Made by a program: the position numbers and the translations under genes. The notes beneath the pieces are model-generated. The model made no database searches. It had not been told where the DNA came from and saw only the letters and a program-made list of their open reading frames with translations. Below are positions 1 to 64,000 of a stretch of 64,000 bases of DNA, in pieces. The stretch covers positions 270,742-334,741 of the forward strand of contig JAKAJD010000001.1 in assembly GCA_021813945.1 (NCBI GenBank), written 5' to 3'. The DNA is from a bacterium (GTDB lineage Bacteria > Patescibacteriota > Microgenomatia > Curtissbacterales > GWA2-41-24). Each line of letters starts with the position of its first letter. The stretch's first letter is position 1.

Positions 1-283
1 CAATCTACGAAGATACTGGAAACTATAAATTTCAGACCTTTGCTTATTCTCCTGCAATATACACTTATGATTATGATTATATCTTCTACTGGTTGGGTAC
101 CTACTACAAGTCGCAACCAAGCCAAAACAGTCAAAAAACTGTTTATTTGATTATTCCAAACACATCAAAAGACATTTATTATGATTTTATAAACTACAAA
201 ACTCCAAACGGCATTTACAAATCTAAAAAAGTTTGGGTTATGATTGACGGAACAACAATTTTAAAAAGAGAAAAGAACTAACT

Positions 284-1783
284 ATGCAAAAAAAACATGT
301 TATTTTTGCAACAATTGTTGCTTTAGGTTTAGTCCTTAGACTTTACGGAGGTACGAATTCAGTACTTTTTACCTATGACCAGGCAAGAGATGCAATTTAT
401 GCGCAAAATATTTTAAGTGGACATCTCAAAATAGTAGGCCCGCCAACAGACATTCCTGGCTTTTTCCATGGACCTCTGTATTTATACTTAATTACGCCCT
501 TTTACTATTTATCGGGTGGTTATCCGAATTTTGTGTTACTGGAGCTAGTCTTAATAAATCTTGCAACATTAATACCTATATTCTTTCTTACCCAGAAACT
601 GTTCAAAAATGACACCATATCACTTATCAGTATCCTTTTATTTGCCACTTCTTTTGAGGCAGTAAGTTACGCACGCTGGATCTCAAACCCTGCACCTGCA
701 ATATTAGCTCTGGCACTGGTTTACTTGGGCTTATGGATAGTTATTGAAAGAGAAAAATTAGGTTGGATTCTACTTGCTGTGGGAAGTGGCGTTGCCATTC
801 AAGTCCAGTCCTTTTTATTGTATTTAATCCCTTTTATAATTTTTTGTTTATTAGTTTATAGAGTTAAAATAAAGCCAAAAAGCTATGTAATTTTTTCAGT
901 CGTCATTCTTTTATTCTTAACAGCCTCATACGCCTTAGCAGATATTAAATTTCATTTTCAAGGATCCAAGCACCTATTGGAGTACCTTTTATCATCACTA
1001 AACTCCGGTAGCGTAAAGGGCCCAAATATTACAAGCTATCAAAAACACATTTCGGCTCTTTTTTCTGCAAACCTCTTCTATAATTCCAAGCTTGCTTCAA
1101 ACATCCTTGCGCTTGTCATATTTTTTACAAGCATTAAATTAATATGGCAAAAAATCGACAAGAAACCGTTGATATTTAATCTGCTAATTTTTTTCTCAGG
1201 ATTAACGGTCTTTTTATTTTCAAAGTTTAACGCGCAATTTCTAACAATTGGTTCAACCGTTCCATTTATCGTTCTTTCAAGCTATGTTTTACATAAATTT
1301 ACCGTGATATCTAAAAAACTAGGTTATTTATTAATAGCCCTTATCGTCGCCCTAAACGTCTATACGACACTTGCTAAAAATAAACAGGGCAATGTACTTT
1401 TCCAAATCCAAGACGGCATGAAATTCGGCGATGAAATGAAATTGGTAAAAAGAACGTACGATATAAGTGGCAATGATAAATTCAGCATAAATGCGGTAAC
1501 CGCCCCACTTTTTGTTCCAACAAAATGGGCTTATTTATACGAGATTTATGCAAAAAAATACCATAAAGAGAAACCCTTTTTTCACGGAGATTCGGACCCG
1601 ACATCTGTTGGGTATGACATACTTTCCAGATCGGGCGAGGCGACAAAAAATGAATTTACGATTGTTGAACCTGGTTTGCCTGATTTTTGGGTAAAAAAAG
1701 CAGTCCAGGCAGACGACAAGAGGAAGCCCCAAAAGCACACAGAAAATGTTGGTATTTTCAAACTGATCGTAAGAAGGGACTAA
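284..1783 (+). CDS. Polytopic membrane protein, GT39/ArnT(PMT)-like glycosyltransferase family (paralog of 8915..10456)
   Basis: 499 aa with many predicted TM helices. N-terminal 'DQARDA' and 'GxxxxxxGFFHGPLYLY' resemble ArnT/PMT-type glycosyltransferases. Shares the 'G..FHGPL' block and a similar C-terminal soluble domain with ORF 8915..10456. Confidence 0.5.
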   Translation: MQKKHVIFATIVALGLVLRLYGGTNSVLFTYDQARDAIYAQNILSGHLKIVGPPTDIPGFFHGPLYLYLITPFYYLSGGYPNFVLLELVLINLATLIPIFFLTQKLFKNDTISLISILLFATSFEAVSYARWISNPAPAILALALVYLGLWIVIEREKLGWILLAVGSGVAIQVQSFLLYLIPFIIFCLLVYRVKIKPKSYVIFSVVILLFLTASYALADIKFHFQGSKHLLEYLLSSLNSGSVKGPNITSYQKHISALFSANLFYNSKLASNILALVIFFTSIKLIWQKIDKKPLIFNLLIFFSGLTVFLFSKFNAQFLTIGSTVPFIVLSSYVLHKFTVISKKLGYLLIALIVALNVYTTLAKNKQGNVLFQIQDGMKFGDEMKLVKRTYDISGNDKFSINAVTAPLFVPTKWAYLYEIYAKKYHKEKPFFHGDSDPTSVGYDILSRSGEATKNEFTIVEPGLPDFWVKKAVQADDKRKPQKHTENVGIFKLIVRRD

Positions 1784-1815
1784 CGTTTATGCTGTATTCT
1801 ACATCGCCGATAAGG

Positions 1816-1888
1816 CGCCCGCGGAGGGATTCGAACCCCCAACCAATCGCTTAGAACGCGAGTGCTCTATCCGTTGAGCTACGCGGGC
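1816..1888 (-). tRNA. tRNA-Arg (anticodon TCT)
   Basis: Reverse complement reads GCCCGCGTAGCTCAACGGATAGAGC...TTCTAA...GGGGGTTCGAATCCCTCCGCGGGCG. It has a 7-bp acceptor stem, a D arm, a TPsiC arm and anticodon loop gTTCTAa. The anticodon stem has one mismatch. Confidence 0.7.
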
Positions 1889-1961
1889 TTCTCAAATCGG
1901 TTTCATTTTACCGCTTCATTCCAAAGAGATAAAGCTTAACCGTTTCCTCATTTTTCTTTTT

Positions 1962-1980
1962 CAAAATGCAAAGCATTTTG
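1962..1980. repeat. 19-bp perfect palindrome CAAAATGCAAAGCATTTTG (copy 1)
   Basis: 8-bp arms with a 3-nt spacer. Identical to the copy at 7679..7697. It lies between two tRNA genes. Confidence 0.6.
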
Positions 1981-2070
1981 ACCCAAAATTCTTACGAATT
2001 TTGGAGAGGAAGAACAAATATGCGTTTAGTCTTTTTTGAAAGACGTCAAGCAATATTTAGTTCTGACGTG

Positions 2071-2141
2071 AGCGGGTGAAGGGAATCGAACCCTCGTGTC
2101 CAGTTTGGAAAACTGGTGTTCTGCCATTGAACTACACCCGC
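2071..2141 (-). tRNA. tRNA-Gly (anticodon TCC)
   Basis: Reverse complement reads GCGGGTGTAGTTCAATGGCAGAAC ACCAGTtTTCCAAaCTGG ...GGGTTCGATTCCCTTCACCCGCT. The cloverleaf is clean and the anticodon loop is tTTCCAa. Confidence 0.85.
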
Positions 2142-2182
2142 AAGCTTGACCATTTTACCAAAGTATCCATGTCCAAATCACC

Positions 2183-2962
2183 CTATAAATCAATTTCCAG
2201 CTCTGCAATAACAGGCAAGTGATCAGATACTGTAATTTCGGGTACCGTAATCGAATTAAGTTTAAACTCCGCTGAAGCAAATATGTAATCGATCAAAAAA
2301 CCCAATGGCGCAATTTTGTGAACCTTTAAATTAGTTGTAACCTTTGCATCGGCTTGAATCATAAGATTATTGGCAACTTTCCCTATCAATTCGACAGTTT
2401 TGCTAGTCATAACTGCATTTAAATCTCCGCCCAAAATGAATGGATCATTAAGTTTTTTCAGATAATCGTAGACCATATTAGCCTGCCGCATAGTCTCTGC
2501 TGTATCCTGAGGAGGAGCAGTCCAAGCGCCGTGCCAGGACATAATGTGAAAGTCAGAGCCATGAAAGTTTACAACTGCATCCAAAAGACTGCGGCCAATT
2601 TGCTCACGAATCTCACCGGACTCTCCGTCTAGCTCCTCGTTTGTAACAGCTCTAAAACTCTTAAGTACCAAAGAATTCTTGCCCACCATTTTATGCTTAC
2701 TAAAAACTGCATTTCCGAACCTGGCTTTTTCGTCACCAATCAGTTTTAAATCTCCGTTATAAACACCACCCACTCCTAATTTAGAACCAAGCACGGCAAA
2801 AATATCCTTGTTGTCTCCTTCATACAAACTAAATCCGCTAGTGGTAACTTCCTGCATGGTCACAAAATCAGGATCTTCTTTTTTCAAAAAATCCACAAGC
2901 GTATCCAGGTAGCGGCCTTTATAAATATTTATCTGGACAATCTTTATCTTGTAGGTGGACAT
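2183..2962 (-). CDS. Endonuclease/exonuclease/phosphatase (EEP) family protein
   Basis: 259 aa. 'DFVTMQEV' N-terminal motif and C-terminal 'SDHLPVIAEL' are typical of the EEP fold (sphingomyelinase/DNase I-like). Confidence 0.75.
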   Translation of the reverse strand: MSTYKIKIVQINIYKGRYLDTLVDFLKKEDPDFVTMQEVTTSGFSLYEGDNKDIFAVLGSKLGVGGVYNGDLKLIGDEKARFGNAVFSKHKMVGKNSLVLKSFRAVTNEELDGESGEIREQIGRSLLDAVVNFHGSDFHIMSWHGAWTAPPQDTAETMRQANMVYDYLKKLNDPFILGGDLNAVMTSKTVELIGKVANNLMIQADAKVTTNLKVHKIAPLGFLIDYIFASAEFKLNSITVPEITVSDHLPVIAELEIDL

Positions 2963-2977
2963 TGCTAAAATAAAATT

Positions 2978-3424
2978 ATGAGACGCGGATTTGTCTTACC
3001 GATAATTATATTACTATTCGTTGTCGGAGTAACATATTTTATCTACGCAAAATATTCAAAATCACCTAACGAAAAAACAATGCAAACCGCATCAACAATA
3101 TATAAATATCCCAACAGTACGTCTTGGGAGATAAAGCCGCACCACAACCTTTGCGTCAATCCCAAAGATTCATGCGTTCAGCCTGCAGATATTATATTCA
3201 CCACTAATAACCAATGGGCAGAAATATACGCTTATTACAAAAGTTATTTGATAGATTACGGTTGGGAAACAAATAGTACGGTTTATACATCAATACCAAC
3301 CGGCATAGTATTCGAAAAAGAGGACTGTAAGTTGTTCTTACAACCAGCAGAAGGCGTTAACTTCTTGAGTGACAAAGCTGCAAAACCTCCCTACAAATTC
3401 ACATTTAGTGTTACTTGCCAGTAA
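2978..3424 (+). CDS. Hypothetical protein with N-terminal signal anchor
   Basis: 148 aa. N-terminal hydrophobic helix 'FVLPIIILLFVVGVTYFIY'. No recognisable motif. Confidence 0.4.
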   Translation: MRRGFVLPIIILLFVVGVTYFIYAKYSKSPNEKTMQTASTIYKYPNSTSWEIKPHHNLCVNPKDSCVQPADIIFTTNNQWAEIYAYYKSYLIDYGWETNSTVYTSIPTGIVFEKEDCKLFLQPAEGVNFLSDKAAKPPYKFTFSVTCQ

Positions 3425-3426
3425 GC

Positions 3427-4164
3427 TTAAGCAGCCATAGTTCCTTTTTCAAAAACGATATTTGCAAGCTTATTCAAATTTGAAACGCCAAAGCGGGAAA
3501 TAGCTCTATGTGCCATGCTTTCAGCTTCTCTCAAAAAGGCTTCTTCGCTAGAAAAACCGGACCAAGGCAGCGAAACTGCAATTCTGGCTTTTGCCCTCGC
3601 GCTAGCCATATCGGCACCAATTCCTGAGGGCTTATCACCACTCATAATCGCTGCGATTTTCCCACCATAACTTATAGCAGCACTTTGTAAAAGCCATCTA
3701 TCAAATCTCAAGCCGGCAGGAGGTATACACTCAGTTAGGCCCAGATAATAACCATTTGGAACATTAGTCATTGAGGCGACATGCCAACCACAAACGGCCG
3801 CAACAACACCGTGACCACCCTCATGCCTAGCAACAGAAATTCTAAGTATGTCCTCTTCTGCTTCCTTATTAAGCTCGTCATATAAACCGTCATCCAAAAT
3901 AGAGACTATCAGCTCATTGCCCAAAATTAGTTTATCCTCAATACCGGCCGCTTCGCGCGTTTTGCAAAGGTTCTCGTATCGACTGGCTACTTTTTCCTTA
4001 AGCTGGCCCGGATCCTGGCCTTGAACAATCGAGCGAAAATTAGCAAGATTTACACCTTCTGCAACGGGGAGCCCGGAAAACGCGTCAAATACCTGATCAC
4101 GCTTCTGACGGTACGCAGCTAAATCAACAATATTTGGACCTAAACGCTCACTCATGAACCCCAT
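3427..4164 (-). CDS. Stand-alone FtsH-like (peptidase M41) zinc metalloprotease domain protein
   Basis: 245 aa. 'HEGGHGVVAA' matches the HExxH zinc site. The downstream 'SYGGKIAAIMSGDKPSGIGADMASARAKARIAV' block aligns with the FtsH protease-domain 'LGGRAAEE..FG..TTGA.NDL..AT.IAR' region. It has no AAA+ module and no TM segment. The segment is visibly more GC-rich than its surroundings. Confidence 0.55.
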   Translation of the reverse strand: MGFMSERLGPNIVDLAAYRQKRDQVFDAFSGLPVAEGVNLANFRSIVQGQDPGQLKEKVASRYENLCKTREAAGIEDKLILGNELIVSILDDGLYDELNKEAEEDILRISVARHEGGHGVVAAVCGWHVASMTNVPNGYYLGLTECIPPAGLRFDRWLLQSAAISYGGKIAAIMSGDKPSGIGADMASARAKARIAVSLPWSGFSSEEAFLREAESMAHRAISRFGVSNLNKLANIVFEKGTMAA

Positions 4165-4243
4165 ATTTTACCTCAAAACCATTGATTTTTCTAAAATTTG
4201 GGTTTAAAGTTAACTAATCTTAAGCAAAAAGGGGGTGATTTAA

Positions 4244-4681
4244 ATGGCTGCAAAATCAGTAAACCAAATCGACACAACTTTAGAAGATTTTTTCAAGAAG
4301 ATGCCCCCTTTACCGCCCAACGCAGTTGACGCAATTTTCAAAATTACACCATGGTTAGCTTTAATCTTTGGTATTTTAGGAGTAATTGGAGCACTTTCCG
4401 CATTCGGAATTCTAACAGCGCTGTCTCCATTTGCCATGATGGCAGGAGCACACAACTGGGGTCTTGGCATCTTCGCAGCAGTTGGATGGCTTGTATCAAG
4501 CGTCCTTATGCTTATTGCATATCCCGGCCTTAAAGCCGGCAAAATGAACGGCTGGAACATGTTATTTTGGAGCGAAGCGGTAAACGTGGTTGCGTCGGTT
4601 ATAGGTATTTCCATATCAAGCATCATCGGTGCGGCAATTGGTTTTTACCTTATCTACCAAATCAAACCAAAGTACAAGTAA
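4244..4681 (+). CDS. Small integral membrane protein (unknown function)
   Basis: 145 aa, about 4 TM helices. Strong RBS 'AAGGGGGTGA' lies 6-8 nt upstream of the ATG. Confidence 0.55.
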   Translation: MAAKSVNQIDTTLEDFFKKMPPLPPNAVDAIFKITPWLALIFGILGVIGALSAFGILTALSPFAMMAGAHNWGLGIFAAVGWLVSSVLMLIAYPGLKAGKMNGWNMLFWSEAVNVVASVIGISISSIIGAAIGFYLIYQIKPKYK

Positions 4682-4738
4682 AGTTAAGGTTCGATACTGG
4701 GAAACTATTCGAAATTTTTTTAGTGGTCAAAAACAGGG

Positions 4739-4773
4739 ATTGACAAAGTAATTCAGTCAGTATTATCATTTTC
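4739..4773 (+). promoter_or_regulatory. Sigma70-like promoter candidate upstream of ORF 4805
   Basis: TTGACA at 4739-4744, a 17-bp spacer, then TATTAT. A weak hairpin plus T-run lies upstream at about 4693-4725. Confidence 0.3.
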
Positions 4774-4804
4774 ACAGCTGCAGCCCACAGGCGCAGTTTT
4801 TTAA

Positions 4805-5125
4805 ATGGAGAAAGATCAAAGAACAAGAGGCAATAGGGAAGCCCTGAAACACGAAGAGCGTGCATACGGAACAGCCTTTAGGGCAGGTACACACCCGGAT
4901 CCGGAAGATGAGTACATAGTTCATCATGTGCCAGATTCTGGCAAAATAGCGCAAGAACTCACCCAAACCATATCAATCTTAGATGCGGCCCCTCCCAGCG
5001 ATGTGACTGTTTGGGAACTTCATGTACACAGAACACCAACACCATCGATAAACGGAAGATCAAATGGTGTCTCACCGGAAGTTTCAGGAATAAAGGCTGA
5101 CCCAACAAGTCAAGTTCAAAAATGA
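4805..5125 (+). CDS. Hypothetical protein (GC-rich two-gene unit, part 1)
   Basis: 106 aa. The stop overlaps the next start as ATGA, suggesting translational coupling. Codon composition differs from the AT-rich host genes. Confidence 0.35.
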   Translation: MEKDQRTRGNREALKHEERAYGTAFRAGTHPDPEDEYIVHHVPDSGKIAQELTQTISILDAAPPSDVTVWELHVHRTPTPSINGRSNGVSPEVSGIKADPTSQVQK

Positions 5126-5352
5126 ACAAGATAGAATCAGGTGTTTCACCTGTGTTTTTTCACAGAACCGCCCAAGGACTAAGTTTCCGCCGCATGGGGG
5201 CTATGATTCCCGAAGACGCAATAGCAATGCATCCCGTTCCAAATACAGCCAACCTAATCAGTCCCCAAAATACCTTGCCAGAAAAAAGAGATGTTGAACT
5301 GATAATCGAAGCAAGCCAAACCACAATCAGGGCACACCTTCCAGAAGAATAA
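5122..5352 (+). CDS. Hypothetical protein (GC-rich two-gene unit, part 2)
   Basis: 76 aa, coupled to the upstream ORF by an ATGA overlap. Confidence 0.3.
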   Translation: MNKIESGVSPVFFHRTAQGLSFRRMGAMIPEDAIAMHPVPNTANLISPQNTLPEKRDVELIIEASQTTIRAHLPEE

Positions 5353-5418
5353 CCTCCTGCTATACCTTATTAATAGACTTCCAATAAAGTTATAATAATT
5401 CTTGTGGAGAACACCAAA

Positions 5419-6405
5419 ATGGAATCTAAAAGAAACACTAAAGTTAAGTGGAATAATAAGGTAAAACTGATCATCTCAGACGTAGACGAAACCGTCGCAG
5501 ATTTGTACGTCCCAGCAGACCCTAAAATGGCAGACGAGCTCGCAAAACTGCTGAAAGAGGGAAGGTCGATATTCTTTGTAACCGGCCAAAGCGTAGATAG
5601 CATTCAGTGGAGAATAGTCGAGCAGATACCAAAAGATTTAAGAAGAAGAATACTAATAGGCCACTGCAGCGGGGCAGAGGTTTTGGGTTATGACGAACAA
5701 GGCAACCGAAAAGAAAAACCCTATTATAGTGTTTACGAGCAAGCCATGACACAACGCCAAAAAGAAAAATGGCGGGATGTCGTAAAACAACTCGTACAAG
5801 AATTTCAGTTGGAAGTTTATAGCACGATGTCGGTCGAAGAATTCAAAAAGAAGGCAGGGGACCACCCAAAAGCCATCATGCTGGAGGATAGGGGACCACA
5901 GATAACTTTCGAGGTTGTAAACGGTTATGATTTAACACCCGAGCAGGCTGCAAAGTTGGAAACCGATGTACCCGAAACAAACGGGTCTTACGATTTAAGA
6001 ATCCCCATTGTCGAAAGAGCCCAGCAATTAATTGACGAGGCCAACCTTCCTGTGAGCCCTAAAATAGCCGGTGTTTTTGCTGTAGATTTAACCGTAAAAG
6101 GCGTTAATAAAACAACTTCCGTCAAGCGGGTTTTGGAAGATCCGGGAATTCTTTCATCCATAGGCCTTAACAAAGAAGACCTCGACGACCCAAACCATAT
6201 CGAAGTTTGGGGCGATAAATTTTCAACAATTCGGGGCGGCACAGACAGGCACATAAGCGAAGCTTTACCTCAAGCGGTTCGCTCTATCGACTTCAGGGAA
6301 GAAAATCCGGAAGAGTTTGAAACAAGCTACAACATTGTACTTTGGAAAGGCCAAAACCACTTGCACCATGGTTTGCTGGAATACCTTCAATCTAGACACG
6401 AATAG
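5419..6405 (+). CDS. HAD-superfamily hydrolase (probable sugar-phosphate phosphatase, HAD-IIB-like)
   Basis: 'IISDVDETV' matches HAD motif I (DxDxT). 'FVTGQS' matches motif II. 'GDKFSTIRGGTD' is a candidate motif IV. The ATG at 5419 is preceded by a GGAGA RBS; the ORF track starts at 5404 with GTG. Confidence 0.5.
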   Translation: MESKRNTKVKWNNKVKLIISDVDETVADLYVPADPKMADELAKLLKEGRSIFFVTGQSVDSIQWRIVEQIPKDLRRRILIGHCSGAEVLGYDEQGNRKEKPYYSVYEQAMTQRQKEKWRDVVKQLVQEFQLEVYSTMSVEEFKKKAGDHPKAIMLEDRGPQITFEVVNGYDLTPEQAAKLETDVPETNGSYDLRIPIVERAQQLIDEANLPVSPKIAGVFAVDLTVKGVNKTTSVKRVLEDPGILSSIGLNKEDLDDPNHIEVWGDKFSTIRGGTDRHISEALPQAVRSIDFREENPEEFETSYNIVLWKGQNHLHHGLLEYLQSRHE

Positions 6406-6458
6406 ACACTCAAGACGAAAAAAAGTCTGCAATATTAGACGAACTTCTAAACTTAGAT

Positions 6459-7052
6459 TTAATTTAAATATCTTAAATTAAACGCAATATGAGCCGAAGT
6501 ATTTGAACCGAAACCAAATTTCCTCTGTAAATACCACAACATTAAACCTCCTGTTGTTTGAACAGTTGGAATAGTATTTGTATCAAAACCTTTTTCAGTA
6601 ACATTATGCGATAGACCAAATATCAAAGACGCAGGAATACCGACTAACAACTCGCGCCTTGAAAGTGTAAGGCCCCCAGATCCAGAAATAAAACTTTTAG
6701 CGGCAATTTCAACATTATCAATATCACGCAAAGAGTTACTAGAAGCATCCAATAAAAAACTCGGTAAACCCCTATAAGCACCTTCCTCGATCACAGGATA
6801 CAAAGTCGAATATATAATTCTATCTGAAACAGGGAATCTGTAATTGCTTACGCAACTGTCAAAATCGGAACTTTTCGAGCATTCATCTGCTGCCATTTGC
6901 TGCTTAAATGCATTCTCACTTTTAAAAGAAGTATGTTCTTCAACCGCAGTATTAATATTTCCATTTTGAGACTCTAGAGCAAGCCCTGAACCAACCCCTA
7001 TAACTACCCCAAGCATTCCCTTAATAAAAGTTCGGCGGGAAACTTCTTTCAT
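6459..7052 (-). CDS. Secreted protein with twin-arginine (Tat) type signal peptide
   Basis: N-terminus 'MKEVSRRTFIKGMLGVVIGVGSGLALE' matches the (S/T)RRxFLK Tat consensus followed by a hydrophobic region. The mature part has no recognisable motif. Confidence 0.45.
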   Translation of the reverse strand: MKEVSRRTFIKGMLGVVIGVGSGLALESQNGNINTAVEEHTSFKSENAFKQQMAADECSKSSDFDSCVSNYRFPVSDRIIYSTLYPVIEEGAYRGLPSFLLDASSNSLRDIDNVEIAAKSFISGSGGLTLSRRELLVGIPASLIFGLSHNVTEKGFDTNTIPTVQTTGGLMLWYLQRKFGFGSNTSAHIAFNLRYLN

Positions 7053-7100
7053 AAGGGTAATATTATAAGTAAATAAGAAGAATTATGCAACCTATAGTCT

Positions 7101-7175
7101 GTCGGGGAGAAAGGACTTGAACCTTCGACCTCTGCTTCCCAAAAGCAGCGCTCTAGCCAACTGAGCTACTCCCCG
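7101..7175 (-). tRNA. tRNA-Pro (anticodon TGG)
   Basis: Reverse complement reads CGGGGAGTAGCTCAGTTGGCTAGAGCG CTGCTtTTGGGaAGCAG AGGTCGAAGGTTCAAGTCCTTTCTCCCCGA. Confidence 0.85.
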
Positions 7176-7212
7176 TCGAGTGTTTACACTGAGGTCTGCA
7201 TAACAGACCGAA

Positions 7213-7297
7213 GTGCCGAGGGAGGGACTCGAACCCTCACGACCTTGCGGTCATCAGATTTTAAGTCTGACGTGTATACCGATTTCACCACCCCGGC
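7213..7297 (-). tRNA. tRNA-Leu (anticodon TAA)
   Basis: Reverse complement reads GCCGGGGTGGTGAAATCGGTATACACG TCAGACtTAAAAtCTGA. It has a long variable arm and GAGGGTTCGAGTCCCTC. Confidence 0.85.
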
Positions 7298-7319
7298 GGC
7301 TTATGCATTTTAGCCTAAA

Positions 7320-7619
7320 TTGACCTCTTGTTTCAATCAAAACTGGCCGTTAAAATTACCTGACATGAAAGATTCCAACGACGATCCATACATTCCGGTT
7401 GTCAACGACGGTGATGATAACGACGTTACTGACATTGGTGACGATGATGACACTAAATCGCCGGCTGTCGCAGGTGAAGAAGACCCGTTTTCTGGGGATG
7501 CAACATCTTCCGAATCGCCGGATATAGACGAAGAATTACAAAAAGTCGGCCTGACAAGTGACGAAGACGGCGTGAGGCCTCTTGATGTTGACGAGGAATT
7601 GGAAGAAGAAGACCAGTAA
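7320..7619 (+). CDS. Highly acidic low-complexity small protein (about 40% Asp/Glu)
   Basis: 99 aa 'DDPYIPVVNDGDDNDVTDIGDDDDTKSPAVAGEEDP...DVDEELEEEDQ' with clean codon periodicity. It lies between tRNA genes. It could be a DNA-mimic-like or spurious ORF. Confidence 0.3.
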   Translation: MTSCFNQNWPLKLPDMKDSNDDPYIPVVNDGDDNDVTDIGDDDDTKSPAVAGEEDPFSGDATSSESPDIDEELQKVGLTSDEDGVRPLDVDEELEEEDQ

Positions 7620-7678
7620 TTTAATCCCTAAAAATTTTTATTGTGATAAAATTATGAGGCTAACACGTCTCAAAATAT

Positions 7679-7697
7679 CAAAATGCAAAGCATTTTG
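7679..7697. repeat. 19-bp perfect palindrome CAAAATGCAAAGCATTTTG (copy 2)
   Basis: Identical 19-mer, 70 nt upstream of tRNA-Arg(TCG). A related TTTGCAAAGCATTTT covers the dsbB start at 30539..30556. Confidence 0.6.
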
Positions 7698-7769
7698 AAG
7701 AGGAGAAATGATAAAGCAATTAAAGTTTTGCAAAACGCAAAACGGAAATAGCGATATCTATTTCGACGA

Positions 7770-7842
7770 GCGCCTGTAGCTCAACGGATAGAGCACTCGT
7801 CTTCGGAACGAGTGGTTGGGGGTTCGAATCCCTCCAGGCGCG
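7770..7842 (+). tRNA. tRNA-Arg (anticodon TCG)
   Basis: GCGCCTGTAGCTCAACGGATAGAGCA CTCGTcTTCGGAaCGAG TGGTTGGGGGTTCGAATCCCTCCAGGCGCG. Confidence 0.85.
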
Positions 7843-7875
7843 CTTCGATCTGAAATCAGATCTCAGCGTAAACGC

Positions 7876-8175
7876 ATGCAGTGGTACGTTTATATCTTAA
7901 GCTGTGCCGACGGTATTTATTACACAGGAATTACTACTGACTTAAATAGACGAGTAGATCAGCACAATTCTAAGAAGGGCGCAAAATCTTTACGAGGAAA
8001 GCTGCCTGTAAAAATCGTTTACAATGAATCTTACAAGGATCATGTATTAGCTGCAAAAAGGGAAAGAGAAATTAAAGGATGGAGAAGAGAAAAAAAGACT
8101 TTGCTAGTAGAAGACTTTAGCCTCAGAACGAAAGAAGGCTTTAGCCTGAGGAGCAAAGCGACGAAGGCCCGCTAG
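7876..8175 (+). CDS. GIY-YIG nuclease family protein (UPF0213/YhbQ-like)
   Basis: 'MQWYVYILSCADGIYYTGITTDLNRRVDQHN' is the canonical GIY-YIG motif. The ATG at 7876 is the likely start. The 6-frame ORF is open from 7816, inside tRNA-Arg. The stop codon overlaps the 5' end of tRNA-Lys. Confidence 0.75.
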   Translation: MQWYVYILSCADGIYYTGITTDLNRRVDQHNSKKGAKSLRGKLPVKIVYNESYKDHVLAAKREREIKGWRREKKTLLVEDFSLRTKEGFSLRSKATKAR

Positions 8176-8237
8176 CTCAATGGTAGAGCAGTTGCCTCTT
8201 AAGCAATTGGTTACAGGTTCGAATCCTGTGCGGGTCA
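8166..8237 (+). tRNA. tRNA-Lys (anticodon CTT)
   Basis: GGCCCGCTAGCTCAATGGTAGAGCA GTTGCcTCTTAaGCAAT TGGTTACAGGTTCGAATCCTGTGCGGGTCA. Confidence 0.85.
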
Positions 8238-8343
8238 CAAATTTGTTTGGCTTCGTTCAAATAAATTTGTGATTCTGCCAGATCATACCCCTAGGTTCGC
8301 GTTTTGCTAAGCAAAACGTTTTCATCCTGTGCAAGTCACAGAT

Positions 8344-8838
8344 TTAACTGGTTTGGGTTCCTGGAAGCGGAGGTGTCCCAAATTGGTCTACGATTGCCCT
8401 TGTTAAATCCGCACCTATTTTCCCTGCGTTTATCTCACCTTGAATGGCGCCCATAATTTCTGTCATATGTCGACTGTTAACATCTCGAAGTGGAACAGCG
8501 CCTGCGCCTACGGCACCCATATTTGCTTCATATGCCAGCTTTGTGATGCCTTTTTCATCACCAAAATTAGAAGAAACAAGAAATACCGGTATCCCTTTTT
8601 CCGTTATTTCCCTAATAAGTGGGGTTAGCTTTGTCGGTACTGCGCCTGTCGCATAAGTTTCTAAAATAACCGCCTTAGGCTGTGCAGATAGAGTTGCATC
8701 GAATAAGCCTCTTGCCAAAGCTTCGTTACTTAAAGAAGGATTTACGGCAATTAAACCAAGATCCGGAAATTCAGTTGGACTTGTTTCCGTTGTTTCAATA
8801 GAATCCTCAGGCATATAGCTATTATAGCCAATTTCCAA
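8344..8838 (-). CDS. Asparaginase/GatD C-terminal-domain-like protein (domain-only; possible gene remnant)
   Basis: 164 aa. 'AVILETYATGAVP', 'GIPVFLVSS' and 'MGAVGAGAVP' resemble the C-terminal lobe of type I/II L-asparaginase or GatD. The N-terminal catalytic lobe (Thr motif) is absent. The segment is GC-rich and sits next to tRNA-Lys. Confidence 0.35.
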   Translation of the reverse strand: MEIGYNSYMPEDSIETTETSPTEFPDLGLIAVNPSLSNEALARGLFDATLSAQPKAVILETYATGAVPTKLTPLIREITEKGIPVFLVSSNFGDEKGITKLAYEANMGAVGAGAVPLRDVNSRHMTEIMGAIQGEINAGKIGADLTRAIVDQFGTPPLPGTQTS

Positions 8839-8914
8839 AATACTTTATTGTAATTACCTTTCTAAATCGCCTAATATTATTACAAACTAAAAACAAGACC
8901 GGTTAATTTAAATA

Positions 8915-10456
8915 ATGAAAAAAAGCGCAATCATCAGTAAAATTATTGAGTTTTTATTTTGGCCGGGATTAATTTTTCACCTTTATACGGCTTCTTATTA
9001 TGCCCTAAAGGGTGAACTTAACTTTCAAACTGATATTGGCCGCGACTTTTTACTTTTCGAAGAGATACTCCAGAAAAAAATCGTTCTTATTGGTGGACGC
9101 ACGAGTGCTGCAGGGCTGTTTCATGGACCCTTGTGGTCCTATATCAATTTTCCAGTTTTTTGGCTTAGTCGCGGGAACCCCGTTGCACAAGAATGGTTTT
9201 GGTTATTTCTAATTGTTCTTTTTTTATTTTTTTCTTTCCAAATATGTAAAGATCTTTTTGGAAAAACTTCAGCCTTCATTTTCGTGTTGCTTACATCTTC
9301 TTTTTTGGCTTTTTGGGCCAAAGAATTTACACATCCCCACGCGGCATTTCTTCTAATGCCGTTTTTCTTCTATACCCTTATAAAATATACGGAAAATTTC
9401 AAAATAAAATGGCTCATTTATCATGTCCTTCTTTCTGGATTCATAGTCCAGCTGGAAGTTGCAGCCGGCGGACCGTTTTTAGTACTTTCATATCTTTATA
9501 TTCTTTTCAAACAATACAAGCAAAAACACATTAATCAGGCGCTTGGCTTCCTGGTAATTCTATTACCCCTCTCGCCATACATTTTGTTTGACCTTAAACA
9601 CAATTTTTTTCAAATTAAGAATTTAATTGTCTACGTACTGCCACATCCAAAAGAACACTACGTGGGGTTATCAAATATCCTAACCGACAGGCTAAATTAT
9701 GCAACAACCTTTGCGGTTCCACTTCTTCATAACTTAGGCCAACTAAAGTTATTAAACATTTTCTTTGCCCTTGTATTTCTAATTTTGACAATTTTAAGAT
9801 TGCAAGAAAAAAAGATCGGGCGGATTTACTGGGTATTTCTTTATTTTTTCTTTGGCTATTTCATAATAAGCCTTTTAAGCCGTTATTATCTTTTGACTCA
9901 AGATTTCTTGCCATTGGTGTCAGTCGTTTTTATGATTTTTGCGTCACTTTCCCAACCTAAATTTGCAAAAACATTTTTGGTCATGTTTCTAGTTGTTTAT
10001 ACTCTTAACATTTACGCCGGGACAAGATATCTAAGCGAATCAAAAAAAACAATGTCTTCCAGCCTAACATCCTGGAGGATTCTATCAAAAATATCCCAAG
10101 ACACATTTAGCGGCCCCGAAAACGAATTTGGATATTTTGTATATTCCCCAGACAAGCTGTCTTATTCGGCAAAGTATGCTCTTGTTTATGGAAGCTTAAA
10201 CAGCAGAAAAAAAGCTTATTATTTTGAAAAAAAACCCGTAACTTATGTCATAAGTGAAGCACCGGCTTACAACGATCCATGGGCAAAAAACTTCACCGAT
10301 GTCTGGTGGATCAAAAACTCAATAAAAATTAAGCCGGAGCCAGAACTTATCATTCATTACAAAAACGGCTACGAGCTAAAAAAATATAATTTAACTCCAG
10401 ACGAGATCAATATACCCTGGGACAAGCAGGAAGACACAGGCCTTCATTTCAGATAG
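8915..10456 (+). CDS. Polytopic membrane protein, GT39/ArnT-like glycosyltransferase family (paralog of 284..1783)
   Basis: 513 aa. 'GGRTSAAGLFHGPLWSY' aligns with 'GPPTDIPGFFHGPLYLY' of ORF 284. Multiple TM helices and a similar C-terminal soluble domain. Confidence 0.5.
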   Translation: MKKSAIISKIIEFLFWPGLIFHLYTASYYALKGELNFQTDIGRDFLLFEEILQKKIVLIGGRTSAAGLFHGPLWSYINFPVFWLSRGNPVAQEWFWLFLIVLFLFFSFQICKDLFGKTSAFIFVLLTSSFLAFWAKEFTHPHAAFLLMPFFFYTLIKYTENFKIKWLIYHVLLSGFIVQLEVAAGGPFLVLSYLYILFKQYKQKHINQALGFLVILLPLSPYILFDLKHNFFQIKNLIVYVLPHPKEHYVGLSNILTDRLNYATTFAVPLLHNLGQLKLLNIFFALVFLILTILRLQEKKIGRIYWVFLYFFFGYFIISLLSRYYLLTQDFLPLVSVVFMIFASLSQPKFAKTFLVMFLVVYTLNIYAGTRYLSESKKTMSSSLTSWRILSKISQDTFSGPENEFGYFVYSPDKLSYSAKYALVYGSLNSRKKAYYFEKKPVTYVISEAPAYNDPWAKNFTDVWWIKNSIKIKPEPELIIHYKNGYELKKYNLTPDEINIPWDKQEDTGLHFR

Positions 10457-10496
10457 TTTATTGAAACTTGGCCTCTTAATCGCCTAACATTATATT

Positions 10497-11093
10497 ATGG
10501 AAGGACAGCAGGCAGCCGGTTTTCGCTTTAAAAAATTTCTGTTCAATCGGGCCCTTCGAATTCTACTTATCACCAACGGACTAATCCTTCTGGCAAGCGC
10601 CATGTTAGGTCCAATCTATGCCTTATATGTGCAAAAGGTTGGGGGAGATCTTTTGGATGCAAGCTTGGCAGGAAGTATTTTTGCCTTCATTGCCGGCTTA
10701 ACGGTTCTTCTTTCCGGCAAATATTCAGACAAGTTGCCTCAAAAGAAACTTGTTGTAGTCATGGGTTATATCATAATCGGTCTCGGTTTTTTACTCTACA
10801 CAAAGGTCAACTCAATAAAATTTTTGCTTTTAGTCCAAGTAATCATCGGTTTTGGCGATGCAATCTATAACGCACCTTTTGACGCTCTATATTCCGAACA
10901 TCTGGACGAAGGAAAAGATGGAACCGAATGGGGGACTTGGGAGGCCATGAACTACTTTGCAACCGCGGCCGGAGCCTTAATTGGGGGAGTCTTGGTCACC
11001 AAATTCGGCTTTACCCCTCTTTTTGTAATAATGGCCATAATGTGCTTTTCAAGCGCTTTTTACGTCTATTTTCTGCCTAAACGCATTCTTTAA
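10497..11093 (+). CDS. Half-size MFS-like transporter (6 TM) / possible truncated MFS
   Basis: 198 aa and 6 predicted TM helices. The pattern 'GKYSDKLPQKK' resembles the MFS motif A loop. The length is half that of canonical 12-TM MFS proteins. Confidence 0.4.
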   Translation: MEGQQAAGFRFKKFLFNRALRILLITNGLILLASAMLGPIYALYVQKVGGDLLDASLAGSIFAFIAGLTVLLSGKYSDKLPQKKLVVVMGYIIIGLGFLLYTKVNSIKFLLLVQVIIGFGDAIYNAPFDALYSEHLDEGKDGTEWGTWEAMNYFATAAGALIGGVLVTKFGFTPLFVIMAIMCFSSAFYVYFLPKRIL

Positions 11094-11145
11094 CTCACAT
11101 AACCTTGCGCAAACCTTCCTTTATGTGGTATTATCAAAATCTGCT

Positions 11146-11172
11146 CGTTTTTTGTGATAAATCACAAAAAAA
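11146..11172. promoter_or_regulatory. Perfect AT-rich palindrome TTTTTTGTGAT-AA-ATCACAAAAAA (operator-like)
   Basis: 11-bp arms read directly in the sequence. The TGTGAT/ATCACA half-sites resemble CRP/FNR-type half-sites, but the spacing is non-canonical. Confidence 0.3.
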
Positions 11173-11178
11173 TGAGGA

Positions 11179-11211
11179 CCCAAACAATTAACCGTTTGGG
11201 ATTTTATTTTT
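11179..11211 (+). terminator. Rho-independent terminator candidate (after MFS-like gene)
   Basis: Stem CCCAAAC / GTTTGGG (7 bp) with an 8-nt loop, followed by ATTTTATTTTT. Confidence 0.45.
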
Positions 11212-11214
11212 AAA

Positions 11215-11646
11215 ATGTCAGAACGCGAACTAAGCACAGGTCAAGTAGATCAAGGTCCATATCGTGGACATTACCGCATGCAAACACGAATGCCCGATGG
11301 AAGCACTAGGCATTCCGTCTTGTTGGGCAATTCAGGGAATGGTACGCCAGAATCCGGTTCCGCCGAAGAGCTAAGACGCATTGTGGAAAGATACCGACTA
11401 ATTGGAATTGAAGTCCACATCGAAAACGAAGCTGACATGGCCCGAACCACCAGGCGAGATGGGGTGGGATTCAAAGAAAAACCTCCTGCAGAAGCAGGAA
11501 GATATAGTGTCTGGGCAGTAGAATCTCAAGCAACTTTGGCACATCTTGAATGGTTAAAAATTAATCGACATACGAGATCCCCTAGAATAGAACATCCAGC
11601 ACAAAATGTATTCAAAATGCAAAGACATTCGCGTTCACAGATCTAA
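11215..11646 (+). CDS. Hypothetical protein (GC-rich ORF, doubtful)
   Basis: 143-aa open frame in a markedly GC-rich segment. It starts 4 nt after the terminator T-tract and has no RBS. No motif recognised. Confidence 0.25.
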   Translation: MSERELSTGQVDQGPYRGHYRMQTRMPDGSTRHSVLLGNSGNGTPESGSAEELRRIVERYRLIGIEVHIENEADMARTTRRDGVGFKEKPPAEAGRYSVWAVESQATLAHLEWLKINRHTRSPRIEHPAQNVFKMQRHSRSQI

Positions 11647-12585
11647 AGCTGGATGAGAAACTTTTATCCCGTATTTGGCAAAGCCGTAATCTAAAAGCTC
11701 TTTCATTTCGCCTCTGCGGTTATCACTTCCAAGAATCACACCCAAAAGCTTAACCCCTTTGTTCTCTGCATATGTGGCCAGACACAAGCCGGCTTCCCAG
11801 GTAAATCCGGGTTTTATGCCTTTTACTCCGGGATACGTAGTCAATAAATTTGTTTCGTTATAAAGGTCAAAAGCTTTATGGGTATCTGTTGCATCAATTG
11901 CATAGTGTTCTGTTGAGACAACCTGCCTAAATTTTTCGAAATTTTGCATAGCATAATGGGAAAGCACCGCAAGGTCATAAGCTGTTGAATAGGGGTTCCT
12001 GCCGTCTTCGTCTAAACCGGAAGCATTGATAAAGCGGGTATCACTCATCCCCAGTAGGCGTGCCTTTTCATTCATTTTAGAAACAAAGGCATCTTCCGAC
12101 CCCGAAACTCCCTCCGCGATAGTCACTGCCGCGTCGTTTCCAGATGGAAGCATCAATCCATACAAAAGCTCATCTACTGCCAACTTTTCTCCTGCGCTAA
12201 GCCCCATACTGTCCTCGCCAACAGTTGCTGCTTTTTGGGAAACTTCAAAAACCGCATCATCTTTAGACGAAGAAAGCGCAACAAGAGCCGTCATAATCTT
12301 GGTTAGCGAAGCAATGGGCGCACGGCTCTGGATATTTTTAGCATAAACTATTTCACCAGTGTCAAAATTTACCAAAATCGCCGAATTTGCACTCAGATTT
12401 AATGGTGAATCGGCCCTAAAGTTAAACGTAGACTTTTTAGGAAACCAGTTGTTGGTTAACTGGGTAGAACTTGCGCCAAACACTTTAGGGATTGGAGAGG
12501 TGAAAGAAAAATCAGAACCTTTATAAAAGTAAAAAGCCGCTAATATACCGGCCAATAACAAAAAAAAGGCAAAAATCCTACCCAT
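11635..12585 (-). CDS. D-alanyl-D-alanine carboxypeptidase (peptidase S11, PBP5/DacA-like)
   Basis: SxxK 'ASLTKIMTAL' and SxN 'LPSGNDAAV' motifs. N-terminal signal anchor. 316 aa. Confidence 0.8.
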   Translation of the reverse strand: MGRIFAFFLLLAGILAAFYFYKGSDFSFTSPIPKVFGASSTQLTNNWFPKKSTFNFRADSPLNLSANSAILVNFDTGEIVYAKNIQSRAPIASLTKIMTALVALSSSKDDAVFEVSQKAATVGEDSMGLSAGEKLAVDELLYGLMLPSGNDAAVTIAEGVSGSEDAFVSKMNEKARLLGMSDTRFINASGLDEDGRNPYSTAYDLAVLSHYAMQNFEKFRQVVSTEHYAIDATDTHKAFDLYNETNLLTTYPGVKGIKPGFTWEAGLCLATYAENKGVKLLGVILGSDNRRGEMKELLDYGFAKYGIKVSHPALDL

Positions 12586-12599
12586 AACTCTATTTTACT

Positions 12600-13841
12600 T
12601 TAGGCGTTGGGGTTTATCAAAAAGCCTTTCATGTCTTCTCTGCCAATGATCACCTTATACATCATATGTGATCGTTCCGTCACAGTCGCCACGGTTTTAA
12701 CCTTTTTTCCCGCGATCATATATTGTAGGTTGACAGCACTTCTTAGCTGCTCTCCATTTGCGGCCCGAATCAAAATTTTATGCGGCAAAATCGGCAGTTT
12801 CAAATCACGAACAATTGACCAGTCAATTGCCGTTCTTAAGGCACCCGAATCGACTTTGGCATCGTAAGTCTTGTTACCATATTCCCCCAAAATCGTAATT
12901 GGCTCAACCAAAGAAAGCATGGTTGGCGAAACTCCAACTTTTTCTAGGTTCTCCTCAGCAAAAAGCGATTGTGAAAGTTCAACTCCGCGGTCGATATTGG
13001 CAACATTGATGTTTTCTACCCGCTCGAGTCTGGACCTGAGCGAATCCAAATTTGCATTTTGAATTTCAAGGCCAGGCCGGGCATTTATTTCCAAAACCAA
13101 AGGACCCCGGTTTGCATCTAATACTATATCCACACCGCAATAACCTAAGCCTTCGATAACGTCTTGCGCCTTAGCTGCAAGCCTAAGCATGTTTGCCCAA
13201 TTTGGAAGTTTTATTCCACGCGTCTTAATTCCAGTTCCAGGTATCTTTTTAACCTCTTTTCCTTTCAAAACAGCATGCTTTGTGATACCAGTTCGAAGAT
13301 CAATCCCGACACCTATTGCACCTAAGTGCAAATTGGCGGTTCCCCGTGATTCAACAGTGGGAATTCGAAGCATAGCCATAACAGGAATTCTTCTAAGCAA
13401 AACGACACGTATATCAGCAAGCCCCACGGCCACGAATTTTTTGAAAAACTTGTCCTGTACAACTCTTTCTTCTAGATATGCCTTATCCGGCAAATCCTGT
13501 AACGAATAAACCCCCTCAAAAATGTCAAAGATATGCGATTCCAACTCGTCCTTCGTGTAAATTTCTCCCGATACTGTTGTTCCCATATCCTTTTTCCAAC
13601 TGCGAAAAACCAGTATCCCTTCACCGCCATAACCTCTTGCCGGCTTAACTACAAAACCTTCCTCCGGAAGCTTCCAATCGAATGATCTAATTGCCGAACG
13701 TGTGTTAAAGGCTTTTATAAGCCGTGTTGTTGCTATACCGTCTTTTATAAGAAGCCTTTTAGTTCTAAGTTTGTTGTCTGCCGCTTTTTTGGCAACGCTT
13801 GTGTTATAGCGCCGGACATATAAAAAATTGCGGGCATTCAT
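12600..13841 (-). CDS. RimK-like ATP-grasp amidoligase fused to C-terminal retropepsin-like ('ATP-dependent zinc protease'/DUF785) domain
   Basis: N-terminal 'MNARNFLYVRRYN...VVKPARGYGGEGILVF' is an ATP-grasp fold. C-terminal 'AKVDSGALRTAIDW' carries the aspartyl-protease D-S/T-G-A signature. The start was placed at the ATG 'MNARNF' with a GAGG RBS; the ORF track extends to 13895. Confidence 0.6.
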   Translation of the reverse strand: MNARNFLYVRRYNTSVAKKAADNKLRTKRLLIKDGIATTRLIKAFNTRSAIRSFDWKLPEEGFVVKPARGYGGEGILVFRSWKKDMGTTVSGEIYTKDELESHIFDIFEGVYSLQDLPDKAYLEERVVQDKFFKKFVAVGLADIRVVLLRRIPVMAMLRIPTVESRGTANLHLGAIGVGIDLRTGITKHAVLKGKEVKKIPGTGIKTRGIKLPNWANMLRLAAKAQDVIEGLGYCGVDIVLDANRGPLVLEINARPGLEIQNANLDSLRSRLERVENINVANIDRGVELSQSLFAEENLEKVGVSPTMLSLVEPITILGEYGNKTYDAKVDSGALRTAIDWSIVRDLKLPILPHKILIRAANGEQLRSAVNLQYMIAGKKVKTVATVTERSHMMYKVIIGREDMKGFLINPNA

Positions 13842-13854
13842 GCCCAAGGCGCCT

Positions 13855-14784
13855 CTACTTACTGCCATTTTTCCTAACCTGAGAAAAACGAACAAATTCC
13901 GTCAGTCTCAATCCGAAATATCTTCCTATAAGAAGGTTTACAGGAATAAGAAGAAGGATAAATTCCGGATAGAGAAGTACGCCATGGCTTAGCTTTGTTG
14001 ACGTCAAAATCAAAAAGCCGGTAATACCCAAAATCAAAGTTACAGATGTAATAAAAACGGTCTCTCTTAAGCTGCGCGCAAGTTGAAGCGACATTATCCG
14101 CTCGCCTAAAAGCACCAAAATCAAAATCGGAAAAATTGAAATCTGCTTTACAACCAAAATTCCGGAGGCCGCAGAAACAGTCAAAGTCAAAAAGACAAAG
14201 ATTGCAACAATAAGAACAGAAAGAGCTTTCTTGGGAACCTGCATAATTCTAACGCTTTTTAAAATAATGCGGCCTATTACGGAAGCTAAAATAATAGAAA
14301 ACAATAAAATTCCACCGGCAGTAAGCCCTGTTGAAACCAACGTCACCGAAAGCGCAATGGGAACTATCATATCCAAACTTGGCAAACCGATGAGATGCCT
14401 GAAGAAGGCCACAATCGTTGCCAAAACTGGCAGCAGAAGAATCAGCATCACGGTATTGGCGGGAATGCCAACTTGCACTGCGTATTGAACCGTGAAGGCA
14501 ATAAAGTTGAAAGGGGAAAGCCGCGAAATAGGCCTTTTTTCAAAAAGTTTTGCAAAATCTTCCGAAGATTCCTGTGGGTTTGTAATATCCATCGGTTTTA
14601 TCTGGTCAACAGGTAGCCCAAAAGCACTGGCGGATGCTTCAGGCGTTGGTTGATTCGAGACAGTAAGTCCCGAAGGGCTCGGGCTAGAACTCACAACTGC
14701 TGTGCTCAATGCGTACGCAGGTCTCAAGGCAAGGTAAAAAAGAACCGTTACCGCAAAAAAAGCAACAATTTTTTTCAATCTCAT
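13855..14784 (-). CDS. 7-TM membrane protein partner of the ATP-grasp/retropepsin protein
   Basis: Signal peptide 'MRLKKIVAFFAVTVLFYLALRPAYA', a Ser/Pro-rich linker, then about 7 TM helices. It is immediately upstream of the ATP-grasp gene on the same strand. The ORF track start at 14862 uses TTG. Confidence 0.5.
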   Translation of the reverse strand: MRLKKIVAFFAVTVLFYLALRPAYALSTAVVSSSPSPSGLTVSNQPTPEASASAFGLPVDQIKPMDITNPQESSEDFAKLFEKRPISRLSPFNFIAFTVQYAVQVGIPANTVMLILLLPVLATIVAFFRHLIGLPSLDMIVPIALSVTLVSTGLTAGGILLFSIILASVIGRIILKSVRIMQVPKKALSVLIVAIFVFLTLTVSAASGILVVKQISIFPILILVLLGERIMSLQLARSLRETVFITSVTLILGITGFLILTSTKLSHGVLLYPEFILLLIPVNLLIGRYFGLRLTEFVRFSQVRKNGSK

Positions 14785-14809
14785 TTGCCAAAGTATATCA
14801 AAAAACAGT

Positions 14810-15898
14810 CTAAATCTCCTCAGTCCTGCGGTAAAGGATTTTTGAATGGGAAAAAGAAGCAATTGTCAAGGAAATCTTAGCAAGATAATCTGAAACAGCC
14901 AAAACCAAAACAAAAAGCACAAAAGTCCAGACAAGCGAAAGCGGATGTATATACGTTGAAAAAACCCTCAGAACCAAAGTGTGTGCCAGATATGTTACAT
15001 ACGATCTTTGCCCCACCCTTACCAGGCCGTCATGGATTCTTTTTGGAAGATGCCTAAAGTAATCAAGGCCAGACATGAACGTTAAGAGTGAAAGTCCCGC
15101 ATAAGACAAAACAACAAGTCTCGTTGATCTTGTAGCTACAGTTAAATTAGAAAGTACACTAGCTAATCTGAACGTGTTTTGGGCTTCCAAAATTAACCCT
15201 AAAACAGCCAAAGAAAATATTACCCAAAAATATTTTTTTAAATTCGCAATTACTTTAGTTTCCACCGCCAAATAAATACCCAAAACAAAATAGAAAATCC
15301 AAGTGCCAAAAAATAAATATTGCTGTTGGTCATTCAAAAAAATCGGCAATTTTATGTTTCCTTGCGAGAACTGGGATAAAACATAATAAAATGCCGTCTG
15401 CCACAAGATAATCAAAATTAGAGTTACATTAGCCTGTTTTTTGATAAAAAACATTAAAAAGGGAAAGATCAAATATAGCGAAAATATCATCGGCACAAAG
15501 TACAAGTGGTAATCAGCTTTTCCTAAAAAGATAACTTTCCACAGTGGAAAATAAGGTGCCGATTGGCCGAAAACGCTGAGCCTTATGTAAAAATAAACAG
15601 CGGCCGACCAAAAAAAATACCACGGTAAAAGGCGAAGCAGCCTTTTTTTAAAAAACTCGAAGGCGGAAATCGGCCTGTTTTTATACCTCAAAGTCAGCGT
15701 ATATCCCGAAAGAAAAACAAAAAGGGGAACAGAGAAGCGGCTAAACTGGTCTAAAACAATATATATCTTAAAAAGTAGAGAGCTCCAAGGTAAATTGTAT
15801 AAAGCGCCGCTTATAGTGTGGATTAAAACAACCGCAATTATTGCAAAGGCCCTTAAAATATCAAGGCCGGATATTCTTTCACTTTCCGGCTTTTGCAT
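14810..15898 (-). CDS. Acyltransferase family 3 (OafA/OatA-like membrane O-acyltransferase)
   Basis: 362 aa, 10-11 TM helices. N-terminal 'LDILRAFAIIAVVLIHT' is typical of Acyl_transf_3. Confidence 0.7.
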   Translation of the reverse strand: MQKPESERISGLDILRAFAIIAVVLIHTISGALYNLPWSSLLFKIYIVLDQFSRFSVPLFVFLSGYTLTLRYKNRPISAFEFFKKRLLRLLPWYFFWSAAVYFYIRLSVFGQSAPYFPLWKVIFLGKADYHLYFVPMIFSLYLIFPFLMFFIKKQANVTLILIILWQTAFYYVLSQFSQGNIKLPIFLNDQQQYLFFGTWIFYFVLGIYLAVETKVIANLKKYFWVIFSLAVLGLILEAQNTFRLASVLSNLTVATRSTRLVVLSYAGLSLLTFMSGLDYFRHLPKRIHDGLVRVGQRSYVTYLAHTLVLRVFSTYIHPLSLVWTFVLFVLVLAVSDYLAKISLTIASFSHSKILYRRTEEI

Positions 15899-16208
15899 CA
15901 GAAAGGTCCTGTTTAAGATCCCGTTTTAAAGTTTCGGAGACGTTTTTTATCTTATCTTCTATTTTTTCGATATTTTTGACCAAGTGGTTCCATGTACGCT
16001 CATTTGTATCGTAATTTACATTTGCCAAAAATACTTTCTTCTCACGGTCGGAAAGTTCCGAAAGTACGGCCTCAAGTATTGTTTGGTGAAGCTCATACCT
16101 TGCCATGTCAGCAAGCTTTTTCTTTTCTATGTCTGATACATCTAATGCGTCGATTTCAGCTTCAATCCATTCCAAATCCAAAATTTCGTGGTAAAAGTAT
16201 TTTTTCAT
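15879..16208 (-). CDS. Hypothetical cytoplasmic protein
   Basis: 109 aa, charged, helical. It overlaps the acyltransferase start by 20 nt. Confidence 0.4.
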   Translation of the reverse strand: MKKYFYHEILDLEWIEAEIDALDVSDIEKKKLADMARYELHQTILEAVLSELSDREKKVFLANVNYDTNERTWNHLVKNIEKIEDKIKNVSETLKRDLKQDLSDAKAGK

Positions 16209-17096
16209 CTATATTGGTCCAAGTGGAATTGTATCATTTGGGTCGTCAATAAAATAATATAAAACAGCTCCTTTGCGCATGCCGTGCTGCAAACCCAAAT
16301 AGGCCATTACTTCGGGTGATCCGCCTAAATGCTTTCCCGTCCACTGCGCAGGCCCTGCATCAGCGATATCGGTTACAACCGCCTGTCCTGTTTTGGGATT
16401 TACAACAAGCATTTTGCGGTATTTAAAAAATTGGCTCATTTCGCGGGTATTTGTTAGATACCCCGGAGCGTCAAAAGTTTGAACAGCAATGTACCATTTT
16501 TCACGATCTGCATCTTTCTGAGTAAATAGCAACTGGGAAGGTGCAAAATAACCCCAGGCGCCTAAACCCGGAGCCATTCCTGAGGGGTAAAACAGTCGGT
16601 TATCATTGGCGTCAGGCCCTAAATGCCCACCCATGCCATCACCCGGATATCTGGCCAAATGCTGTTCTGCTCCGATATAACCGTAGCTTCTGTTAAGCCT
16701 TTTACCGTCAAGACTTGCGGAAACACTCATTTGAAATTGGTCTGAAAGTATTTTCCCAATAGATTCTTCTTCCACAGGCGTAAGCGGACGCATTTCATTG
16801 GGAAGCACTGATTTTAATGCAGAAGAAAATTCCGGAGTTTTGTTAGATGCTATAACCTCCTTGGGCTTGGCAAGCTCTGTTGAAATAGTACCAGCCTCCG
16901 CAGTAGTACCTGGGAGGGTATTTGCAAGCATTAACGCACCCACAGCTCCGGAAGCCAGTTTTTCTTTAGCCGGAATTTTTTCACCGATCCATACTAACGC
17001 GTCCTTGTGCTTAGTCCAAAGCTTTTCGTTGATAGCTTTATGGCGCTTCTGCCACTTTTTCGAAAGAGTTAAGTATTTCTTTGAAGATTTGGGCAC
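16209..17096 (-). CDS. RlpA-like / DPBB (double-psi beta-barrel) domain protein, putative peptidoglycan-binding lytic enzyme
   Basis: C-terminal 'KMLVVNPKTGQAVVTDIADAGP...GGSPEVMAYLG' resembles the RlpA/expansin DPBB core 'V.V.DRGP...IDLS.AA...LG'. Confidence 0.4.
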   Translation of the reverse strand: MPKSSKKYLTLSKKWQKRHKAINEKLWTKHKDALVWIGEKIPAKEKLASGAVGALMLANTLPGTTAEAGTISTELAKPKEVIASNKTPEFSSALKSVLPNEMRPLTPVEEESIGKILSDQFQMSVSASLDGKRLNRSYGYIGAEQHLARYPGDGMGGHLGPDANDNRLFYPSGMAPGLGAWGYFAPSQLLFTQKDADREKWYIAVQTFDAPGYLTNTREMSQFFKYRKMLVVNPKTGQAVVTDIADAGPAQWTGKHLGGSPEVMAYLGLQHGMRKGAVLYYFIDDPNDTIPLGPI

Positions 17097-17143
17097 AACC
17101 TAGTATATACAAAAACATTTATTAAATACTAGGAAATTAGAGT

Positions 17144-17374
17144 TCAGTCAGCCTTGTTTTCTTCACCTGCTTGATGCACTACATTTGCCTCAAACACAGA
17201 TGATACTCCACGCCGGCCGTTTGACCTGGCTATTGACCTACTCAAACCTTCGGCAAGGCTTCTTGTAATAGATACCTGCCCGCTCGGTACATTTCCTTCA
17301 CTCTCCCAGTCTCCAACAGCGAACTGAGACTGAGTGTCATACTCAGGAACATAACCATCTCTTTCGTTATGCAT
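17144..17374 (-). CDS. Hypothetical small protein (doubtful)
   Basis: 76-aa ORF with no motif. It lies in an intergenic stretch. Confidence 0.2.
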   Translation of the reverse strand: MHNERDGYVPEYDTQSQFAVGDWESEGNVPSGQVSITRSLAEGLSRSIARSNGRRGVSSVFEANVVHQAGEENKAD

Positions 17375-17460
17375 ATTACGGGTAATTTAAAACAATTGAA
17401 ACTTATGGTCAAATTTTCACACTATTTGTACAATTTACGATAATTTGTTAAGATTCCAAC

Positions 17461-18111
17461 ATGATAACAGTCCCGCAAGCAGTCGAAAAAATTATCAACC
17501 GCTCGAGATATCTCTCGGAAGCTCTCTCAAAAGACCTCATAAACACCACTTCTCTTGCTCGCTACATTAAAGTGGAAGTTGAAGAACTAACTTTTAAATC
17601 CGTGACTATTGGATCTGTCGCAATCGCCATAAAAAGACTGCAAAAAACCTACAAAAAAGGCTACAAAAAGATAACCGTATTCGCGGAAGCTCCGGATATG
17701 ATAGTACGGTCTAATCTTACCCTGATCTACGTCAAAAACTCCGACAATCTTCTATCCGAACTTTCAAAAGTGGAAGCCGACAGCCAAACCTTCAAAAAGA
17801 AGGCCTTATTCACGTATGGCCGCGTAGAAACAGTAATTCTTACAAACAAAATCAACCTAGAAGGAATTAAGGCTATCTTAAAAGATGAGGAGCTATCACA
17901 ATGCTTTCCAAACGTCTCATCTATAACAATCCATCTTCCCAAAGAATCCGTCAAAAATTCGGGGATTTTTTACTTTTTCATAAAATCTCTGGCCTGGGAG
18001 GGGGTGAACATTCTGGACATGCTCTCGACAGAAACGGAGCTGACCTTAGTCTTTGAACCCCAAGACACCAACACCGCCTTCGCAATCCTGCGTTCTCTTT
18101 TTGAAGAATAA
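17461..18111 (+). CDS. Hypothetical protein, possible ACT-like regulatory domains
   Basis: 216 aa. Repeated beta-alpha-beta-beta-alpha-beta-like segments. No catalytic motif. Confidence 0.35.
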   Translation: MITVPQAVEKIINRSRYLSEALSKDLINTTSLARYIKVEVEELTFKSVTIGSVAIAIKRLQKTYKKGYKKITVFAEAPDMIVRSNLTLIYVKNSDNLLSELSKVEADSQTFKKKALFTYGRVETVILTNKINLEGIKAILKDEELSQCFPNVSSITIHLPKESVKNSGIFYFFIKSLAWEGVNILDMLSTETELTLVFEPQDTNTAFAILRSLFEE

Positions 18112-18125
18112 GCTAAAATAAACGC

Positions 18126-18935
18126 ATGCAACGAGTCTCAGTCACCACCCTAAATACATTTGGAGGGGTAATAAATCCGTCTGGCCTAAACAGCCGTTAT
18201 GCTGCAATAGCAAGGTATTTTATTAAATCAGAGGTAGATGTCATAAATTTTCAAGAAGTTTTCACTTACTACCATCTACACTTGCTTCTTAAATCACTAA
18301 AAAAACGCTATCCTTATCACGCATTCCAGAATTCATATTTAGGCCCAAAAGGAGGCCTGGTAACTTTCTCAAAACTTCCTTGTAAAGGAAGGTACATAAG
18401 TTATAAAAGGAATTTCATACCAACTACAATAAAATCCAGCATAGAGCTTTTAACCCAGCGCGGAGCACTCGTGACAAAAGTTAAGAATCTTAACTTTACA
18501 ATCTTAAACACTCACATGACAGCCGTTTTAAATGGTGACTGGTCCAGGAAAAGCAAGTACTATAACGAGCTTTCATCCGAAATAAAACAATTCCACAAGA
18601 TCGTAGAAAATGCACACAAAAATGGTAACGTGTTGCTAGCCTCAGGAGACTTCAATATTGCCAAAGCCAGCCAGTTGTACAAAGAACTAATAAGTTATCA
18701 CAGCCTAGTCTACCCCTTCAAAAACAGCGGCGTGCCCACAAAGCACTCCAGTTTTCCGCAAACCGCACTAAAAACCAACTGCGTCGATTATATATTCGTA
18801 TTCAGCAACGCCAAACTATACAGCATCGAAAAAAAGAAATACGTCTTTACGCGTAAAATGGCACTAGAGCACAACAAAACGGGCTACGTATCCGATCACA
18901 TAGGGCTTTACGTTCAAATAAAATTAACCGCATAA
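18126..18935 (+). CDS. Endonuclease/exonuclease/phosphatase (EEP) family protein
   Basis: 'VINFQEVF', 'GDFN' and 'SDHIGLYVQI' motifs. Confidence 0.6.
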   Translation: MQRVSVTTLNTFGGVINPSGLNSRYAAIARYFIKSEVDVINFQEVFTYYHLHLLLKSLKKRYPYHAFQNSYLGPKGGLVTFSKLPCKGRYISYKRNFIPTTIKSSIELLTQRGALVTKVKNLNFTILNTHMTAVLNGDWSRKSKYYNELSSEIKQFHKIVENAHKNGNVLLASGDFNIAKASQLYKELISYHSLVYPFKNSGVPTKHSSFPQTALKTNCVDYIFVFSNAKLYSIEKKKYVFTRKMALEHNKTGYVSDHIGLYVQIKLTA

Positions 18936-18937
18936 GC

Positions 18938-19729
18938 TTATGCCAGCTTCTTTGCTGATTCGTACAATTCATAATCCTTTTCATGTAAATCATAAAAACG
19001 ACTTATAAATGCAGGTCCATAACCTTGAATTGGTTCTCTTGCATCCGGTGTTCTGTTCAATCGTTTAGCCTTAAATCCTCGGTCACAACCTACAGGCATT
19101 AGACCCTCCCGCCGAATACACTCTATTAATTTATCAGCAAACACATCCAATTCGTCAGTGATACCTACAACAGCAAAATCACCAAGATTCTTTTTCCCCA
19201 AAGCTTGCGATTGATAATTCCTAAGTTCAGGCAATAAAGCATATTCCTCAAATGTTAAAGACGGCCGAAATGGTATTCTTACACGCCACTGGGTGACCCC
19301 TCTTGTTCTCCTCCAATGAGCGTACTGCGACCTCATTCTTTCAAGGGGGTCCCTGATCACAACGACCGAAACAGGGTCTGAAATATGCAAATCAAAACGG
19401 TCAGCAACGAAATGTCCGTGTACGGCCGAAAAATCATCTGGCATTTCAAAAACATGAATAGTCTTTGGCTTTAAAATATTAGTACTAAGCAATAAATATG
19501 CTCTATTTATAATAAACGCTAGTGGGGTATTTGCAATTTGCGCGCGCAACAAATCATGAACAGCACTAGTTCGCCGAGCCTTGAGATCAGCAGCCCTCGC
19601 TAAGGTATCGTCAATGGGGTTGTACACAAGAACCCTATCCTTGCCTAATGCAGATTCTAGAAGATCCTGAACAGAAGTTCCTGCGGTTTTTTCAATATGA
19701 ACACTTACTACTCGTCTTTCCAAACTCAT
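18938..19729 (-). CDS. Sulfotransferase family protein (PAPS-dependent)
   Basis: 'HIEKTAGTS' matches the 5'-PSB loop (HIPKTGGT-like). 'VVIRDPLERMRSQYAH' matches the 3'-PB motif (RDP..R..S.Y). Composition is GC-rich. Confidence 0.6.
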   Translation of the reverse strand: MSLERRVVSVHIEKTAGTSVQDLLESALGKDRVLVYNPIDDTLARAADLKARRTSAVHDLLRAQIANTPLAFIINRAYLLLSTNILKPKTIHVFEMPDDFSAVHGHFVADRFDLHISDPVSVVVIRDPLERMRSQYAHWRRTRGVTQWRVRIPFRPSLTFEEYALLPELRNYQSQALGKKNLGDFAVVGITDELDVFADKLIECIRREGLMPVGCDRGFKAKRLNRTPDAREPIQGYGPAFISRFYDLHEKDYELYESAKKLA

Positions 19730-19765
19730 TCTAATAACCTATAATACCCGATATTATATCTTAAC

Positions 19766-20443
19766 ATGCTGGAAAAACAAAACTATGAGCCAATTCACCT
19801 GCCCAAAAGAACAGTTAGGGAATGGCTGAAGAATAAACTTATAGTCGATGCTGAAAACGTCATGCGGCTTATATATCCTTTAGTCAGATATATTCATGAG
19901 AAAAGGCCCGATTACCTACTCGCCCTGGATTCCGGTGCCAGAATCACTAGCCTCGCTATACTTGCCCTTTATAGTGAATTATATGGAGAACTGCCAACGA
20001 AAGATCACGCAATTCATTTTAAAAAAGTTTCCCATAAGTTCACGCCTGCTCTCATAAAACACCAGCTTGAAGGCTGTGTTCAACAAGCGTTATCCGCAAA
20101 TGAATCCCCTTTGCTTTTTGTCATCGACGACTGCACAAACACCGGAATAACAGCAAGTAGGGTAAGAAGAGCTGTTTCAGAACTATCCAACGGAAAGGTA
20201 CGCCTTCGCTTTGGCGTGATGCGTGAATTTCTCGCAGGCATTACAGACGTAAAGGGAGACACTTTTAGCCTAGCAAGGCCTGCTTGGCGCAATCAACCGG
20301 AGTTAATTGGGGTCTACTATTCTGACAATACGATTCCTCATGTACTCAGTACCCAGGAGGCTATCAGTTTGAGAGAACAAATTCGCTCAAGCGCAAAGCA
20401 GTTCGCAGCAAAAATTAAAGGTGGAGTAAAAAATGAGTGTTGA
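19766..20443 (+). CDS. Phosphoribosyltransferase (PRTase type I)-like domain protein
   Basis: 'LLFVIDDCTNTGITASR' matches the PRPP-binding motif (hhhhDDhhtTGgT). Confidence 0.45.
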   Translation: MLEKQNYEPIHLPKRTVREWLKNKLIVDAENVMRLIYPLVRYIHEKRPDYLLALDSGARITSLAILALYSELYGELPTKDHAIHFKKVSHKFTPALIKHQLEGCVQQALSANESPLLFVIDDCTNTGITASRVRRAVSELSNGKVRLRFGVMREFLAGITDVKGDTFSLARPAWRNQPELIGVYYSDNTIPHVLSTQEAISLREQIRSSAKQFAAKIKGGVKNEC

Positions 20444-22547
20444 ATCAACTAGCTATATGCAAGACTTGAGGCCTAACTGCCCCGACGCCTTAAACATACA
20501 CGATGAACATTTAATTGATGCCCAACTTCGCAATATGCAAATCCTTATTGAAACCACCTCGGAAAGAAAAATTGATAGCCTAATTGATGACGTAATGGGT
20601 CTAAAACAGGCATATGATAGCAGGTTAACTTTAGCAATTATCAACAGAAGACTTGATGAGCAATCTATATCATTATTAAAAAAAGCAAGCGATACCATAT
20701 CAAACGGCAGCAACGTCATAATCAAAAGTTTTGAGCGTGCCGAGCCTGTCACCGAAGAAAAAAATGATGCCTTAATACAAACAGCACAAAGGCTAATCTA
20801 TCTGCATTCCACAGATGGAACAGACGCTCTTAAAAAGAATTGCTTAGTGGACTCGGAAGAAACAGTAATTTTCGCCGTCCCATCAAAGCAAAGTGCCATT
20901 CTTCATGAAGCACTCGCTCTTATGCCATCCACAGAAAACGTTGTTGGTTTTAAAATCACAAAAACAGATGCAAGCATTGAGGTCAGTTTATTTTTAAAAA
21001 AAGACGAAAGGGGAGTAAGTAGCGTAAGCATTACGCTAGACGAAAAGACCCAGAAAATAGCAGCTGAACACAAAAAGGGTAAAAAAATCTTGATCGCAAT
21101 CGAAGGTGACATCGCTGGTCACTCAATCAGGGCACTGGAAACCGCAAGAGGACTAAGGGCACTTGGGTATGAACCTGACATTTTTGGCAGCGGCTATTAT
21201 GCATGGCAATACAAAGAAGAAGGTTTCAATTGTCTACCTCCTTTTAACACCAGTGAAACATTAGAAAGAGAGCGGATTATTGCTAAAGCAAGGGGAGAAG
21301 GAGAAGGAGTGTTTTTCTGGAATTTTAAAGAGGTAAAATCACGTGTAGAGTCGGCAAAAAGTGCTCTTAGACCATATATCCAATCGGGCGTAGATTTGCT
21401 TATTTCTGATATGAACCCAATTGTTGATATTGCTATAAGTCAACTCCAGTCAGAAACAGGGGTATACTTCCCCAGAATGACAGAAACACACGACATACGA
21501 CTGTCCCCATACAGGACGCTCAGAACAATTAAGGTTAGAGGAATTCCGGTAGGCGAAATAGCATATAGAGTAAATTGCCTGCCTGTTATCGCCGCTCTCG
21601 ATAAAAATGGACGACGCCACAAGATCACACATTTCATGCTTAATAATGTCGCAGATACGTTTATGGGACTACCACTCTTTATGTACGATCGCAAAAGGAG
21701 CGGCTCAAAACTGCGAATAAAATTTACCGATTACATTTATGGTGAAGATGGAACAATGCTATTTAGCCTCAAACAAGAATGTCCAGAACCGAATATTTAT
21801 CCTGTTGGCCTACAAGCAGATAAAGGGGCACACAATGGTAGCGGACATCCTGAATTCCCCAAGGGGAAAGCAGCCATATTAAATGCTCAGGGCAGCACAC
21901 ACAACAGAGCAGCCTGGAATATCACAGCATCAGCTCTTTTAGAAATTCCAGATAGTTTCTCAATTCACGCAACGGGAATAAAGGAAGACAAAACAGAAGC
22001 GATAAACGGAAACGCAAAAACAGGTACAGCAGGGCTAAAAGGCTATAAAGTTGGTTATGCCGATAATTACTATTTGGCTCAAGCAGCAGATGTAGTAATA
22101 AACCACGGAGGGTTTGGAACAATTTCTCAATGGTTGCTTGCTGCAACAAAAAAAATAAGAGGAGAACGGCGGGAATTGGATAACCTGGTTTCTACAAATA
22201 CGCCAACGCAAGTTGGCCGCTACTTAAGAAGTTGCCACGGAATATCACGATCGCTTTCTGTGTGCAATACTTTTGAACAAGAAAATAACGCAAGATCAAT
22301 AAACGAAGCAGGTGGCGAAAACGTATGCACGGTAATAACAGCAGACGATCTTCTAAAACAGCCAGACCCAAAAAGCCTAATTCAACAACTAATAAAACGG
22401 TTACTGTATGCGCCCATAGACAATAGTGAACGGGCGTTTTGGCTTAACCTGGTCAACTATGAATCGTCCATGAATGCCCCAGCCCATATAGCCCTAATCC
22501 TTGAAAGAATTATCGTCACCCAACAAAAAGAACATGAAAGAAGCTGA
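20433..22547 (+). CDS. GT1-family (MGT/UDP-glycosyltransferase-like) glycosyltransferase with about 210-aa unknown N-terminal extension
   Basis: N-lobe 'KKILIAIEGDIAGHSIRALETARGLRALGYEPDIF'. C-lobe signature 'ADVVINHGGFGTISQ' plus 'EQENNARSINEAGGE' (HGG.GT ... Q..NA). 704 aa. Confidence 0.6.
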   Translation: MSVESTSYMQDLRPNCPDALNIHDEHLIDAQLRNMQILIETTSERKIDSLIDDVMGLKQAYDSRLTLAIINRRLDEQSISLLKKASDTISNGSNVIIKSFERAEPVTEEKNDALIQTAQRLIYLHSTDGTDALKKNCLVDSEETVIFAVPSKQSAILHEALALMPSTENVVGFKITKTDASIEVSLFLKKDERGVSSVSITLDEKTQKIAAEHKKGKKILIAIEGDIAGHSIRALETARGLRALGYEPDIFGSGYYAWQYKEEGFNCLPPFNTSETLERERIIAKARGEGEGVFFWNFKEVKSRVESAKSALRPYIQSGVDLLISDMNPIVDIAISQLQSETGVYFPRMTETHDIRLSPYRTLRTIKVRGIPVGEIAYRVNCLPVIAALDKNGRRHKITHFMLNNVADTFMGLPLFMYDRKRSGSKLRIKFTDYIYGEDGTMLFSLKQECPEPNIYPVGLQADKGAHNGSGHPEFPKGKAAILNAQGSTHNRAAWNITASALLEIPDSFSIHATGIKEDKTEAINGNAKTGTAGLKGYKVGYADNYYLAQAADVVINHGGFGTISQWLLAATKKIRGERRELDNLVSTNTPTQVGRYLRSCHGISRSLSVCNTFEQENNARSINEAGGENVCTVITADDLLKQPDPKSLIQQLIKRLLYAPIDNSERAFWLNLVNYESSMNAPAHIALILERIIVTQQKEHERS

Positions 22548-23331
22548 ACAAAATATTGGGAATCAACCTTATAGCGAAATTAGCCAACAAGCAAAGATAA
22601 AAGCTGCTTTGCTTGAAGTACCATCAGGAGCAACAACCCTGTGCAAGCGACTTTTACAAAATGACCGATTAACCGTCGATGAAGCGCAATCAGTATTATT
22701 TGAAGCTACTGAAGCATTAAGCGGATCAGCACCTTTCGGTTTGAAGTCATCACCGAAAATAACAGGCCACCTCGGGCAAGGGTTTGAATCCACAGGATTC
22801 ATCTTCGATACCAAAGAGGGTAAATGGGTAATAAAAATCGGCCTGCCAAAAAATTGCGTGTCAGGAGTGTATTCACCCTCAACCAATAAATACGCAAGTA
22901 CAATGGTGTGGAACTACAGGGCACTTATGGATACTTTCCAAGAAAAACTGCCGCACGTCACACCCTCACCATATTTCGTGATTCCGCCAAGCGGGCTAAG
23001 CCGACACACAACAGTTCAAATACAACCATATATCCAGCCGACAACAAACGCAGACAACCTCACAAATAGCCAAAGGGAAGACCTGATAGCTGAAAGGACA
23101 ACATTTTACTATCTGTCACGTTCAATGCTTAAACACAAAAGAGTAATGCCAGACCTAGTTAAGAGAAAAAACCTCATCGTCGGTACCACAAGCGGACAGG
23201 CACACTACACCCTCGTTGACGTGGGCCTATTTCACCTGCAAGCACCAACCCCCGTGTTAAACATACTCGTCTTTTTTTCCCAAAGACTGTCCCTATCAAG
23301 AGACCTAAGGGCTTTAAAATCACGAAGGTGA
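22501..23331 (+). CDS. Small protein-kinase-like / APH-like fold protein
   Basis: Gly-rich loop 'GHLGQGFESTGF', beta3 Lys 'WVIKIG', catalytic loop 'PDLVKRKNLIV' (D..K..N) and 'LVDVGLF' (DFG-like). It overlaps the end of the GT1 gene. The true start is probably the internal ATG at about 22534. Confidence 0.45.
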   Translation: MKELSSPNKKNMKEAEQNIGNQPYSEISQQAKIKAALLEVPSGATTLCKRLLQNDRLTVDEAQSVLFEATEALSGSAPFGLKSSPKITGHLGQGFESTGFIFDTKEGKWVIKIGLPKNCVSGVYSPSTNKYASTMVWNYRALMDTFQEKLPHVTPSPYFVIPPSGLSRHTTVQIQPYIQPTTNADNLTNSQREDLIAERTTFYYLSRSMLKHKRVMPDLVKRKNLIVGTTSGQAHYTLVDVGLFHLQAPTPVLNILVFFSQRLSLSRDLRALKSRR

Positions 23332-23489
23332 CCTGCATTAACACCTAGTTCTATCAATGCGAGCAAAAGCCCCCCAACACCGCCTTTGCGATTTTGAGGT
23401 CCCCCTTTGAGGGTTAAAACACCCGCCGCGATAATTTCAAATTATTAATGAAGTTGTTATTTTCTATTGAGAAACATTATAATTTCCGA

Positions 23490-23954
23490 ATGAGAAAAGA
23501 GGCCTTGGCAGCAGCTTATGGAACCCTCATAGCACTACCCTTTATTTTTGGTGGCTGTCATTCTCAAGAAAAACTAAAAAACACGAGCGCGACAAAAACA
23601 GGAGTTTCCACAGAAAATCCGGATTTTTCGCAATATGTTCCTATGATTGTTTCCATTGATCCAAGTCCCGAAGATTGTAAAGAATCAGGTAACACTATTG
23701 ATTATCATTCAGGCGAAAATATGCAATTGTATAGCCCTGTAACTAATAGCCTTTTAACCTTTGAAGTATCTGTAGATGGGAAAGATGCCGTATTCCAAAG
23801 AAAAGGTTCCATATACGCAGGAGGCGTACAGGAAGGTGAAGTATTTGGAATTTTAACTGATACACAAGGCAGGGGTGCTTATACTATTGGCAGAATAGTT
23901 GAAGTCGGTTCGGATTCAGTAAAAATTGTAAGGCTTGATTGCCCAACTTATTGA
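23490..23954 (+). CDS. Putative lipoprotein / secreted protein
   Basis: Signal 'MRKEALAAAYGTLIALPFIFGGC' has a lipobox-like FGGC. The ORF track begins at 23448. Confidence 0.4.
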   Translation: MRKEALAAAYGTLIALPFIFGGCHSQEKLKNTSATKTGVSTENPDFSQYVPMIVSIDPSPEDCKESGNTIDYHSGENMQLYSPVTNSLLTFEVSVDGKDAVFQRKGSIYAGGVQEGEVFGILTDTQGRGAYTIGRIVEVGSDSVKIVRLDCPTY

Positions 23955-24254
23955 GAAAAACCCTAATAACTCCGCCGCAAAAACTTCAAACGTATTTGGG
24001 CTCAACTAGATAACGGAGAAGACGATAGGTTATATTACAAACCAACGGCAAACTGTAAAAACACCCCTCCACCGGATACATTTTTCAATTACTGCATAAA
24101 TAATCCTTAACGATTGGCTACGTTAGCGGCTAGTTGCCAAAACGGCTGGATTACGGTGCCTAACGCAAGCGCGACATGGGGAAGCTATCTCAAGACTGGA
24201 GCAACATACTGTGTCAAAACCAATAGTTTTTAAAAATAAACAGAATATAATCTT

Positions 24255-24470
24255 TTACCTTTCTAAATGAGGTATAGATTCTTGACTTATCTTTTCGTCA
24301 GAAAGACCGTGATTATCAAGGAATTCATGAACATCGCTTTTGGGAAACCCATCTCCTTCACCTGAAAAAGGTTTAGAGTGTTTACCCTGAGGCCTAAGAA
24401 CAAATGTTAGCCTCCCGTCTTTCACTATAGCGACAGGTACATATCTCGTATCGGCGCCATACCATTCCAT
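24255..24470 (-). CDS. Hypothetical small protein (weak HicA/YcfA-like resemblance)
   Basis: 71 aa. The 'GKHSKPFSGEGDGFPKSDVHEFLDNHGL' pattern is loosely like HicA 'GSHH...P...KDL...ILKQAGL'. No partner gene was found. Confidence 0.25.
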   Translation of the reverse strand: MEWYGADTRYVPVAIVKDGRLTFVLRPQGKHSKPFSGEGDGFPKSDVHEFLDNHGLSDEKISQESIPHLER

Positions 24471-24610
24471 AAATACGAATTATAGCTTGAAATCCTATAA
24501 TTGAATACTGCTGGAACAGTAAATGAAAGGATTAGGAATATCAAAAGATAAATAACTGCAGTTTCCTGAAATTGATTGAAAAAATAAAGATTTAGTGCCA
24601 TAGTTGGCGT

Positions 24611-25072
24611 GTGGAAATAAGAACAATACGACCTAAATCCCAAAAAGATTTTAATGTTTCGGTAGACCTTTTAAACGAAATATTTTCGGAATTTCCGGAT
24701 TTTAAACCTTACACGACAGAGTTTGCATACAACCGAACTAAAGGCAAAAATCCGTTAATTTTAGAGGTTTATGATAATGAACAAATCATAGCTTACGCCC
24801 TTTGCTACGACAGGATAAAAGGCTACCTTCATATATGGGATATCGGAACAAAGAAAGCTTTCAGGGGAAAGGGTATAGCTTCAAAAATTTATGACCATAT
24901 TGAAAAATATGCAAAAGTAAACAATTACCAGGGTGTCACACTAAACACCTTCAACCGATTCGCTAACAATATAAGACTACTTTTAGCCCGAGGTTATGAA
25001 ATATTCGATATAGAAACAAAAGGGGAGTTCAAAAACGACCCTAAAATCCACATGCGGCTAAAATTCAAATAG
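24611..25072 (+). CDS. GNAT family N-acetyltransferase
   Basis: 'KAFRGKGIASKIYDHIEKYA' matches the acetyl-CoA binding motif (R/Q-x-x-G-x-G/A). GTG start. Confidence 0.7.
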   Translation: MEIRTIRPKSQKDFNVSVDLLNEIFSEFPDFKPYTTEFAYNRTKGKNPLILEVYDNEQIIAYALCYDRIKGYLHIWDIGTKKAFRGKGIASKIYDHIEKYAKVNNYQGVTLNTFNRFANNIRLLLARGYEIFDIETKGEFKNDPKIHMRLKFK

Positions 25073-25093
25073 CCCTCCCGTAGTTATAGGAGA

Positions 25094-25639
25094 TTATTCG
25101 TCCGGCAAGTTTTGGAACCGACCTTCTTCGTAAGGCGGATAGCACACCTCGGAAAAGACCAGGGCCGAATCCTGGGCAGCTCGCCATTGCATTAACTCAC
25201 CAACTACAACTACTGCCGAAAACGGCTCAGGGGAATTTCCAACTTCATGTATCTCTTTATCCCCGCTAGCTTTGGTAATAGTAAAAGTTCCTTTACCTGA
25301 AAAATAGCCTTCAATTGTTTTCTCACCCAAAAGAACTCGCTGCAGTGGAGTTGCTGCCCCTGGCGCAACCGTTACAATTGCAAGATCTCTGCTATTGTCG
25401 CCTTCAAATTCATAAGCGTCACAACTAACCCCGGGTTTAATTTGAAGTGTTGTTACAAACTTGACGCGATTTATGTGGCCTTCAAAATCGAAAGTCGCTA
25501 ACTTTGAGTTCGCCCCAATGTCTGGCTCTCCAGGTTCCATGTAGCTGTGTATTCTACTACTTTCATATATAAAGTTAAATTGAAGCCTTTCAAAATCTCC
25601 CGAAAAGGGATTACTTAAACTCCTGGGATATGTCATCAA
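25094..25639 (-). CDS. Hypothetical protein (GC-rich pair, downstream member)
   Basis: 181 aa with beta-rich composition. It overlaps the upstream ORF by 29 nt. Confidence 0.45.
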   Translation of the reverse strand: MMTYPRSLSNPFSGDFERLQFNFIYESSRIHSYMEPGEPDIGANSKLATFDFEGHINRVKFVTTLQIKPGVSCDAYEFEGDNSRDLAIVTVAPGAATPLQRVLLGEKTIEGYFSGKGTFTITKASGDKEIHEVGNSPEPFSAVVVVGELMQWRAAQDSALVFSEVCYPPYEEGRFQNLPDE

Positions 25640-26396
25640 TCAGTCCGTTTGCCAAACCCTCGATATCAAATGATGTAAATGGCAATTTAGTGAATGTGAC
25701 ATGATTTAAATTAGGTACCCTGGGTATCGTCGAATTCCTAACGCAGCAAATTTCCGCTCGGTACATATTTATATCAAACGCTAAATTCGCAGGTAGTTGT
25801 GGATACCATTCGTTTAACTTTCGCCCAAGAGATTTCATCCAGCCATCGCCAAAACCGGCTGTCAAATCAGAAACGGCTTCGCCGCTTTCATATGCTCTAA
25901 TTTGCGCAGCTTTTTTATTCTGTACATCGCTTGTGAGCGTGGTAAACTCCAATAAACCGGTAAGACGTGTTCTGTCGCCTGCCGGACGAAATACTAAGCA
26001 GTCCGGCTCCGCATGTTCTTTCCCTCTAAGAGTCTCTGAAAGTTCGGGGGCTCCATATACAATGCTGGTTTCTTGGGGTGTAAGAATAACTTGTCTGGTT
26101 CCAGGGTAATCCGCCATAAAAAAATATCCGCCGTTCTCAAAAAGATAGGGGATCAAGGCGCTAACTACCTCAGCTCTTGAAGAATTCCTGTTCCTCCTTA
26201 ATGTTTCCCGAATAGTTTGATAACGTGCAGAAAAAAATGTGCTATTTAAAAATCTGGCCAAGAATTTTCCTATCGAAGGATCCAAATTTGCAGCCACATC
26301 CAGGGTACTGCCTAAACGCTCAGGCTCTAGCGCCTTACCCTTACTCGGGTACATCGCCTTGTCCGTTCTATAAAGCTGCCCCACTTCAATAGTCAT
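25611..26396 (-). CDS. Hypothetical protein (GC-rich pair, upstream member)
   Basis: 261 aa, no motif recognised. Codon composition is unlike the host AT-rich genes. Confidence 0.45.
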   Translation of the reverse strand: MTIEVGQLYRTDKAMYPSKGKALEPERLGSTLDVAANLDPSIGKFLARFLNSTFFSARYQTIRETLRRNRNSSRAEVVSALIPYLFENGGYFFMADYPGTRQVILTPQETSIVYGAPELSETLRGKEHAEPDCLVFRPAGDRTRLTGLLEFTTLTSDVQNKKAAQIRAYESGEAVSDLTAGFGDGWMKSLGRKLNEWYPQLPANLAFDINMYRAEICCVRNSTIPRVPNLNHVTFTKLPFTSFDIEGLANGLIDDISQEFK

Positions 26397-26448
26397 AGTG
26401 CGATAATCCCATCAAGCAATCAACCTTCTTTGCCAAAAAGACAAAAAG

Positions 26449-26982
26449 TTATTTTTGAACGACAGAGGTAGCAAATATCACAGGTTTATTATTCCACTTC
26501 ATTATCTCTCGCATCTCGTCCTCATCACCCAAACTTGTGTCGCCAGCTTTAATTCTAAGTATCCTAACAGTACCGGTAAAAGAAACGCTTACGTTTTCAC
26601 CTAAGGCAACATCACTAGCCGGAACATCGCTAGGCAAACCAAATCTTTTATCGCTTATAACAAGAAGTTTATTTCCAGAATTCTTTTCTCCAACTTGACT
26701 AACAACAATCGCATTTTTAGTTACCCAACCTACAATTTGGCCGTCAAGATTAAGTTGAAGATCTTTATATACAACTGGAGTACTTAAAACTTTGTTGATA
26801 GTCACAGGATCGTTTACAGGTATTTGCTGCGTAGTAGCAACGGCCCTGACAGGGGGCTCTTGGGCATGCACCATACTAGATACTGCGCCAGAAAGTAAAA
26901 AGGCACCAAAGGCTACAAGACAGATAATCAAAAATAAAATCGCCCCTCCGGCAATTAGTGTTTTTTTCAAATAGTTATCCAT
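26449..26982 (-). CDS. Membrane-anchored/secreted hypothetical protein
   Basis: N-terminal TM 'LIAGGAILFLIICLVAFGAFLLSGAV'. 177 aa. Confidence 0.45.
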   Translation of the reverse strand: MDNYLKKTLIAGGAILFLIICLVAFGAFLLSGAVSSMVHAQEPPVRAVATTQQIPVNDPVTINKVLSTPVVYKDLQLNLDGQIVGWVTKNAIVVSQVGEKNSGNKLLVISDKRFGLPSDVPASDVALGENVSVSFTGTVRILRIKAGDTSLGDEDEMREIMKWNNKPVIFATSVVQK

Positions 26983-27115
26983 GTTTTTACTTAATTATTC
27001 TTGGCTTAACCAAGGAGGGAATTATAACACAATAAAGCCTATAATACAAACGGCCGAACAAGTTGATTGTCAAGATTAAAATTATGAAGGCGGCCTGGAG
27101 CGTTTTGCTGGTTTT

Positions 27116-27553
27116 TTACGGCTCAAGAATGTTACTTGGTTCTCTTACGCAAATGTAATATCCAAATGGGTCAATAATTCGAAAATCCCTACTTCCCCAA
27201 GGTTTTACCTTAAGTTCTTCGACTATGCACTTTTTACCTAAAGCTTTGATGACGTGATTGTAATAATCACCGATTGATTCTTCAGAAAGGTAAACGCATA
27301 CTTCTACGCCATATCCTCTTGGTGTATTTTTAGGGTATCTTTTAAAAAATGAGTGATTATATACTTGGCTGTTTCCGCAAAAGAAAGCAAGAACGCTTGA
27401 GTTTTTTTTCATTACTAAATAACCCAACTGTCCTTTTGGCGGCTTTTGCCACACTGTTTTAAATCCAAGTTTGCCGTAAAATTCAATTACCTGCTTAAAG
27501 TTCGGCACATGTAGCTCGACAATAATGCTAGAAAGTGCGACTTGTGGTTTCAC
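27116..27553 (-). CDS. VOC/glyoxalase-bleomycin resistance family protein
   Basis: 'IIVELHVPNFKQVIEFYGKLGFK' looks like a paired beta-alpha-beta-beta-beta module. 145 aa. Confidence 0.5.
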   Translation of the reverse strand: MKPQVALSSIIVELHVPNFKQVIEFYGKLGFKTVWQKPPKGQLGYLVMKKNSSVLAFFCGNSQVYNHSFFKRYPKNTPRGYGVEVCVYLSEESIGDYYNHVIKALGKKCIVEELKVKPWGSRDFRIIDPFGYYICVREPSNILEP

Positions 27554-27585
27554 TACGAAAGTATATTATAAAATAGCTCAAGAAC

Positions 27586-28107
27586 TCAGGACTGCCCAGA
27601 ATTAAAGCCTGGAAAAACTAGTAAGTCTTTATGAGAGTTTCTAGCTAAAAGTATTTCATCTGTCCGCGGCCTAAAAGCTAAATGAAAATGCATATTTCCA
27701 ACACAAGATCTACGAGTATCTAACGAAAGAGTTTCTACATGCTGTATTCCTAACCTTCTTTCCAAATCTCTTAAAATCCACGTTTTAGGAGAGCTACTTG
27801 AACCTTCTATCAAAATAACTTGTCCACCAGACAAAGATTTTAATTGTTCAAAATCGTCAGGGTATAAGTCTTGCATTGGTAATGCATGTAAAAGTCCGAA
27901 GGTTGTAGACGCTTCTCCTCTGATTAGAAATCCCGAGCAAGCTGCAAAACCTTCACTAGCATATGTCTGAAAAGCATCCCCAACTCTATACCTACCTTGA
28001 CTTACGTAAACAACATCAGCAGGTAAAGGTCGCCCAAATTCTGGCACTTCGGGGTATGCGTTTGGATTGTCATTGTCATAAGAAATGGCCCGAATTAATT
28101 TTTCCAC
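27586..28107 (-). CDS. Hypothetical protein
   Basis: 173 aa, no motif recognised. Confidence 0.4.
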   Translation of the reverse strand: MEKLIRAISYDNDNPNAYPEVPEFGRPLPADVVYVSQGRYRVGDAFQTYASEGFAACSGFLIRGEASTTFGLLHALPMQDLYPDDFEQLKSLSGGQVILIEGSSSSPKTWILRDLERRLGIQHVETLSLDTRRSCVGNMHFHLAFRPRTDEILLARNSHKDLLVFPGFNSGQS

Positions 28108-28197
28108 AGCTAGTAATTATATCAACTCTGAAGCAAAATATCAAACTATAGGTTACAAGAAGCGTCTTATGGTTCGAATCCAAGATGGATCCTTGTG

Positions 28198-28268
28198 CTG
28201 CGGGACTAGGATTCGAACCTAGATAAACGGATCCAAAGTCCGTTGTCCTACCATTAGACGATCCCGCA
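28198..28268 (-). tRNA. tRNA-Gln (anticodon TTG)
   Basis: Reverse complement reads TGCGGGATCGTCTAATGGTAGGACA ACGGAcTTTGGAtCCGT TTATCTAGGTTCGAATCCTAGTCCCGCAG. Confidence 0.85.
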
Positions 28269-28339
28269 ATGTATGTGTAATTTTAACAAAAATTCAACAA
28301 ATTGATCCAGTTTTAATAAATATTGCTATAATACGCCCA

Positions 28340-28816
28340 ATGGGAAATCCAGGCGGAAGCAAGGAAGCCGAACAATCGCCCTCAAGAGAAGCCTTTCAAG
28401 TAACTCCAATCGCCTATATGATTCTTAGGCGCGGAAACCGGATTCTGATTCTCAAGAGGGCCAAAACCGGCATGTTCAGTCTCCCTGCTGGCCACATGGA
28501 GGATGGTGAACGTTCGCTGGAAACAGCCGTAAGGGAAGTTGAAGAAGAAATCGGCGTAAAAGTTGAGCCCAGCCAAGCAAAGTTTGTTCATGTAGGACAC
28601 TTTAAAGATCCTATTGGCGAGCGGGTTGCATTTTTCTATGAGTGCGCTAGCTGGACAGGGGAACCCCAACTTATGGAACCTCATATCCACGACGAAACCC
28701 GTTGGGCGCTTATAGATAATTTGCCGGAAAACATGCAACCTTATGTTAGACGGTCCTTGGAAAACATCGCCCTGCAAAAACCTCTCACAGAATACGGTTG
28801 GGACCAAAGTTCTTAA
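28340..28816 (+). CDS. NUDIX hydrolase
   Basis: Nudix box 'GHMEDGERSLETAVREVEEEIGV'. Confidence 0.8.
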   Translation: MGNPGGSKEAEQSPSREAFQVTPIAYMILRRGNRILILKRAKTGMFSLPAGHMEDGERSLETAVREVEEEIGVKVEPSQAKFVHVGHFKDPIGERVAFFYECASWTGEPQLMEPHIHDETRWALIDNLPENMQPYVRRSLENIALQKPLTEYGWDQSS

Positions 28817-28853
28817 AGGTTTTCAGCTATACACCCTGCTATAATTACGCCTC

Positions 28854-29762
28854 ATGAGCGTAGAAAGATTCAAGCTCTCTCAAATGAGATTAAGGACTCA
28901 TGAAGCCTACAATCGCGCCAAGGAAAGAGATCAGCAATTTTTAGGCGATGATCCACGGCATCTTGATCCATGGGATTATCGTGGAGACAGAGGTGTTGAT
29001 GATTATTCCAAGTACTTACCCCAATTCGAAGGAAAAACTTTCGTAGAGCATATTTCCGAAAAAAATCAACAAGGTGCCGAAGTAACAGTATTAGATATAG
29101 GATGTGGACAAGGAATAACGCTAGCCCAATTGCAGCAGCGCTTTCCGGCAATAAAAACTTACGGAATCTCCGCAACAGACATGAGACAAGACAACGTACC
29201 GGAAGATCTAAGAAGCTTTGTGGATCAGATAGATTACAGGGTAGGCGATATACATCACTTGAGGAAATTTTTTAAAGACGAGCGATTTGACATAATAGTT
29301 TCACTTAGAACATTTGTTCACCTAGGAGATCCGCTGAGTGTTTTAAAACAGAGCTATGCTTTGCTTAAAAGAAATGGTGTCGCTTTTCTGGATGAACCCG
29401 GCATATGGCTTGAAATGGCAGATGCTCCCACCTTACGAAATATATGGCAAGCGGATGGCGCAAATCCGGAGTTTGACGGTTTTTTAGGAAGTACTCTTGA
29501 TCTCTTTGGAGCAAATGGGTTAACCCCAACAAGGTCAAATGTTTTCTGTAGCAGCCATCTTGCGATTCGAAAGGAATCGGATAACCCACACCTCTCTATG
29601 CCCTTTGTCCACGCATTCCCAAAAACACCAAATTTCGAAAACTTACAGCCTTACGATTTCCAACCACCGAACACAAAAGATACCAAGCCCGTAAGCCGCC
29701 AAGTAAGGCGTCATCTCGAAAGGCAACAGCGCAAAAAAGACCGCAAACATAAAATACGTTAG
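28854..29762 (+). CDS. Class I SAM-dependent methyltransferase (paralog of 57156..57875)
   Basis: Motif I 'VLDIGCGQGITLAQL'. It shares 'GISATD', 'ERFDIIVS', 'YALLKRNG' and 'LSMPF' blocks with ORF 57156. Confidence 0.7.
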   Translation: MSVERFKLSQMRLRTHEAYNRAKERDQQFLGDDPRHLDPWDYRGDRGVDDYSKYLPQFEGKTFVEHISEKNQQGAEVTVLDIGCGQGITLAQLQQRFPAIKTYGISATDMRQDNVPEDLRSFVDQIDYRVGDIHHLRKFFKDERFDIIVSLRTFVHLGDPLSVLKQSYALLKRNGVAFLDEPGIWLEMADAPTLRNIWQADGANPEFDGFLGSTLDLFGANGLTPTRSNVFCSSHLAIRKESDNPHLSMPFVHAFPKTPNFENLQPYDFQPPNTKDTKPVSRQVRRHLERQQRKKDRKHKIR

Positions 29763-29928
29763 AGTCGGTAATTCAAAAAATTAGGAAGTCTTTTTGAAAA
29801 TTTGTCTAACCCGAGCAATTTGCGCCCAAAAATGTTATCATAGGTAAGTCTTAAGTAGGTGAAGTTTAAAGTTTTCTCCAAAAACTCCTAAATCTAATCT
29901 CATTTAAGTTCGAAGGAAAGGAGGTTTT

Positions 29929-30234
29929 ATGGCAAAAAGATTATTTGTTGGTAGTCTCTCTTATAGTACTACACAATCCCAGCTTGAAGATTTATTTTCA
30001 CAAGTCGGGAAAATTGCGAGCCTTAATTTGATAATTGATAAATTCTCAGGCAGAAGCAAAGGGTTTGCTTTTGTGGAATTTGCAACAGACGGCGAAGCAG
30101 ATGAGGCTATCAAAAAATTTAACAATTTTGAACTGGATGGCAGAAAATTGGTAGTCAACGAAGCACGTCCTCAAGAGGACAGGCCAAATCGGCAAAACGG
30201 TAGGGGTAATTTCCAAAGATCCAAGAGTTGGTAG
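29929..30234 (+). CDS. RRM-type RNA-binding protein
   Basis: RNP-2 'LFVGSL' and RNP-1 'KGFAFVEF', with an RG/N-rich tail. Strong RBS 'AAGGAAAGGAGG'. Confidence 0.85.
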   Translation: MAKRLFVGSLSYSTTQSQLEDLFSQVGKIASLNLIIDKFSGRSKGFAFVEFATDGEADEAIKKFNNFELDGRKLVVNEARPQEDRPNRQNGRGNFQRSKSW

Positions 30235-30238
30235 AAAA

Positions 30239-30508
30239 ATGCAAAAAGACGAAGGCTATTCAAAATGTATACGCTGCGGCAAGACGCGCATCCTTTTAAA
30301 AAGGTGGAAGGATCACGGTGTAACCGGTAAGGGCAACGTGGTTCATCATGAGCAAACTGTTTGCCCGGATAGCGAGTGCCAAAAGATTGTAGATGAAAAG
30401 TTCCAAGCGATGAGAGACATCAAAGCTAAAGCCGAAGAACGTAAAAAGGCAGTACTCGAAAGCAAACTAATGGCTAAAAAGCCTGTGTCCACAAGCGCCA
30501 AAGCTTAA
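30239..30508 (+). CDS. Zinc-ribbon small protein
   Basis: Cys pairs 'CIRCGK' and 'CPDSEC'. 89 aa with a basic tail. Confidence 0.4.
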   Translation: MQKDEGYSKCIRCGKTRILLKRWKDHGVTGKGNVVHHEQTVCPDSECQKIVDEKFQAMRDIKAKAEERKKAVLESKLMAKKPVSTSAKA

Positions 30509-30542
30509 CAAACAGCCAAAAAGTTGCTAGACTTAACGCAAT

Positions 30543-30977
30543 TTGCAAAGCATTTTAAAAATTCTAACCAAATATGCCCTCCACATCGCGCTAATCCAAG
30601 CTTGGCTGGCAAGTCTTGGCAGCTTATTTTATTCACAAATAGTTGGCCTTGTACCTTGCCACCTCTGCTGGTACCAAAGAATCCTGATGTATCCTTTGGT
30701 TATTATTCTTCCAATTGCGCTGCTTCGCAAAGATAAAGGCGTCGCTTATTACGTTTTACCATTGTCTGTAATCGGCACACTCATAGCCTTTTATCAGTAT
30801 CTCTTGCAAATGACCCCGCTTAAAGCCGCCGAGCTAACCAAATGTGATCTCGTAAATCCCTGCAGTAAAATCGACGCCATTTACTTTGGGTTTATAACCA
30901 TTCCATTCATGTCGCTTTTGGCCTTTTTAGTTATTTCTTTTATGATGTTTCTTCTGATAAAATCTAAAAAACAGTAA
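30543..30977 (+). CDS. DsbB/BdbC-like disulfide bond formation protein B
   Basis: 4 TM helices with Cys pairs 'CHLCWYQRILMYP' and 'CDLVNPC'. Confidence 0.65.
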   Translation: MQSILKILTKYALHIALIQAWLASLGSLFYSQIVGLVPCHLCWYQRILMYPLVIILPIALLRKDKGVAYYVLPLSVIGTLIAFYQYLLQMTPLKAAELTKCDLVNPCSKIDAIYFGFITIPFMSLLAFLVISFMMFLLIKSKKQ

Positions 30978-31663
30978 TGGGCGGCGAGAAAAAATTCATA
31001 ATCGGCATAGGGGTTTTAACGGTAATAATCGTTGTAGCCGGCGCGATGCTGCTCGGGAAACAAAAACCTCCTGAAGCCCAAAATACAGACAAAATAGACG
31101 AAGCATTGCTTCTCAAGGATCCCAAAAACGGAATCGGAGATCCCAATGCACCTGTTCAAATCGTTGAATTTGGAGATTACCAATGCCCGGCTTGTGAAGC
31201 CGCTTACCCGATAATGAAAGACCTAGTTTCAAAAAACCAAAACAAAGTCTATTTCGTATTTAGGAATTTTCCCCTAAGTGTTCACCCTAATTCCCAAATT
31301 ACCTCAAAAGCGGCAGAAGCAGCAGCTCTTCAAGGCAAATTTTGGGAAATGCACGACATTCTCTACGAAAAACAAAAGGAATGGGCAACTTCTCAAAACC
31401 CCAAAGACCTTATCGACGGATATGCAAAGTCAATTGGCCTTGACATCGACAAATTTAATGGTGATCTAGACAAAGTCACAGGTCAAGTCAACAGCGATTA
31501 TGATCTTGGAAACAAGTATGGTGTCAATTCTACACCGACCTTTTTCATAAACGGCATCAAATATCCGGGTGTACAGCAAGAAGGCCAACTGCAACAGTTG
31601 ATAGATCAACTCAGTCAGGACAAAACTGGTTCGCCGCAATCCGCATCACCTTCTGCAAAATAA
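30977..31663 (+). CDS. DsbA-like thioredoxin-fold thiol:disulfide oxidoreductase
   Basis: Signal anchor plus 'FGDYQCPACEAAYP' (CPxC motif). 228 aa. Confidence 0.8.
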   Translation: MGGEKKFIIGIGVLTVIIVVAGAMLLGKQKPPEAQNTDKIDEALLLKDPKNGIGDPNAPVQIVEFGDYQCPACEAAYPIMKDLVSKNQNKVYFVFRNFPLSVHPNSQITSKAAEAAALQGKFWEMHDILYEKQKEWATSQNPKDLIDGYAKSIGLDIDKFNGDLDKVTGQVNSDYDLGNKYGVNSTPTFFINGIKYPGVQQEGQLQQLIDQLSQDKTGSPQSASPSAK

Positions 31664-31703
31664 CTTGACAGAAACCACTGCCGTCAAGTTTAATCAAAAG
31701 TCA

Positions 31704-32582
31704 ATGAAATTTACGAAAATAACAATCACCGCTTCTGTTTTTCTTATTTTAATAATGGGTGTGGTTTATTTTGCCAAAAATGCAAGAACGACTGAAAAAG
31801 CTCCAGTAATTCAAGTATTAAGCGCTCACGAAGCTAATTCAACACCACGGGAGGCCTCAAAAAGCCCAAGTCCTAGCAGGGAAGCTACAAGCAGTTTTGT
31901 CCCAACACTAGCCTCTGGCTATTGCCTCAACGTACCAGTTTTAATGTACCACCATATAGAACCCTCTACCCAAGCGAAAGCTGAGGGTCATTCAAGCCTC
32001 AATGTTGATTCCGGCATTTTCGCCTCACAAATGGCCTATCTTTCATCAAAAGGCTACAACACCATAACAGCTGATGACCTTGTTAACGCTCTAAAAAGGC
32101 AAGGCACAATTCCTTCAAAAAGCATTGTTTTAACTTTTGATGATGGGTACAGTGATTTTTATACATATGCTTTTCCGGTAATCAAGCAATACAACTTTAA
32201 AGCAAACCTCATGATCCCCACCGGGCTAATTCAAAATAACGGGTACATGACTTGGGGTCAGCTCCAAGAAATTTCCTCAAGTGGCAGCAAAATCTACAAT
32301 CATACCTGGTCTCACGCATCACTTGGGGGAGCAACAATCGATAAAATTACCTACGAAATTTCAACGGCAAACAAGCAAATATCCCAATACCTGGGTTACA
32401 CTCCGGATATCTTCACCTATCCTTACGGATCGGAAGGGTCGACTGTCATAAATTATCTCGTCTCCCAAGGGTTCCGTGGAGCCTTTTCTGAAATTCCCGG
32501 CACCTACCAATGCGATTCTTATCTTATGACCTTACACCGAACCAGAATAGGCAATTCACAGCTTTCAGCATACGGTATCTAA
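31704..32582 (+). CDS. Polysaccharide deacetylase (NodB homology domain)
   Basis: 'LTFDDGYSDFYTYAFPV' matches NodB motif 1. Also 'HTWSH'. The ORF track starts at TTG 31665; an ATG at 31704 gives a signal anchor. Confidence 0.7.
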   Translation: MKFTKITITASVFLILIMGVVYFAKNARTTEKAPVIQVLSAHEANSTPREASKSPSPSREATSSFVPTLASGYCLNVPVLMYHHIEPSTQAKAEGHSSLNVDSGIFASQMAYLSSKGYNTITADDLVNALKRQGTIPSKSIVLTFDDGYSDFYTYAFPVIKQYNFKANLMIPTGLIQNNGYMTWGQLQEISSSGSKIYNHTWSHASLGGATIDKITYEISTANKQISQYLGYTPDIFTYPYGSEGSTVINYLVSQGFRGAFSEIPGTYQCDSYLMTLHRTRIGNSQLSAYGI

Positions 32583-32854
32583 TACTTCAGAAAAACTCGA
32601 CCCACAACATCGGATCGCTTAAGCTCGTAAACCTTTTTTGCCAATGATTTATTGTCAGAAACAGTAGTAACTTTTTCGCCGTTCAGCTTGCTAACTCTTT
32701 TTATAAGATGATTTGAGTCGCCTTTAAACACCACAACACTGCCTTTTTGGATTTTTCCCCAATTGAAAGTAATAACCCTATCAAATTCCCGAAAAACAGG
32801 TTCCATGCTATGATCTCTAACAATAAAAATTGAGAGGGGGAATTTAAACTTCAC
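32579..32854 (-). CDS. sodX: Nickel-type superoxide dismutase maturation protease (S26-like, SodX)
   Basis: 91 aa. Ser in 'DHSMEPVF' and Lys in 'LIKRVSKLNGEKV' match the signal-peptidase Ser/Lys dyad motifs. It sits in an operon with sodN. Confidence 0.6.
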   Translation of the reverse strand: MKFKFPLSIFIVRDHSMEPVFREFDRVITFNWGKIQKGSVVVFKGDSNHLIKRVSKLNGEKVTTVSDNKSLAKKVYELKRSDVVGRVFLKY

Positions 32855-33110
32855 TAGTAGTTAAAACTCGTGGAGCACCGATATGTCCAACCACCAAGCG
32901 TCTACGCTCTTGAGGATCTATTTTTTCAATCCTTTCATGAAAATTATCCTCTGTTGATTCTACGATTACCGTTTCACCGTACAAAACGCCTATCCAAGTT
33001 CCCAGGGGATACATTTCTGAGGCAATTATTCCGTCCAGTACTTTTTGGTCTGAATCGTGTTTTTCAATTTCGCGTCCTATGATGTCATGTACTTCTTTTC
33101 CATGACTCAT
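32844..33110 (-). CDS. Hypothetical His-containing small protein inside the sodN-sodX operon
   Basis: 88 aa. Its start overlaps the sodN stop by 4 nt, and its stop overlaps the sodX start by 11 nt. Confidence 0.4.
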   Translation of the reverse strand: MSHGKEVHDIIGREIEKHDSDQKVLDGIIASEMYPLGTWIGVLYGETVIVESTEDNFHERIEKIDPQERRRLVVGHIGAPRVLTTSEV

Positions 33111-33544
33111 TTCTTTGCCCCTGCCTTTACTTTATTAAACATTTCGGTTATTTCGTCAACAGCAGTTTTAAGATCTTGGGCAGCATTCATATCAACAGAT
33201 TGCTTATTGGTAGAGCAAAGTTTTGTTGCTTTCCAAAATTTATCGTGAAGGTCCGGAAAGATTTCCAAATGCTCCGGCTTAAAAAAATCCGTCCACAAAA
33301 TCAAAAGCTCTTCTTTGCAGCGCCTGGCATGCTCCTCTTTGGTCCAAACTGCTCTTACAAACAAATTCCTATCACCAACAGTCGCATTTTCCTTTGGCAG
33401 CCCTTCTATCTTTTCGACCATTTTCAAAACGGTTTCTGCAGCAATCTGCGCCGGTTTGGGGTCGTAAATCCCGCACGGTACATCACAATGAGCAAACGCT
33501 GTTTCTATTGGGAAAAATCGGTCAAAAAATCTAAGTATCTTCAT
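33107..33544 (-). CDS. sodN: Nickel superoxide dismutase precursor (NiSOD)
   Basis: The leader 'MKILRFFDRFFPIETAFA' is followed by 'HCDVPCGIYDP', which matches the Ni-hook HCDLPCGVYDP of the mature N-terminus. Confidence 0.8.
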   Translation of the reverse strand: MKILRFFDRFFPIETAFAHCDVPCGIYDPKPAQIAAETVLKMVEKIEGLPKENATVGDRNLFVRAVWTKEEHARRCKEELLILWTDFFKPEHLEIFPDLHDKFWKATKLCSTNKQSVDMNAAQDLKTAVDEITEMFNKVKAGAKK

Positions 33545-33690
33545 GTCGAAGGATTATTATAACAGACAAAACAAGAGTCTATATTGTTAACAGTATTATT
33601 AACAAAGGTCAGGCCTTAAGTCAGGCCGGTTCAACGAAGAAGACCTGACCTTGGGATAAAAAATGGGGAAACTCACAACTAGCCTGCCGT

Positions 33691-34383
33691 CTACGCCTGC
33701 ACGAACTTTAGCAGATATTTCTTGCTCAGCTCAATACCGCTTTGTGGGAGAATTTTAACTTTTTCAGCATAGGTCAAGACGTTATTAAGAAGGATAAAGT
33801 TTGCACTTATTCCAAGAGCAAATATTGACCTTTCCAAAATAACTACAGGAATAAGCGTGTTCCAGTATAAAGGTGTAGTTTTAAAAGCCCAAATCCATAA
33901 AGCACCGCCTACAGAGTGCGACGAAAATGTCGCAAACAGTGAATTTGCGAAAAGCGATTTTTTTCTAAAAAGCGAAGCTGCAAGTGGAATCATCCAAAGA
34001 AACGTAAAATACCAAACAGCACGACCAACAGGATTTAAAAGAAACAGCAAAATCGAAGCGGCAGGCAACACCAAAGCCCACTTATCCTTGCGGGAAAAGG
34101 CAAAAACCCCAGCCCCCATCGAAACTAGTCTGCTCGTTGCCAAAAGCGCCAAAATTGAAACAGTACTAAGAGATGAAAATCCGTGCAAGAAAAGATTGGC
34201 TATCTGCATTGCAAAAACAGCTACGAATCCAAAAGTCGTGCCCAAAAACGCTCCGGAAACCGGGTAAAACATATCAAAAAAAGTTAATTTGGCACGAGTT
34301 CCAACTAACGTGTTAACCGGAAGCTGCAGAAGTAAAAAGCCCAAAGCTGCAAAGATTAAAATGTAAAGAAGTTTATTTTTCAT
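33691..34383 (-). CDS. Polytopic membrane protein (possible ECF-transporter S-component-like)
   Basis: 230 aa, 5-6 TM helices. It overlaps the upstream SDR gene by 4 nt. Confidence 0.4.
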   Translation of the reverse strand: MKNKLLYILIFAALGFLLLQLPVNTLVGTRAKLTFFDMFYPVSGAFLGTTFGFVAVFAMQIANLFLHGFSSLSTVSILALLATSRLVSMGAGVFAFSRKDKWALVLPAASILLFLLNPVGRAVWYFTFLWMIPLAASLFRKKSLFANSLFATFSSHSVGGALWIWAFKTTPLYWNTLIPVVILERSIFALGISANFILLNNVLTYAEKVKILPQSGIELSKKYLLKFVQA

Positions 34384-35105
34384 ACAATGCCTGGAACAAA
34401 TCCACCCGCTACTTCGATATTAGCTCCATTTATATAATATGCATCTGGAGAAATCAAGAACCGAATAGCGCTTACTACATCATTAGGCATCGCCGTGCGC
34501 TTCATTGGGAATTCTCTTGTATTAAAAATGTCCGTCTCCAGTGAGGCCGGAGAAACCATATTCACATGAATTCCGTGTTTTGCTTCCTCAAAAGCCATCG
34601 TTTTTGTCAAAACGTAAATGGCATTCTTCCCTAAGAAATAGGGTATAGATTTATGGCGAATTATGGATCTTTCAGCACCTACTGACCCAATGTTTATCAC
34701 ATGTCCAAATTTCTGATTTCTCATAATTTCAAACGCGGCCCGTGAACAGTATAAGGTGGAATAAACGTTCGATTCGACAATATCACGAAATTCAGCATTG
34801 GTGGTTTTTGAAAACTCCTTGAATAAGAAATTTCCAACATTATTTACAAGAACATCAAGTCGTCCAAACTCACGTCTGATTCTGGAAAAAATTTCCTCCA
34901 CATCCTTTTCGTTAGTCAAATCTCCACTAACAATAATCGATTTGGAAATTTTGTTAATTTCCAAAGCTATTTTTTCGGCTTCTTTCTTGCTTGATCTATA
35001 GTGGACGGCAACACTAAAGCCATCCTTAGCAAGCTCCAGCGCGATATCTCTACCCAAACCTTTTGCAGAACCGGTAACTAATGCAACTTTTCCCATAGAT
35101 TGCAT
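34380..35105 (-). CDS. SDR-family oxidoreductase (FabG-like)
   Basis: 'ALVTGSAKGLGRD' (TGxxxGxG) and the catalytic 'YVLTK' (YxxxK). Confidence 0.8.
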   Translation of the reverse strand: MQSMGKVALVTGSAKGLGRDIALELAKDGFSVAVHYRSSKKEAEKIALEINKISKSIIVSGDLTNEKDVEEIFSRIRREFGRLDVLVNNVGNFLFKEFSKTTNAEFRDIVESNVYSTLYCSRAAFEIMRNQKFGHVINIGSVGAERSIIRHKSIPYFLGKNAIYVLTKTMAFEEAKHGIHVNMVSPASLETDIFNTREFPMKRTAMPNDVVSAIRFLISPDAYYINGANIEVAGGFVPGIV

Positions 35106-35153
35106 ATTAAACCAGATTTTGACTTCTTCTACAATTTAAACTAATCTAAAAAT

Positions 35154-35705
35154 GTGCCTGACAAATTGAAATTATTGCTTGTTGCAATAATTACCGTACT
35201 AGCCATTCTGGCAGCACTATTTTTCACTCAAAATAAAAAGGCTCAAAACTCAAAAGGGTCACAAGTCCCTGTCTCCGCTTCGCAAGCTGCAAAACCAATG
35301 ACCTTGGAAGACATCCAAACTTCAATTAGCGAAAACTTTAACTCCAAAAACTTCGCAAAAATGGAAGAAATTATGCAAAAACCAAATGTCCAGGTAACAA
35401 TCCAGTCTACCGAATGCTGTTCATCTGTTACATCGAGCCAGGCATCAAGCATGCTATCCTACGTCCAAAAAGGAATTCCGATGGATTTCAACCAAAAAAA
35501 CCCAACAATTGTCACACTCAAATCAAAGCACCCAGAGCTTAAAAGTGCCTACGTTGGGATTTCCAAAAACGACACTCAGCTGGTTGCTTTTTCCTTAAAT
35601 AAAAATAGCGAAATATCTGCAATAACGATGGCCGTTAGCTGGAAAATATTTGACTTCAGCGCACAACAGCCTTCACCGAGTCCAACCAGCTCAAGTCACC
35701 TTTAG
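35154..35705 (+). CDS. Secreted hypothetical protein
   Basis: Signal anchor 'LLLVAIITVLAILAALFF'. 183 aa. Confidence 0.45.
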   Translation: MPDKLKLLLVAIITVLAILAALFFTQNKKAQNSKGSQVPVSASQAAKPMTLEDIQTSISENFNSKNFAKMEEIMQKPNVQVTIQSTECCSSVTSSQASSMLSYVQKGIPMDFNQKNPTIVTLKSKHPELKSAYVGISKNDTQLVAFSLNKNSEISAITMAVSWKIFDFSAQQPSPSPTSSSHL

Positions 35706-36753
35706 ATTTTCTGTATTCCCAAAACTCAGCACCCCATAAGCCCACGGATTTTACTCTGGAATCAACCAAGTATTTATTGGCGCGACCTATGTCCGATGCG
35801 CTGAAGGCTTCCTCTTTGTCGGCATCCGCAAGCACCCTAATATAGGGCTCCGCCTGCATTTCCAGAACCCATAAATCGTGTTTATTCAAGTTCTCGTCAT
35901 GCGCTAGATTGAAAAAGTTAGGTGAAAGAAAAAGCCAAGACTGAACTGGCCAACTGAAGGACCTTGGCCACGGCGCCTTAAAAGTTCTTCCAAACAAATC
36001 AAAGGAGAATAGATATGTTCCTTGAGTCTTAAAATAAGCATTTACACCGATAACATCGTTGCCCCCAAGAAGCGCAACCAGACCTTTCCATCTTCCATCC
36101 AAAGCCGCCGGACCTACGTGGTTTAAAATAATTGGTCTGCCATATGGGTCTGCTTTTCTAACAGCAGACATTTCCATAAGCAGCACGCTTTTGTCTATTT
36201 TCCAATTATTGACATTGGCCAAAAATGGTTCGTTTTCAACTTGCCAATAAGCGATATTGTCATAAGAAGAAAGCTCACTAACTACCATTTTATCGACGTT
36301 AACTAAATCGGGGACAATTGGGTTTGCGCTATCAATAACTTGTCCAAATTTTAGTTTCCTGGCTTCTTCGCTTGGCAGGTGGAATTCTGGGTAATAAGGA
36401 GTTTTTGCACCTAGCGCTACGATAACCTTTATATCGCGTTTTTTTGCCTGTTCAACTGCAAATCTAAGATCCTCAAAATCATTGGTGAAAACCCAGTTGC
36501 CGGAATCTCGCCTAACCATACTGTCCCAAAAAAACGGCAGCCTGACCCATTTAAAGTGGGCACTGTCCAAAAGGTCGATGTAGGCTTTTCTGGAATCAAG
36601 TCCGAACCATCCTGCACGCTCAAAACTGTAAGAAAAACCATAATCTGGCTTAAAGCCTTCAGCTAAATTTCTAGAAGGAAATGGAGATAAAAACGCATAA
36701 GAAATGTATAAAAATAAAATAACAAAAAGTGTAATAATAATGCGCTTTGCCAT
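35656..36753 (-). CDS. Glycoside hydrolase, clan GH-A (GH5-like)
   Basis: Signal anchor. 'YWQVENEPF' is the NEP catalytic acid/base motif. 365 aa. Confidence 0.5.
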   Translation of the reverse strand: MAKRIIITLFVILFLYISYAFLSPFPSRNLAEGFKPDYGFSYSFERAGWFGLDSRKAYIDLLDSAHFKWVRLPFFWDSMVRRDSGNWVFTNDFEDLRFAVEQAKKRDIKVIVALGAKTPYYPEFHLPSEEARKLKFGQVIDSANPIVPDLVNVDKMVVSELSSYDNIAYWQVENEPFLANVNNWKIDKSVLLMEMSAVRKADPYGRPIILNHVGPAALDGRWKGLVALLGGNDVIGVNAYFKTQGTYLFSFDLFGRTFKAPWPRSFSWPVQSWLFLSPNFFNLAHDENLNKHDLWVLEMQAEPYIRVLADADKEEAFSASDIGRANKYLVDSRVKSVGLWGAEFWEYRKSKGDLSWLDSVKAVVR

Positions 36754-37794
36754 TTAGCTTTTCAAATACTTATCAAAAAAATCTACAGATCTTTTCATTG
36801 CAACTTCAAATGAAGGGGCAGAAATATTGTGGTCTGCACCCTGATATTTGTAAAATTCCACAGTTTTTCCGGAAGCTTTCATCTTATCGTAAAGCTTTTG
36901 CGAAAAGTCTGGCGGGACTTCTTCATCTGCTTCTCCAGCGTGTAGTTGGACCGGAGCTGTAATTAATTCCAAATGAAAAGTCGGGTCAATTGCATCCCAA
37001 AAAGTTGGGTTGCTTTGCGGTGTGCCAAATTGTTTTATCAAATCCGATCTACTTCTGTTTCTAAGCGCTAGCTCTCTTTGGGAAGGCTGGTAAGCAACCC
37101 TTCTTTGCCACTTATTCATTAAGTCATCATATGAACCGACAACCCCACCCCAAATCACGGCTGCCTTAATATCCGGCGAAACCTCTAAGTCCCGAAGCGT
37201 AATATTTCCTCCCATTGAATGCCCCCACATGCCGACCTTTACCGGATTTGCATCCTTATATTTTTTAATTGAAGAGATAGCGTTTAAAACATCAGTTGCA
37301 TAAGCAGGGGAGTAATATGCACCTTCCGGTTGTCCTTCCGAATTTCCATTCCCTCGGTAATCCGGCTTTAAAACAATATAGCCATCTCTGGCAAATGCGT
37401 TAACGTAGGCAACATACCTTTCTGTCGGTTTATAAATTTCAGGTGGAATATAGCCATGATTGAAAATGATAACCGGCCAACCGCCCTCCGGTTTATTACC
37501 TGAAGGAACAGTCAAAAGACCATAAATCTTCAACCCGTCGGATTTGTAAGATGCAATATATTGATGATAATTCTCTCCTTCTGATAACGTTTCCTCAATC
37601 ACAATATCGCTGCCTGGATAATCCTTTGACCGCATCACATTAATGGCTAGAGGGTTATCAACAACAGGCGACGGGGAAGCTTTAGGCAAATTTGGAATCT
37701 TATAATTAATGTTGTTTCGATTTAAAAGAAAAAAGGTACCCAAAAGCACAGCCATCAGCAAAACAGCGACAACAATCCATTTGTTTTTCATCAC
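36754..37794 (-). CDS. Alpha/beta-hydrolase (S9 peptidase / esterase family)
   Basis: Nucleophile elbow 'GHSMGG'. Signal anchor. 346 aa. Confidence 0.65.
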   Translation of the reverse strand: MMKNKWIVVAVLLMAVLLGTFFLLNRNNINYKIPNLPKASPSPVVDNPLAINVMRSKDYPGSDIVIEETLSEGENYHQYIASYKSDGLKIYGLLTVPSGNKPEGGWPVIIFNHGYIPPEIYKPTERYVAYVNAFARDGYIVLKPDYRGNGNSEGQPEGAYYSPAYATDVLNAISSIKKYKDANPVKVGMWGHSMGGNITLRDLEVSPDIKAAVIWGGVVGSYDDLMNKWQRRVAYQPSQRELALRNRSRSDLIKQFGTPQSNPTFWDAIDPTFHLELITAPVQLHAGEADEEVPPDFSQKLYDKMKASGKTVEFYKYQGADHNISAPSFEVAMKRSVDFFDKYLKS

Positions 37795-37834
37795 AAAAAT
37801 TATATCAGTAAAAATATGCTAAAATTCCTCTTGC

Positions 37835-37917
37835 GCCGAAGTGGCGGAATGGCAGACGCGCAGCGTTCAGGACGCTGTGGGCATTTGCCCGTGGAGGTTC
37901 GACTCCTCTCTTCGGCA
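37835..37917 (+). tRNA. tRNA-Leu (anticodon CAG)
   Basis: GCCGAAGTGGCGGAATGGCAGACGCG CAGCGtTCAGGAcGCTG with a long variable arm and GGAGGTTCGACTCCTCTCTTCGGCA. Confidence 0.85.
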
Positions 37918-37929
37918 CAAAAGTGGCGA

Positions 37930-38011
37930 GCGGTCGTGGCGGAATTGGTATACGCGTACGCTTGAGGTGCGTATCCCGCAAGGGTTGGAGGTTCGAGTCC
38001 TCTCGACCGCA
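37930..38011 (+). tRNA. tRNA-Leu (anticodon GAG)
   Basis: GCGGTCGTGGCGGAATTGGTATACGCG TACGCtTGAGGtGCGTA with a long variable arm and GGAGGTTCGAGTCCTCTCGACCGCA. Confidence 0.85.
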
Positions 38012-38016
38012 CAGAG

Positions 38017-38451
38017 ATGCCTGTACACAAGTTAGATACTAAAGTCTATTTTGGTCAAAAAGCCTTCATTGTTAAAAATGGCAAGCTTTTGGTCTTGAGA
38101 GATCCAAATTCCGTCATTGGTGGACAATCTGGAATAGACATGCCTGGTGGGAAATTCCGGTGGGGTGGAAATCTTGGGGAGGAGCTCCGGAGGGAAGTAA
38201 AAGAAGAGACTAATCTAGAGATCGAAATAGGAGACCCTATTGTTGTCTATACCTATTTTGGAGACAGGAGAAAAACTGGCACATCTAGCCATACAGTTTT
38301 AGTCGGGTACTTATGCAAATACAAGTCTGGCGAGGTAACTTTATCTGAAGAACACGATAGTTATGAATGGGTGGATAAAAAAACCTACAAGAATTGGGCC
38401 GACAAAACAGAAACTTACAGGGCTGTAGAAAAATTCTTTAAGGGCACTTAG
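38017..38451 (+). CDS. NUDIX hydrolase
   Basis: Nudix box 'GGKFRWGGNLGEELRREVKEETNLEI'. The stop overlaps the start of tRNA-Val. Confidence 0.7.
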   Translation: MPVHKLDTKVYFGQKAFIVKNGKLLVLRDPNSVIGGQSGIDMPGGKFRWGGNLGEELRREVKEETNLEIEIGDPIVVYTYFGDRRKTGTSSHTVLVGYLCKYKSGEVTLSEEHDSYEWVDKKTYKNWADKTETYRAVEKFFKGT

Positions 38452-38515
38452 CTCAGCTGGTTAGAGCGTCTCGTTTACACCGAGAAGGTCGGGGGTTCGA
38501 ATCCCTCAGTGCCCA
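38442..38515 (+). tRNA. tRNA-Val (anticodon TAC)
   Basis: GGGCACTTAGCTCAGCTGGTTAGAGCG TCTCGtTTACAcCGAGA AGGTCGGGGGTTCGAATCCCTCAGTGCCCA. Confidence 0.85.
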
Positions 38516-38520
38516 CAATT

Positions 38521-39411
38521 TCAAAAGTCCCAAGGCTTGATATCTACTGAAGGGTTTATTCTTTTCACAATACCAGCAAGCGCATCGCCTGGCCCAATTA
38601 CATAAAATTCTTTCCCACCCCTTTTGATCATTTCACGAACATCGTTCACCCAAAGAACGCGTGACGTAACTTGGTTTGCTAAATTATCGCGAATTTCAAT
38701 GGCACGCCCGACATACTTTGCAGTAACGTTTGTAACAAGAGGAATCTTAGGATCTTTAACTTCGACCTCCCTCATAAAACGAGCGATTTTGTCACGTACA
38801 GGTTCCATTAAGGAACAATGAGAAGCGACGTCAATCGGCAAAAGCTTAAATTTACCACGGTATTCTGCAATCAAATCGGCTGCTTTTGTCACAAGATCAC
38901 GCTCGCCGGCAATAACGATTTGGGTATCACTGTTAACATTAGCAACTTCAACACCTGTTCTTTCGCAAATTTCCTCAACAATTTCTAGTTTTAGGCCGAG
39001 ACTTGCGGCCATAGCACCAGGCACTACCTCGCCTTGCTCCTCCATCCATGTTCCGCGTTTATGTGCTAGCCGGACTGCATCCTCAAGAGTAAGAGCCTGG
39101 GATATAACAGCTGCCGATATTTCTCCCAGGCTATGACCAGCAACCTGGTTTGGGACAACACCTTCTTCTTCCAAAACATTCGCCCCTGCCACTTGCAGCG
39201 AAACAATTGCAGGCTGGGCAAATCCTGCATGAGCCAATTTGCCATCTGGGTCGTCAAAACACAATTGGGGAATGTCTATTCCTAAGGCTTCACTTGCGCG
39301 CTCAAAAATCTTTCTCGCCACATCTGACTGGGCGTAAATTTCCCTACCCATACCGGCATGCTGATTGCCCTGTCCACTAAACACAAAGGCCGTGGCCAGC
39401 TCTTTTGCCAT
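38521..39411 (-). CDS. fabD: Malonyl-CoA:ACP transacylase
   Basis: 'VAGHSLGEISAAV' active-site motif. 296 aa aligns over the whole FabD length. Confidence 0.9.
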   Translation of the reverse strand: MAKELATAFVFSGQGNQHAGMGREIYAQSDVARKIFERASEALGIDIPQLCFDDPDGKLAHAGFAQPAIVSLQVAGANVLEEEGVVPNQVAGHSLGEISAAVISQALTLEDAVRLAHKRGTWMEEQGEVVPGAMAASLGLKLEIVEEICERTGVEVANVNSDTQIVIAGERDLVTKAADLIAEYRGKFKLLPIDVASHCSLMEPVRDKIARFMREVEVKDPKIPLVTNVTAKYVGRAIEIRDNLANQVTSRVLWVNDVREMIKRGGKEFYVIGPGDALAGIVKRINPSVDIKPWDF

Positions 39412-39485
39412 TTATAAAACGTATTCTATACCAACAAGACACTTTTGCAAGTTGAAGCCTCACAAAATATAATTTATTAAAGTTA

Positions 39486-39845
39486 ATGAAAAAAATAAAC
39501 GTTAGCGATTTAACCTGGGAACCGGCAAGCCACGAAGATCCAAAAGATCCGGGCGTCTTAAAAAAGGTTATCGTTGCTCACAGCGACGTTGACCCTAAAT
39601 CAAAACTAATGATGATAAACGTATCCAAAGTGCCTGTAGGCAAAACCCATGTTGCACACTCACATAAAACCATGGAAGAGATATTCTACTTTACAGGCGG
39701 CAAAGGTGAAGTTGAAATAAATGGCGAAAAATCAAAAGTAGAAACAGGGGACAGAGTCATAGCAAAAGCAGGCGAAATTCACCAGATTACAAATACAGGC
39801 CCCAATGAGTTAAAATTCATAGGCATTGGTATTGCGCTAGATTAA
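39486..39845 (+). CDS. Cupin-domain protein
   Basis: 'GGKGEVEINGEKSKVETGDRVIAKAGEIHQITNTG' is typical of cupin_2. Confidence 0.55.
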   Translation: MKKINVSDLTWEPASHEDPKDPGVLKKVIVAHSDVDPKSKLMMINVSKVPVGKTHVAHSHKTMEEIFYFTGGKGEVEINGEKSKVETGDRVIAKAGEIHQITNTGPNELKFIGIGIALD

Positions 39846-39864
39846 GCGAAGTCCATTCCGACGC

Positions 39865-39937
39865 GCCGAGGTGGCAGAGGCGGTCAACGCACCCGTCTGA
39901 AAAACGGGCTATGTCGGTTCGATTCCGACCCTCGGCA
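39865..39937 (+). tRNA. tRNA-Phe (anticodon GAA)-like with atypical D arm
   Basis: Perfect 7-bp acceptor stem GCCGAGG/CCTCGGC. Perfect anticodon stem CCCGT/ACGGG with loop cTGAAAa. Perfect T arm GTCGG-TTCGATT-CCGAC. The D stem forms only 2 bp plus an A·C mismatch. Confidence 0.5.
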
Positions 39938-39944
39938 CAGACAC

Positions 39945-40520
39945 ATGCAGTATACTTCTTGCTTTGTTGGAATACCGCTTCCAGACAAATTTCAAAACGA
40001 GTTTGAAAAAACCTTAGATAAAGTTAAGAAACTATACCCAAATTGGCAAATTGTATATCCAAAAACGCCGCACGTAACCGTCTATTATCTGGACAAACAA
40101 TCACAAAGCGTCCTACCCCAAATTGCACGCGCTGTCTCGAAAGAAACTCGATTGATTAAAAGTATTTCCCTAAAAGTCCAAGGCTTCGATTTTTTCGCAA
40201 AAGAAGATTCAAGGCAGGGAATAATTTTTTTGAATGTAATTTACCCTACAGCATTTGAAAATTTTAACCACACGCTAACCAATAAATTAAACAATTATCA
40301 CGCAGTAGACAACAACCTGCCATTTCATCCGCATGTAACCATCGCCAGAATTAACGAACCTGGTGGCGATTCAAATTTAAAAAATTCAGTAAAGCTTCTT
40401 AATTCAAAAATCGATCAAATTAATTGGGAATTCGCCATAAACGAAGTTGCAATTTATGGTGTAAATTCAAGAATTCAACCGCAGAGCCAAAAGAGGTTAA
40501 TATCGATAAAATTTGGTTGA
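39945..40520 (+). CDS. 2H phosphoesterase superfamily (LigT/2'-5' RNA ligase-like)
   Basis: Two HxT/SxV motifs, 'HVTVYY' and 'HPHVTIAR'. 191 aa. Confidence 0.65.
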   Translation: MQYTSCFVGIPLPDKFQNEFEKTLDKVKKLYPNWQIVYPKTPHVTVYYLDKQSQSVLPQIARAVSKETRLIKSISLKVQGFDFFAKEDSRQGIIFLNVIYPTAFENFNHTLTNKLNNYHAVDNNLPFHPHVTIARINEPGGDSNLKNSVKLLNSKIDQINWEFAINEVAIYGVNSRIQPQSQKRLISIKFG

Positions 40521-40524
40521 TATT

Positions 40525-41649
40525 TCAAACCACACCAGCCCCTACTGCTTCTGAAATATTTTTGAACCCATCGGTTTTCAGTCTATCCGAAAGCCCTAGG
40601 TTAATTTGCGCAATAAGCTGCGGCCCAACAAAAATCATACCGGTTATAAGTTCTACCAATTGCGCACCTTTTTTAATCTTTATGTAAGCATCCTCGGCAC
40701 TAAAAACACCCCCGCAACCTACAATTACAAACCGGTCTTTGAAATTGCGGTAAGCCAGTTCTATCAGCTCATTAGATCTTTGCCAGGTAGCCTTGCCACT
40801 AAAATTTCCTACTTTGAATTTTTTTGCCTCTTTTTTATCCAAAGCCGGGTCATTCCTATTGGTCTGCAAATTTCCAAATATCACCCCGGCTATTTTGTGC
40901 TTTGAGGCAACATTAAGAAGCGCGAGTGTCAGTTGATTCGATTTAGTAATCGGCATTTTTAAAAAAATTGGCTTTTTCACTTTAACCTTATCAAGAGTTT
41001 CTAAAAGCAAATCGAGTTTTTTAGGTTCATAAAAGGTCACATTCCCAGACAGGTTTGGACAACTGATATTTAGTTCGTAGTAACTATTAGAAACTTTTGC
41101 TGATTCAAAAATTTTAAAAGCGGAAACGACATCTCTTACACTTTCCGCTTGGCCTAAATTTGGATTATTTGTTCTTCCAACACTTATCCCAACAGGAATA
41201 TCAAACATCATCCTTTTAAGTTTAGTTGATATCGCGCGGGCGCCTGTATTCTTAAAACCTTTATTAACCATCAGCGATTTAGACTTCGGTAGCCTTCCTA
41301 ACATTGGCTTAGGATTTCCTTCGTAAGAATTATTGGTAATCGTCCCAACACTATGGAACCCAAACCCCAAAGTTGGCGTGATCTGTGTAAGCCGTGCTTC
41401 ATAATCAAAACCTGCAGAAAGGCCAATAGGGGAATAAAACTTTATCCCCAAAATCTTTTGTGAAATGTTTTTATCTTTATTAGAAAGAACTGCTGCGAAG
41501 ATTTTTTCTAAAAGTCCGACTTTTCCTAAAAATTCACCGACACCAGTTATTGAATTATGAACAACTTCGGCATCTATTCTAAAAGCGATTTGCTTAAAGA
41601 TAAATTTGTATAAAATTTCAAAAAGAAAAAGTATAAATTTTCTTGCCAC
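40525..41649 (-). CDS. pyrD: Dihydroorotate dehydrogenase (quinone, class 2)
   Basis: 'GFDYEARLTQI', 'GFGFHSVGTIT' and 'GNPKPMLGRL', plus C-terminal 'VGCGGVFSAEDAYIKIKKGAQLVELITGMIFVGP'. N-terminal membrane-association helix. Confidence 0.8.
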   Translation of the reverse strand: MARKFILFLFEILYKFIFKQIAFRIDAEVVHNSITGVGEFLGKVGLLEKIFAAVLSNKDKNISQKILGIKFYSPIGLSAGFDYEARLTQITPTLGFGFHSVGTITNNSYEGNPKPMLGRLPKSKSLMVNKGFKNTGARAISTKLKRMMFDIPVGISVGRTNNPNLGQAESVRDVVSAFKIFESAKVSNSYYELNISCPNLSGNVTFYEPKKLDLLLETLDKVKVKKPIFLKMPITKSNQLTLALLNVASKHKIAGVIFGNLQTNRNDPALDKKEAKKFKVGNFSGKATWQRSNELIELAYRNFKDRFVIVGCGGVFSAEDAYIKIKKGAQLVELITGMIFVGPQLIAQINLGLSDRLKTDGFKNISEAVGAGVV

Positions 41650-41715
41650 AGCAAGATTTTAGCTCGCTACGATAAACAAATCAAAATGTATTGAGTTCGG
41701 CGTTTACGCAAGAAG

Positions 41716-42351
41716 TTAATTAGCGCTAGATTTAGTCGCTGAAATAGAAATTCCAAAAGCATCAGCAGCCTCAACCAAGCTCCTTCTAAGAAGAGCATAT
41801 TCCATTCTAGTCATCTCATCCCTGGGAAGGGAATCAATTTCAAAGCGCCTCGGCCCACGATTGTCGACACGCAAATCGTAGGTCTGGTCAAAATACAAAG
41901 TGAAATTCATACCCAAACCGTCATCAAATGTAAATTTTGGGTAATGCTCCAAGCCTCTTGCCCCTTGCTGCTCATATGCATGTGGCTCGGCACTGACAGA
42001 AATTCTTTGGGGATATCCGTCTTCGCCCGAAATTAACGTTTCGTCCCAAAATATCTCATGATCAGTATTGCAAAAATCAGGGTGTTCGCTTGCATCATGA
42101 CCGTTTACCTTCAGCCATTCACGCATTTTCCTAACAATGTCCATAAGCTCATCTTTTTCACTTTCGAAAACTGTTTCCGGTTCTTCACCAAAAAAAGCAG
42201 ACTGAACCGTTCTTGACCATTCGTCGGGAGTTGTCCTGCGATATTCAGGAAACTGGCCATTGACCGATCGGATTGCAGCAATAGCATCAACCGCTCTATA
42301 AGTTCGCTCAACCATTCGGGAAATTATATTACTTCGCTTACACAAAGACAA
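41716..42351 (-). CDS. Hypothetical protein (GC-rich cassette, downstream gene)
   Basis: 211 aa, acidic, no motif recognised. Confidence 0.45.
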   Translation of the reverse strand: MSLCKRSNIISRMVERTYRAVDAIAAIRSVNGQFPEYRRTTPDEWSRTVQSAFFGEEPETVFESEKDELMDIVRKMREWLKVNGHDASEHPDFCNTDHEIFWDETLISGEDGYPQRISVSAEPHAYEQQGARGLEHYPKFTFDDGLGMNFTLYFDQTYDLRVDNRGPRRFEIDSLPRDEMTRMEYALLRRSLVEAADAFGISISATKSSAN

Positions 42352-42371
42352 GCTACCCTAACCAACTTTAC

Positions 42372-43229
42372 CTATCTGGGGGAAAGGCGTGCCACATCCT
42401 TGAGAAATGGGAGGGAAGTCACACTTTCTTCTCCTAAAAGCACCCCGAACACTGCTTCCGGCTGATGAATCCTTATCAAACGATGACCGTGATTTGCGTC
42501 GGGACCCTCTTGTCCGTTTGGATAGTCATTTCTCACTATAATATTCCCGATACTGAAGCCAAAATGGTTAATAAACCCGTTATAAACTCTCTGCAGAGTA
42601 GAGTCATCATTTAGCGTAAGTCTATTTTCCACATTGCTGAGTCTGGCAACCAACGCACCCATTAAAAAGGGTGAAAAGCGGGATCTTGCATTTAGAAATC
42701 TTGCGCTGGGGCGCGGATCGAGCATAAAATCGAATCTTTCTGGATCAACATAAATTCTAAGTTCGTCCTGGCCTTCATGAATTTCTCCCCAAGTACCTAC
42801 TGTTGTTTTAAGTAATTCTCTCTTTTCCGGCCTGTCAGATTCAGTACCAACCATTACATAATGTGTCCTACTCCAATTAACCCGTTCGACTTGAAGTCTT
42901 CCCTGCGCAAGACCCACAAAAAAGGCCTTTTGGTTCAAAGGCAACTCGCCATGTCGAACTTCAGGAAGCGGCCTGGTATAAATATCATGTTCCCTAAATT
43001 TTTTCTCGACAGTTCTCGGGTGCAAGTGGAAAAGTTCTGCAAGCTCGTCAAGTGTATATATCTGGCCGGTTCGAGGATTAGTGCATCGTCTCAAGCGAAC
43101 AAGCAAAGTGTCGGTTGCCTTCCTTTGCTCTTCAGGCGATACCTTGCAAACGCGAGGTGGAGGAAGAGGTGCCTCTTCAACATCCGGTACAACAAGATGT
43201 AAATATGCTCTTTCAGCGACAGCTGTCAC
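42372..43229 (-). CDS. Hypothetical protein with N-terminal HTH and two degenerate LAGLIDADG-like repeats (GC-rich cassette, upstream gene)
   Basis: HTH-like 'TGQIYTLDELAELFHLHPRTVEKKF'. Repeats 'FFVGLAQGRL' and 'FLMGALVARL' lie about 90 aa apart. The acidic catalytic residues of true LAGLIDADG are absent. Confidence 0.4.
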   Translation of the reverse strand: MTAVAERAYLHLVVPDVEEAPLPPPRVCKVSPEEQRKATDTLLVRLRRCTNPRTGQIYTLDELAELFHLHPRTVEKKFREHDIYTRPLPEVRHGELPLNQKAFFVGLAQGRLQVERVNWSRTHYVMVGTESDRPEKRELLKTTVGTWGEIHEGQDELRIYVDPERFDFMLDPRPSARFLNARSRFSPFLMGALVARLSNVENRLTLNDDSTLQRVYNGFINHFGFSIGNIIVRNDYPNGQEGPDANHGHRLIRIHQPEAVFGVLLGEESVTSLPFLKDVARLSPR

Positions 43230-43266
43230 TATCTAATAATAGTCAGAAATCTAAAAAATTCAAAGG

Positions 43267-43338
43267 AGCGGGTGATGGGGATCGAACCCACGCTCTTCCA
43301 CTTGGCAAGCGGACGTTTTACCACTAAACTACACCCGC
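43267..43338 (-). tRNA. tRNA-Gly (anticodon GCC)
   Basis: Reverse complement reads GCGGGTGTAGTTTAGTGGTAAAACG TCCGCtTGCCAaGTGGA AGAGCGTGGGTTCGATCCCCATCACCCGCT. Confidence 0.85.
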
Positions 43339-43442
43339 GAAATCAAACAAAATTATATCTCAGGCAAAAACTTTCGACAACTGCAAAAATTTTGATCTGG
43401 ATCGTCCATATGGTAAAATAGCAACTCAATCGCCAAGCACGC

Positions 43443-44111
43443 TTGGCTTTTTATATGCAAAAAAGAGGAAAAACACTCCGTTTGCCCCCTAATTTGACAC
43501 GAAAGTTCATTCATGCAATAGTAGTTCTAGAAAAGCGCATGTTCAAAAAACTTGCCCTTGGGTTTGCCTGGCTTGCAATTACCCCAGTATTAATTCTCAC
43601 ACTGGGTTTTTACGTAGCCTCCCAAAAATCCCAAACTGCATCATCCCAAAAACTTCAAGCTTCCCTTAATAGTCAAAACTTAGACATAGACAACACTATA
43701 AGCGGCCAGGTCTTAGGTGAAAAAATAACAGATATGAGGCCAATTTTGGTATCAGATTTTCTTAAAGGAACACCTCTTGCACCATATTCTAAATACATGG
43801 TAGAGGTTGCCGACAAATACGATATCGACTACCGCCTTATTCCGGCAATAGCCATGAAAGAATCAGGCGGGGGAGCAGCTGTAAATCAGGCAACCCATAA
43901 TGCATGGGGTTTTGAAAATGGCAGCACAAAATTCGAAAGCTGGGAGGCAGCAATAGATATTGTGGGAAAAACTCTCAAAAACCGCTATATAGCAAAAGGT
44001 TTGACGACCCCGGAACAAATTATGGCCGTTTACGCTCCGCCAGCGCTTGCTACAGGCGGTCAATGGGCAAAAGACATCAATTACTACTTCTCCCAAATGC
44101 AAATCCTCTAA
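43443..44111 (+). CDS. Glucosaminidase-domain peptidoglycan hydrolase (FlgJ/lysozyme-like)
   Basis: 'LIPAIAMKESGGGAAVNQATHNAWG' resembles the glucosaminidase 'A.A.LESGWG' motif. Signal anchor. The true start may be the internal Met 'MFKKLALGF' at about 43539. Confidence 0.5.
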   Translation: MAFYMQKRGKTLRLPPNLTRKFIHAIVVLEKRMFKKLALGFAWLAITPVLILTLGFYVASQKSQTASSQKLQASLNSQNLDIDNTISGQVLGEKITDMRPILVSDFLKGTPLAPYSKYMVEVADKYDIDYRLIPAIAMKESGGGAAVNQATHNAWGFENGSTKFESWEAAIDIVGKTLKNRYIAKGLTTPEQIMAVYAPPALATGGQWAKDINYYFSQMQIL

Positions 44112-44151
44112 AACTGTAGAAGTAGTCCGTTGTCAGTAGTACAATCCGTTT

Positions 44152-45531
44152 ATGGATCTTCGACAATATCTTGCCCTTGCTATAGGAAAATTAGCACAGT
44201 TTATGCTTAAAATCTCAGGTTCGGGTGCAACAGCAGCACCTGGGCTAATTGCCCTAAAAATTGATCCAAATCTGGTAAAAAAACTTTCTTCAAAAATCCC
44301 ACAAGGATCAATAATCATCTCGGGCACAAATGGCAAAACAACAACGGCTCGACTTATCTTCGATATGCTTTCTAAAAATTACGCAATTGTTCACAACAGG
44401 CAAGGTTCAAACCTTATGCGCGGAATTGCATCCGCCCTTATATCAAAAGCAAATCCCACTGGAAATATCAAAGCAGATTTGGCCGTTTGGGAAATAGATG
44501 AAGCTACGCTGCCTCAAGCAATTGATTCGACAAACCCTAAAACAATCGTCCTTCTAAACTTATTCCGGGATCAACTCGACAGGTACGGAGAAGTAGAAAT
44601 TACCCGCAAAAAATGGCAGGAAGCCTTAACAAACCTTCCAAAGGAAACAACACTAATCTTAAACGCAGACGACCCCGGAATCGCCAGTCTTTCAAAAATA
44701 ACCAAGGCTAAAATGGTAACTTTTGGCATAAAAGATCACAAAATATCTCGTGGCAATCAAACAGGCGTTCTAGACATAAAAAGCTGCCCGATTTGCCAGG
44801 GAAAACTAGACTATAAATCTTATACGCTGGGCCATCTTGGCGAATATTTGTGTACCAAATGCGGTTTCAAAAAACCTAATCTTCAACTCTTTGCATCGGA
44901 CATTGATCAAGCTAAAGATTTTTCGACCTCTATGAATTTGGTGCTTGGAGCAAAAAAAATTAAAATTAAGTACAAACTGCCTGGAATCTATAATGCTTAC
45001 AATATCTTGGCCTCAGCAGCTGTCGGCCAAACATACGCACTATCACCAAAAGATATCGCCAAATCAACCGAAAACTTTTCTCCTGTTTTTGGCCGTTTTC
45101 AGTCTGTGCAAATAGGGAACAAATCAGTCTTGATCTTTTTAATAAAAAACCCGACAGGTGCAAACGAGGTTGTCAAAGTCCTTTCTCAGCAAAGCGCCCT
45201 AAACCTGCTTGTTATCCTAAACGATAACTTTGCAGACGGAAGGGATGTTTCCTGGATTTGGGATACAAAGTGGGAAGCACTCTCCCAAAAAACCAAGAAG
45301 CTGACGATATCAGGAACACGTGCCTGGGATATGGCAACACGCTTAAAATACGCAAACTTCAATTTGAGTAAAAATAATGTTTATGAACAAATTGAAACCT
45401 CAATCGAAGCTGCGACAACTGCATTGAGCAACAATGATACTCTAGTAATTCTGCCTACTTACACTGCTTTGATGCCGGTTGAAAAATCACTAAGTAAGTA
45501 CACAAAAATAGTCAAATGGCACAAACAGTAG
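44152..45531 (+). CDS. murT: Lipid II isoglutaminyl synthase, Mur-ligase-like subunit MurT
   Basis: P-loop 'GTNGKTTTARLI'. Cys4 ribbon 'CPICQGKL...CTKCG'. C-terminal DUF1727-like domain. Followed by gatD. Confidence 0.8.
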   Translation: MDLRQYLALAIGKLAQFMLKISGSGATAAPGLIALKIDPNLVKKLSSKIPQGSIIISGTNGKTTTARLIFDMLSKNYAIVHNRQGSNLMRGIASALISKANPTGNIKADLAVWEIDEATLPQAIDSTNPKTIVLLNLFRDQLDRYGEVEITRKKWQEALTNLPKETTLILNADDPGIASLSKITKAKMVTFGIKDHKISRGNQTGVLDIKSCPICQGKLDYKSYTLGHLGEYLCTKCGFKKPNLQLFASDIDQAKDFSTSMNLVLGAKKIKIKYKLPGIYNAYNILASAAVGQTYALSPKDIAKSTENFSPVFGRFQSVQIGNKSVLIFLIKNPTGANEVVKVLSQQSALNLLVILNDNFADGRDVSWIWDTKWEALSQKTKKLTISGTRAWDMATRLKYANFNLSKNNVYEQIETSIEAATTALSNNDTLVILPTYTALMPVEKSLSKYTKIVKWHKQ

Positions 45532-46337
45532 AAGGTCTAAACTTAAAACTCAAGGGTCAAAAGTTTTCCTTGAATATCTGCCATCTTTATCCGGACCTCA
45601 TGGATACCTATGGCGATAAAGGAAATATATTGGCAATCATTTACCGTTGCCAAAAACGCGGGATTGATGTCAGTCTTGAAGAAGTTTCAGTCAATCAACC
45701 ACTGACAACTAATATCTACGACCTTTTCTTTTTCGGTGGAGGGCAAGACCAAGCCCAATCGATAGTTGGAGAAGATTTACTAAAAAAGTCGGATGTTCTC
45801 AAAAAATATATTGATAGCGGATCGGCGCTTCTATCAATTTGTGGTGGTTACCAGCTCCTGCAGAAATACTTTCAGACAAAAGAGGGGCAAAAAATTCCCG
45901 GAATTGGCCTTTTTGATGCTTATACAATTGGCTCAAACGACCGCATGATCCAAAATTTGTTGATCGAAACAGACGGATCACTTCAAACACAAATTGAAAG
46001 CGCATATCCGTCAAACGATTTGCCATCAACTAGTCTTATCGGTTTCGAAAACCATTCGGGAAAAACTTATTTGGGAAAAAGCCTTAAGCCCTTGGGGTCA
46101 GTTTTGGCAGGCAGCGGGAATAACGGAGAAGACAGTACCGAAGGCGCGATTTACAAGAATGCCTTCGGATGCTATTTGCATGGTTCACTTCTTCCCAAAA
46201 ATCCGCACTTTGCAGACTTTCTGATCGCAAAAGCACTTGAGAAAAACTACGGTCCTGTCAATCTTGAACCGCTTGACGACGAAATCGAATGGCAAGCCCA
46301 CAACAAAGCAGTGGAATTAACTCGCGCTTCAAGCTAG
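45516..46337 (+). CDS. gatD: Lipid II isoglutaminyl synthase glutaminase subunit GatD (CobB/CobQ-like GATase)
   Basis: Catalytic Cys in 'LSICGGYQLL' and His in 'GCYLHGSLL'. It overlaps the murT end by 16 nt. Confidence 0.8.
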   Translation: MAQTVEGLNLKLKGQKFSLNICHLYPDLMDTYGDKGNILAIIYRCQKRGIDVSLEEVSVNQPLTTNIYDLFFFGGGQDQAQSIVGEDLLKKSDVLKKYIDSGSALLSICGGYQLLQKYFQTKEGQKIPGIGLFDAYTIGSNDRMIQNLLIETDGSLQTQIESAYPSNDLPSTSLIGFENHSGKTYLGKSLKPLGSVLAGSGNNGEDSTEGAIYKNAFGCYLHGSLLPKNPHFADFLIAKALEKNYGPVNLEPLDDEIEWQAHNKAVELTRASS

Positions 46338-46394
46338 CATCTAAAAGGTTCACGACTATTTGACTATCCATCATCATATTGATAAGATTTCGGC

Positions 46395-46769
46395 GTGCCG
46401 AACAAACAGGAAACAAGAACATCATTGCCAGATAGGGAAAGATGGTACCGCAGAATGCTTGCAGGCTACATAAATGATGCAGATCTATTAAGGCTTTCAG
46501 GAGAACTTGTTGCAAAAGTTACTAGGAGAAACTCAGGAGCATTTAAATTCGGCGACAACTCGAGTTCAGTCGTGGTTAAACTGGATCCAGAAAGTGACAC
46601 GCCGGGCCAAATTATTCAAGCAGTCGCAGATAGAGGAGAAATCTATCATTTTAAAAAATCAGGCGATGGCATAAAAGCAGTTTTCGCAGATCCAGAAAAA
46701 GATTCACCATTGGAATCATCAGATCGATTGAGTTTGGCAAGAGAACTCTTAAGATATTACCCTCTTTAG
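46395..46769 (+). CDS. Hypothetical protein
   Basis: 124 aa, no motif recognised. Confidence 0.4.
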   Translation: MPNKQETRTSLPDRERWYRRMLAGYINDADLLRLSGELVAKVTRRNSGAFKFGDNSSSVVVKLDPESDTPGQIIQAVADRGEIYHFKKSGDGIKAVFADPEKDSPLESSDRLSLARELLRYYPL

Positions 46770-46795
46770 TTAAAATCTGCTAAAATTCAACCTGA

Positions 46796-46877
46796 GCCGA
46801 GGTGGCGGAACTGGCAGACGCGCACGCTTTAGGAGCGTGTACCGTAAGGTGTGCAGGTTCGACTCCTGTCCTCGGCA
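46796..46877 (+). tRNA. tRNA-Leu (anticodon TAG)
   Basis: GCCGAGGTGGCGGAACTGGCAGACGCG CACGCtTTAGGAgCGTG with a long variable arm and GCAGGTTCGACTCCTGTCCTCGGCA. Confidence 0.85.
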
Positions 46878-46881
46878 CGAA

Positions 46882-47487
46882 TCATTTTTTGGGTCTGAGC
46901 AACAAATTTCCGACAAAAATAATTGCCAAAGAGATTATCAGTCCAAAACCTGTCGCTCCCACTGAAAAAATCAGCATCTGCCAATAACTTGTTTTTGAAG
47001 GATCAAAAAAATAGTAAGGATACCAGCCTGTTATCGCTCCCCGCGCAAAAACAAACGCAACATAAAAAAGCGGGAAAATAAGCCACTTAAAAATTGCCGT
47101 AAGTTTCAGCTTCTCCTTTAGCGGAAAAAGTATCCAGCCTAACGACATCACAACTGGGGCCAATCTATGATCGACAAAATTGATCCAAAAAACCGGTTTT
47201 ATTTCGGGCCTTCCGGAGAGAGTAAATTGATAGATAACAGCAGAAATTATTATATAAGCCAAAACAGCACCCCGAACTTCGTCAAAAGAAAACCCTAATA
47301 ACCCTTTTCGCCGGTCATAAAATCCGATCCATAAAAAAAGTACTGCAGCAAAAAGTATCGAAAAAACAGTAAAGTAGCTGAAAAAATCGATAAGCCTGTT
47401 GACGTTGATTAGCAAATCGTACAAAAATGCCCAAGCAAAAATTAAGCCAAAAAATAAATAGTAAAAACGAAAAATTGCCTTGGTCAC
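46882..47487 (-). CDS. Polytopic membrane protein (unknown)
   Basis: 201 aa, about 6 TM helices, no motif recognised. Confidence 0.45.
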   Translation of the reverse strand: MTKAIFRFYYLFFGLIFAWAFLYDLLINVNRLIDFFSYFTVFSILFAAVLFLWIGFYDRRKGLLGFSFDEVRGAVLAYIIISAVIYQFTLSGRPEIKPVFWINFVDHRLAPVVMSLGWILFPLKEKLKLTAIFKWLIFPLFYVAFVFARGAITGWYPYYFFDPSKTSYWQMLIFSVGATGFGLIISLAIIFVGNLLLRPKK

Positions 47488-47581
47488 AATACGATTATCC
47501 CATTAAATCAAGATAAATAAAAATGCTCAAGTCACAAAGTAGATTGAATTTTTAAGGCTAATCTGAATATAATTACACCGA

Positions 47582-48670
47582 ATGAATTTTTTAAATACCA
47601 AAGATTACTTTACCCTAATCAAAAAGCTGTTGAATAAAAAAATCTTAATCACAGCAGCCTTACTTCTGATCTTGTACTTCGTTGGCAACAGAAACGCCCA
47701 GGATGCATCCAAAATTAAAACTTATAAGGTGTCTCCAAACACTTTAATTTCAACAGTAACCTCATCTGGAAAAATTCAAGCAGACCAGTCGACTGATTTA
47801 CACTTTCAAACAAGCGGACAGTTGGCGTGGATAAACGCAAAGCAAGGTGATCAAGTTTATAAAGGCCAGGCAATTGCTTCACTCAACACACAAGTCCTTG
47901 AAAAGCAGCTCAAATCGGACTTGAACACTTATGCTAAAACCCGCACCACCTTCGACGATACAAACTATACGTATAAAGATCAGCCGCTAACCGACGCAAT
48001 AAAAAGAATTGCCCAAAGGTCCCAGCTCGATCTTGAAAATTCGGTGGTAGACGTGGAAATACGAGACCTTGCTGTTCGCTTTTCTACAATTACATCACCC
48101 ATCGACGGCTACATTATTTCAGCCCCGGCAGTCTACCCCGGTAGCAATGTTCTGGCAACAGACACAATTGCAACGGTTGCAAACACTAAAAACGTTCAAT
48201 TTTTGGCAGAAGTAGACGAAACAGATGTAGGCAAAATCGCCCTTGACCAAGTTACAAAAATCACGTTAGACGCTTATCCGAATGACACTTTTAACTCAAA
48301 AGTGGCATTAATCACCCCCAAAGCTATTACAACATCAACTGGCGCAACTGCATTCAATACAATATTCAATATTGACACCCAAAAACAATTGTTAATAGGC
48401 ATGAATGGCACTGCTCAAATTGAAGTGGGTAGAGCGGAAAATGTTAATTCTGTGCCCCTTGAAGCAATAGTGGATGATAAATACCTGTATGTTAAATCCA
48501 GGAAAAAATTTGAAAAAAAGGAAATTGAAAAAGGGACTGAATCGGACACCGATGTTGAAATAACACGTGGCCTTACAACTGGCGATATAGTCTTAACTGC
48601 AGGTTTTGACGAACTCAAAAAAGGCAGTATTTTTCAAAAAATAACTGGAAGTGTTCTGTGGCCCCAATAA
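47582..48670 (+). CDS. Efflux periplasmic adaptor (HlyD/MacA-family membrane fusion protein)
   Basis: N-terminal TM anchor, coiled-coil, then beta-barrel regions typical of MFP. Followed by an ABC ATPase and an FtsX permease. Confidence 0.75.
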   Translation: MNFLNTKDYFTLIKKLLNKKILITAALLLILYFVGNRNAQDASKIKTYKVSPNTLISTVTSSGKIQADQSTDLHFQTSGQLAWINAKQGDQVYKGQAIASLNTQVLEKQLKSDLNTYAKTRTTFDDTNYTYKDQPLTDAIKRIAQRSQLDLENSVVDVEIRDLAVRFSTITSPIDGYIISAPAVYPGSNVLATDTIATVANTKNVQFLAEVDETDVGKIALDQVTKITLDAYPNDTFNSKVALITPKAITTSTGATAFNTIFNIDTQKQLLIGMNGTAQIEVGRAENVNSVPLEAIVDDKYLYVKSRKKFEKKEIEKGTESDTDVEITRGLTTGDIVLTAGFDELKKGSIFQKITGSVLWPQ

Positions 48671-49377
48671 TAAGCACCAAAAATCTTTGCAAATATTATG
48701 GTGAAGAGGACAACATTACCAAGGCCGTCGACAACGTTTCTGTAAAAATAGACAAAGGCGAATTTGTAGCAATCATTGGACCATCCGGATCAGGTAAATC
48801 TACCCTCATGCACATAATAGGCTGCCTTGACAAGCCCACTAGCGGGCAATACTTTTTAGAGAATAAACAATTAGCGCAATTTTCGGAAAATGAACTTGCA
48901 AAAATTAGGAATGATCAAATTGGTTTTGTTTTCCAATCTTTTAATCTCCTTCCGAGAACTTCTGCGCAAAAAAATGTTGAACTTCCTCTTGTTTATGCCA
49001 AGGTGAGGGCAGGTGAGCGAGAAAAGAGAGCGCAAGACCTTTTAAAAAAATTGGGCCTTGGTGAAAAATTTCAGTCAACACCGGCAAAGCTCTCAGGCGG
49101 CCAGCAGCAAAGAGTTGCAATCGCAAGAGCCCTTGTTAATAATCCTCTGATACTTCTTGCAGATGAACCAACTGGAAATCTGGACACAAAAGCTTCTTTC
49201 GAAATAATGGACATTCTAAAAAATCTAAACCAAGAGGGTATTACAGTGGTTATGATTACCCATGAGGTAGATATTGCCAAACAGGCAAAAAGAATTATTT
49301 CTATGAGAGACGGCAAAATTGTCAATGATAAAAAAGTAATAAAAAACAAAAAAAATGCAGATTACGGAAATATTTAA
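48658..49377 (+). CDS. ABC transporter ATP-binding protein (MacB/LolD type)
   Basis: Walker A 'GPSGSGKST', signature 'LSGGQQQRVAIARAL' and Walker B 'ILLADEPTGNLD'. Confidence 0.9.
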   Translation: MAPIISTKNLCKYYGEEDNITKAVDNVSVKIDKGEFVAIIGPSGSGKSTLMHIIGCLDKPTSGQYFLENKQLAQFSENELAKIRNDQIGFVFQSFNLLPRTSAQKNVELPLVYAKVRAGEREKRAQDLLKKLGLGEKFQSTPAKLSGGQQQRVAIARALVNNPLILLADEPTGNLDTKASFEIMDILKNLNQEGITVVMITHEVDIAKQAKRIISMRDGKIVNDKKVIKNKKNADYGNI

Positions 49378-50548
49378 GCTTGCTATTGAAGCAATTCGAG
49401 TTAATAAACTGCGCTCAGTACTCACTTCCTTGGGAATAATAATTGGGGTAGCAGCAATTATTCTTTTGGTCTCAATTGGCTCAGGCCTTCAAAATTATGT
49501 TACGAGCGAATTCAAAAAACTAGGCGCAAATTCAATTTTTATTTTACCTGGCAAAGTTGAAATTTCGGCAGCAGGTACATCTGCCCAATCAGTAAACAAA
49601 CTTACATTTGCCCTAATGAACAAATTAGAGCAAGCAAAAAGTCCGAATATCGAGAAAGTTCTGCCATTCATCGAAATCTTTGTCACTGCTTCAAACAAAA
49701 ACAGCTCTAAGGTTACCAGGCTAGTCGCTTCATACAGCGACTATTTCGCAATCTCCGGTATAAAAACATCAGAAGGAAGAATATACACTGACAGTGAAGA
49801 GAAAAGCAGTAAAAAGGTGGCAGTTATCGGAAAAACAATTGCAAAAGATCTTTATAAAAACCAGTCCCCAATAGGTAAGCAAATATCTCTTTCCAAAAAA
49901 CCATTTACGGTCATAGGGGTATTCGAACCCCAGGGAAGTGTCGCCGGCGTAGACGTAGACAATGCGGTTATCATACCCCTCTCTGCAGGCAGAAACCTAA
50001 CCGGTACCGATCTCGTAAATCAAGTTCTAGTCAGAACTACGTCAACGGAAAACATCCAGGAAGCCAAAAAAGATATCGAAAAAATACTTTTAAGAACTCT
50101 TTCCGAAGATGACTTCACTATAATGACCCAGGAACAGCTGCTTTCCTCGATACTGCAAATTCTAGGCGTGCTAACTCTTGCACTTGGAGGTATTGCGGCA
50201 ATTTCACTTGTAGTTGGAGGCGTAGGTATATCTAACATAATGTTGGTCTCCGTAACCGAAAGAACTAGAGAAATTGGCCTTAGAAAGGCAGTTGGGGCTA
50301 GACCTTCCGACATTTTAATACAATTTTTGTTGGAAGCGGTAATCTTGTCTTTGGTGGGCGGCGCAATTGGCCTTTTAATCGGTGCAACAGGTTCTTTCTT
50401 GATCTCCGCTTATATTAAATCGTCAGTTCCTCTTTGGGCAATATTTTTAGGCGTGGGCTTTTCAAGCCTTGTGGGCATAATTTTCGGCGTTGCACCCGCA
50501 ATTCGCGCTTCTCGACTGGACCCAATTGTTGCCCTCAGATACGAATAA
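49355..50548 (+). CDS. ABC transporter permease (FtsX/MacB family)
   Basis: N-terminal TM, a large periplasmic domain, then 3 C-terminal TM helices with 'RTREIGLRKAVGA'. Confidence 0.85.
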   Translation: MQITEIFKLAIEAIRVNKLRSVLTSLGIIIGVAAIILLVSIGSGLQNYVTSEFKKLGANSIFILPGKVEISAAGTSAQSVNKLTFALMNKLEQAKSPNIEKVLPFIEIFVTASNKNSSKVTRLVASYSDYFAISGIKTSEGRIYTDSEEKSSKKVAVIGKTIAKDLYKNQSPIGKQISLSKKPFTVIGVFEPQGSVAGVDVDNAVIIPLSAGRNLTGTDLVNQVLVRTTSTENIQEAKKDIEKILLRTLSEDDFTIMTQEQLLSSILQILGVLTLALGGIAAISLVVGGVGISNIMLVSVTERTREIGLRKAVGARPSDILIQFLLEAVILSLVGGAIGLLIGATGSFLISAYIKSSVPLWAIFLGVGFSSLVGIIFGVAPAIRASRLDPIVALRYE

Positions 50549-50564
50549 GCATAAAATTAAACTA

Positions 50565-51389
50565 ATGCCCAAGGTTAAAAAAGCAGGTCTTATTTTAGCT
50601 GTTGTTCTGCTGTCTTTAGTCCTTACCTCATCTCAAGCGAAAGCCCAATACCTGGATGCCCAAGAAAAGCAACGCCTGGATCAAGCTCTCCAGGACTATT
50701 CATATCAATTTTCAAAATACGAAGACTGCCACAATAAGTACATCACGGATAGATCCACTTACCTTTCCTTCCAAACGGCAACAGCCAAAAATACTGCTTT
50801 TTTGACAACTAAAGATTGTCTGTCTAAGGTTTACAACGTTTACGTTGCATACCTTAGATACGTCAAAGAACAGGGCAATACCTTCAACTGGAACAAAAAA
50901 GATGCTGAAAAAAATCAAATCTTTAAAACCTTAGACGACGAAATCGCCAATTACCAAAACAATCAAAAAAACGTTGATACTCTGCAAACACTAGACGATA
51001 CTGTACCTTATGCAGCAGACTTAAAAATTTATGTCACAAAAACCACTTATCCTATTGTCCTAAAAGCTCTTGCCACATACGATGTAGCGGAAAGCGAAGC
51101 GGCTCTGGAAAACTTTGTTAATCTTTCCCAAGACCTAAGAACCTTTGTCACTTCCAGAATAGACGAAAAACAATACGCCTCATTTTTAGCAAATTGGGAC
51201 ACGGAAGTTGCCAATATTCGTTCGACCTCTCAATCAAGCAATGCAGATGCCAGAAAAGCCCTTGATAAAATTAAGCCAACTTCAAATGACCCAACTACTC
51301 TTGCAGGCATAGATAAAGCAACAGCTACCACCAAAGATCAACTCGAAAGAGCCAAAAACATCTTTTCAGAAATTCTAAAAACAATATGA
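50565..51389 (+). CDS. Secreted hypothetical protein
   Basis: Signal peptide 'MPKVKKAGLILAVVLLSLVLTSSQAKA' from the ATG at 50565. The ORF track extends to 50490. Confidence 0.5.
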   Translation: MPKVKKAGLILAVVLLSLVLTSSQAKAQYLDAQEKQRLDQALQDYSYQFSKYEDCHNKYITDRSTYLSFQTATAKNTAFLTTKDCLSKVYNVYVAYLRYVKEQGNTFNWNKKDAEKNQIFKTLDDEIANYQNNQKNVDTLQTLDDTVPYAADLKIYVTKTTYPIVLKALATYDVAESEAALENFVNLSQDLRTFVTSRIDEKQYASFLANWDTEVANIRSTSQSSNADARKALDKIKPTSNDPTTLAGIDKATATTKDQLERAKNIFSEILKTI

Positions 51390-51823
51390 ACGAAGAAGCT
51401 CAAGGCGTGATGGAGGAAGAAATATTAGCAGAGGAAAATGCTATTCCAAAGGAAAGGCAAACTACCAAGATAAATGCGCAACAACCGCCACCGAAAAAGA
51501 AAAAGACTCTACAAGAATTAGCTCGCGATTGGTTCTATAAACTAAAAGCCCCAAAACCAATAAGCTACGTAATCCTGTGTTCTCTAATTATTATAATTTA
51601 CACCGGTTTACTTTTACTTTCGGGAAAACGCCCGGCGCAATCGACCAAAAGCACCGTCTCAAATAACGCGATTGCTTCCCCAAGTCCTTCAGTGGACCCG
51701 CAAGTTAAAGCATGGCAAGACAAAGTCAGTCAATTCACTGATTACATAGATTACATAAATTCCCAATCAAGAACATTCACCCCGCCAAACGTAGACTTAA
51801 ACATTAATTTCACCGGCAAATAG
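51386..51823 (+). CDS. Membrane-anchored hypothetical protein
   Basis: Single TM 'ISYVILCSLIIIIYTGLLLL'. ATGA overlap with the upstream gene. Confidence 0.45.
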   Translation: MNEEAQGVMEEEILAEENAIPKERQTTKINAQQPPPKKKKTLQELARDWFYKLKAPKPISYVILCSLIIIIYTGLLLLSGKRPAQSTKSTVSNNAIASPSPSVDPQVKAWQDKVSQFTDYIDYINSQSRTFTPPNVDLNINFTGK

Positions 51824-51835
51824 TTTCATCCATCT

Positions 51836-52489
51836 TTGACTTTAGCCTCAAAAAAGCATATAATAAGCCCGATGAATACGACCCAGGCTGCTAAAAACGC
51901 GGCAAAAATTATACGCGAACCACTAGAAACCCTAAAGGACCAGCTCGGACCAATAGGAGAAGAAGCAAAAGATGAGATCATGGGCTTTTTCCCTGAAATG
52001 CTTACGGGCAAAAGACAAAACACCATGGCAAATGCAGATCTTAAAAGAGCCCGCGAAGAACAAAAGTTAAAAGAAATGAAAGCAGAATCAGACGCCCAAT
52101 CCGAAGAAGAAGCCCAAAATATTACTCTAGCAATACGAGCCATTCAGGAAGAATACAGAACACAATCCTCAAGAACCGAAGAGCAGATTCAGCAAGACCT
52201 CAAGGCAGAAATTGTCGCCCTTCAGCAAGAAATTGCCGAACTTTCCAAAGTCGTCGGCAAACCGACAACAGCACATATGGAAGCAATACCCAAAAAGGTG
52301 GGCGCAATAGACGTTAAGAGGCTCACAACTATAGTTAAAACCTGGCGCCTAGAAGCCAAAAAATCCAAAGATGCACAAGATATGGTCTCCCAAAGGCAGA
52401 ACGCCAAACCGTCAACAGGCATGCTTGCTTGGGTTTCTGGCAAGCAAATGAAGATCCACGAACAGGGAACTATGCAATTGCAAGGGTAG
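51836..52489 (+). CDS. Coiled-coil hypothetical protein
   Basis: 217 aa, E/K/Q-rich heptad-like segments. Confidence 0.4.
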   Translation: MTLASKKHIISPMNTTQAAKNAAKIIREPLETLKDQLGPIGEEAKDEIMGFFPEMLTGKRQNTMANADLKRAREEQKLKEMKAESDAQSEEEAQNITLAIRAIQEEYRTQSSRTEEQIQQDLKAEIVALQQEIAELSKVVGKPTTAHMEAIPKKVGAIDVKRLTTIVKTWRLEAKKSKDAQDMVSQRQNAKPSTGMLAWVSGKQMKIHEQGTMQLQG

Positions 52490-52588
52490 CTCCAATACCT
52501 GCAGATTTTAACCGACAAAGTCATATCCCATAATATTGATTTCTAAGCAAATTTTTGCTATAATTCGCGCGCAAAAATAGGAGGTTCC

Positions 52589-53956
52589 ATGAATCTAGAA
52601 TTTGAGGCACCAACTATAGCTGCTACTGCATCATCTGTCCTTCCGGACATAGGTTCGCTACAACCATTTTCTGCAAATTTAGCTCCATCTTTAGGCGAAG
52701 GGTTTAATTTTAACCCCAGTTTTGGTATGGAAATAAAACCAATAACGATCAATGCGGCTGCACCCTCACTAGAACTGCATTTTCCATCACTCGAAAATAT
52801 CCAGCCGCAAATACATTTGGACAAAACAGTTCCTGTACCTGAGGTTGTTTTCAACGAAAAGCTTTTTGAAGCAATACGGCCAAATGTTGCCCAAGATGCG
52901 CCGTTTCAAATCCAGCCGCTTCCTGCAGAAATTTCAGTCCCGATATCTATTCTGGAAAAAGAAGCCGATCTGAAAGCTCGTGAAGAGGCAATCAACATGG
53001 CAAATATCTTATTTCCAGGTTCTATAACTGAACAAAACTTTTGGGTTGAAAAAATTCGACAAATAGAAAAAATGGCAGACTCATTTGACGCTTCGGCGTC
53101 AATAGACCTAACCGCACCCGAAATAGTGTTACCTTTGGCAGCTGAGCCATCAGCCGAGCCGCAGGCAGAAAAGGCTGTGGAAATAGTTTCAAATCCTAAA
53201 ACAGAAACGCAAGCTTCAAATGATGTGCAAACGGAAATTGAAACACAAACGCAGCCAGAAACAGTCGCCCAAACAGCAACGGGTTCTGGAATGCAAGGAC
53301 CAAATGTTCCAATAGCGCTGGAATCGGAATCGGAACAGCCAAATGATGAAGCTGAACCAGAAACACTGCCTAGAGGTAAAGAGCCCGAATGGGATGAATA
53401 TGTAACATCGGAAGCAAATCGCGTTGCCAAGGCAAGCCTTAAAAAAAGGCGCAATATCGCAAAAGAAATCCTTAAGGAGTCGATCTCAGATGAGGGTTTA
53501 GATTTGACAACCAAAGTTGAAGCCAAAATTTATAAACTGGATGTACCTGATATTGCCGAAGCAGTGCAGATTGCTTCAAGAAAATTAGAATATCCACAAA
53601 TCACAACAAGGGTGGAGGCAAACTTGTTATATATTGAAAACAGGGATGATCCAATTGAAGTTCATACGGCAATTGATAAAGCCATTTCAAAAACGCCGCC
53701 AATCGAGAAAACCAGAAAGGTAGTATCAGCGACTAGAAAAAAACAGTCTGATCTTTCAGGGGCTCCCAAAAGGCTTGCAAATCAAGGGGCGAAATTCATT
53801 GCGTTATTAAAAGATATGGTTTGGGTTCGGACAAAAAGACTAAAACTGGAAGAACCGGTCGAAATGAAAAAAGTCGAGAAAAAAGACGACAAAAAGCAAA
53901 ACCTTCGGGTGGGCTCAAGAGGGCTCGAACCTCTGACCTCCACAATGTCAATGTGA
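52589..53956 (+). CDS. Hypothetical P/E/A-rich protein
   Basis: 455 aa of low-complexity acidic linkers. The 3' end runs 46 nt into the antisense tRNA-Val. Confidence 0.45.
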   Translation: MNLEFEAPTIAATASSVLPDIGSLQPFSANLAPSLGEGFNFNPSFGMEIKPITINAAAPSLELHFPSLENIQPQIHLDKTVPVPEVVFNEKLFEAIRPNVAQDAPFQIQPLPAEISVPISILEKEADLKAREEAINMANILFPGSITEQNFWVEKIRQIEKMADSFDASASIDLTAPEIVLPLAAEPSAEPQAEKAVEIVSNPKTETQASNDVQTEIETQTQPETVAQTATGSGMQGPNVPIALESESEQPNDEAEPETLPRGKEPEWDEYVTSEANRVAKASLKKRRNIAKEILKESISDEGLDLTTKVEAKIYKLDVPDIAEAVQIASRKLEYPQITTRVEANLLYIENRDDPIEVHTAIDKAISKTPPIEKTRKVVSATRKKQSDLSGAPKRLANQGAKFIALLKDMVWVRTKRLKLEEPVEMKKVEKKDDKKQNLRVGSRGLEPLTSTMSM

Positions 53957-53983
53957 CGCTCTAACCAACTGAGCTATGAGCCC
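53910..53983 (-). tRNA. tRNA-Val (anticodon GAC)
   Basis: Reverse complement reads GGGCTCATAGCTCAGTTGGTTAGAGCG TCACAtTGACAtTGTGG AGGTCAGAGGTTCGAGCCCTCTTGAGCCCA. Confidence 0.8.
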
Positions 53984-54062
53984 GAAAGTACTAATGATTC
54001 TACTAAATATAGCCAAATCTATCAAATTTGTACCAATCAGATATAAAAGGTAAAATATACAT

Positions 54063-54485
54063 ATGGAAAATGGTGGAAAAGAAACTTGGGCAGAACATCT
54101 TGCTAGGATCAAAAAAGAAGCACCTTTAGATCCACAAACACAAGCCAAAAAAAGTAAGGGCCAAGAACCACATTATCCGTCTGATCTTCCACCGGACGGT
54201 GGAATAATCCAGCGCCCCCAAAGAGGCAATGTCACAACCCCAATCCCCGCAGGCGAAGGGGAGACTCTTAATGGAACCAGAGTCAGAACAAATTTTACAA
54301 GGCGCGGACGGACTCCCTTAAATGGATTAGACGAATATATTCAAGCTACACTTGATAATGGAGGCCACGAACCGGATGAAGCCCTAAGAAAAAAGGCAAT
54401 CAAATATTTACACGGACGCTCAGCCGGCATTATCCGATCCGCTGAAGCAAGATTGCGTCGCCAAAAACCTCCCACCGAACACTAA
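54063..54485 (+). CDS. Hypothetical basic protein
   Basis: 140 aa, GC-rich, no motif. Confidence 0.35.
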   Translation: MENGGKETWAEHLARIKKEAPLDPQTQAKKSKGQEPHYPSDLPPDGGIIQRPQRGNVTTPIPAGEGETLNGTRVRTNFTRRGRTPLNGLDEYIQATLDNGGHEPDEALRKKAIKYLHGRSAGIIRSAEARLRRQKPPTEH

Positions 54486-54526
54486 TTCCTTGCGAAAAAT
54501 CCCAAATATAATCTACAATCAACTTA

Positions 54527-54814
54527 ATGGCAGAGCAAATACCACAAACGCAAAATCCGCAGCCGCAACCACAACCTCCAAAAATGGAAAACTACGAGAG
54601 AGTTCATCGCCCTTTCTGGAAAATGGTTTTTAACAACTTTTTCGGCGGGATCGCCTGGAGTATAGGCGTTTTAATCGGAACCACAATTGTTATTGCCATT
54701 GCCGCCTTTTTCATTCGCAAAATCGATTTCGTTCCAATCTTTGGACATTTCTTCGCGGAAGTATTAAAATCCGCCCAAAGCAACATACAACCAACGGCTA
54801 CGCCAATTCCATGA
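54527..54814 (+). CDS. Small membrane protein with Q/P-rich N-terminus
   Basis: 'QIPQTQNPQPQPQPPK' followed by one TM helix. ATGA overlap with thrS. Confidence 0.4.
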   Translation: MAEQIPQTQNPQPQPQPPKMENYERVHRPFWKMVFNNFFGGIAWSIGVLIGTTIVIAIAAFFIRKIDFVPIFGHFFAEVLKSAQSNIQPTATPIP

Positions 54815-56037
54815 GCAAAACCAATTTAAAAGACCATCGCGAAATTGGCCGCGAGCTGGAACTTTTTTTCACCGACGATATTGCTCCAGGCGCACCATTT
54901 TGGCTCCCAAACGGGATGGTGATTTTTAAGGAGCTTGAAAAATTCATCCGCGAATTAACTCTTGGCGCCGGCTATCAGGAAACATCAACTCCAATAATGG
55001 TCAAATCCGATCTTTTCAAACAATCCGGCCATTGGACAAAGTTTGGTGAACATAACATGTACAACCTTATACTTTCAGACGAAGAGGACGATAAAAAACC
55101 GGTCAGTTATACCTTAAAACCCATGAACTGCCCGGAATCGACAATCCTTTACCGCTTTAGAAATAGAAGTTACCGCGAGCTTCCACTTAGGTTTTCAGAA
55201 GTCGGACGTCTTCACAGAAGGGAAAAGTCCGGCGAAGTCCACGGACTTTTACGCGTACGCCAACTTACGATGGACGATGCCCATATCTTTGCCCAAGAGG
55301 AAAAAATCGAAGAGGAAGTCGGAAATATCCTGGACACAATGGTTGCTTTCTACAATATCTTCAACTTCGACTTTGAATTTAAGCTTGCTACACGCCCGGA
55401 AGAAAGGGCAGGTAAGGACAGTGATTGGGATAAGGCAGAAAAAACATTGGAAGATGTCCTTAAGCAGAAAAAGCTTAAATATTCGGCAAAAGATAGGGAC
55501 GGAGCTTTTTACGGGCCAAAAATTGACCTTCACATTAAGGATTCGCAAGGTCGTGAGTGGCAGCTGGCAACAGTCCAAATAGACTTTCATATGCCTCAAG
55601 CCTTCGATCTTAAATATACCGACGAAAAAGGGGAGCCTAAACGCCCGGTCATGGTCCATCGCGCAATCTTCGGATCATTCGAGCGCTTTTTGGCAATTCT
55701 AACCGAACAATATCAGGGTTCGTTCCCTCTTTGGCTTTCTCCAGTACAAGTGGCAATCCTGCCAATTACCGACGGTCAAATCAAATATTGCCGTGAGGCA
55801 GAAAAGGAACTAAAGAATGCCAGTATCCGCACCCAGCTTTACGAAAAAAACGAAACACTGCAAGCAAAAATCCGCGAGGCAACACTGTTAAAAATTCCTT
55901 ATCTTGTGATAGTCGGCCCTAAAGAAGTCGAAGCCAAAAAACTTAGCATCAGGACAAGGGATGGCAAAGATTTGGGCCAAGCCGACCTTCAAGAATTCAA
56001 AGAGAAAATTTTAGCCGATATTGCCACCAAAGCGTGA
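54811..56037 (+). CDS. thrS: Threonine--tRNA ligase, catalytic core + anticodon-binding domain only (no N-terminal TGS/editing domains)
   Basis: Starts 'MSKTNLKDHREIGRELELFF...', the usual start of the ThrRS class II core. 408 aa versus about 640 for a full bacterial ThrRS. Confidence 0.85.
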   Translation: MSKTNLKDHREIGRELELFFTDDIAPGAPFWLPNGMVIFKELEKFIRELTLGAGYQETSTPIMVKSDLFKQSGHWTKFGEHNMYNLILSDEEDDKKPVSYTLKPMNCPESTILYRFRNRSYRELPLRFSEVGRLHRREKSGEVHGLLRVRQLTMDDAHIFAQEEKIEEEVGNILDTMVAFYNIFNFDFEFKLATRPEERAGKDSDWDKAEKTLEDVLKQKKLKYSAKDRDGAFYGPKIDLHIKDSQGREWQLATVQIDFHMPQAFDLKYTDEKGEPKRPVMVHRAIFGSFERFLAILTEQYQGSFPLWLSPVQVAILPITDGQIKYCREAEKELKNASIRTQLYEKNETLQAKIREATLLKIPYLVIVGPKEVEAKKLSIRTRDGKDLGQADLQEFKEKILADIATKA

Positions 56038-56114
56038 ATCATGGTAATATCCGCAAAGATTTGTAAAAAATCAGGAGGTCAACCGTAAACAGGTATTTCA
56101 AACTAAATCAGCAA

Positions 56115-56639
56115 ATCCAGGCAAAAGAAGTCCGTGTAATAGACGAAACTGGAAAACAAGTAGGAATTTTGCCACTTTCAGATGCCTTAAAAAAGGCGCA
56201 AGAAACTGAGCTTGATTTAGTAGAAATAGCACCGGAAGCCAAACCTCCAGTCGTCAAGATAATAGACTTTAAAAAGTTCCAATATCTTGAAGAGCAAAAG
56301 CGTAAAGAGGCCAGAAAGCATACAAAAGAAACGGATTTAAAAGAAGTCCGTTTTTCACCTTTTATTGGTGAACACGACATGGAAGTAGGCCTCAAACGCA
56401 CCCGCAAGTTCATAGCGGATGGCGATTTGGTAAAAATAAGCATAGTCTTCAAGGGGAGGCAAATGGCCCATACTGAATTTGGGCCCAAATTGCTGGATAA
56501 GATTATGCAGAGTCTAGGAGAAGGTACGCAAATCGAAAAACCGCCAAAGTTTGAAGGAAGAAGATTTGTAACCATTATTAGGGGAACAAAAAAAGTTAAA
56601 CAAGAAAATCATGAAACAGAAAACCAAAAAAGCAGCTAA
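56115..56639 (+). CDS. infC: Translation initiation factor IF-3 (non-AUG start)
   Basis: 'QAKEVRVIDETGKQVGILPLSDALKKAQETELDLVEIAPEAKPPVVKIIDF...' is the canonical IF3 N- and C-domain sequence. The frame is open from 56088 with no ATG/GTG. The in-frame ATC at 56115 or a TTG at 56169 are candidate starts. Confidence 0.65.
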   Translation: MQAKEVRVIDETGKQVGILPLSDALKKAQETELDLVEIAPEAKPPVVKIIDFKKFQYLEEQKRKEARKHTKETDLKEVRFSPFIGEHDMEVGLKRTRKFIADGDLVKISIVFKGRQMAHTEFGPKLLDKIMQSLGEGTQIEKPPKFEGRRFVTIIRGTKKVKQENHETENQKSS

Positions 56640-56805
56640 AAAAAGGTTCAAAGTAACCGGAACAGGTAAAGTTTTAAGAGGCCGTCAAATGGCAGGTCAT
56701 TTAAAATCAGCCAAAAGCAAAAGTGCCAGGACTAGGTACAAAAAGGTTGCCTATGTTGCCAAAGTCGAACAAAAAAACATCGAAAGGCTACTTCTTGTCA
56801 AATGA
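56611..56805 (+). CDS. rpmI: 50S ribosomal protein L35
   Basis: 'KTKKAAKKRFKVTGTGKVLR'. Confidence 0.85.
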   Translation: MKQKTKKAAKKRFKVTGTGKVLRGRQMAGHLKSAKSKSARTRYKKVAYVAKVEQKNIERLLLVK

Positions 56806-57143
56806 GAATTAAAAGAGGAGTAACTTCCAAAAGACGTCATCGAAAAATCCTCAAAGCCGCTAAAGGCTTTAGGGGTGGCAGATCCACACTTATTAAAGAA
56901 GCCAGAACCGCCACAATTCACGCCGGAGCAGATGCCTACCGTGGCAGACGCCAGAAAAAACGCGACAACAGGTCGCTTTGGATCACCCGGATAAATGCGG
57001 CTCTTTCGGTGCACAATGTTTCCTATAACGTTTTCATAAATTCGCTCAAAAAGAAAAATGTCGAACTGGACAGAAAAGTCCTTTCCCAAATTGCAGCAGA
57101 AGACCCCAAGGCCTTCGAAGAGTTAGTCAAAAAAGTAGCCTAA
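56802..57143 (+). CDS. rplT: 50S ribosomal protein L20
   Basis: 'MRIKRGVTSKRRHRKILKAAKGFRGGRS'. ATGA overlap with rpmI. Confidence 0.9.
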   Translation: MRIKRGVTSKRRHRKILKAAKGFRGGRSTLIKEARTATIHAGADAYRGRRQKKRDNRSLWITRINAALSVHNVSYNVFINSLKKKNVELDRKVLSQIAAEDPKAFEELVKKVA

Positions 57144-57155
57144 GTTCAAAATCCC

Positions 57156-57875
57156 ATGTCTTTCGAAACCCTAAGAGCTGTGGCAATGGCCAGAAGAGAT
57201 GCGTTTAAAGAACAACAAGGGAAAACCGTCTCTCATTACGAAACCGCCAGGAGCATAGGTGATTACGAATCCCGTTTACCCAAAATCGACGGTAAGGGCT
57301 TCGTCGAATGTCTTACTGAACTCGGAAAAAGGAAGCCTAACTTTAGAGCACTTGATATCGGCTGCGGTCAAGGTGTTGCCCTTACCCAAATAGCCGGGGA
57401 ATATCCACAAAGTTCACTTTCTGGAATATCAGCCAGAGATTTTCGTGAAGACCTAGAAGACCCCGGGGTCGAGGAGTTTACAAGAGAACACATAAGATAT
57501 CTTGTTGAAGATGCCCAAAATCTAAATAGAGTATTTAGAGGAGATAAATTTGATCTGATAATCTCTACATGGTGTTTTTACTATTTGGCAGACCCAATGA
57601 ATACCCTAAGGCATGCTTATAGCTTATTAGAAGACAACGGCTTTCTTTTGGTACACCACACAGGAATCTGGTTAGATAAGCAAGAAGCAGAGAAGCTACA
57701 AGAATTTTGGGGAAAGCAAGGCATTGAGGCCAACATACCCGACCCAACTAATGCATCAAGCATCAGCGTTGCACTCAGAAAAACCCGTAATTGCAAACTT
57801 CCAATGCCATTTTTCTATACAGACCACTGCACTGCTATTCCTACTGAGGCCATAAGCTCGGACTCTCATCGTTAA
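57156..57875 (+). CDS. Class I SAM-dependent methyltransferase inserted in the thrS-pheT operon (paralog of 28854..29762)
   Basis: Motif I 'ALDIGCGQGVALTQIAG'. It shares 'GISARD', 'DKFDLIIS', 'YSLLEDNG' and 'KLPMPF' blocks with ORF 28854. Confidence 0.65.
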   Translation: MSFETLRAVAMARRDAFKEQQGKTVSHYETARSIGDYESRLPKIDGKGFVECLTELGKRKPNFRALDIGCGQGVALTQIAGEYPQSSLSGISARDFREDLEDPGVEEFTREHIRYLVEDAQNLNRVFRGDKFDLIISTWCFYYLADPMNTLRHAYSLLEDNGFLLVHHTGIWLDKQEAEKLQEFWGKQGIEANIPDPTNASSISVALRKTRNCKLPMPFFYTDHCTAIPTEAISSDSHR

Positions 57876-58079
57876 AACCGGGACCCAAAATTCTCCGTCT
57901 GTCAAGTAATTGACTTAGCTATTTCCACTTGTTATATTTCGCGTACCTCTCGTTCCAAGAGCTTTTTTCTTCCAACGAGAGGTATTTTTGTGGCCTAAAG
58001 GACAGGCCTTAACATTTGGTCTGTCCAAGAAAAAGACCTACCCTTAACTTTGCCTTCTCTATTTCTGTATAATCACACC

Positions 58080-59099
58080 ATGGACAATATAAAAAAGTTA
58101 AGGGAAGAAGCGGAAACCAAAATCCTGTCAGCCCAAAACCTAGAAGATTTAAACAAACTTTACATTGAAATTTTTGGCAAAAATTCGGCTCTTGCTAACC
58201 TAACCAAAAATCTTTCTTCACTTCCACCAGAAAGTCGCCGCCAGGCAGGTGCCAATATAAACCAAGCCAAGCAGGACCTGGAAAAACTTTACCAAACTAA
58301 ACGGGTCTCACTTGTCACTAACCGCAAATCCACACAAATCGATGTCACGGCTCCTGGGAAAAAACAACAGCTCGGCCATCTTCACCTTGTTTCTCAAGCA
58401 ATAGAGGAAATTGTCGAAATATTTTCAAAACTGGGGTTTTCGCTGCAAAGCTACCCGGAAGTTGATTGGGATTGGTACGCTTTCGAAGCACTCAACATGC
58501 CCAAAGGCCACCCTGCCAGAGACGACTGGGAAACCTTTTTCGTCGATGCTCCACAAAACCCAAAATATGGCCGCCAAGTTTTAACGCCTCACACCTCAAA
58601 CGGCCAGGTTAGGGAAATGGAAGCGGTTAAAACACCGCCTATTAGAATGATCAACATTTCGCGCTGTTACCGTAGGCAAATCGACGTTTCGCACACACCT
58701 ATGTTTCACCAGTTTGAAGGCCTTTTGGTCGATAAAAAAGTTTCCATAACCGACCTTAAAGGAACTTTTGATTTTTTTACAAAAACATTTTTTGGGCCAA
58801 ACAGGATAACGCGCCTAAGACCACACCATTTCCGCTTTACCGAACCGTCCTTCGAAGTTGACGTAACCTGCGGTGTCTGCGCTGGCCGTGGATGCAGACT
58901 TTGCAAAGAAGGCTGGTTGGAACTAGGAGGATCCGGTATGGTACATCCAAAGGTTTTGGAAGCCGGAAAAATTGACCCTAAAACCTACACCGGCTTTGCA
59001 TTTGGATGGGGAATCGAACGCACAATCGCTATGAAAACAGAATTACCAGACATCCGCCTTTTATACCAAAACGACATTAGGTTCCTGGAACAATTCTAG
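58080..59099 (+). CDS. pheS: Phenylalanine--tRNA ligase alpha subunit
   Basis: Class II motifs 'FRFTEPSFEVD' and 'GFAFGWGIERTIAM'. ATG at 58080. TATAAT lies 9 nt upstream, so the mRNA may be leaderless. Confidence 0.9.
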   Translation: MDNIKKLREEAETKILSAQNLEDLNKLYIEIFGKNSALANLTKNLSSLPPESRRQAGANINQAKQDLEKLYQTKRVSLVTNRKSTQIDVTAPGKKQQLGHLHLVSQAIEEIVEIFSKLGFSLQSYPEVDWDWYAFEALNMPKGHPARDDWETFFVDAPQNPKYGRQVLTPHTSNGQVREMEAVKTPPIRMINISRCYRRQIDVSHTPMFHQFEGLLVDKKVSITDLKGTFDFFTKTFFGPNRITRLRPHHFRFTEPSFEVDVTCGVCAGRGCRLCKEGWLELGGSGMVHPKVLEAGKIDPKTYTGFAFGWGIERTIAMKTELPDIRLLYQNDIRFLEQF

Positions 59100-59102
59100 T
59101 CT

Positions 59103-61136
59103 ATGAATATAAAAATACCGGTTTCCTGGCTTCGTGAATATCTAAAAACCGATGCCGCTGCAAAAACTATAGCAAGGGAACTTTCTCTCGCAGGCCCCTC
59201 CGTTGAAAGAACCGAAAAACGTGGTGAAGATTATATTTTCGATATCGAAGTAACCACCAATCGCCCGGACGCTTTTTCCGTTTTTGGTATCGCCCGCGAA
59301 GCAAATGCCATTCTAAACTTTGTCGGGAACAAATCAAAACTGCAACCACCTGTAGGGATGGATTTAAATTTGGAACCGGACACAAAAGAAAAATTAGCAC
59401 TGGATGTAAAAGTCGCAAACCCAATCCTTTGCCCGAGATTCACTGCAATTATCCTTTCTAACATCAAAATTGGCCCATCACCGGCTTACATTAAAAACCG
59501 CTTGGAAGCAGTTGGCATCCGCGCCATAAACAACATTGTCGACATAACAAACTACATAATGATGGAGACAGGCAACCCTATGCATGCTTTTGACTACGAC
59601 AAAATCTTAGGCGCCAAAATGGTTTTGCGGGCATCAAAAACTGGTGAAAAGCTGACAACCTTAGATGGTAAAAACTATAACCTTCCAGAAGGATCAATCG
59701 TCATAGAAGACCAAAAGCGGCTTATAGACCTTTGCGGCATTATGGGCGGCGAAAATTCCCAAATTACCCGTCGAACTAAACGTGCCATCTTTTTTGTTCA
59801 AGCTTATGATCCCAAAACAATACGCCGCACGACTCAAACTTTGGCAGTCAGAACGGAAGCCGCAGCCCGTTTTGAAAAAGGAATCGATCTGGAAAACATA
59901 TTGCCTGTGCTTTCCCGCGCGGTTTATTTAGCCAAAAAAAACGCCGGTGCACAAATCGCATCGGAACTTGTCGATATCTACCCAAAAAAACAGGTCTCCA
60001 AAACTGTTACCTTAAATTCTGTTAAGCTAGACAAGTATTTAGGGATTAAAATTGAGCCTTCCAAAGCAGCCCAAATCCTCAGGCTTTTAGGCTTTAAGGT
60101 AGAAACTGATATCGCAAGATTAACGGCTGTTGCACCTGCCTGGCGAGCGCAAGACATAAAAGAAGATGTTGATTTGATAGAAGAAATAGCCCGTATCTAC
60201 GGCTATCATAATCTTCCCTCAACGTTGCCGGAAGGCCAAATACCCCAAAGACCCGATGGCATCTTAAAAGATGTTATTGCTCTAAAAAACTCACTTAAAG
60301 TCTTAGGCTTAACAGAAGCAATGTCTTATTCAATTATTTCCAAAGCTATGCTCAACGGATCCCAAGTTGACCCAAAAGACGCGGTCGAACTTCAAAACCC
60401 TCTCACCGAAGAGTGGCAATTCATGCGTCCTTCACTTATACCCTCTTTAGTAGACGTAGTCGCCAAAAACCAAAATCTCAAACAAGATATTGCCATATTT
60501 GAAATCGCAAAAACCTACATAAAGAGAAAGGACGCTCTTCCACAGCAAGACCTGTGGCTAACCATCGTCAAAACAGGCAATGACTTTTATGAAATAAAGG
60601 GTTTAACCGAAAACATTTTACAAATTTTAAAAAGAAATGTCACGTTCCAAAAAGAAACGAGGGAAAATAGGATTTTTCAAAAAGACGAATCAGCAATCGT
60701 TAATGTGGAAGGACAAGAAGTTGGCACGCTAGGTCTATTAAGCCATACTCTAACTGACTCATTTGGCATAAATATCCAACTATTATCCCTTGAGCTAAAT
60801 TTAACCAAGGTTTTTGGCTTAAAAACCACACAAAAAGGCTTCAAACCTCTTTCGAAATATCCGCCTCAAATAGAGGACATTTCCGCGATTTTTGCAACGC
60901 AAACACCAGTCACCATGATAACAGAAGAAATTAAAAAAGCTTCCCATCTGGTAAAAAATGTTGAAGTTACGGATATTTTTGAAAGCGAGAAAATCGGCAA
61001 AGGCAAAAAATCGATAACACTCCGGATAACCTATCAGAAATCCACAGGAACACCCGAAACAGAAGAAGTCCGTGAAGCCAGGGACAAAATCATCAAAATG
61101 CTCCAAAAAGAATTCCTGGCGCAAGTTAGAGTTTAG
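59103..61136 (+). CDS. pheT: Phenylalanine--tRNA ligase beta subunit (short, 677 aa)
   Basis: 'MNIKIPVSWLREYLKTD' N-terminus. B3/4 region 'FDIEVTTNRPDAFSVFGIAREA'. C-terminal FDX-ACB-like end. Confidence 0.9.
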   Translation: MNIKIPVSWLREYLKTDAAAKTIARELSLAGPSVERTEKRGEDYIFDIEVTTNRPDAFSVFGIAREANAILNFVGNKSKLQPPVGMDLNLEPDTKEKLALDVKVANPILCPRFTAIILSNIKIGPSPAYIKNRLEAVGIRAINNIVDITNYIMMETGNPMHAFDYDKILGAKMVLRASKTGEKLTTLDGKNYNLPEGSIVIEDQKRLIDLCGIMGGENSQITRRTKRAIFFVQAYDPKTIRRTTQTLAVRTEAAARFEKGIDLENILPVLSRAVYLAKKNAGAQIASELVDIYPKKQVSKTVTLNSVKLDKYLGIKIEPSKAAQILRLLGFKVETDIARLTAVAPAWRAQDIKEDVDLIEEIARIYGYHNLPSTLPEGQIPQRPDGILKDVIALKNSLKVLGLTEAMSYSIISKAMLNGSQVDPKDAVELQNPLTEEWQFMRPSLIPSLVDVVAKNQNLKQDIAIFEIAKTYIKRKDALPQQDLWLTIVKTGNDFYEIKGLTENILQILKRNVTFQKETRENRIFQKDESAIVNVEGQEVGTLGLLSHTLTDSFGINIQLLSLELNLTKVFGLKTTQKGFKPLSKYPPQIEDISAIFATQTPVTMITEEIKKASHLVKNVEVTDIFESEKIGKGKKSITLRITYQKSTGTPETEEVREARDKIIKMLQKEFLAQVRV

Positions 61137-61177
61137 CTTGCAATTTGCCAAATTTTTGTGTTTAATGCAAACCTAAA

Positions 61178-61615
61178 ATGGAAAGGCCAACCCCCGAACA
61201 GATTGCCGCGCGCGCAAAAGCTATGCTCGCATATTTATCCGGTATCCAAGAGAAAAATTACGATGTGAGAACAGCCGCAATAGGAGACTCTCGGGATCAT
61301 CCGAATAATCCTCTTATCGAATTTGCGCTCTCCCGGCAGGAAGGAAAAACCCTTCCGGACGATGTAAGAAAAATCTTCCCGGTTCCGAGGGAAAGACAAC
61401 AACACGCCAGGCGATACGAAGCTACTCTTGTCCTGCCGGCAGACCCGAAAGGCACTACGGTTATTTTATTTCTTAAGCCTATAGTTGGCAACCACTCCGA
61501 AGATTCTATGTCTTACGCTCTTGCCCTTCACGCAGCCGCAAGCCAAATGGATTGGGTTAAATCAAAACTCGAAGCCAGAAAAAAGCCACCGCAAACCCAG
61601 CCTGTATTGCCATAA
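61178..61615 (+). CDS. Hypothetical protein
   Basis: 145 aa, GC-rich, no motif. Confidence 0.35.
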   Translation: MERPTPEQIAARAKAMLAYLSGIQEKNYDVRTAAIGDSRDHPNNPLIEFALSRQEGKTLPDDVRKIFPVPRERQQHARRYEATLVLPADPKGTTVILFLKPIVGNHSEDSMSYALALHAAASQMDWVKSKLEARKKPPQTQPVLP

Positions 61616-61644
61616 ACAAAACTCATATTCTATAATCCCCACCT

Positions 61645-62742
61645 ATGACGCCGGAAATACAAACTGTAGCCATAATTGGCAGAGAAGGCGACTGGGGCAG
61701 AAGAACTGACCGGCTTTATGAAGAAGCCGGCTTCCAAAATAGGATTGGTTCGGATATAAAAACCCCGGATTCATTACCTGTAGAAGAAGTCATAAGACGT
61801 GCCGATATTGTTCATTTTAGTCTGCCGCCTACAGAAATCCCTGTAGTTATAAGAAGCTTAGGTATCCAAGCTTTTCTGGGCAAAAAGGTTATCGACAACG
61901 CTGGAGAAAAAGACCCTTTAATCGAAATATACAAGCGCTTGGATAGAATCGGCGTGAGTGTATGCTCAACACATCCAAACTGCATCCCGACACAGCCGCT
62001 CATAAACCAGACACTAATGGTAATGGAAGTAGGCCAAAATTTCGGCCCTGCAACATCAGTTGCAGTCGATATCCACGAAAAAGCAGGAATGATTCCGGTA
62101 CGCCTGCCTATCGAAGATCATGACTTATACATGGATATTAACCAATACTTGCCTCATCTTATTAATAGGGCTCACGCAGAAACCTTAATCGCGCTGGCAG
62201 AAAAATATGGAATCGACTTGCAAGTCGCCGAGAGGCTTTCGACCGTCAACTCAACCCTTTCCAGGCTTGCCATGTGGAGAACGGAAGTCCTCAAACCGGA
62301 AATTTCAGCCCAAATCCTTAGGCTTGATAACCCAAGGCGAGGGGATATAGCCCTAACCTTAACAGGAATCATCGGAGAAATTTCCCAAACAGCAAGCCCT
62401 GAAATCCTGGCTGATCGTTTCGCCAAGACGAAAAAACAGCATGATCCAACAGGAGAAATAAGTGCTGCAAAACTAGCCGAAACGACAGCTATTATGGAGG
62501 AAATAGCAAATCTCGGAGCAGAATCTGTAACTGTAATAATTCCGGAAGATAAAGCTGGTGCTTTAAGAGAAATTCTAAAACCGTTCGCCGATGAAGGTAT
62601 CAATCTTGGTGCAATCAGGTCACATACACAAAATGGCTCTGTCGAATTCCGGCTTGGAATAAAAGATATTCACAGGGACCCTCAACTCTTAGATCAACTG
62701 GCCAAGGAAATTGCCGCAAACGGCGCAACACTCATACCCTAA
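61645..62742 (+). CDS. Prephenate/arogenate dehydrogenase-like protein with C-terminal ACT domain
   Basis: N-terminal Rossmann-like 'VAIIGREGDWG'. C-terminal ACT-like 'VTVIIPEDKAGALREILKPFADEGINLGAIRS'. Confidence 0.4.
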   Translation: MTPEIQTVAIIGREGDWGRRTDRLYEEAGFQNRIGSDIKTPDSLPVEEVIRRADIVHFSLPPTEIPVVIRSLGIQAFLGKKVIDNAGEKDPLIEIYKRLDRIGVSVCSTHPNCIPTQPLINQTLMVMEVGQNFGPATSVAVDIHEKAGMIPVRLPIEDHDLYMDINQYLPHLINRAHAETLIALAEKYGIDLQVAERLSTVNSTLSRLAMWRTEVLKPEISAQILRLDNPRRGDIALTLTGIIGEISQTASPEILADRFAKTKKQHDPTGEISAAKLAETTAIMEEIANLGAESVTVIIPEDKAGALREILKPFADEGINLGAIRSHTQNGSVEFRLGIKDIHRDPQLLDQLAKEIAANGATLIP

Positions 62743-62767
62743 AAATCTCATGTTAGAATAATTACTC

Positions 62768-63277
62768 ATGAATGAATTCGAACCCCAAAGTGAAGCTTTA
62801 AAGAAATTCGATATTGCCGTTTTTGCCCACAAACGAGCGGCCGAGCAAGTAGAGGCGGTACTCTCACCATCACCGCAGGAGGCCCAGTTCATAGCCGCAA
62901 CTTACGTTTTTTACCGACTACAGGCAGATCTAGAGGCAAGAATCTATCATGCCGTTTTATCTGAACATGATACCGAAATTGCACCCTACGAAACCGATCT
63001 CGAACTTGCTGATGTGGAAGCAATGAAATTAGCACTGGACGAGGCGAAAAACGGTCGCTACGAGCAGGTAAGGCAATACCTGCAAGGACAGCAAGATTGC
63101 CTCCATCCCGAGCAAAAAGATAATCAATTTTCAAAAAGCTTGGAAAGAATGCTTCCCTTGGTCTCCGGCCCAGGTGCCCCTTTTCATGAGCCAAAACTAC
63201 CACATCAAGATCCGGAAATTCGTAATGCATACCAAGAACATCAAATGTCCCATCTCCCGGAAGAGTTACCAGCATAA
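62768..63277 (+). CDS. Hypothetical protein (ambiguous strand; antisense ORF 62889..63275 also open)
   Basis: 169 aa. GC-rich, so both strands are open. Confidence 0.3.
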   Translation: MNEFEPQSEALKKFDIAVFAHKRAAEQVEAVLSPSPQEAQFIAATYVFYRLQADLEARIYHAVLSEHDTEIAPYETDLELADVEAMKLALDEAKNGRYEQVRQYLQGQQDCLHPEQKDNQFSKSLERMLPLVSGPGAPFHEPKLPHQDPEIRNAYQEHQMSHLPEELPA

Positions 63278-63314
63278 GCTATGAGCCTTTGCCAAAACCA
63301 AGCCCTGGGGCAAA

Positions 63315-63677
63315 TTGACACCACAAACAAATAGGCGTATTCTTCAATCGATGCTTAAATTTTTAGAAAAGTCCCCAGCATCAACAACCGGCTTCCTGTC
63401 AGCAGCCGGAACAGTCATATATTGCGGCCTTATTGCGTTATTTTTCAACTTCATGAATAAATCCGCTGGCCGCCCAGGCTTTTTTGGATTTTTTCTAATC
63501 CTTCTTCTTTTGGTATTTTCTGCAGCCATAACCGGAACTTTAGTCTTTGGATTTCCGGCTTATCTGGCTGTAGTCAAAAATAAAATCAAAGAAGCAATAA
63601 CTACGCTGGCCTTCACCCTCCTTTACATATTGGGGATAATCATAATCAGCGCCTTTTTAATTATTCTGTTCACCTAA
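63315..63677 (+). CDS. Small membrane protein
   Basis: 120 aa, 3 predicted TM helices. Confidence 0.45.
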   Translation: MTPQTNRRILQSMLKFLEKSPASTTGFLSAAGTVIYCGLIALFFNFMNKSAGRPGFFGFFLILLLLVFSAAITGTLVFGFPAYLAVVKNKIKEAITTLAFTLLYILGIIIISAFLIILFT

Positions 63678-64000
63678 ACCACAGGCATAAATCTTGCATA
63701 TTTTTTCAATCCGTCATATAATACTTGATCCGGTGAATCAACTAGTTTGATTCCAATTAACAACTAAAGAGTGATGCTAGAACTGTCCCGCCTTTTCTAA
63801 GAAAGGATGGGATAAGCGCCCACAATCCTGGGCAAATGAAATTTCTTGTATCCCGGTAGATACAAGAAGTCCGAAAGGAACTCTGCAGCTGTAATCAAAC
63901 AGCGATGGAGATTTCATGAAGCATCCGACAACCCGGAATTCTATCGACGGGTGCCAAGGAAGCATTTTTTCTTCGTACCCCAGCCGTTTTCGGTTTGGGG

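Follow-up and report, generated by a model that had tools for sequence, protein, structure and literature searches.

A putative HTH-tethered LAGLIDADG protein without catalytic acidic residues in a Patescibacteria-type genome

Gene order and gene calls between tRNA-Gly and pyrD

The minus strand of the analysed window, by which we mean the whole 64,000-nt stretch of DNA, carries in order a tRNA-Gly(GCC) gene (43265..43338; ARAGORN; Rfam 70.8 bits), orf285 (42372..43229), orf199 (41716..42315) and pyrD (40525..41649), with 35, 56 and 66 nt between them, respectively. The last gene encodes dihydroorotate dehydrogenase (Pfam DHO_dh, E 8.8e-46) and was used as the synteny anchor. Housekeeping genes make up the surroundings, namely fabD, a cupin gene, tRNA-Phe, ligT, a glucosaminidase-like gene, murT and gatD. 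The genome is of the CPR/Patescibacteria type, and a protein identical to that of orf285 is encoded on a 976-kb contig. The DNA of the locus is 100% identical in three other assemblies.

A first-pass annotation of this DNA had described two ORFs of 285 and 211 aa, beginning 38 nt downstream of the tRNA gene on the same strand. The strand is as described, but the gap up to the start codon of orf285 measures 35 nt with the ARAGORN boundaries of the tRNA and 37 nt with those of Rfam. The length of orf285 also stands: it was called as an ORF with its start at GTG 43229, the sole in-frame start ahead of the first conserved helix (from aa 32). The length of the second ORF does not, as 211 aa had been counted from TTG 42351, whereas gene callers and the alignment with a homolog both place the start of orf199 at ATG 42315, giving 199 aa. 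In fact, TTG 42351 coincides with the -35 hexamer of a promoter-like sequence, TTGTCT-17-TATAAT (42323-42351). A similar promoter-like sequence, TTGTCG-17-TATAAT, precedes the tRNA gene at 43352-43380, and a terminator scan found no terminator-like site between tRNA-Gly(GCC) and orf285. With such a sequence ahead of the tRNA and no terminator before the GTG, the two genes could be co-transcribed, and read-through transcription of orf285 from the tRNA-Gly promoter may occur.

The product of orf199 is very acidic (pI 4.7, net charge -15) and, when searched against 5.8 billion proteins, matched only itself. No match was found in Pfam, NCBIfam, PHROG, PADLOC or PDB, nor was one obtained when a two-sequence orf199 profile was searched against PDB. 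Nevertheless, orf199 is a real gene, because a conserved homolog exists. In the closest relative (locus L009), whose pyrD is 79% identical, a homolog with 47% identity lies directly upstream of pyrD and aligns with orf199 from the Met at ATG 42315. These values indicate that orf199 evolves much faster than pyrD. Upstream of the homolog, the L009 contig carries an unrelated divergent ORF, without a homolog in the window, and ends 490 nt further.

One might ask whether orf285 and orf199 form a two-gene module, in which a DNA binder is paired with an acidic protein, possibly a DNA mimic or anti-regulator, for instance as regulator and antagonist or as a defence or toxin-antitoxin-like system. The two share a strand and lie side by side with a gap of just 56 nt, both are lineage-restricted, and the strong acidity of orf199 is suggestive beside a nucleic-acid-binding protein. 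Against this, the closest relative has orf199-pyrD without an adjoining orf285, tblastn detected no orf199-like neighbour at any of the ~12 loci of the orf285 family, orf199 has a promoter-like site of its own, and PADLOC gave no matches. Because L009 keeps orf199 without orf285 and the family loci lack orf199, we do not regard the two genes as a unit, and such a module is quite improbable. As judged by its occurrence, orf199 appears to be a lineage-restricted gene whose product is unrelated to that of orf285 and which goes with pyrD instead.

Predicted fold and motif residues of orf285

Searches with the single orf285 sequence (Pfam, NCBIfam, PHROGs, PADLOC and phmmer against PDB) returned nothing apart from a weak match to Pfam HTH_17 (E 0.012, aa 58-86). 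Pfam LAGLIDADG_1, LAGLIDADG_2, LAGLIDADG_3 and Hom_end did not match orf285 at E<=1, nor did they match the 73 family sequences of alignment A2, which was used both for structure prediction and for the column counts below, at E<=0.01. Similarly, a profile of these 73 sequences gave no LAGLIDADG match among PDB sequences, and its weak matches were to sigma-70 region 4, a CAP repeat and an archaeal regulator. Recognition of the fold therefore needed structure prediction. With only 4 sequences, AlphaFold2 gave a poor model of orf285 (pLDDT 53.6), which already matched LAGLIDADG folds at E > 1e-3. With A2 the model reached a pLDDT of 91.3 and a pTM of 0.81, in agreement with the homing-endonuclease-like fold that the first-pass annotation had suspected.

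In this model a disordered segment (aa 1-30) is followed by a three-helix HTH (aa 32-80; 42990..43136) with helices at 32-47, 60-67 and 71-80 and a pLDDT of about 95, which bears out the earlier description of an HTH-like N-terminus. Other members of the family show assorted Pfam matches of this kind, namely to HTH_10, HTH_23, HTH_5, HTH_36, HTH_24 and Sigma70_r3 and Sigma70_r4. The LAGLIDADG core comes after the HTH. Its first motif, FFVGLAQGRL (42894-42923), lies in the region 42720..42938, and its second, FLMGALVARL (42639-42668), lies in the second LAGLIDADG domain (aa 182-265; 42435..42686), which ends the protein; both were placed with AlphaFold2, Foldseek and the motif register as read from the sequence. 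The two repeats had been reported about 90 aa apart; both are indeed present, as GLAQGRL at aa 106-112 and GALVARL at aa 191-197, and the measured spacing is 85 aa.

Foldseek searches of PDB with the orf285 model returned I-DmoI as the best 33 matches (E 2e-5 to 4e-4, prob 1.0, TM to target 0.5-0.6). The best 35 comprise I-DmoI and PI-PfuI and nothing else (E 2e-5 to 9e-4, prob 1.0, TM to target 0.53-0.60), and the best 50 were all LAGLIDADG proteins, with WhiA (8dy7_I, in an RNA polymerase complex), bI3 maturase, I-SceI, I-OnuI variants and I-AniI among the later matches. In BFVD the structural matches were phage LAGLIDADG endonucleases, with E 1.8e-6 and 260-310 aligned columns, so that almost the whole protein is covered. 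The structural model thus predicts for orf285 an N-terminal HTH joined to an I-DmoI-type LAGLIDADG scaffold, monomeric and with two domains.

Although the fold is that of an endonuclease, the residues needed for cutting are not in place. Catalysis by I-DmoI requires D20 and E117 (PMC3384342). In orf285 both of these metal-binding acidic positions are arginine, R111 in the first motif (FVGLAQG-R111-L; 42897-42899) and R196 in the second (LMGALVA-R196-L; 42642-42644), so that the earlier reading of LAGLIDADG-like repeats that have lost their catalytic acidic residues is confirmed. Among the 73 members, the first position is held by D (16), G (16), N (12), K (6), R (5) or E (3) and is acidic in 19/73, whereas the second is held by R (33), K (15) or E (2), being R/K in 48/73 and acidic in 2/73. 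The close relatives P0002-P0004, for example, keep Asp in motif 1 (GLAxGD) and have Arg in motif 2. In none of the 73 members are the two positions acidic together. In addition, the Gly that follows the acidic position is replaced by F, Y or L family-wide, whereas the helix Gly of the motifs is conserved in 64/73 members for the first motif and in 56/73 for the second. Since no member combines both acidic positions and the second is R/K in 48/73, the family as a whole is predicted to be non-nucleolytic. Its members have diverged to 20-45% identity, yet their ORFs are intact and the glycines of the two helices and the core hydrophobic residues are retained, a pattern of conservation that is that of a long-lived non-nuclease protein and not of a decaying one.

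These counts also bear on the idea that orf285 is still an enzyme, that is, a nickase or a nuclease with non-canonical residues. Single-site LAGLIDADG variants can nick DNA, as do engineered I-SceI and I-AniI nickases, and the Asp or Glu kept in motif 1 of 19 relatives would suit such an activity. However, the two sites are Arg in orf285 itself, bulky hydrophobic residues have taken the place of the adjoining Gly throughout the family, and T. maritima WhiA, with Arg and Gly at the catalytic positions, does not cut DNA (PMC3384342). We consider a remaining enzymatic activity very improbable.

The resemblance to I-DmoI extends from the fold to the motif register (GLAQGR-L in place of the GD-G type and VAR-L in place of the VAE-G type). 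Unlike endonucleases of this type, orf285 is without the catalytic acidic pair, does not lie in an intron or intein and has an extra N-terminal HTH, and neither Pfam nor PDB HMM searches detect sequence similarity between it and monomeric LAGLIDADG endonucleases. Because it lacks the catalytic residues, is not matched by the curated sequence models and has a different genomic setting, orf285 is not assigned to the active homing endonucleases. The free-standing LAGLIDADG endonucleases of phages are comparable in being free-standing and are the best BFVD matches, among them a putative endonuclease of Bacillus phage PBC2 and crAss-like LAGLIDADG-like proteins. Unlike these, orf285 has no relative among 2.9 million viral contigs, has lost the catalytic residues and sits in a chromosomal housekeeping context.

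Family distribution, composition and tRNA adjacency

The family of orf285 is rare. Among 1.84 billion representatives, a profile search revealed 87 family clusters at 50% identity, a word-indexed homolog search with orf285 revealed three relatives at ~45% identity, and a metagenome scan with alignment A1 revealed 5 family loci. No relatives were found among the 2.9 million viral contigs of IMG/VR, and orf285 has no PADLOC or meaningful PHROG match. As far as seen, the family is confined to CPR/Patescibacteria-type contigs. It is uncurated and without a match to any sequence model of Pfam, NCBIfam or PDB. We found no description of it in the literature, where LAGLIDADG genes of CPR bacteria were found only as rRNA-intron endonucleases (PMC11270868).

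In the loci examined, the family gene occurs singly, as a free-standing gene with housekeeping genes around it. About 12 distinct contexts were seen, all of them different, with neighbours including ychF/rpsF-ssb-rpsR, ftsZ/fabH, an MFS transporter and hflX. In one context (L091) a GIY-YIG gene adjoins the family member, and in another (L094) a serine recombinase gene lies ~1.1 kb upstream of it, with ychF between. The contexts of pyrD are equally scrambled: in 80 related CPR genomes compared around pyrD, of which the nearest are labelled Levyibacteriota, Roizmanbacteria or Patescibacteria group, synteny is lost in all but the closest relative, and a family member is absent from all 80 of these loci. 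Because pyrD contexts are scrambled as well, the variable context of the family says little about mobility.

The first-pass annotation had noted that the two ORFs are more GC-rich than pyrD, and indeed orf285 (45.6%) and orf199 (44.0%) exceed pyrD (37.2%) and the window (41.2%), with nearby fabD at 46.5%. The excess is real but modest, as the pair falls at the 96th percentile of 1500-nt windows. It sits in codon positions 1 and 2, whereas the GC3 of the two ORFs (0.375-0.381) lies within the range of the neighbours (0.32-0.40). Similarly, the family gene is 1.5-5.6 points GC-richer than its flanks in 8/10 other host loci, and its GC3 follows each host. As GC3 is host-like and the excess recurs in other hosts, the GC signal reflects the amino-acid composition of the family and not a foreign origin.

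Signs of integration were equally lacking, in keeping with the earlier remark that no integrase or direct repeat was to be seen. No integrase or recombinase gene was found among the neighbours of orf285, the tRNA-proximal end included. The 3' end of tRNA-Gly(GCC) (22 nt, <=3 mismatches) matches only itself and an unrelated tRNA-Gly(TCC) at 2069, and there are no significant direct or inverted repeats in 40400-43600. A tRNA gene lies within 400 nt of the family gene in 4 of the ~12 contexts, namely in the window and in L008, L091 and L092, the tRNAs of the last three being tRNA-Gln CTG (L008 and L091) and tRNA-Leu CAG (L092). For a random 850-nt segment the chance of such adjacency is 14% in the related loci and 25% in this window, which gives P about 0.08. 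An association of the family with tRNAs was therefore rejected, the four contexts being within background, and so was a tRNA-targeted integrative element, given that integrase, att-like repeat and foreign GC3 are all missing and that the genes are not a unit. The position of orf285 beside tRNA-Gly is incidental, in a tRNA-dense region. Consequently the view that the pair is a GC-rich cassette of two genes which entered at a tRNA hot-spot does not hold: GC3 is host-like, orf199 lies in L009 without an adjoining orf285, and tRNA adjacency is within what chance predicts. For genome annotation this corrects a tempting reading as a tRNA-adjacent island, as tRNA adjacency is common by chance in these genomes.

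A related suggestion, also made in the first-pass annotation, is that of a decayed insertion. Here a free-standing homing endonuclease gene, or a small island with orf199, would have inserted beside tRNA-Gly as a selfish element and then lost its activity and function, with orf285 as what is left of it. The patchy distribution with another location in each genome would fit, as would the absence of the family from the 80 related pyrD loci, the closest relative having no orf285 upstream of orf199-pyrD, a GC content somewhat above the local mean, and the GIY-YIG and serine recombinase genes in L091 and L094. But contexts vary as a rule in this clade, the GC excess belongs to the family itself and goes with host-like GC3, and the locus shows no integrase, att repeat or pseudogene features. 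The catalytic pair is missing from all 73 members, and still all are full-length and the fold is confidently predicted, which indicates long purifying selection for a non-nuclease role. Decay of a selfish element is thus an unlikely explanation of orf285. Indeed, the host-like GC3, a family GC that tracks its hosts, the housekeeping neighbours and the lack of viral relatives together argue that orf285 is resident and not foreign.

The nearby tRNA is also of interest for a different proposal, in which orf285 acts in trans as a maturase or RNA chaperone, its dead scaffold binding structured RNA and helping it to splice or fold, with the ORF-less group I introns of CPR rRNA genes or tRNA precursors as candidate substrates. 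A role in splicing has precedents in bI3 maturase and in the nuclear-encoded LAGLIDADG splicing factors of organelles. The LAGLIDADG maturases bI3 and I-AniI share the fold of orf285 and are among its Foldseek matches (E 2e-3 to 1e-2), and bI3 maturase has lost endonuclease activity and kept nucleic-acid binding. The tRNA gene is 35 nt from orf285, and three relatives are likewise near tRNAs. Furthermore, CPR rRNA genes contain many intervening sequences, some of them ORF-less (PMC11270868), and the loss of endonuclease activity with retention of maturase function is documented (PMC3384342). In contrast to bI3 and I-AniI, however, orf285 is not intron-encoded and carries an HTH, whose conservation at the N-terminus points to DNA. 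It lies outside any intron, and Rfam sees only tRNAs, with no group I intron, in the 64-kb window. The structural match to maturases is also weaker than that to the DNA enzyme I-DmoI, which matches 100-fold better, and the adjacency to tRNAs is not above chance. Therefore, a maturase function seems to us unlikely.

Comparison with WhiA and proposed role

To our knowledge, WhiA (DUF199) is the textbook and nearly sole bacterial case in which an invasive LAGLIDADG endonuclease has become a DNA-binding factor of its host, and its parallels with orf285 are several. In both, a monomeric two-domain LAGLIDADG scaffold without metal-binding acidic residues is tethered to an HTH. For both, the nearest solved structure is I-DmoI, and each has an acidic first LAGLIDADG domain followed by a basic second one (for WhiA: PMC3384342). 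The differences are equally plain. The HTH is C-terminal in WhiA but N-terminal in orf285, the catalytic positions are Arg and Gly in T. maritima WhiA as opposed to Arg and Arg in orf285, and none of Pfam WhiA_N, LAGLIDADG_WhiA and HTH_WhiA matches any of the 73 members. The Foldseek match of orf285 to WhiA (E 2e-3, TM 0.44) is weaker than that to I-DmoI. The two also differ in occurrence, as WhiA is near-universal in Gram-positive bacteria whereas the orf285 family is rare and scattered. Because of the reversed domain order, the lack of a WhiA Pfam match and the better match to I-DmoI, orf285 is WhiA-like in principle and not a WhiA member, and the family is probably a domestication independent of WhiA.

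By this analogy we think it reasonably likely that orf285 is a resident, non-nucleolytic nucleic-acid-binding protein that would act as a WhiA-like transcriptional regulator; the family would probably consist of DNA-binding regulators. In such a mechanism the HTH would bind a specific DNA site, and the second, basic LAGLIDADG domain could possibly add a further DNA contact through its beta-sheet saddle. At the former active site, Arg or Lys would probably take the place of the metal ions and bridge the LAGLIDADG helices or the DNA backbone. By analogy with WhiA, orf285 would then regulate transcription. The family has a median pI of 9.3, whereas orf285 is neutral overall (pI 7.2), with an acidic first LAGLIDADG domain (net -3) and a basic second one; because the protein is not basic overall, DNA binding by the saddle is the uncertain part of this scheme, just as it is in WhiA.

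Some observations run against the regulator reading. The family is rare and has a different context in each genome, which would also fit a horizontally moving gene, and its HTH is only weakly detectable by sequence. As bI3 maturase is among the structural matches, RNA binding by orf285 is conceivable as well.

More tentatively, with the doubtful side having slightly the upper hand, the family could represent a second and independent case in which bacteria domesticated a monomeric LAGLIDADG homing endonuclease, here as a sequence-specific regulator that is tethered to an HTH, is confined to CPR/Patescibacteria, has the reverse domain order and has Arg or Lys at the metal site. If so, there would be a second family beside WhiA, and the route by which LAGLIDADG proteins are domesticated would be a repeatable one. 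It would likewise add a candidate regulator to the CPR bacteria, whose regulatory repertoire is small. Such naturally inactive, long-evolved LAGLIDADG scaffolds may also be of some interest as specific DNA-binding modules.

Conserved core and variable heads of the family

Among the relatives of orf285 in CPR-type contigs, the constant module is the catalytically dead LAGLIDADG core. The region N-terminal to it varies from ~12 to ~186 aa across the members of the 73-sequence family alignment, and the HTH families matched there differ by member (HTH_10, HTH_23, HTH_5, HTH_24, HTH_36 and Sigma70_r3/r4); the DNA-binding head may have been exchanged among members. In orf285 itself (window 42372-43229, minus strand), translation would begin at a GTG at 43229, the sole start codon available ahead of the conserved helix, where no Shine-Dalgarno-like sequence was found. 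A promoter-like site, TTGAAT-16-TATTAT, lies at 43263-43236 with its -10 element ending 7 nt before this GTG. The orf285 transcript may lack a leader, or transcription from the promoter of the tRNA may read through into the gene and account for its expression.

Association with tRNA genes and mobile elements

The window is unusually dense in tRNA genes, with 14 across positions 1-64000 (0.22 per kb, as compared to 0.12 per kb for 80 related CPR loci), and a random 850-nt segment within it has a 25% chance of tRNA adjacency. Therefore, any gene there will commonly adjoin a tRNA. Family genes also occur beside tRNAs in relatives. At one locus (L092:760-1427), tRNA-Leu(CAG) and tRNA-Leu(GAG) form a cluster with a further gene and tRNA-Val(TAC), in that order, and the family gene is situated 120 nt upstream of it. 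The same tRNA order recurs in the window at 37835-38516, where the upstream position is occupied by a peptidase/hydrolase gene rather than a family gene. This comparison suggests that the family gene has relocated between related genomes.

At another locus (L091), the family gene and tRNA-Gln(CTG) (3540-3611) are separated by a gene for a small protein of 78 aa with a GIY-YIG domain (Pfam E 2.4e-16; 3263-3499), thereby placing two small nuclease-derived genes beside one tRNA. Mobile-element genes were also observed near two members: a large serine recombinase (Resolvase/Recombinase/Zn_ribbon; L094:2691-4286) ~1.1 kb upstream of P0006, with ychF in between, and an IS200-type Y1 transposase (L097:9668-10294) 4 kb downstream of P0007. 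Neither directly adjoins its family gene.

Neighboring genes

Between orf285 and pyrD (40525-41649, minus strand), orf199 (41716-42315, minus strand) encodes a strongly acidic protein (pI 4.7, net -15). Its homolog in the closest relative (MAG WY5.bin133; L009:526-1179) is 47% identical, as compared to 79% for the adjoining pyrD; orf199 is a fast-evolving, pyrD-linked gene found only in this lineage, and its product is not assigned to any protein family. Elsewhere in the window, downstream of a glucosaminidase-like gene, two ORFs at 44152-46337 that overlap by 16 nt encode MurT (Mur_ligase_M and MurT_C) and GatD (GATase_3), the pair responsible for amidating peptidoglycan lipid II.
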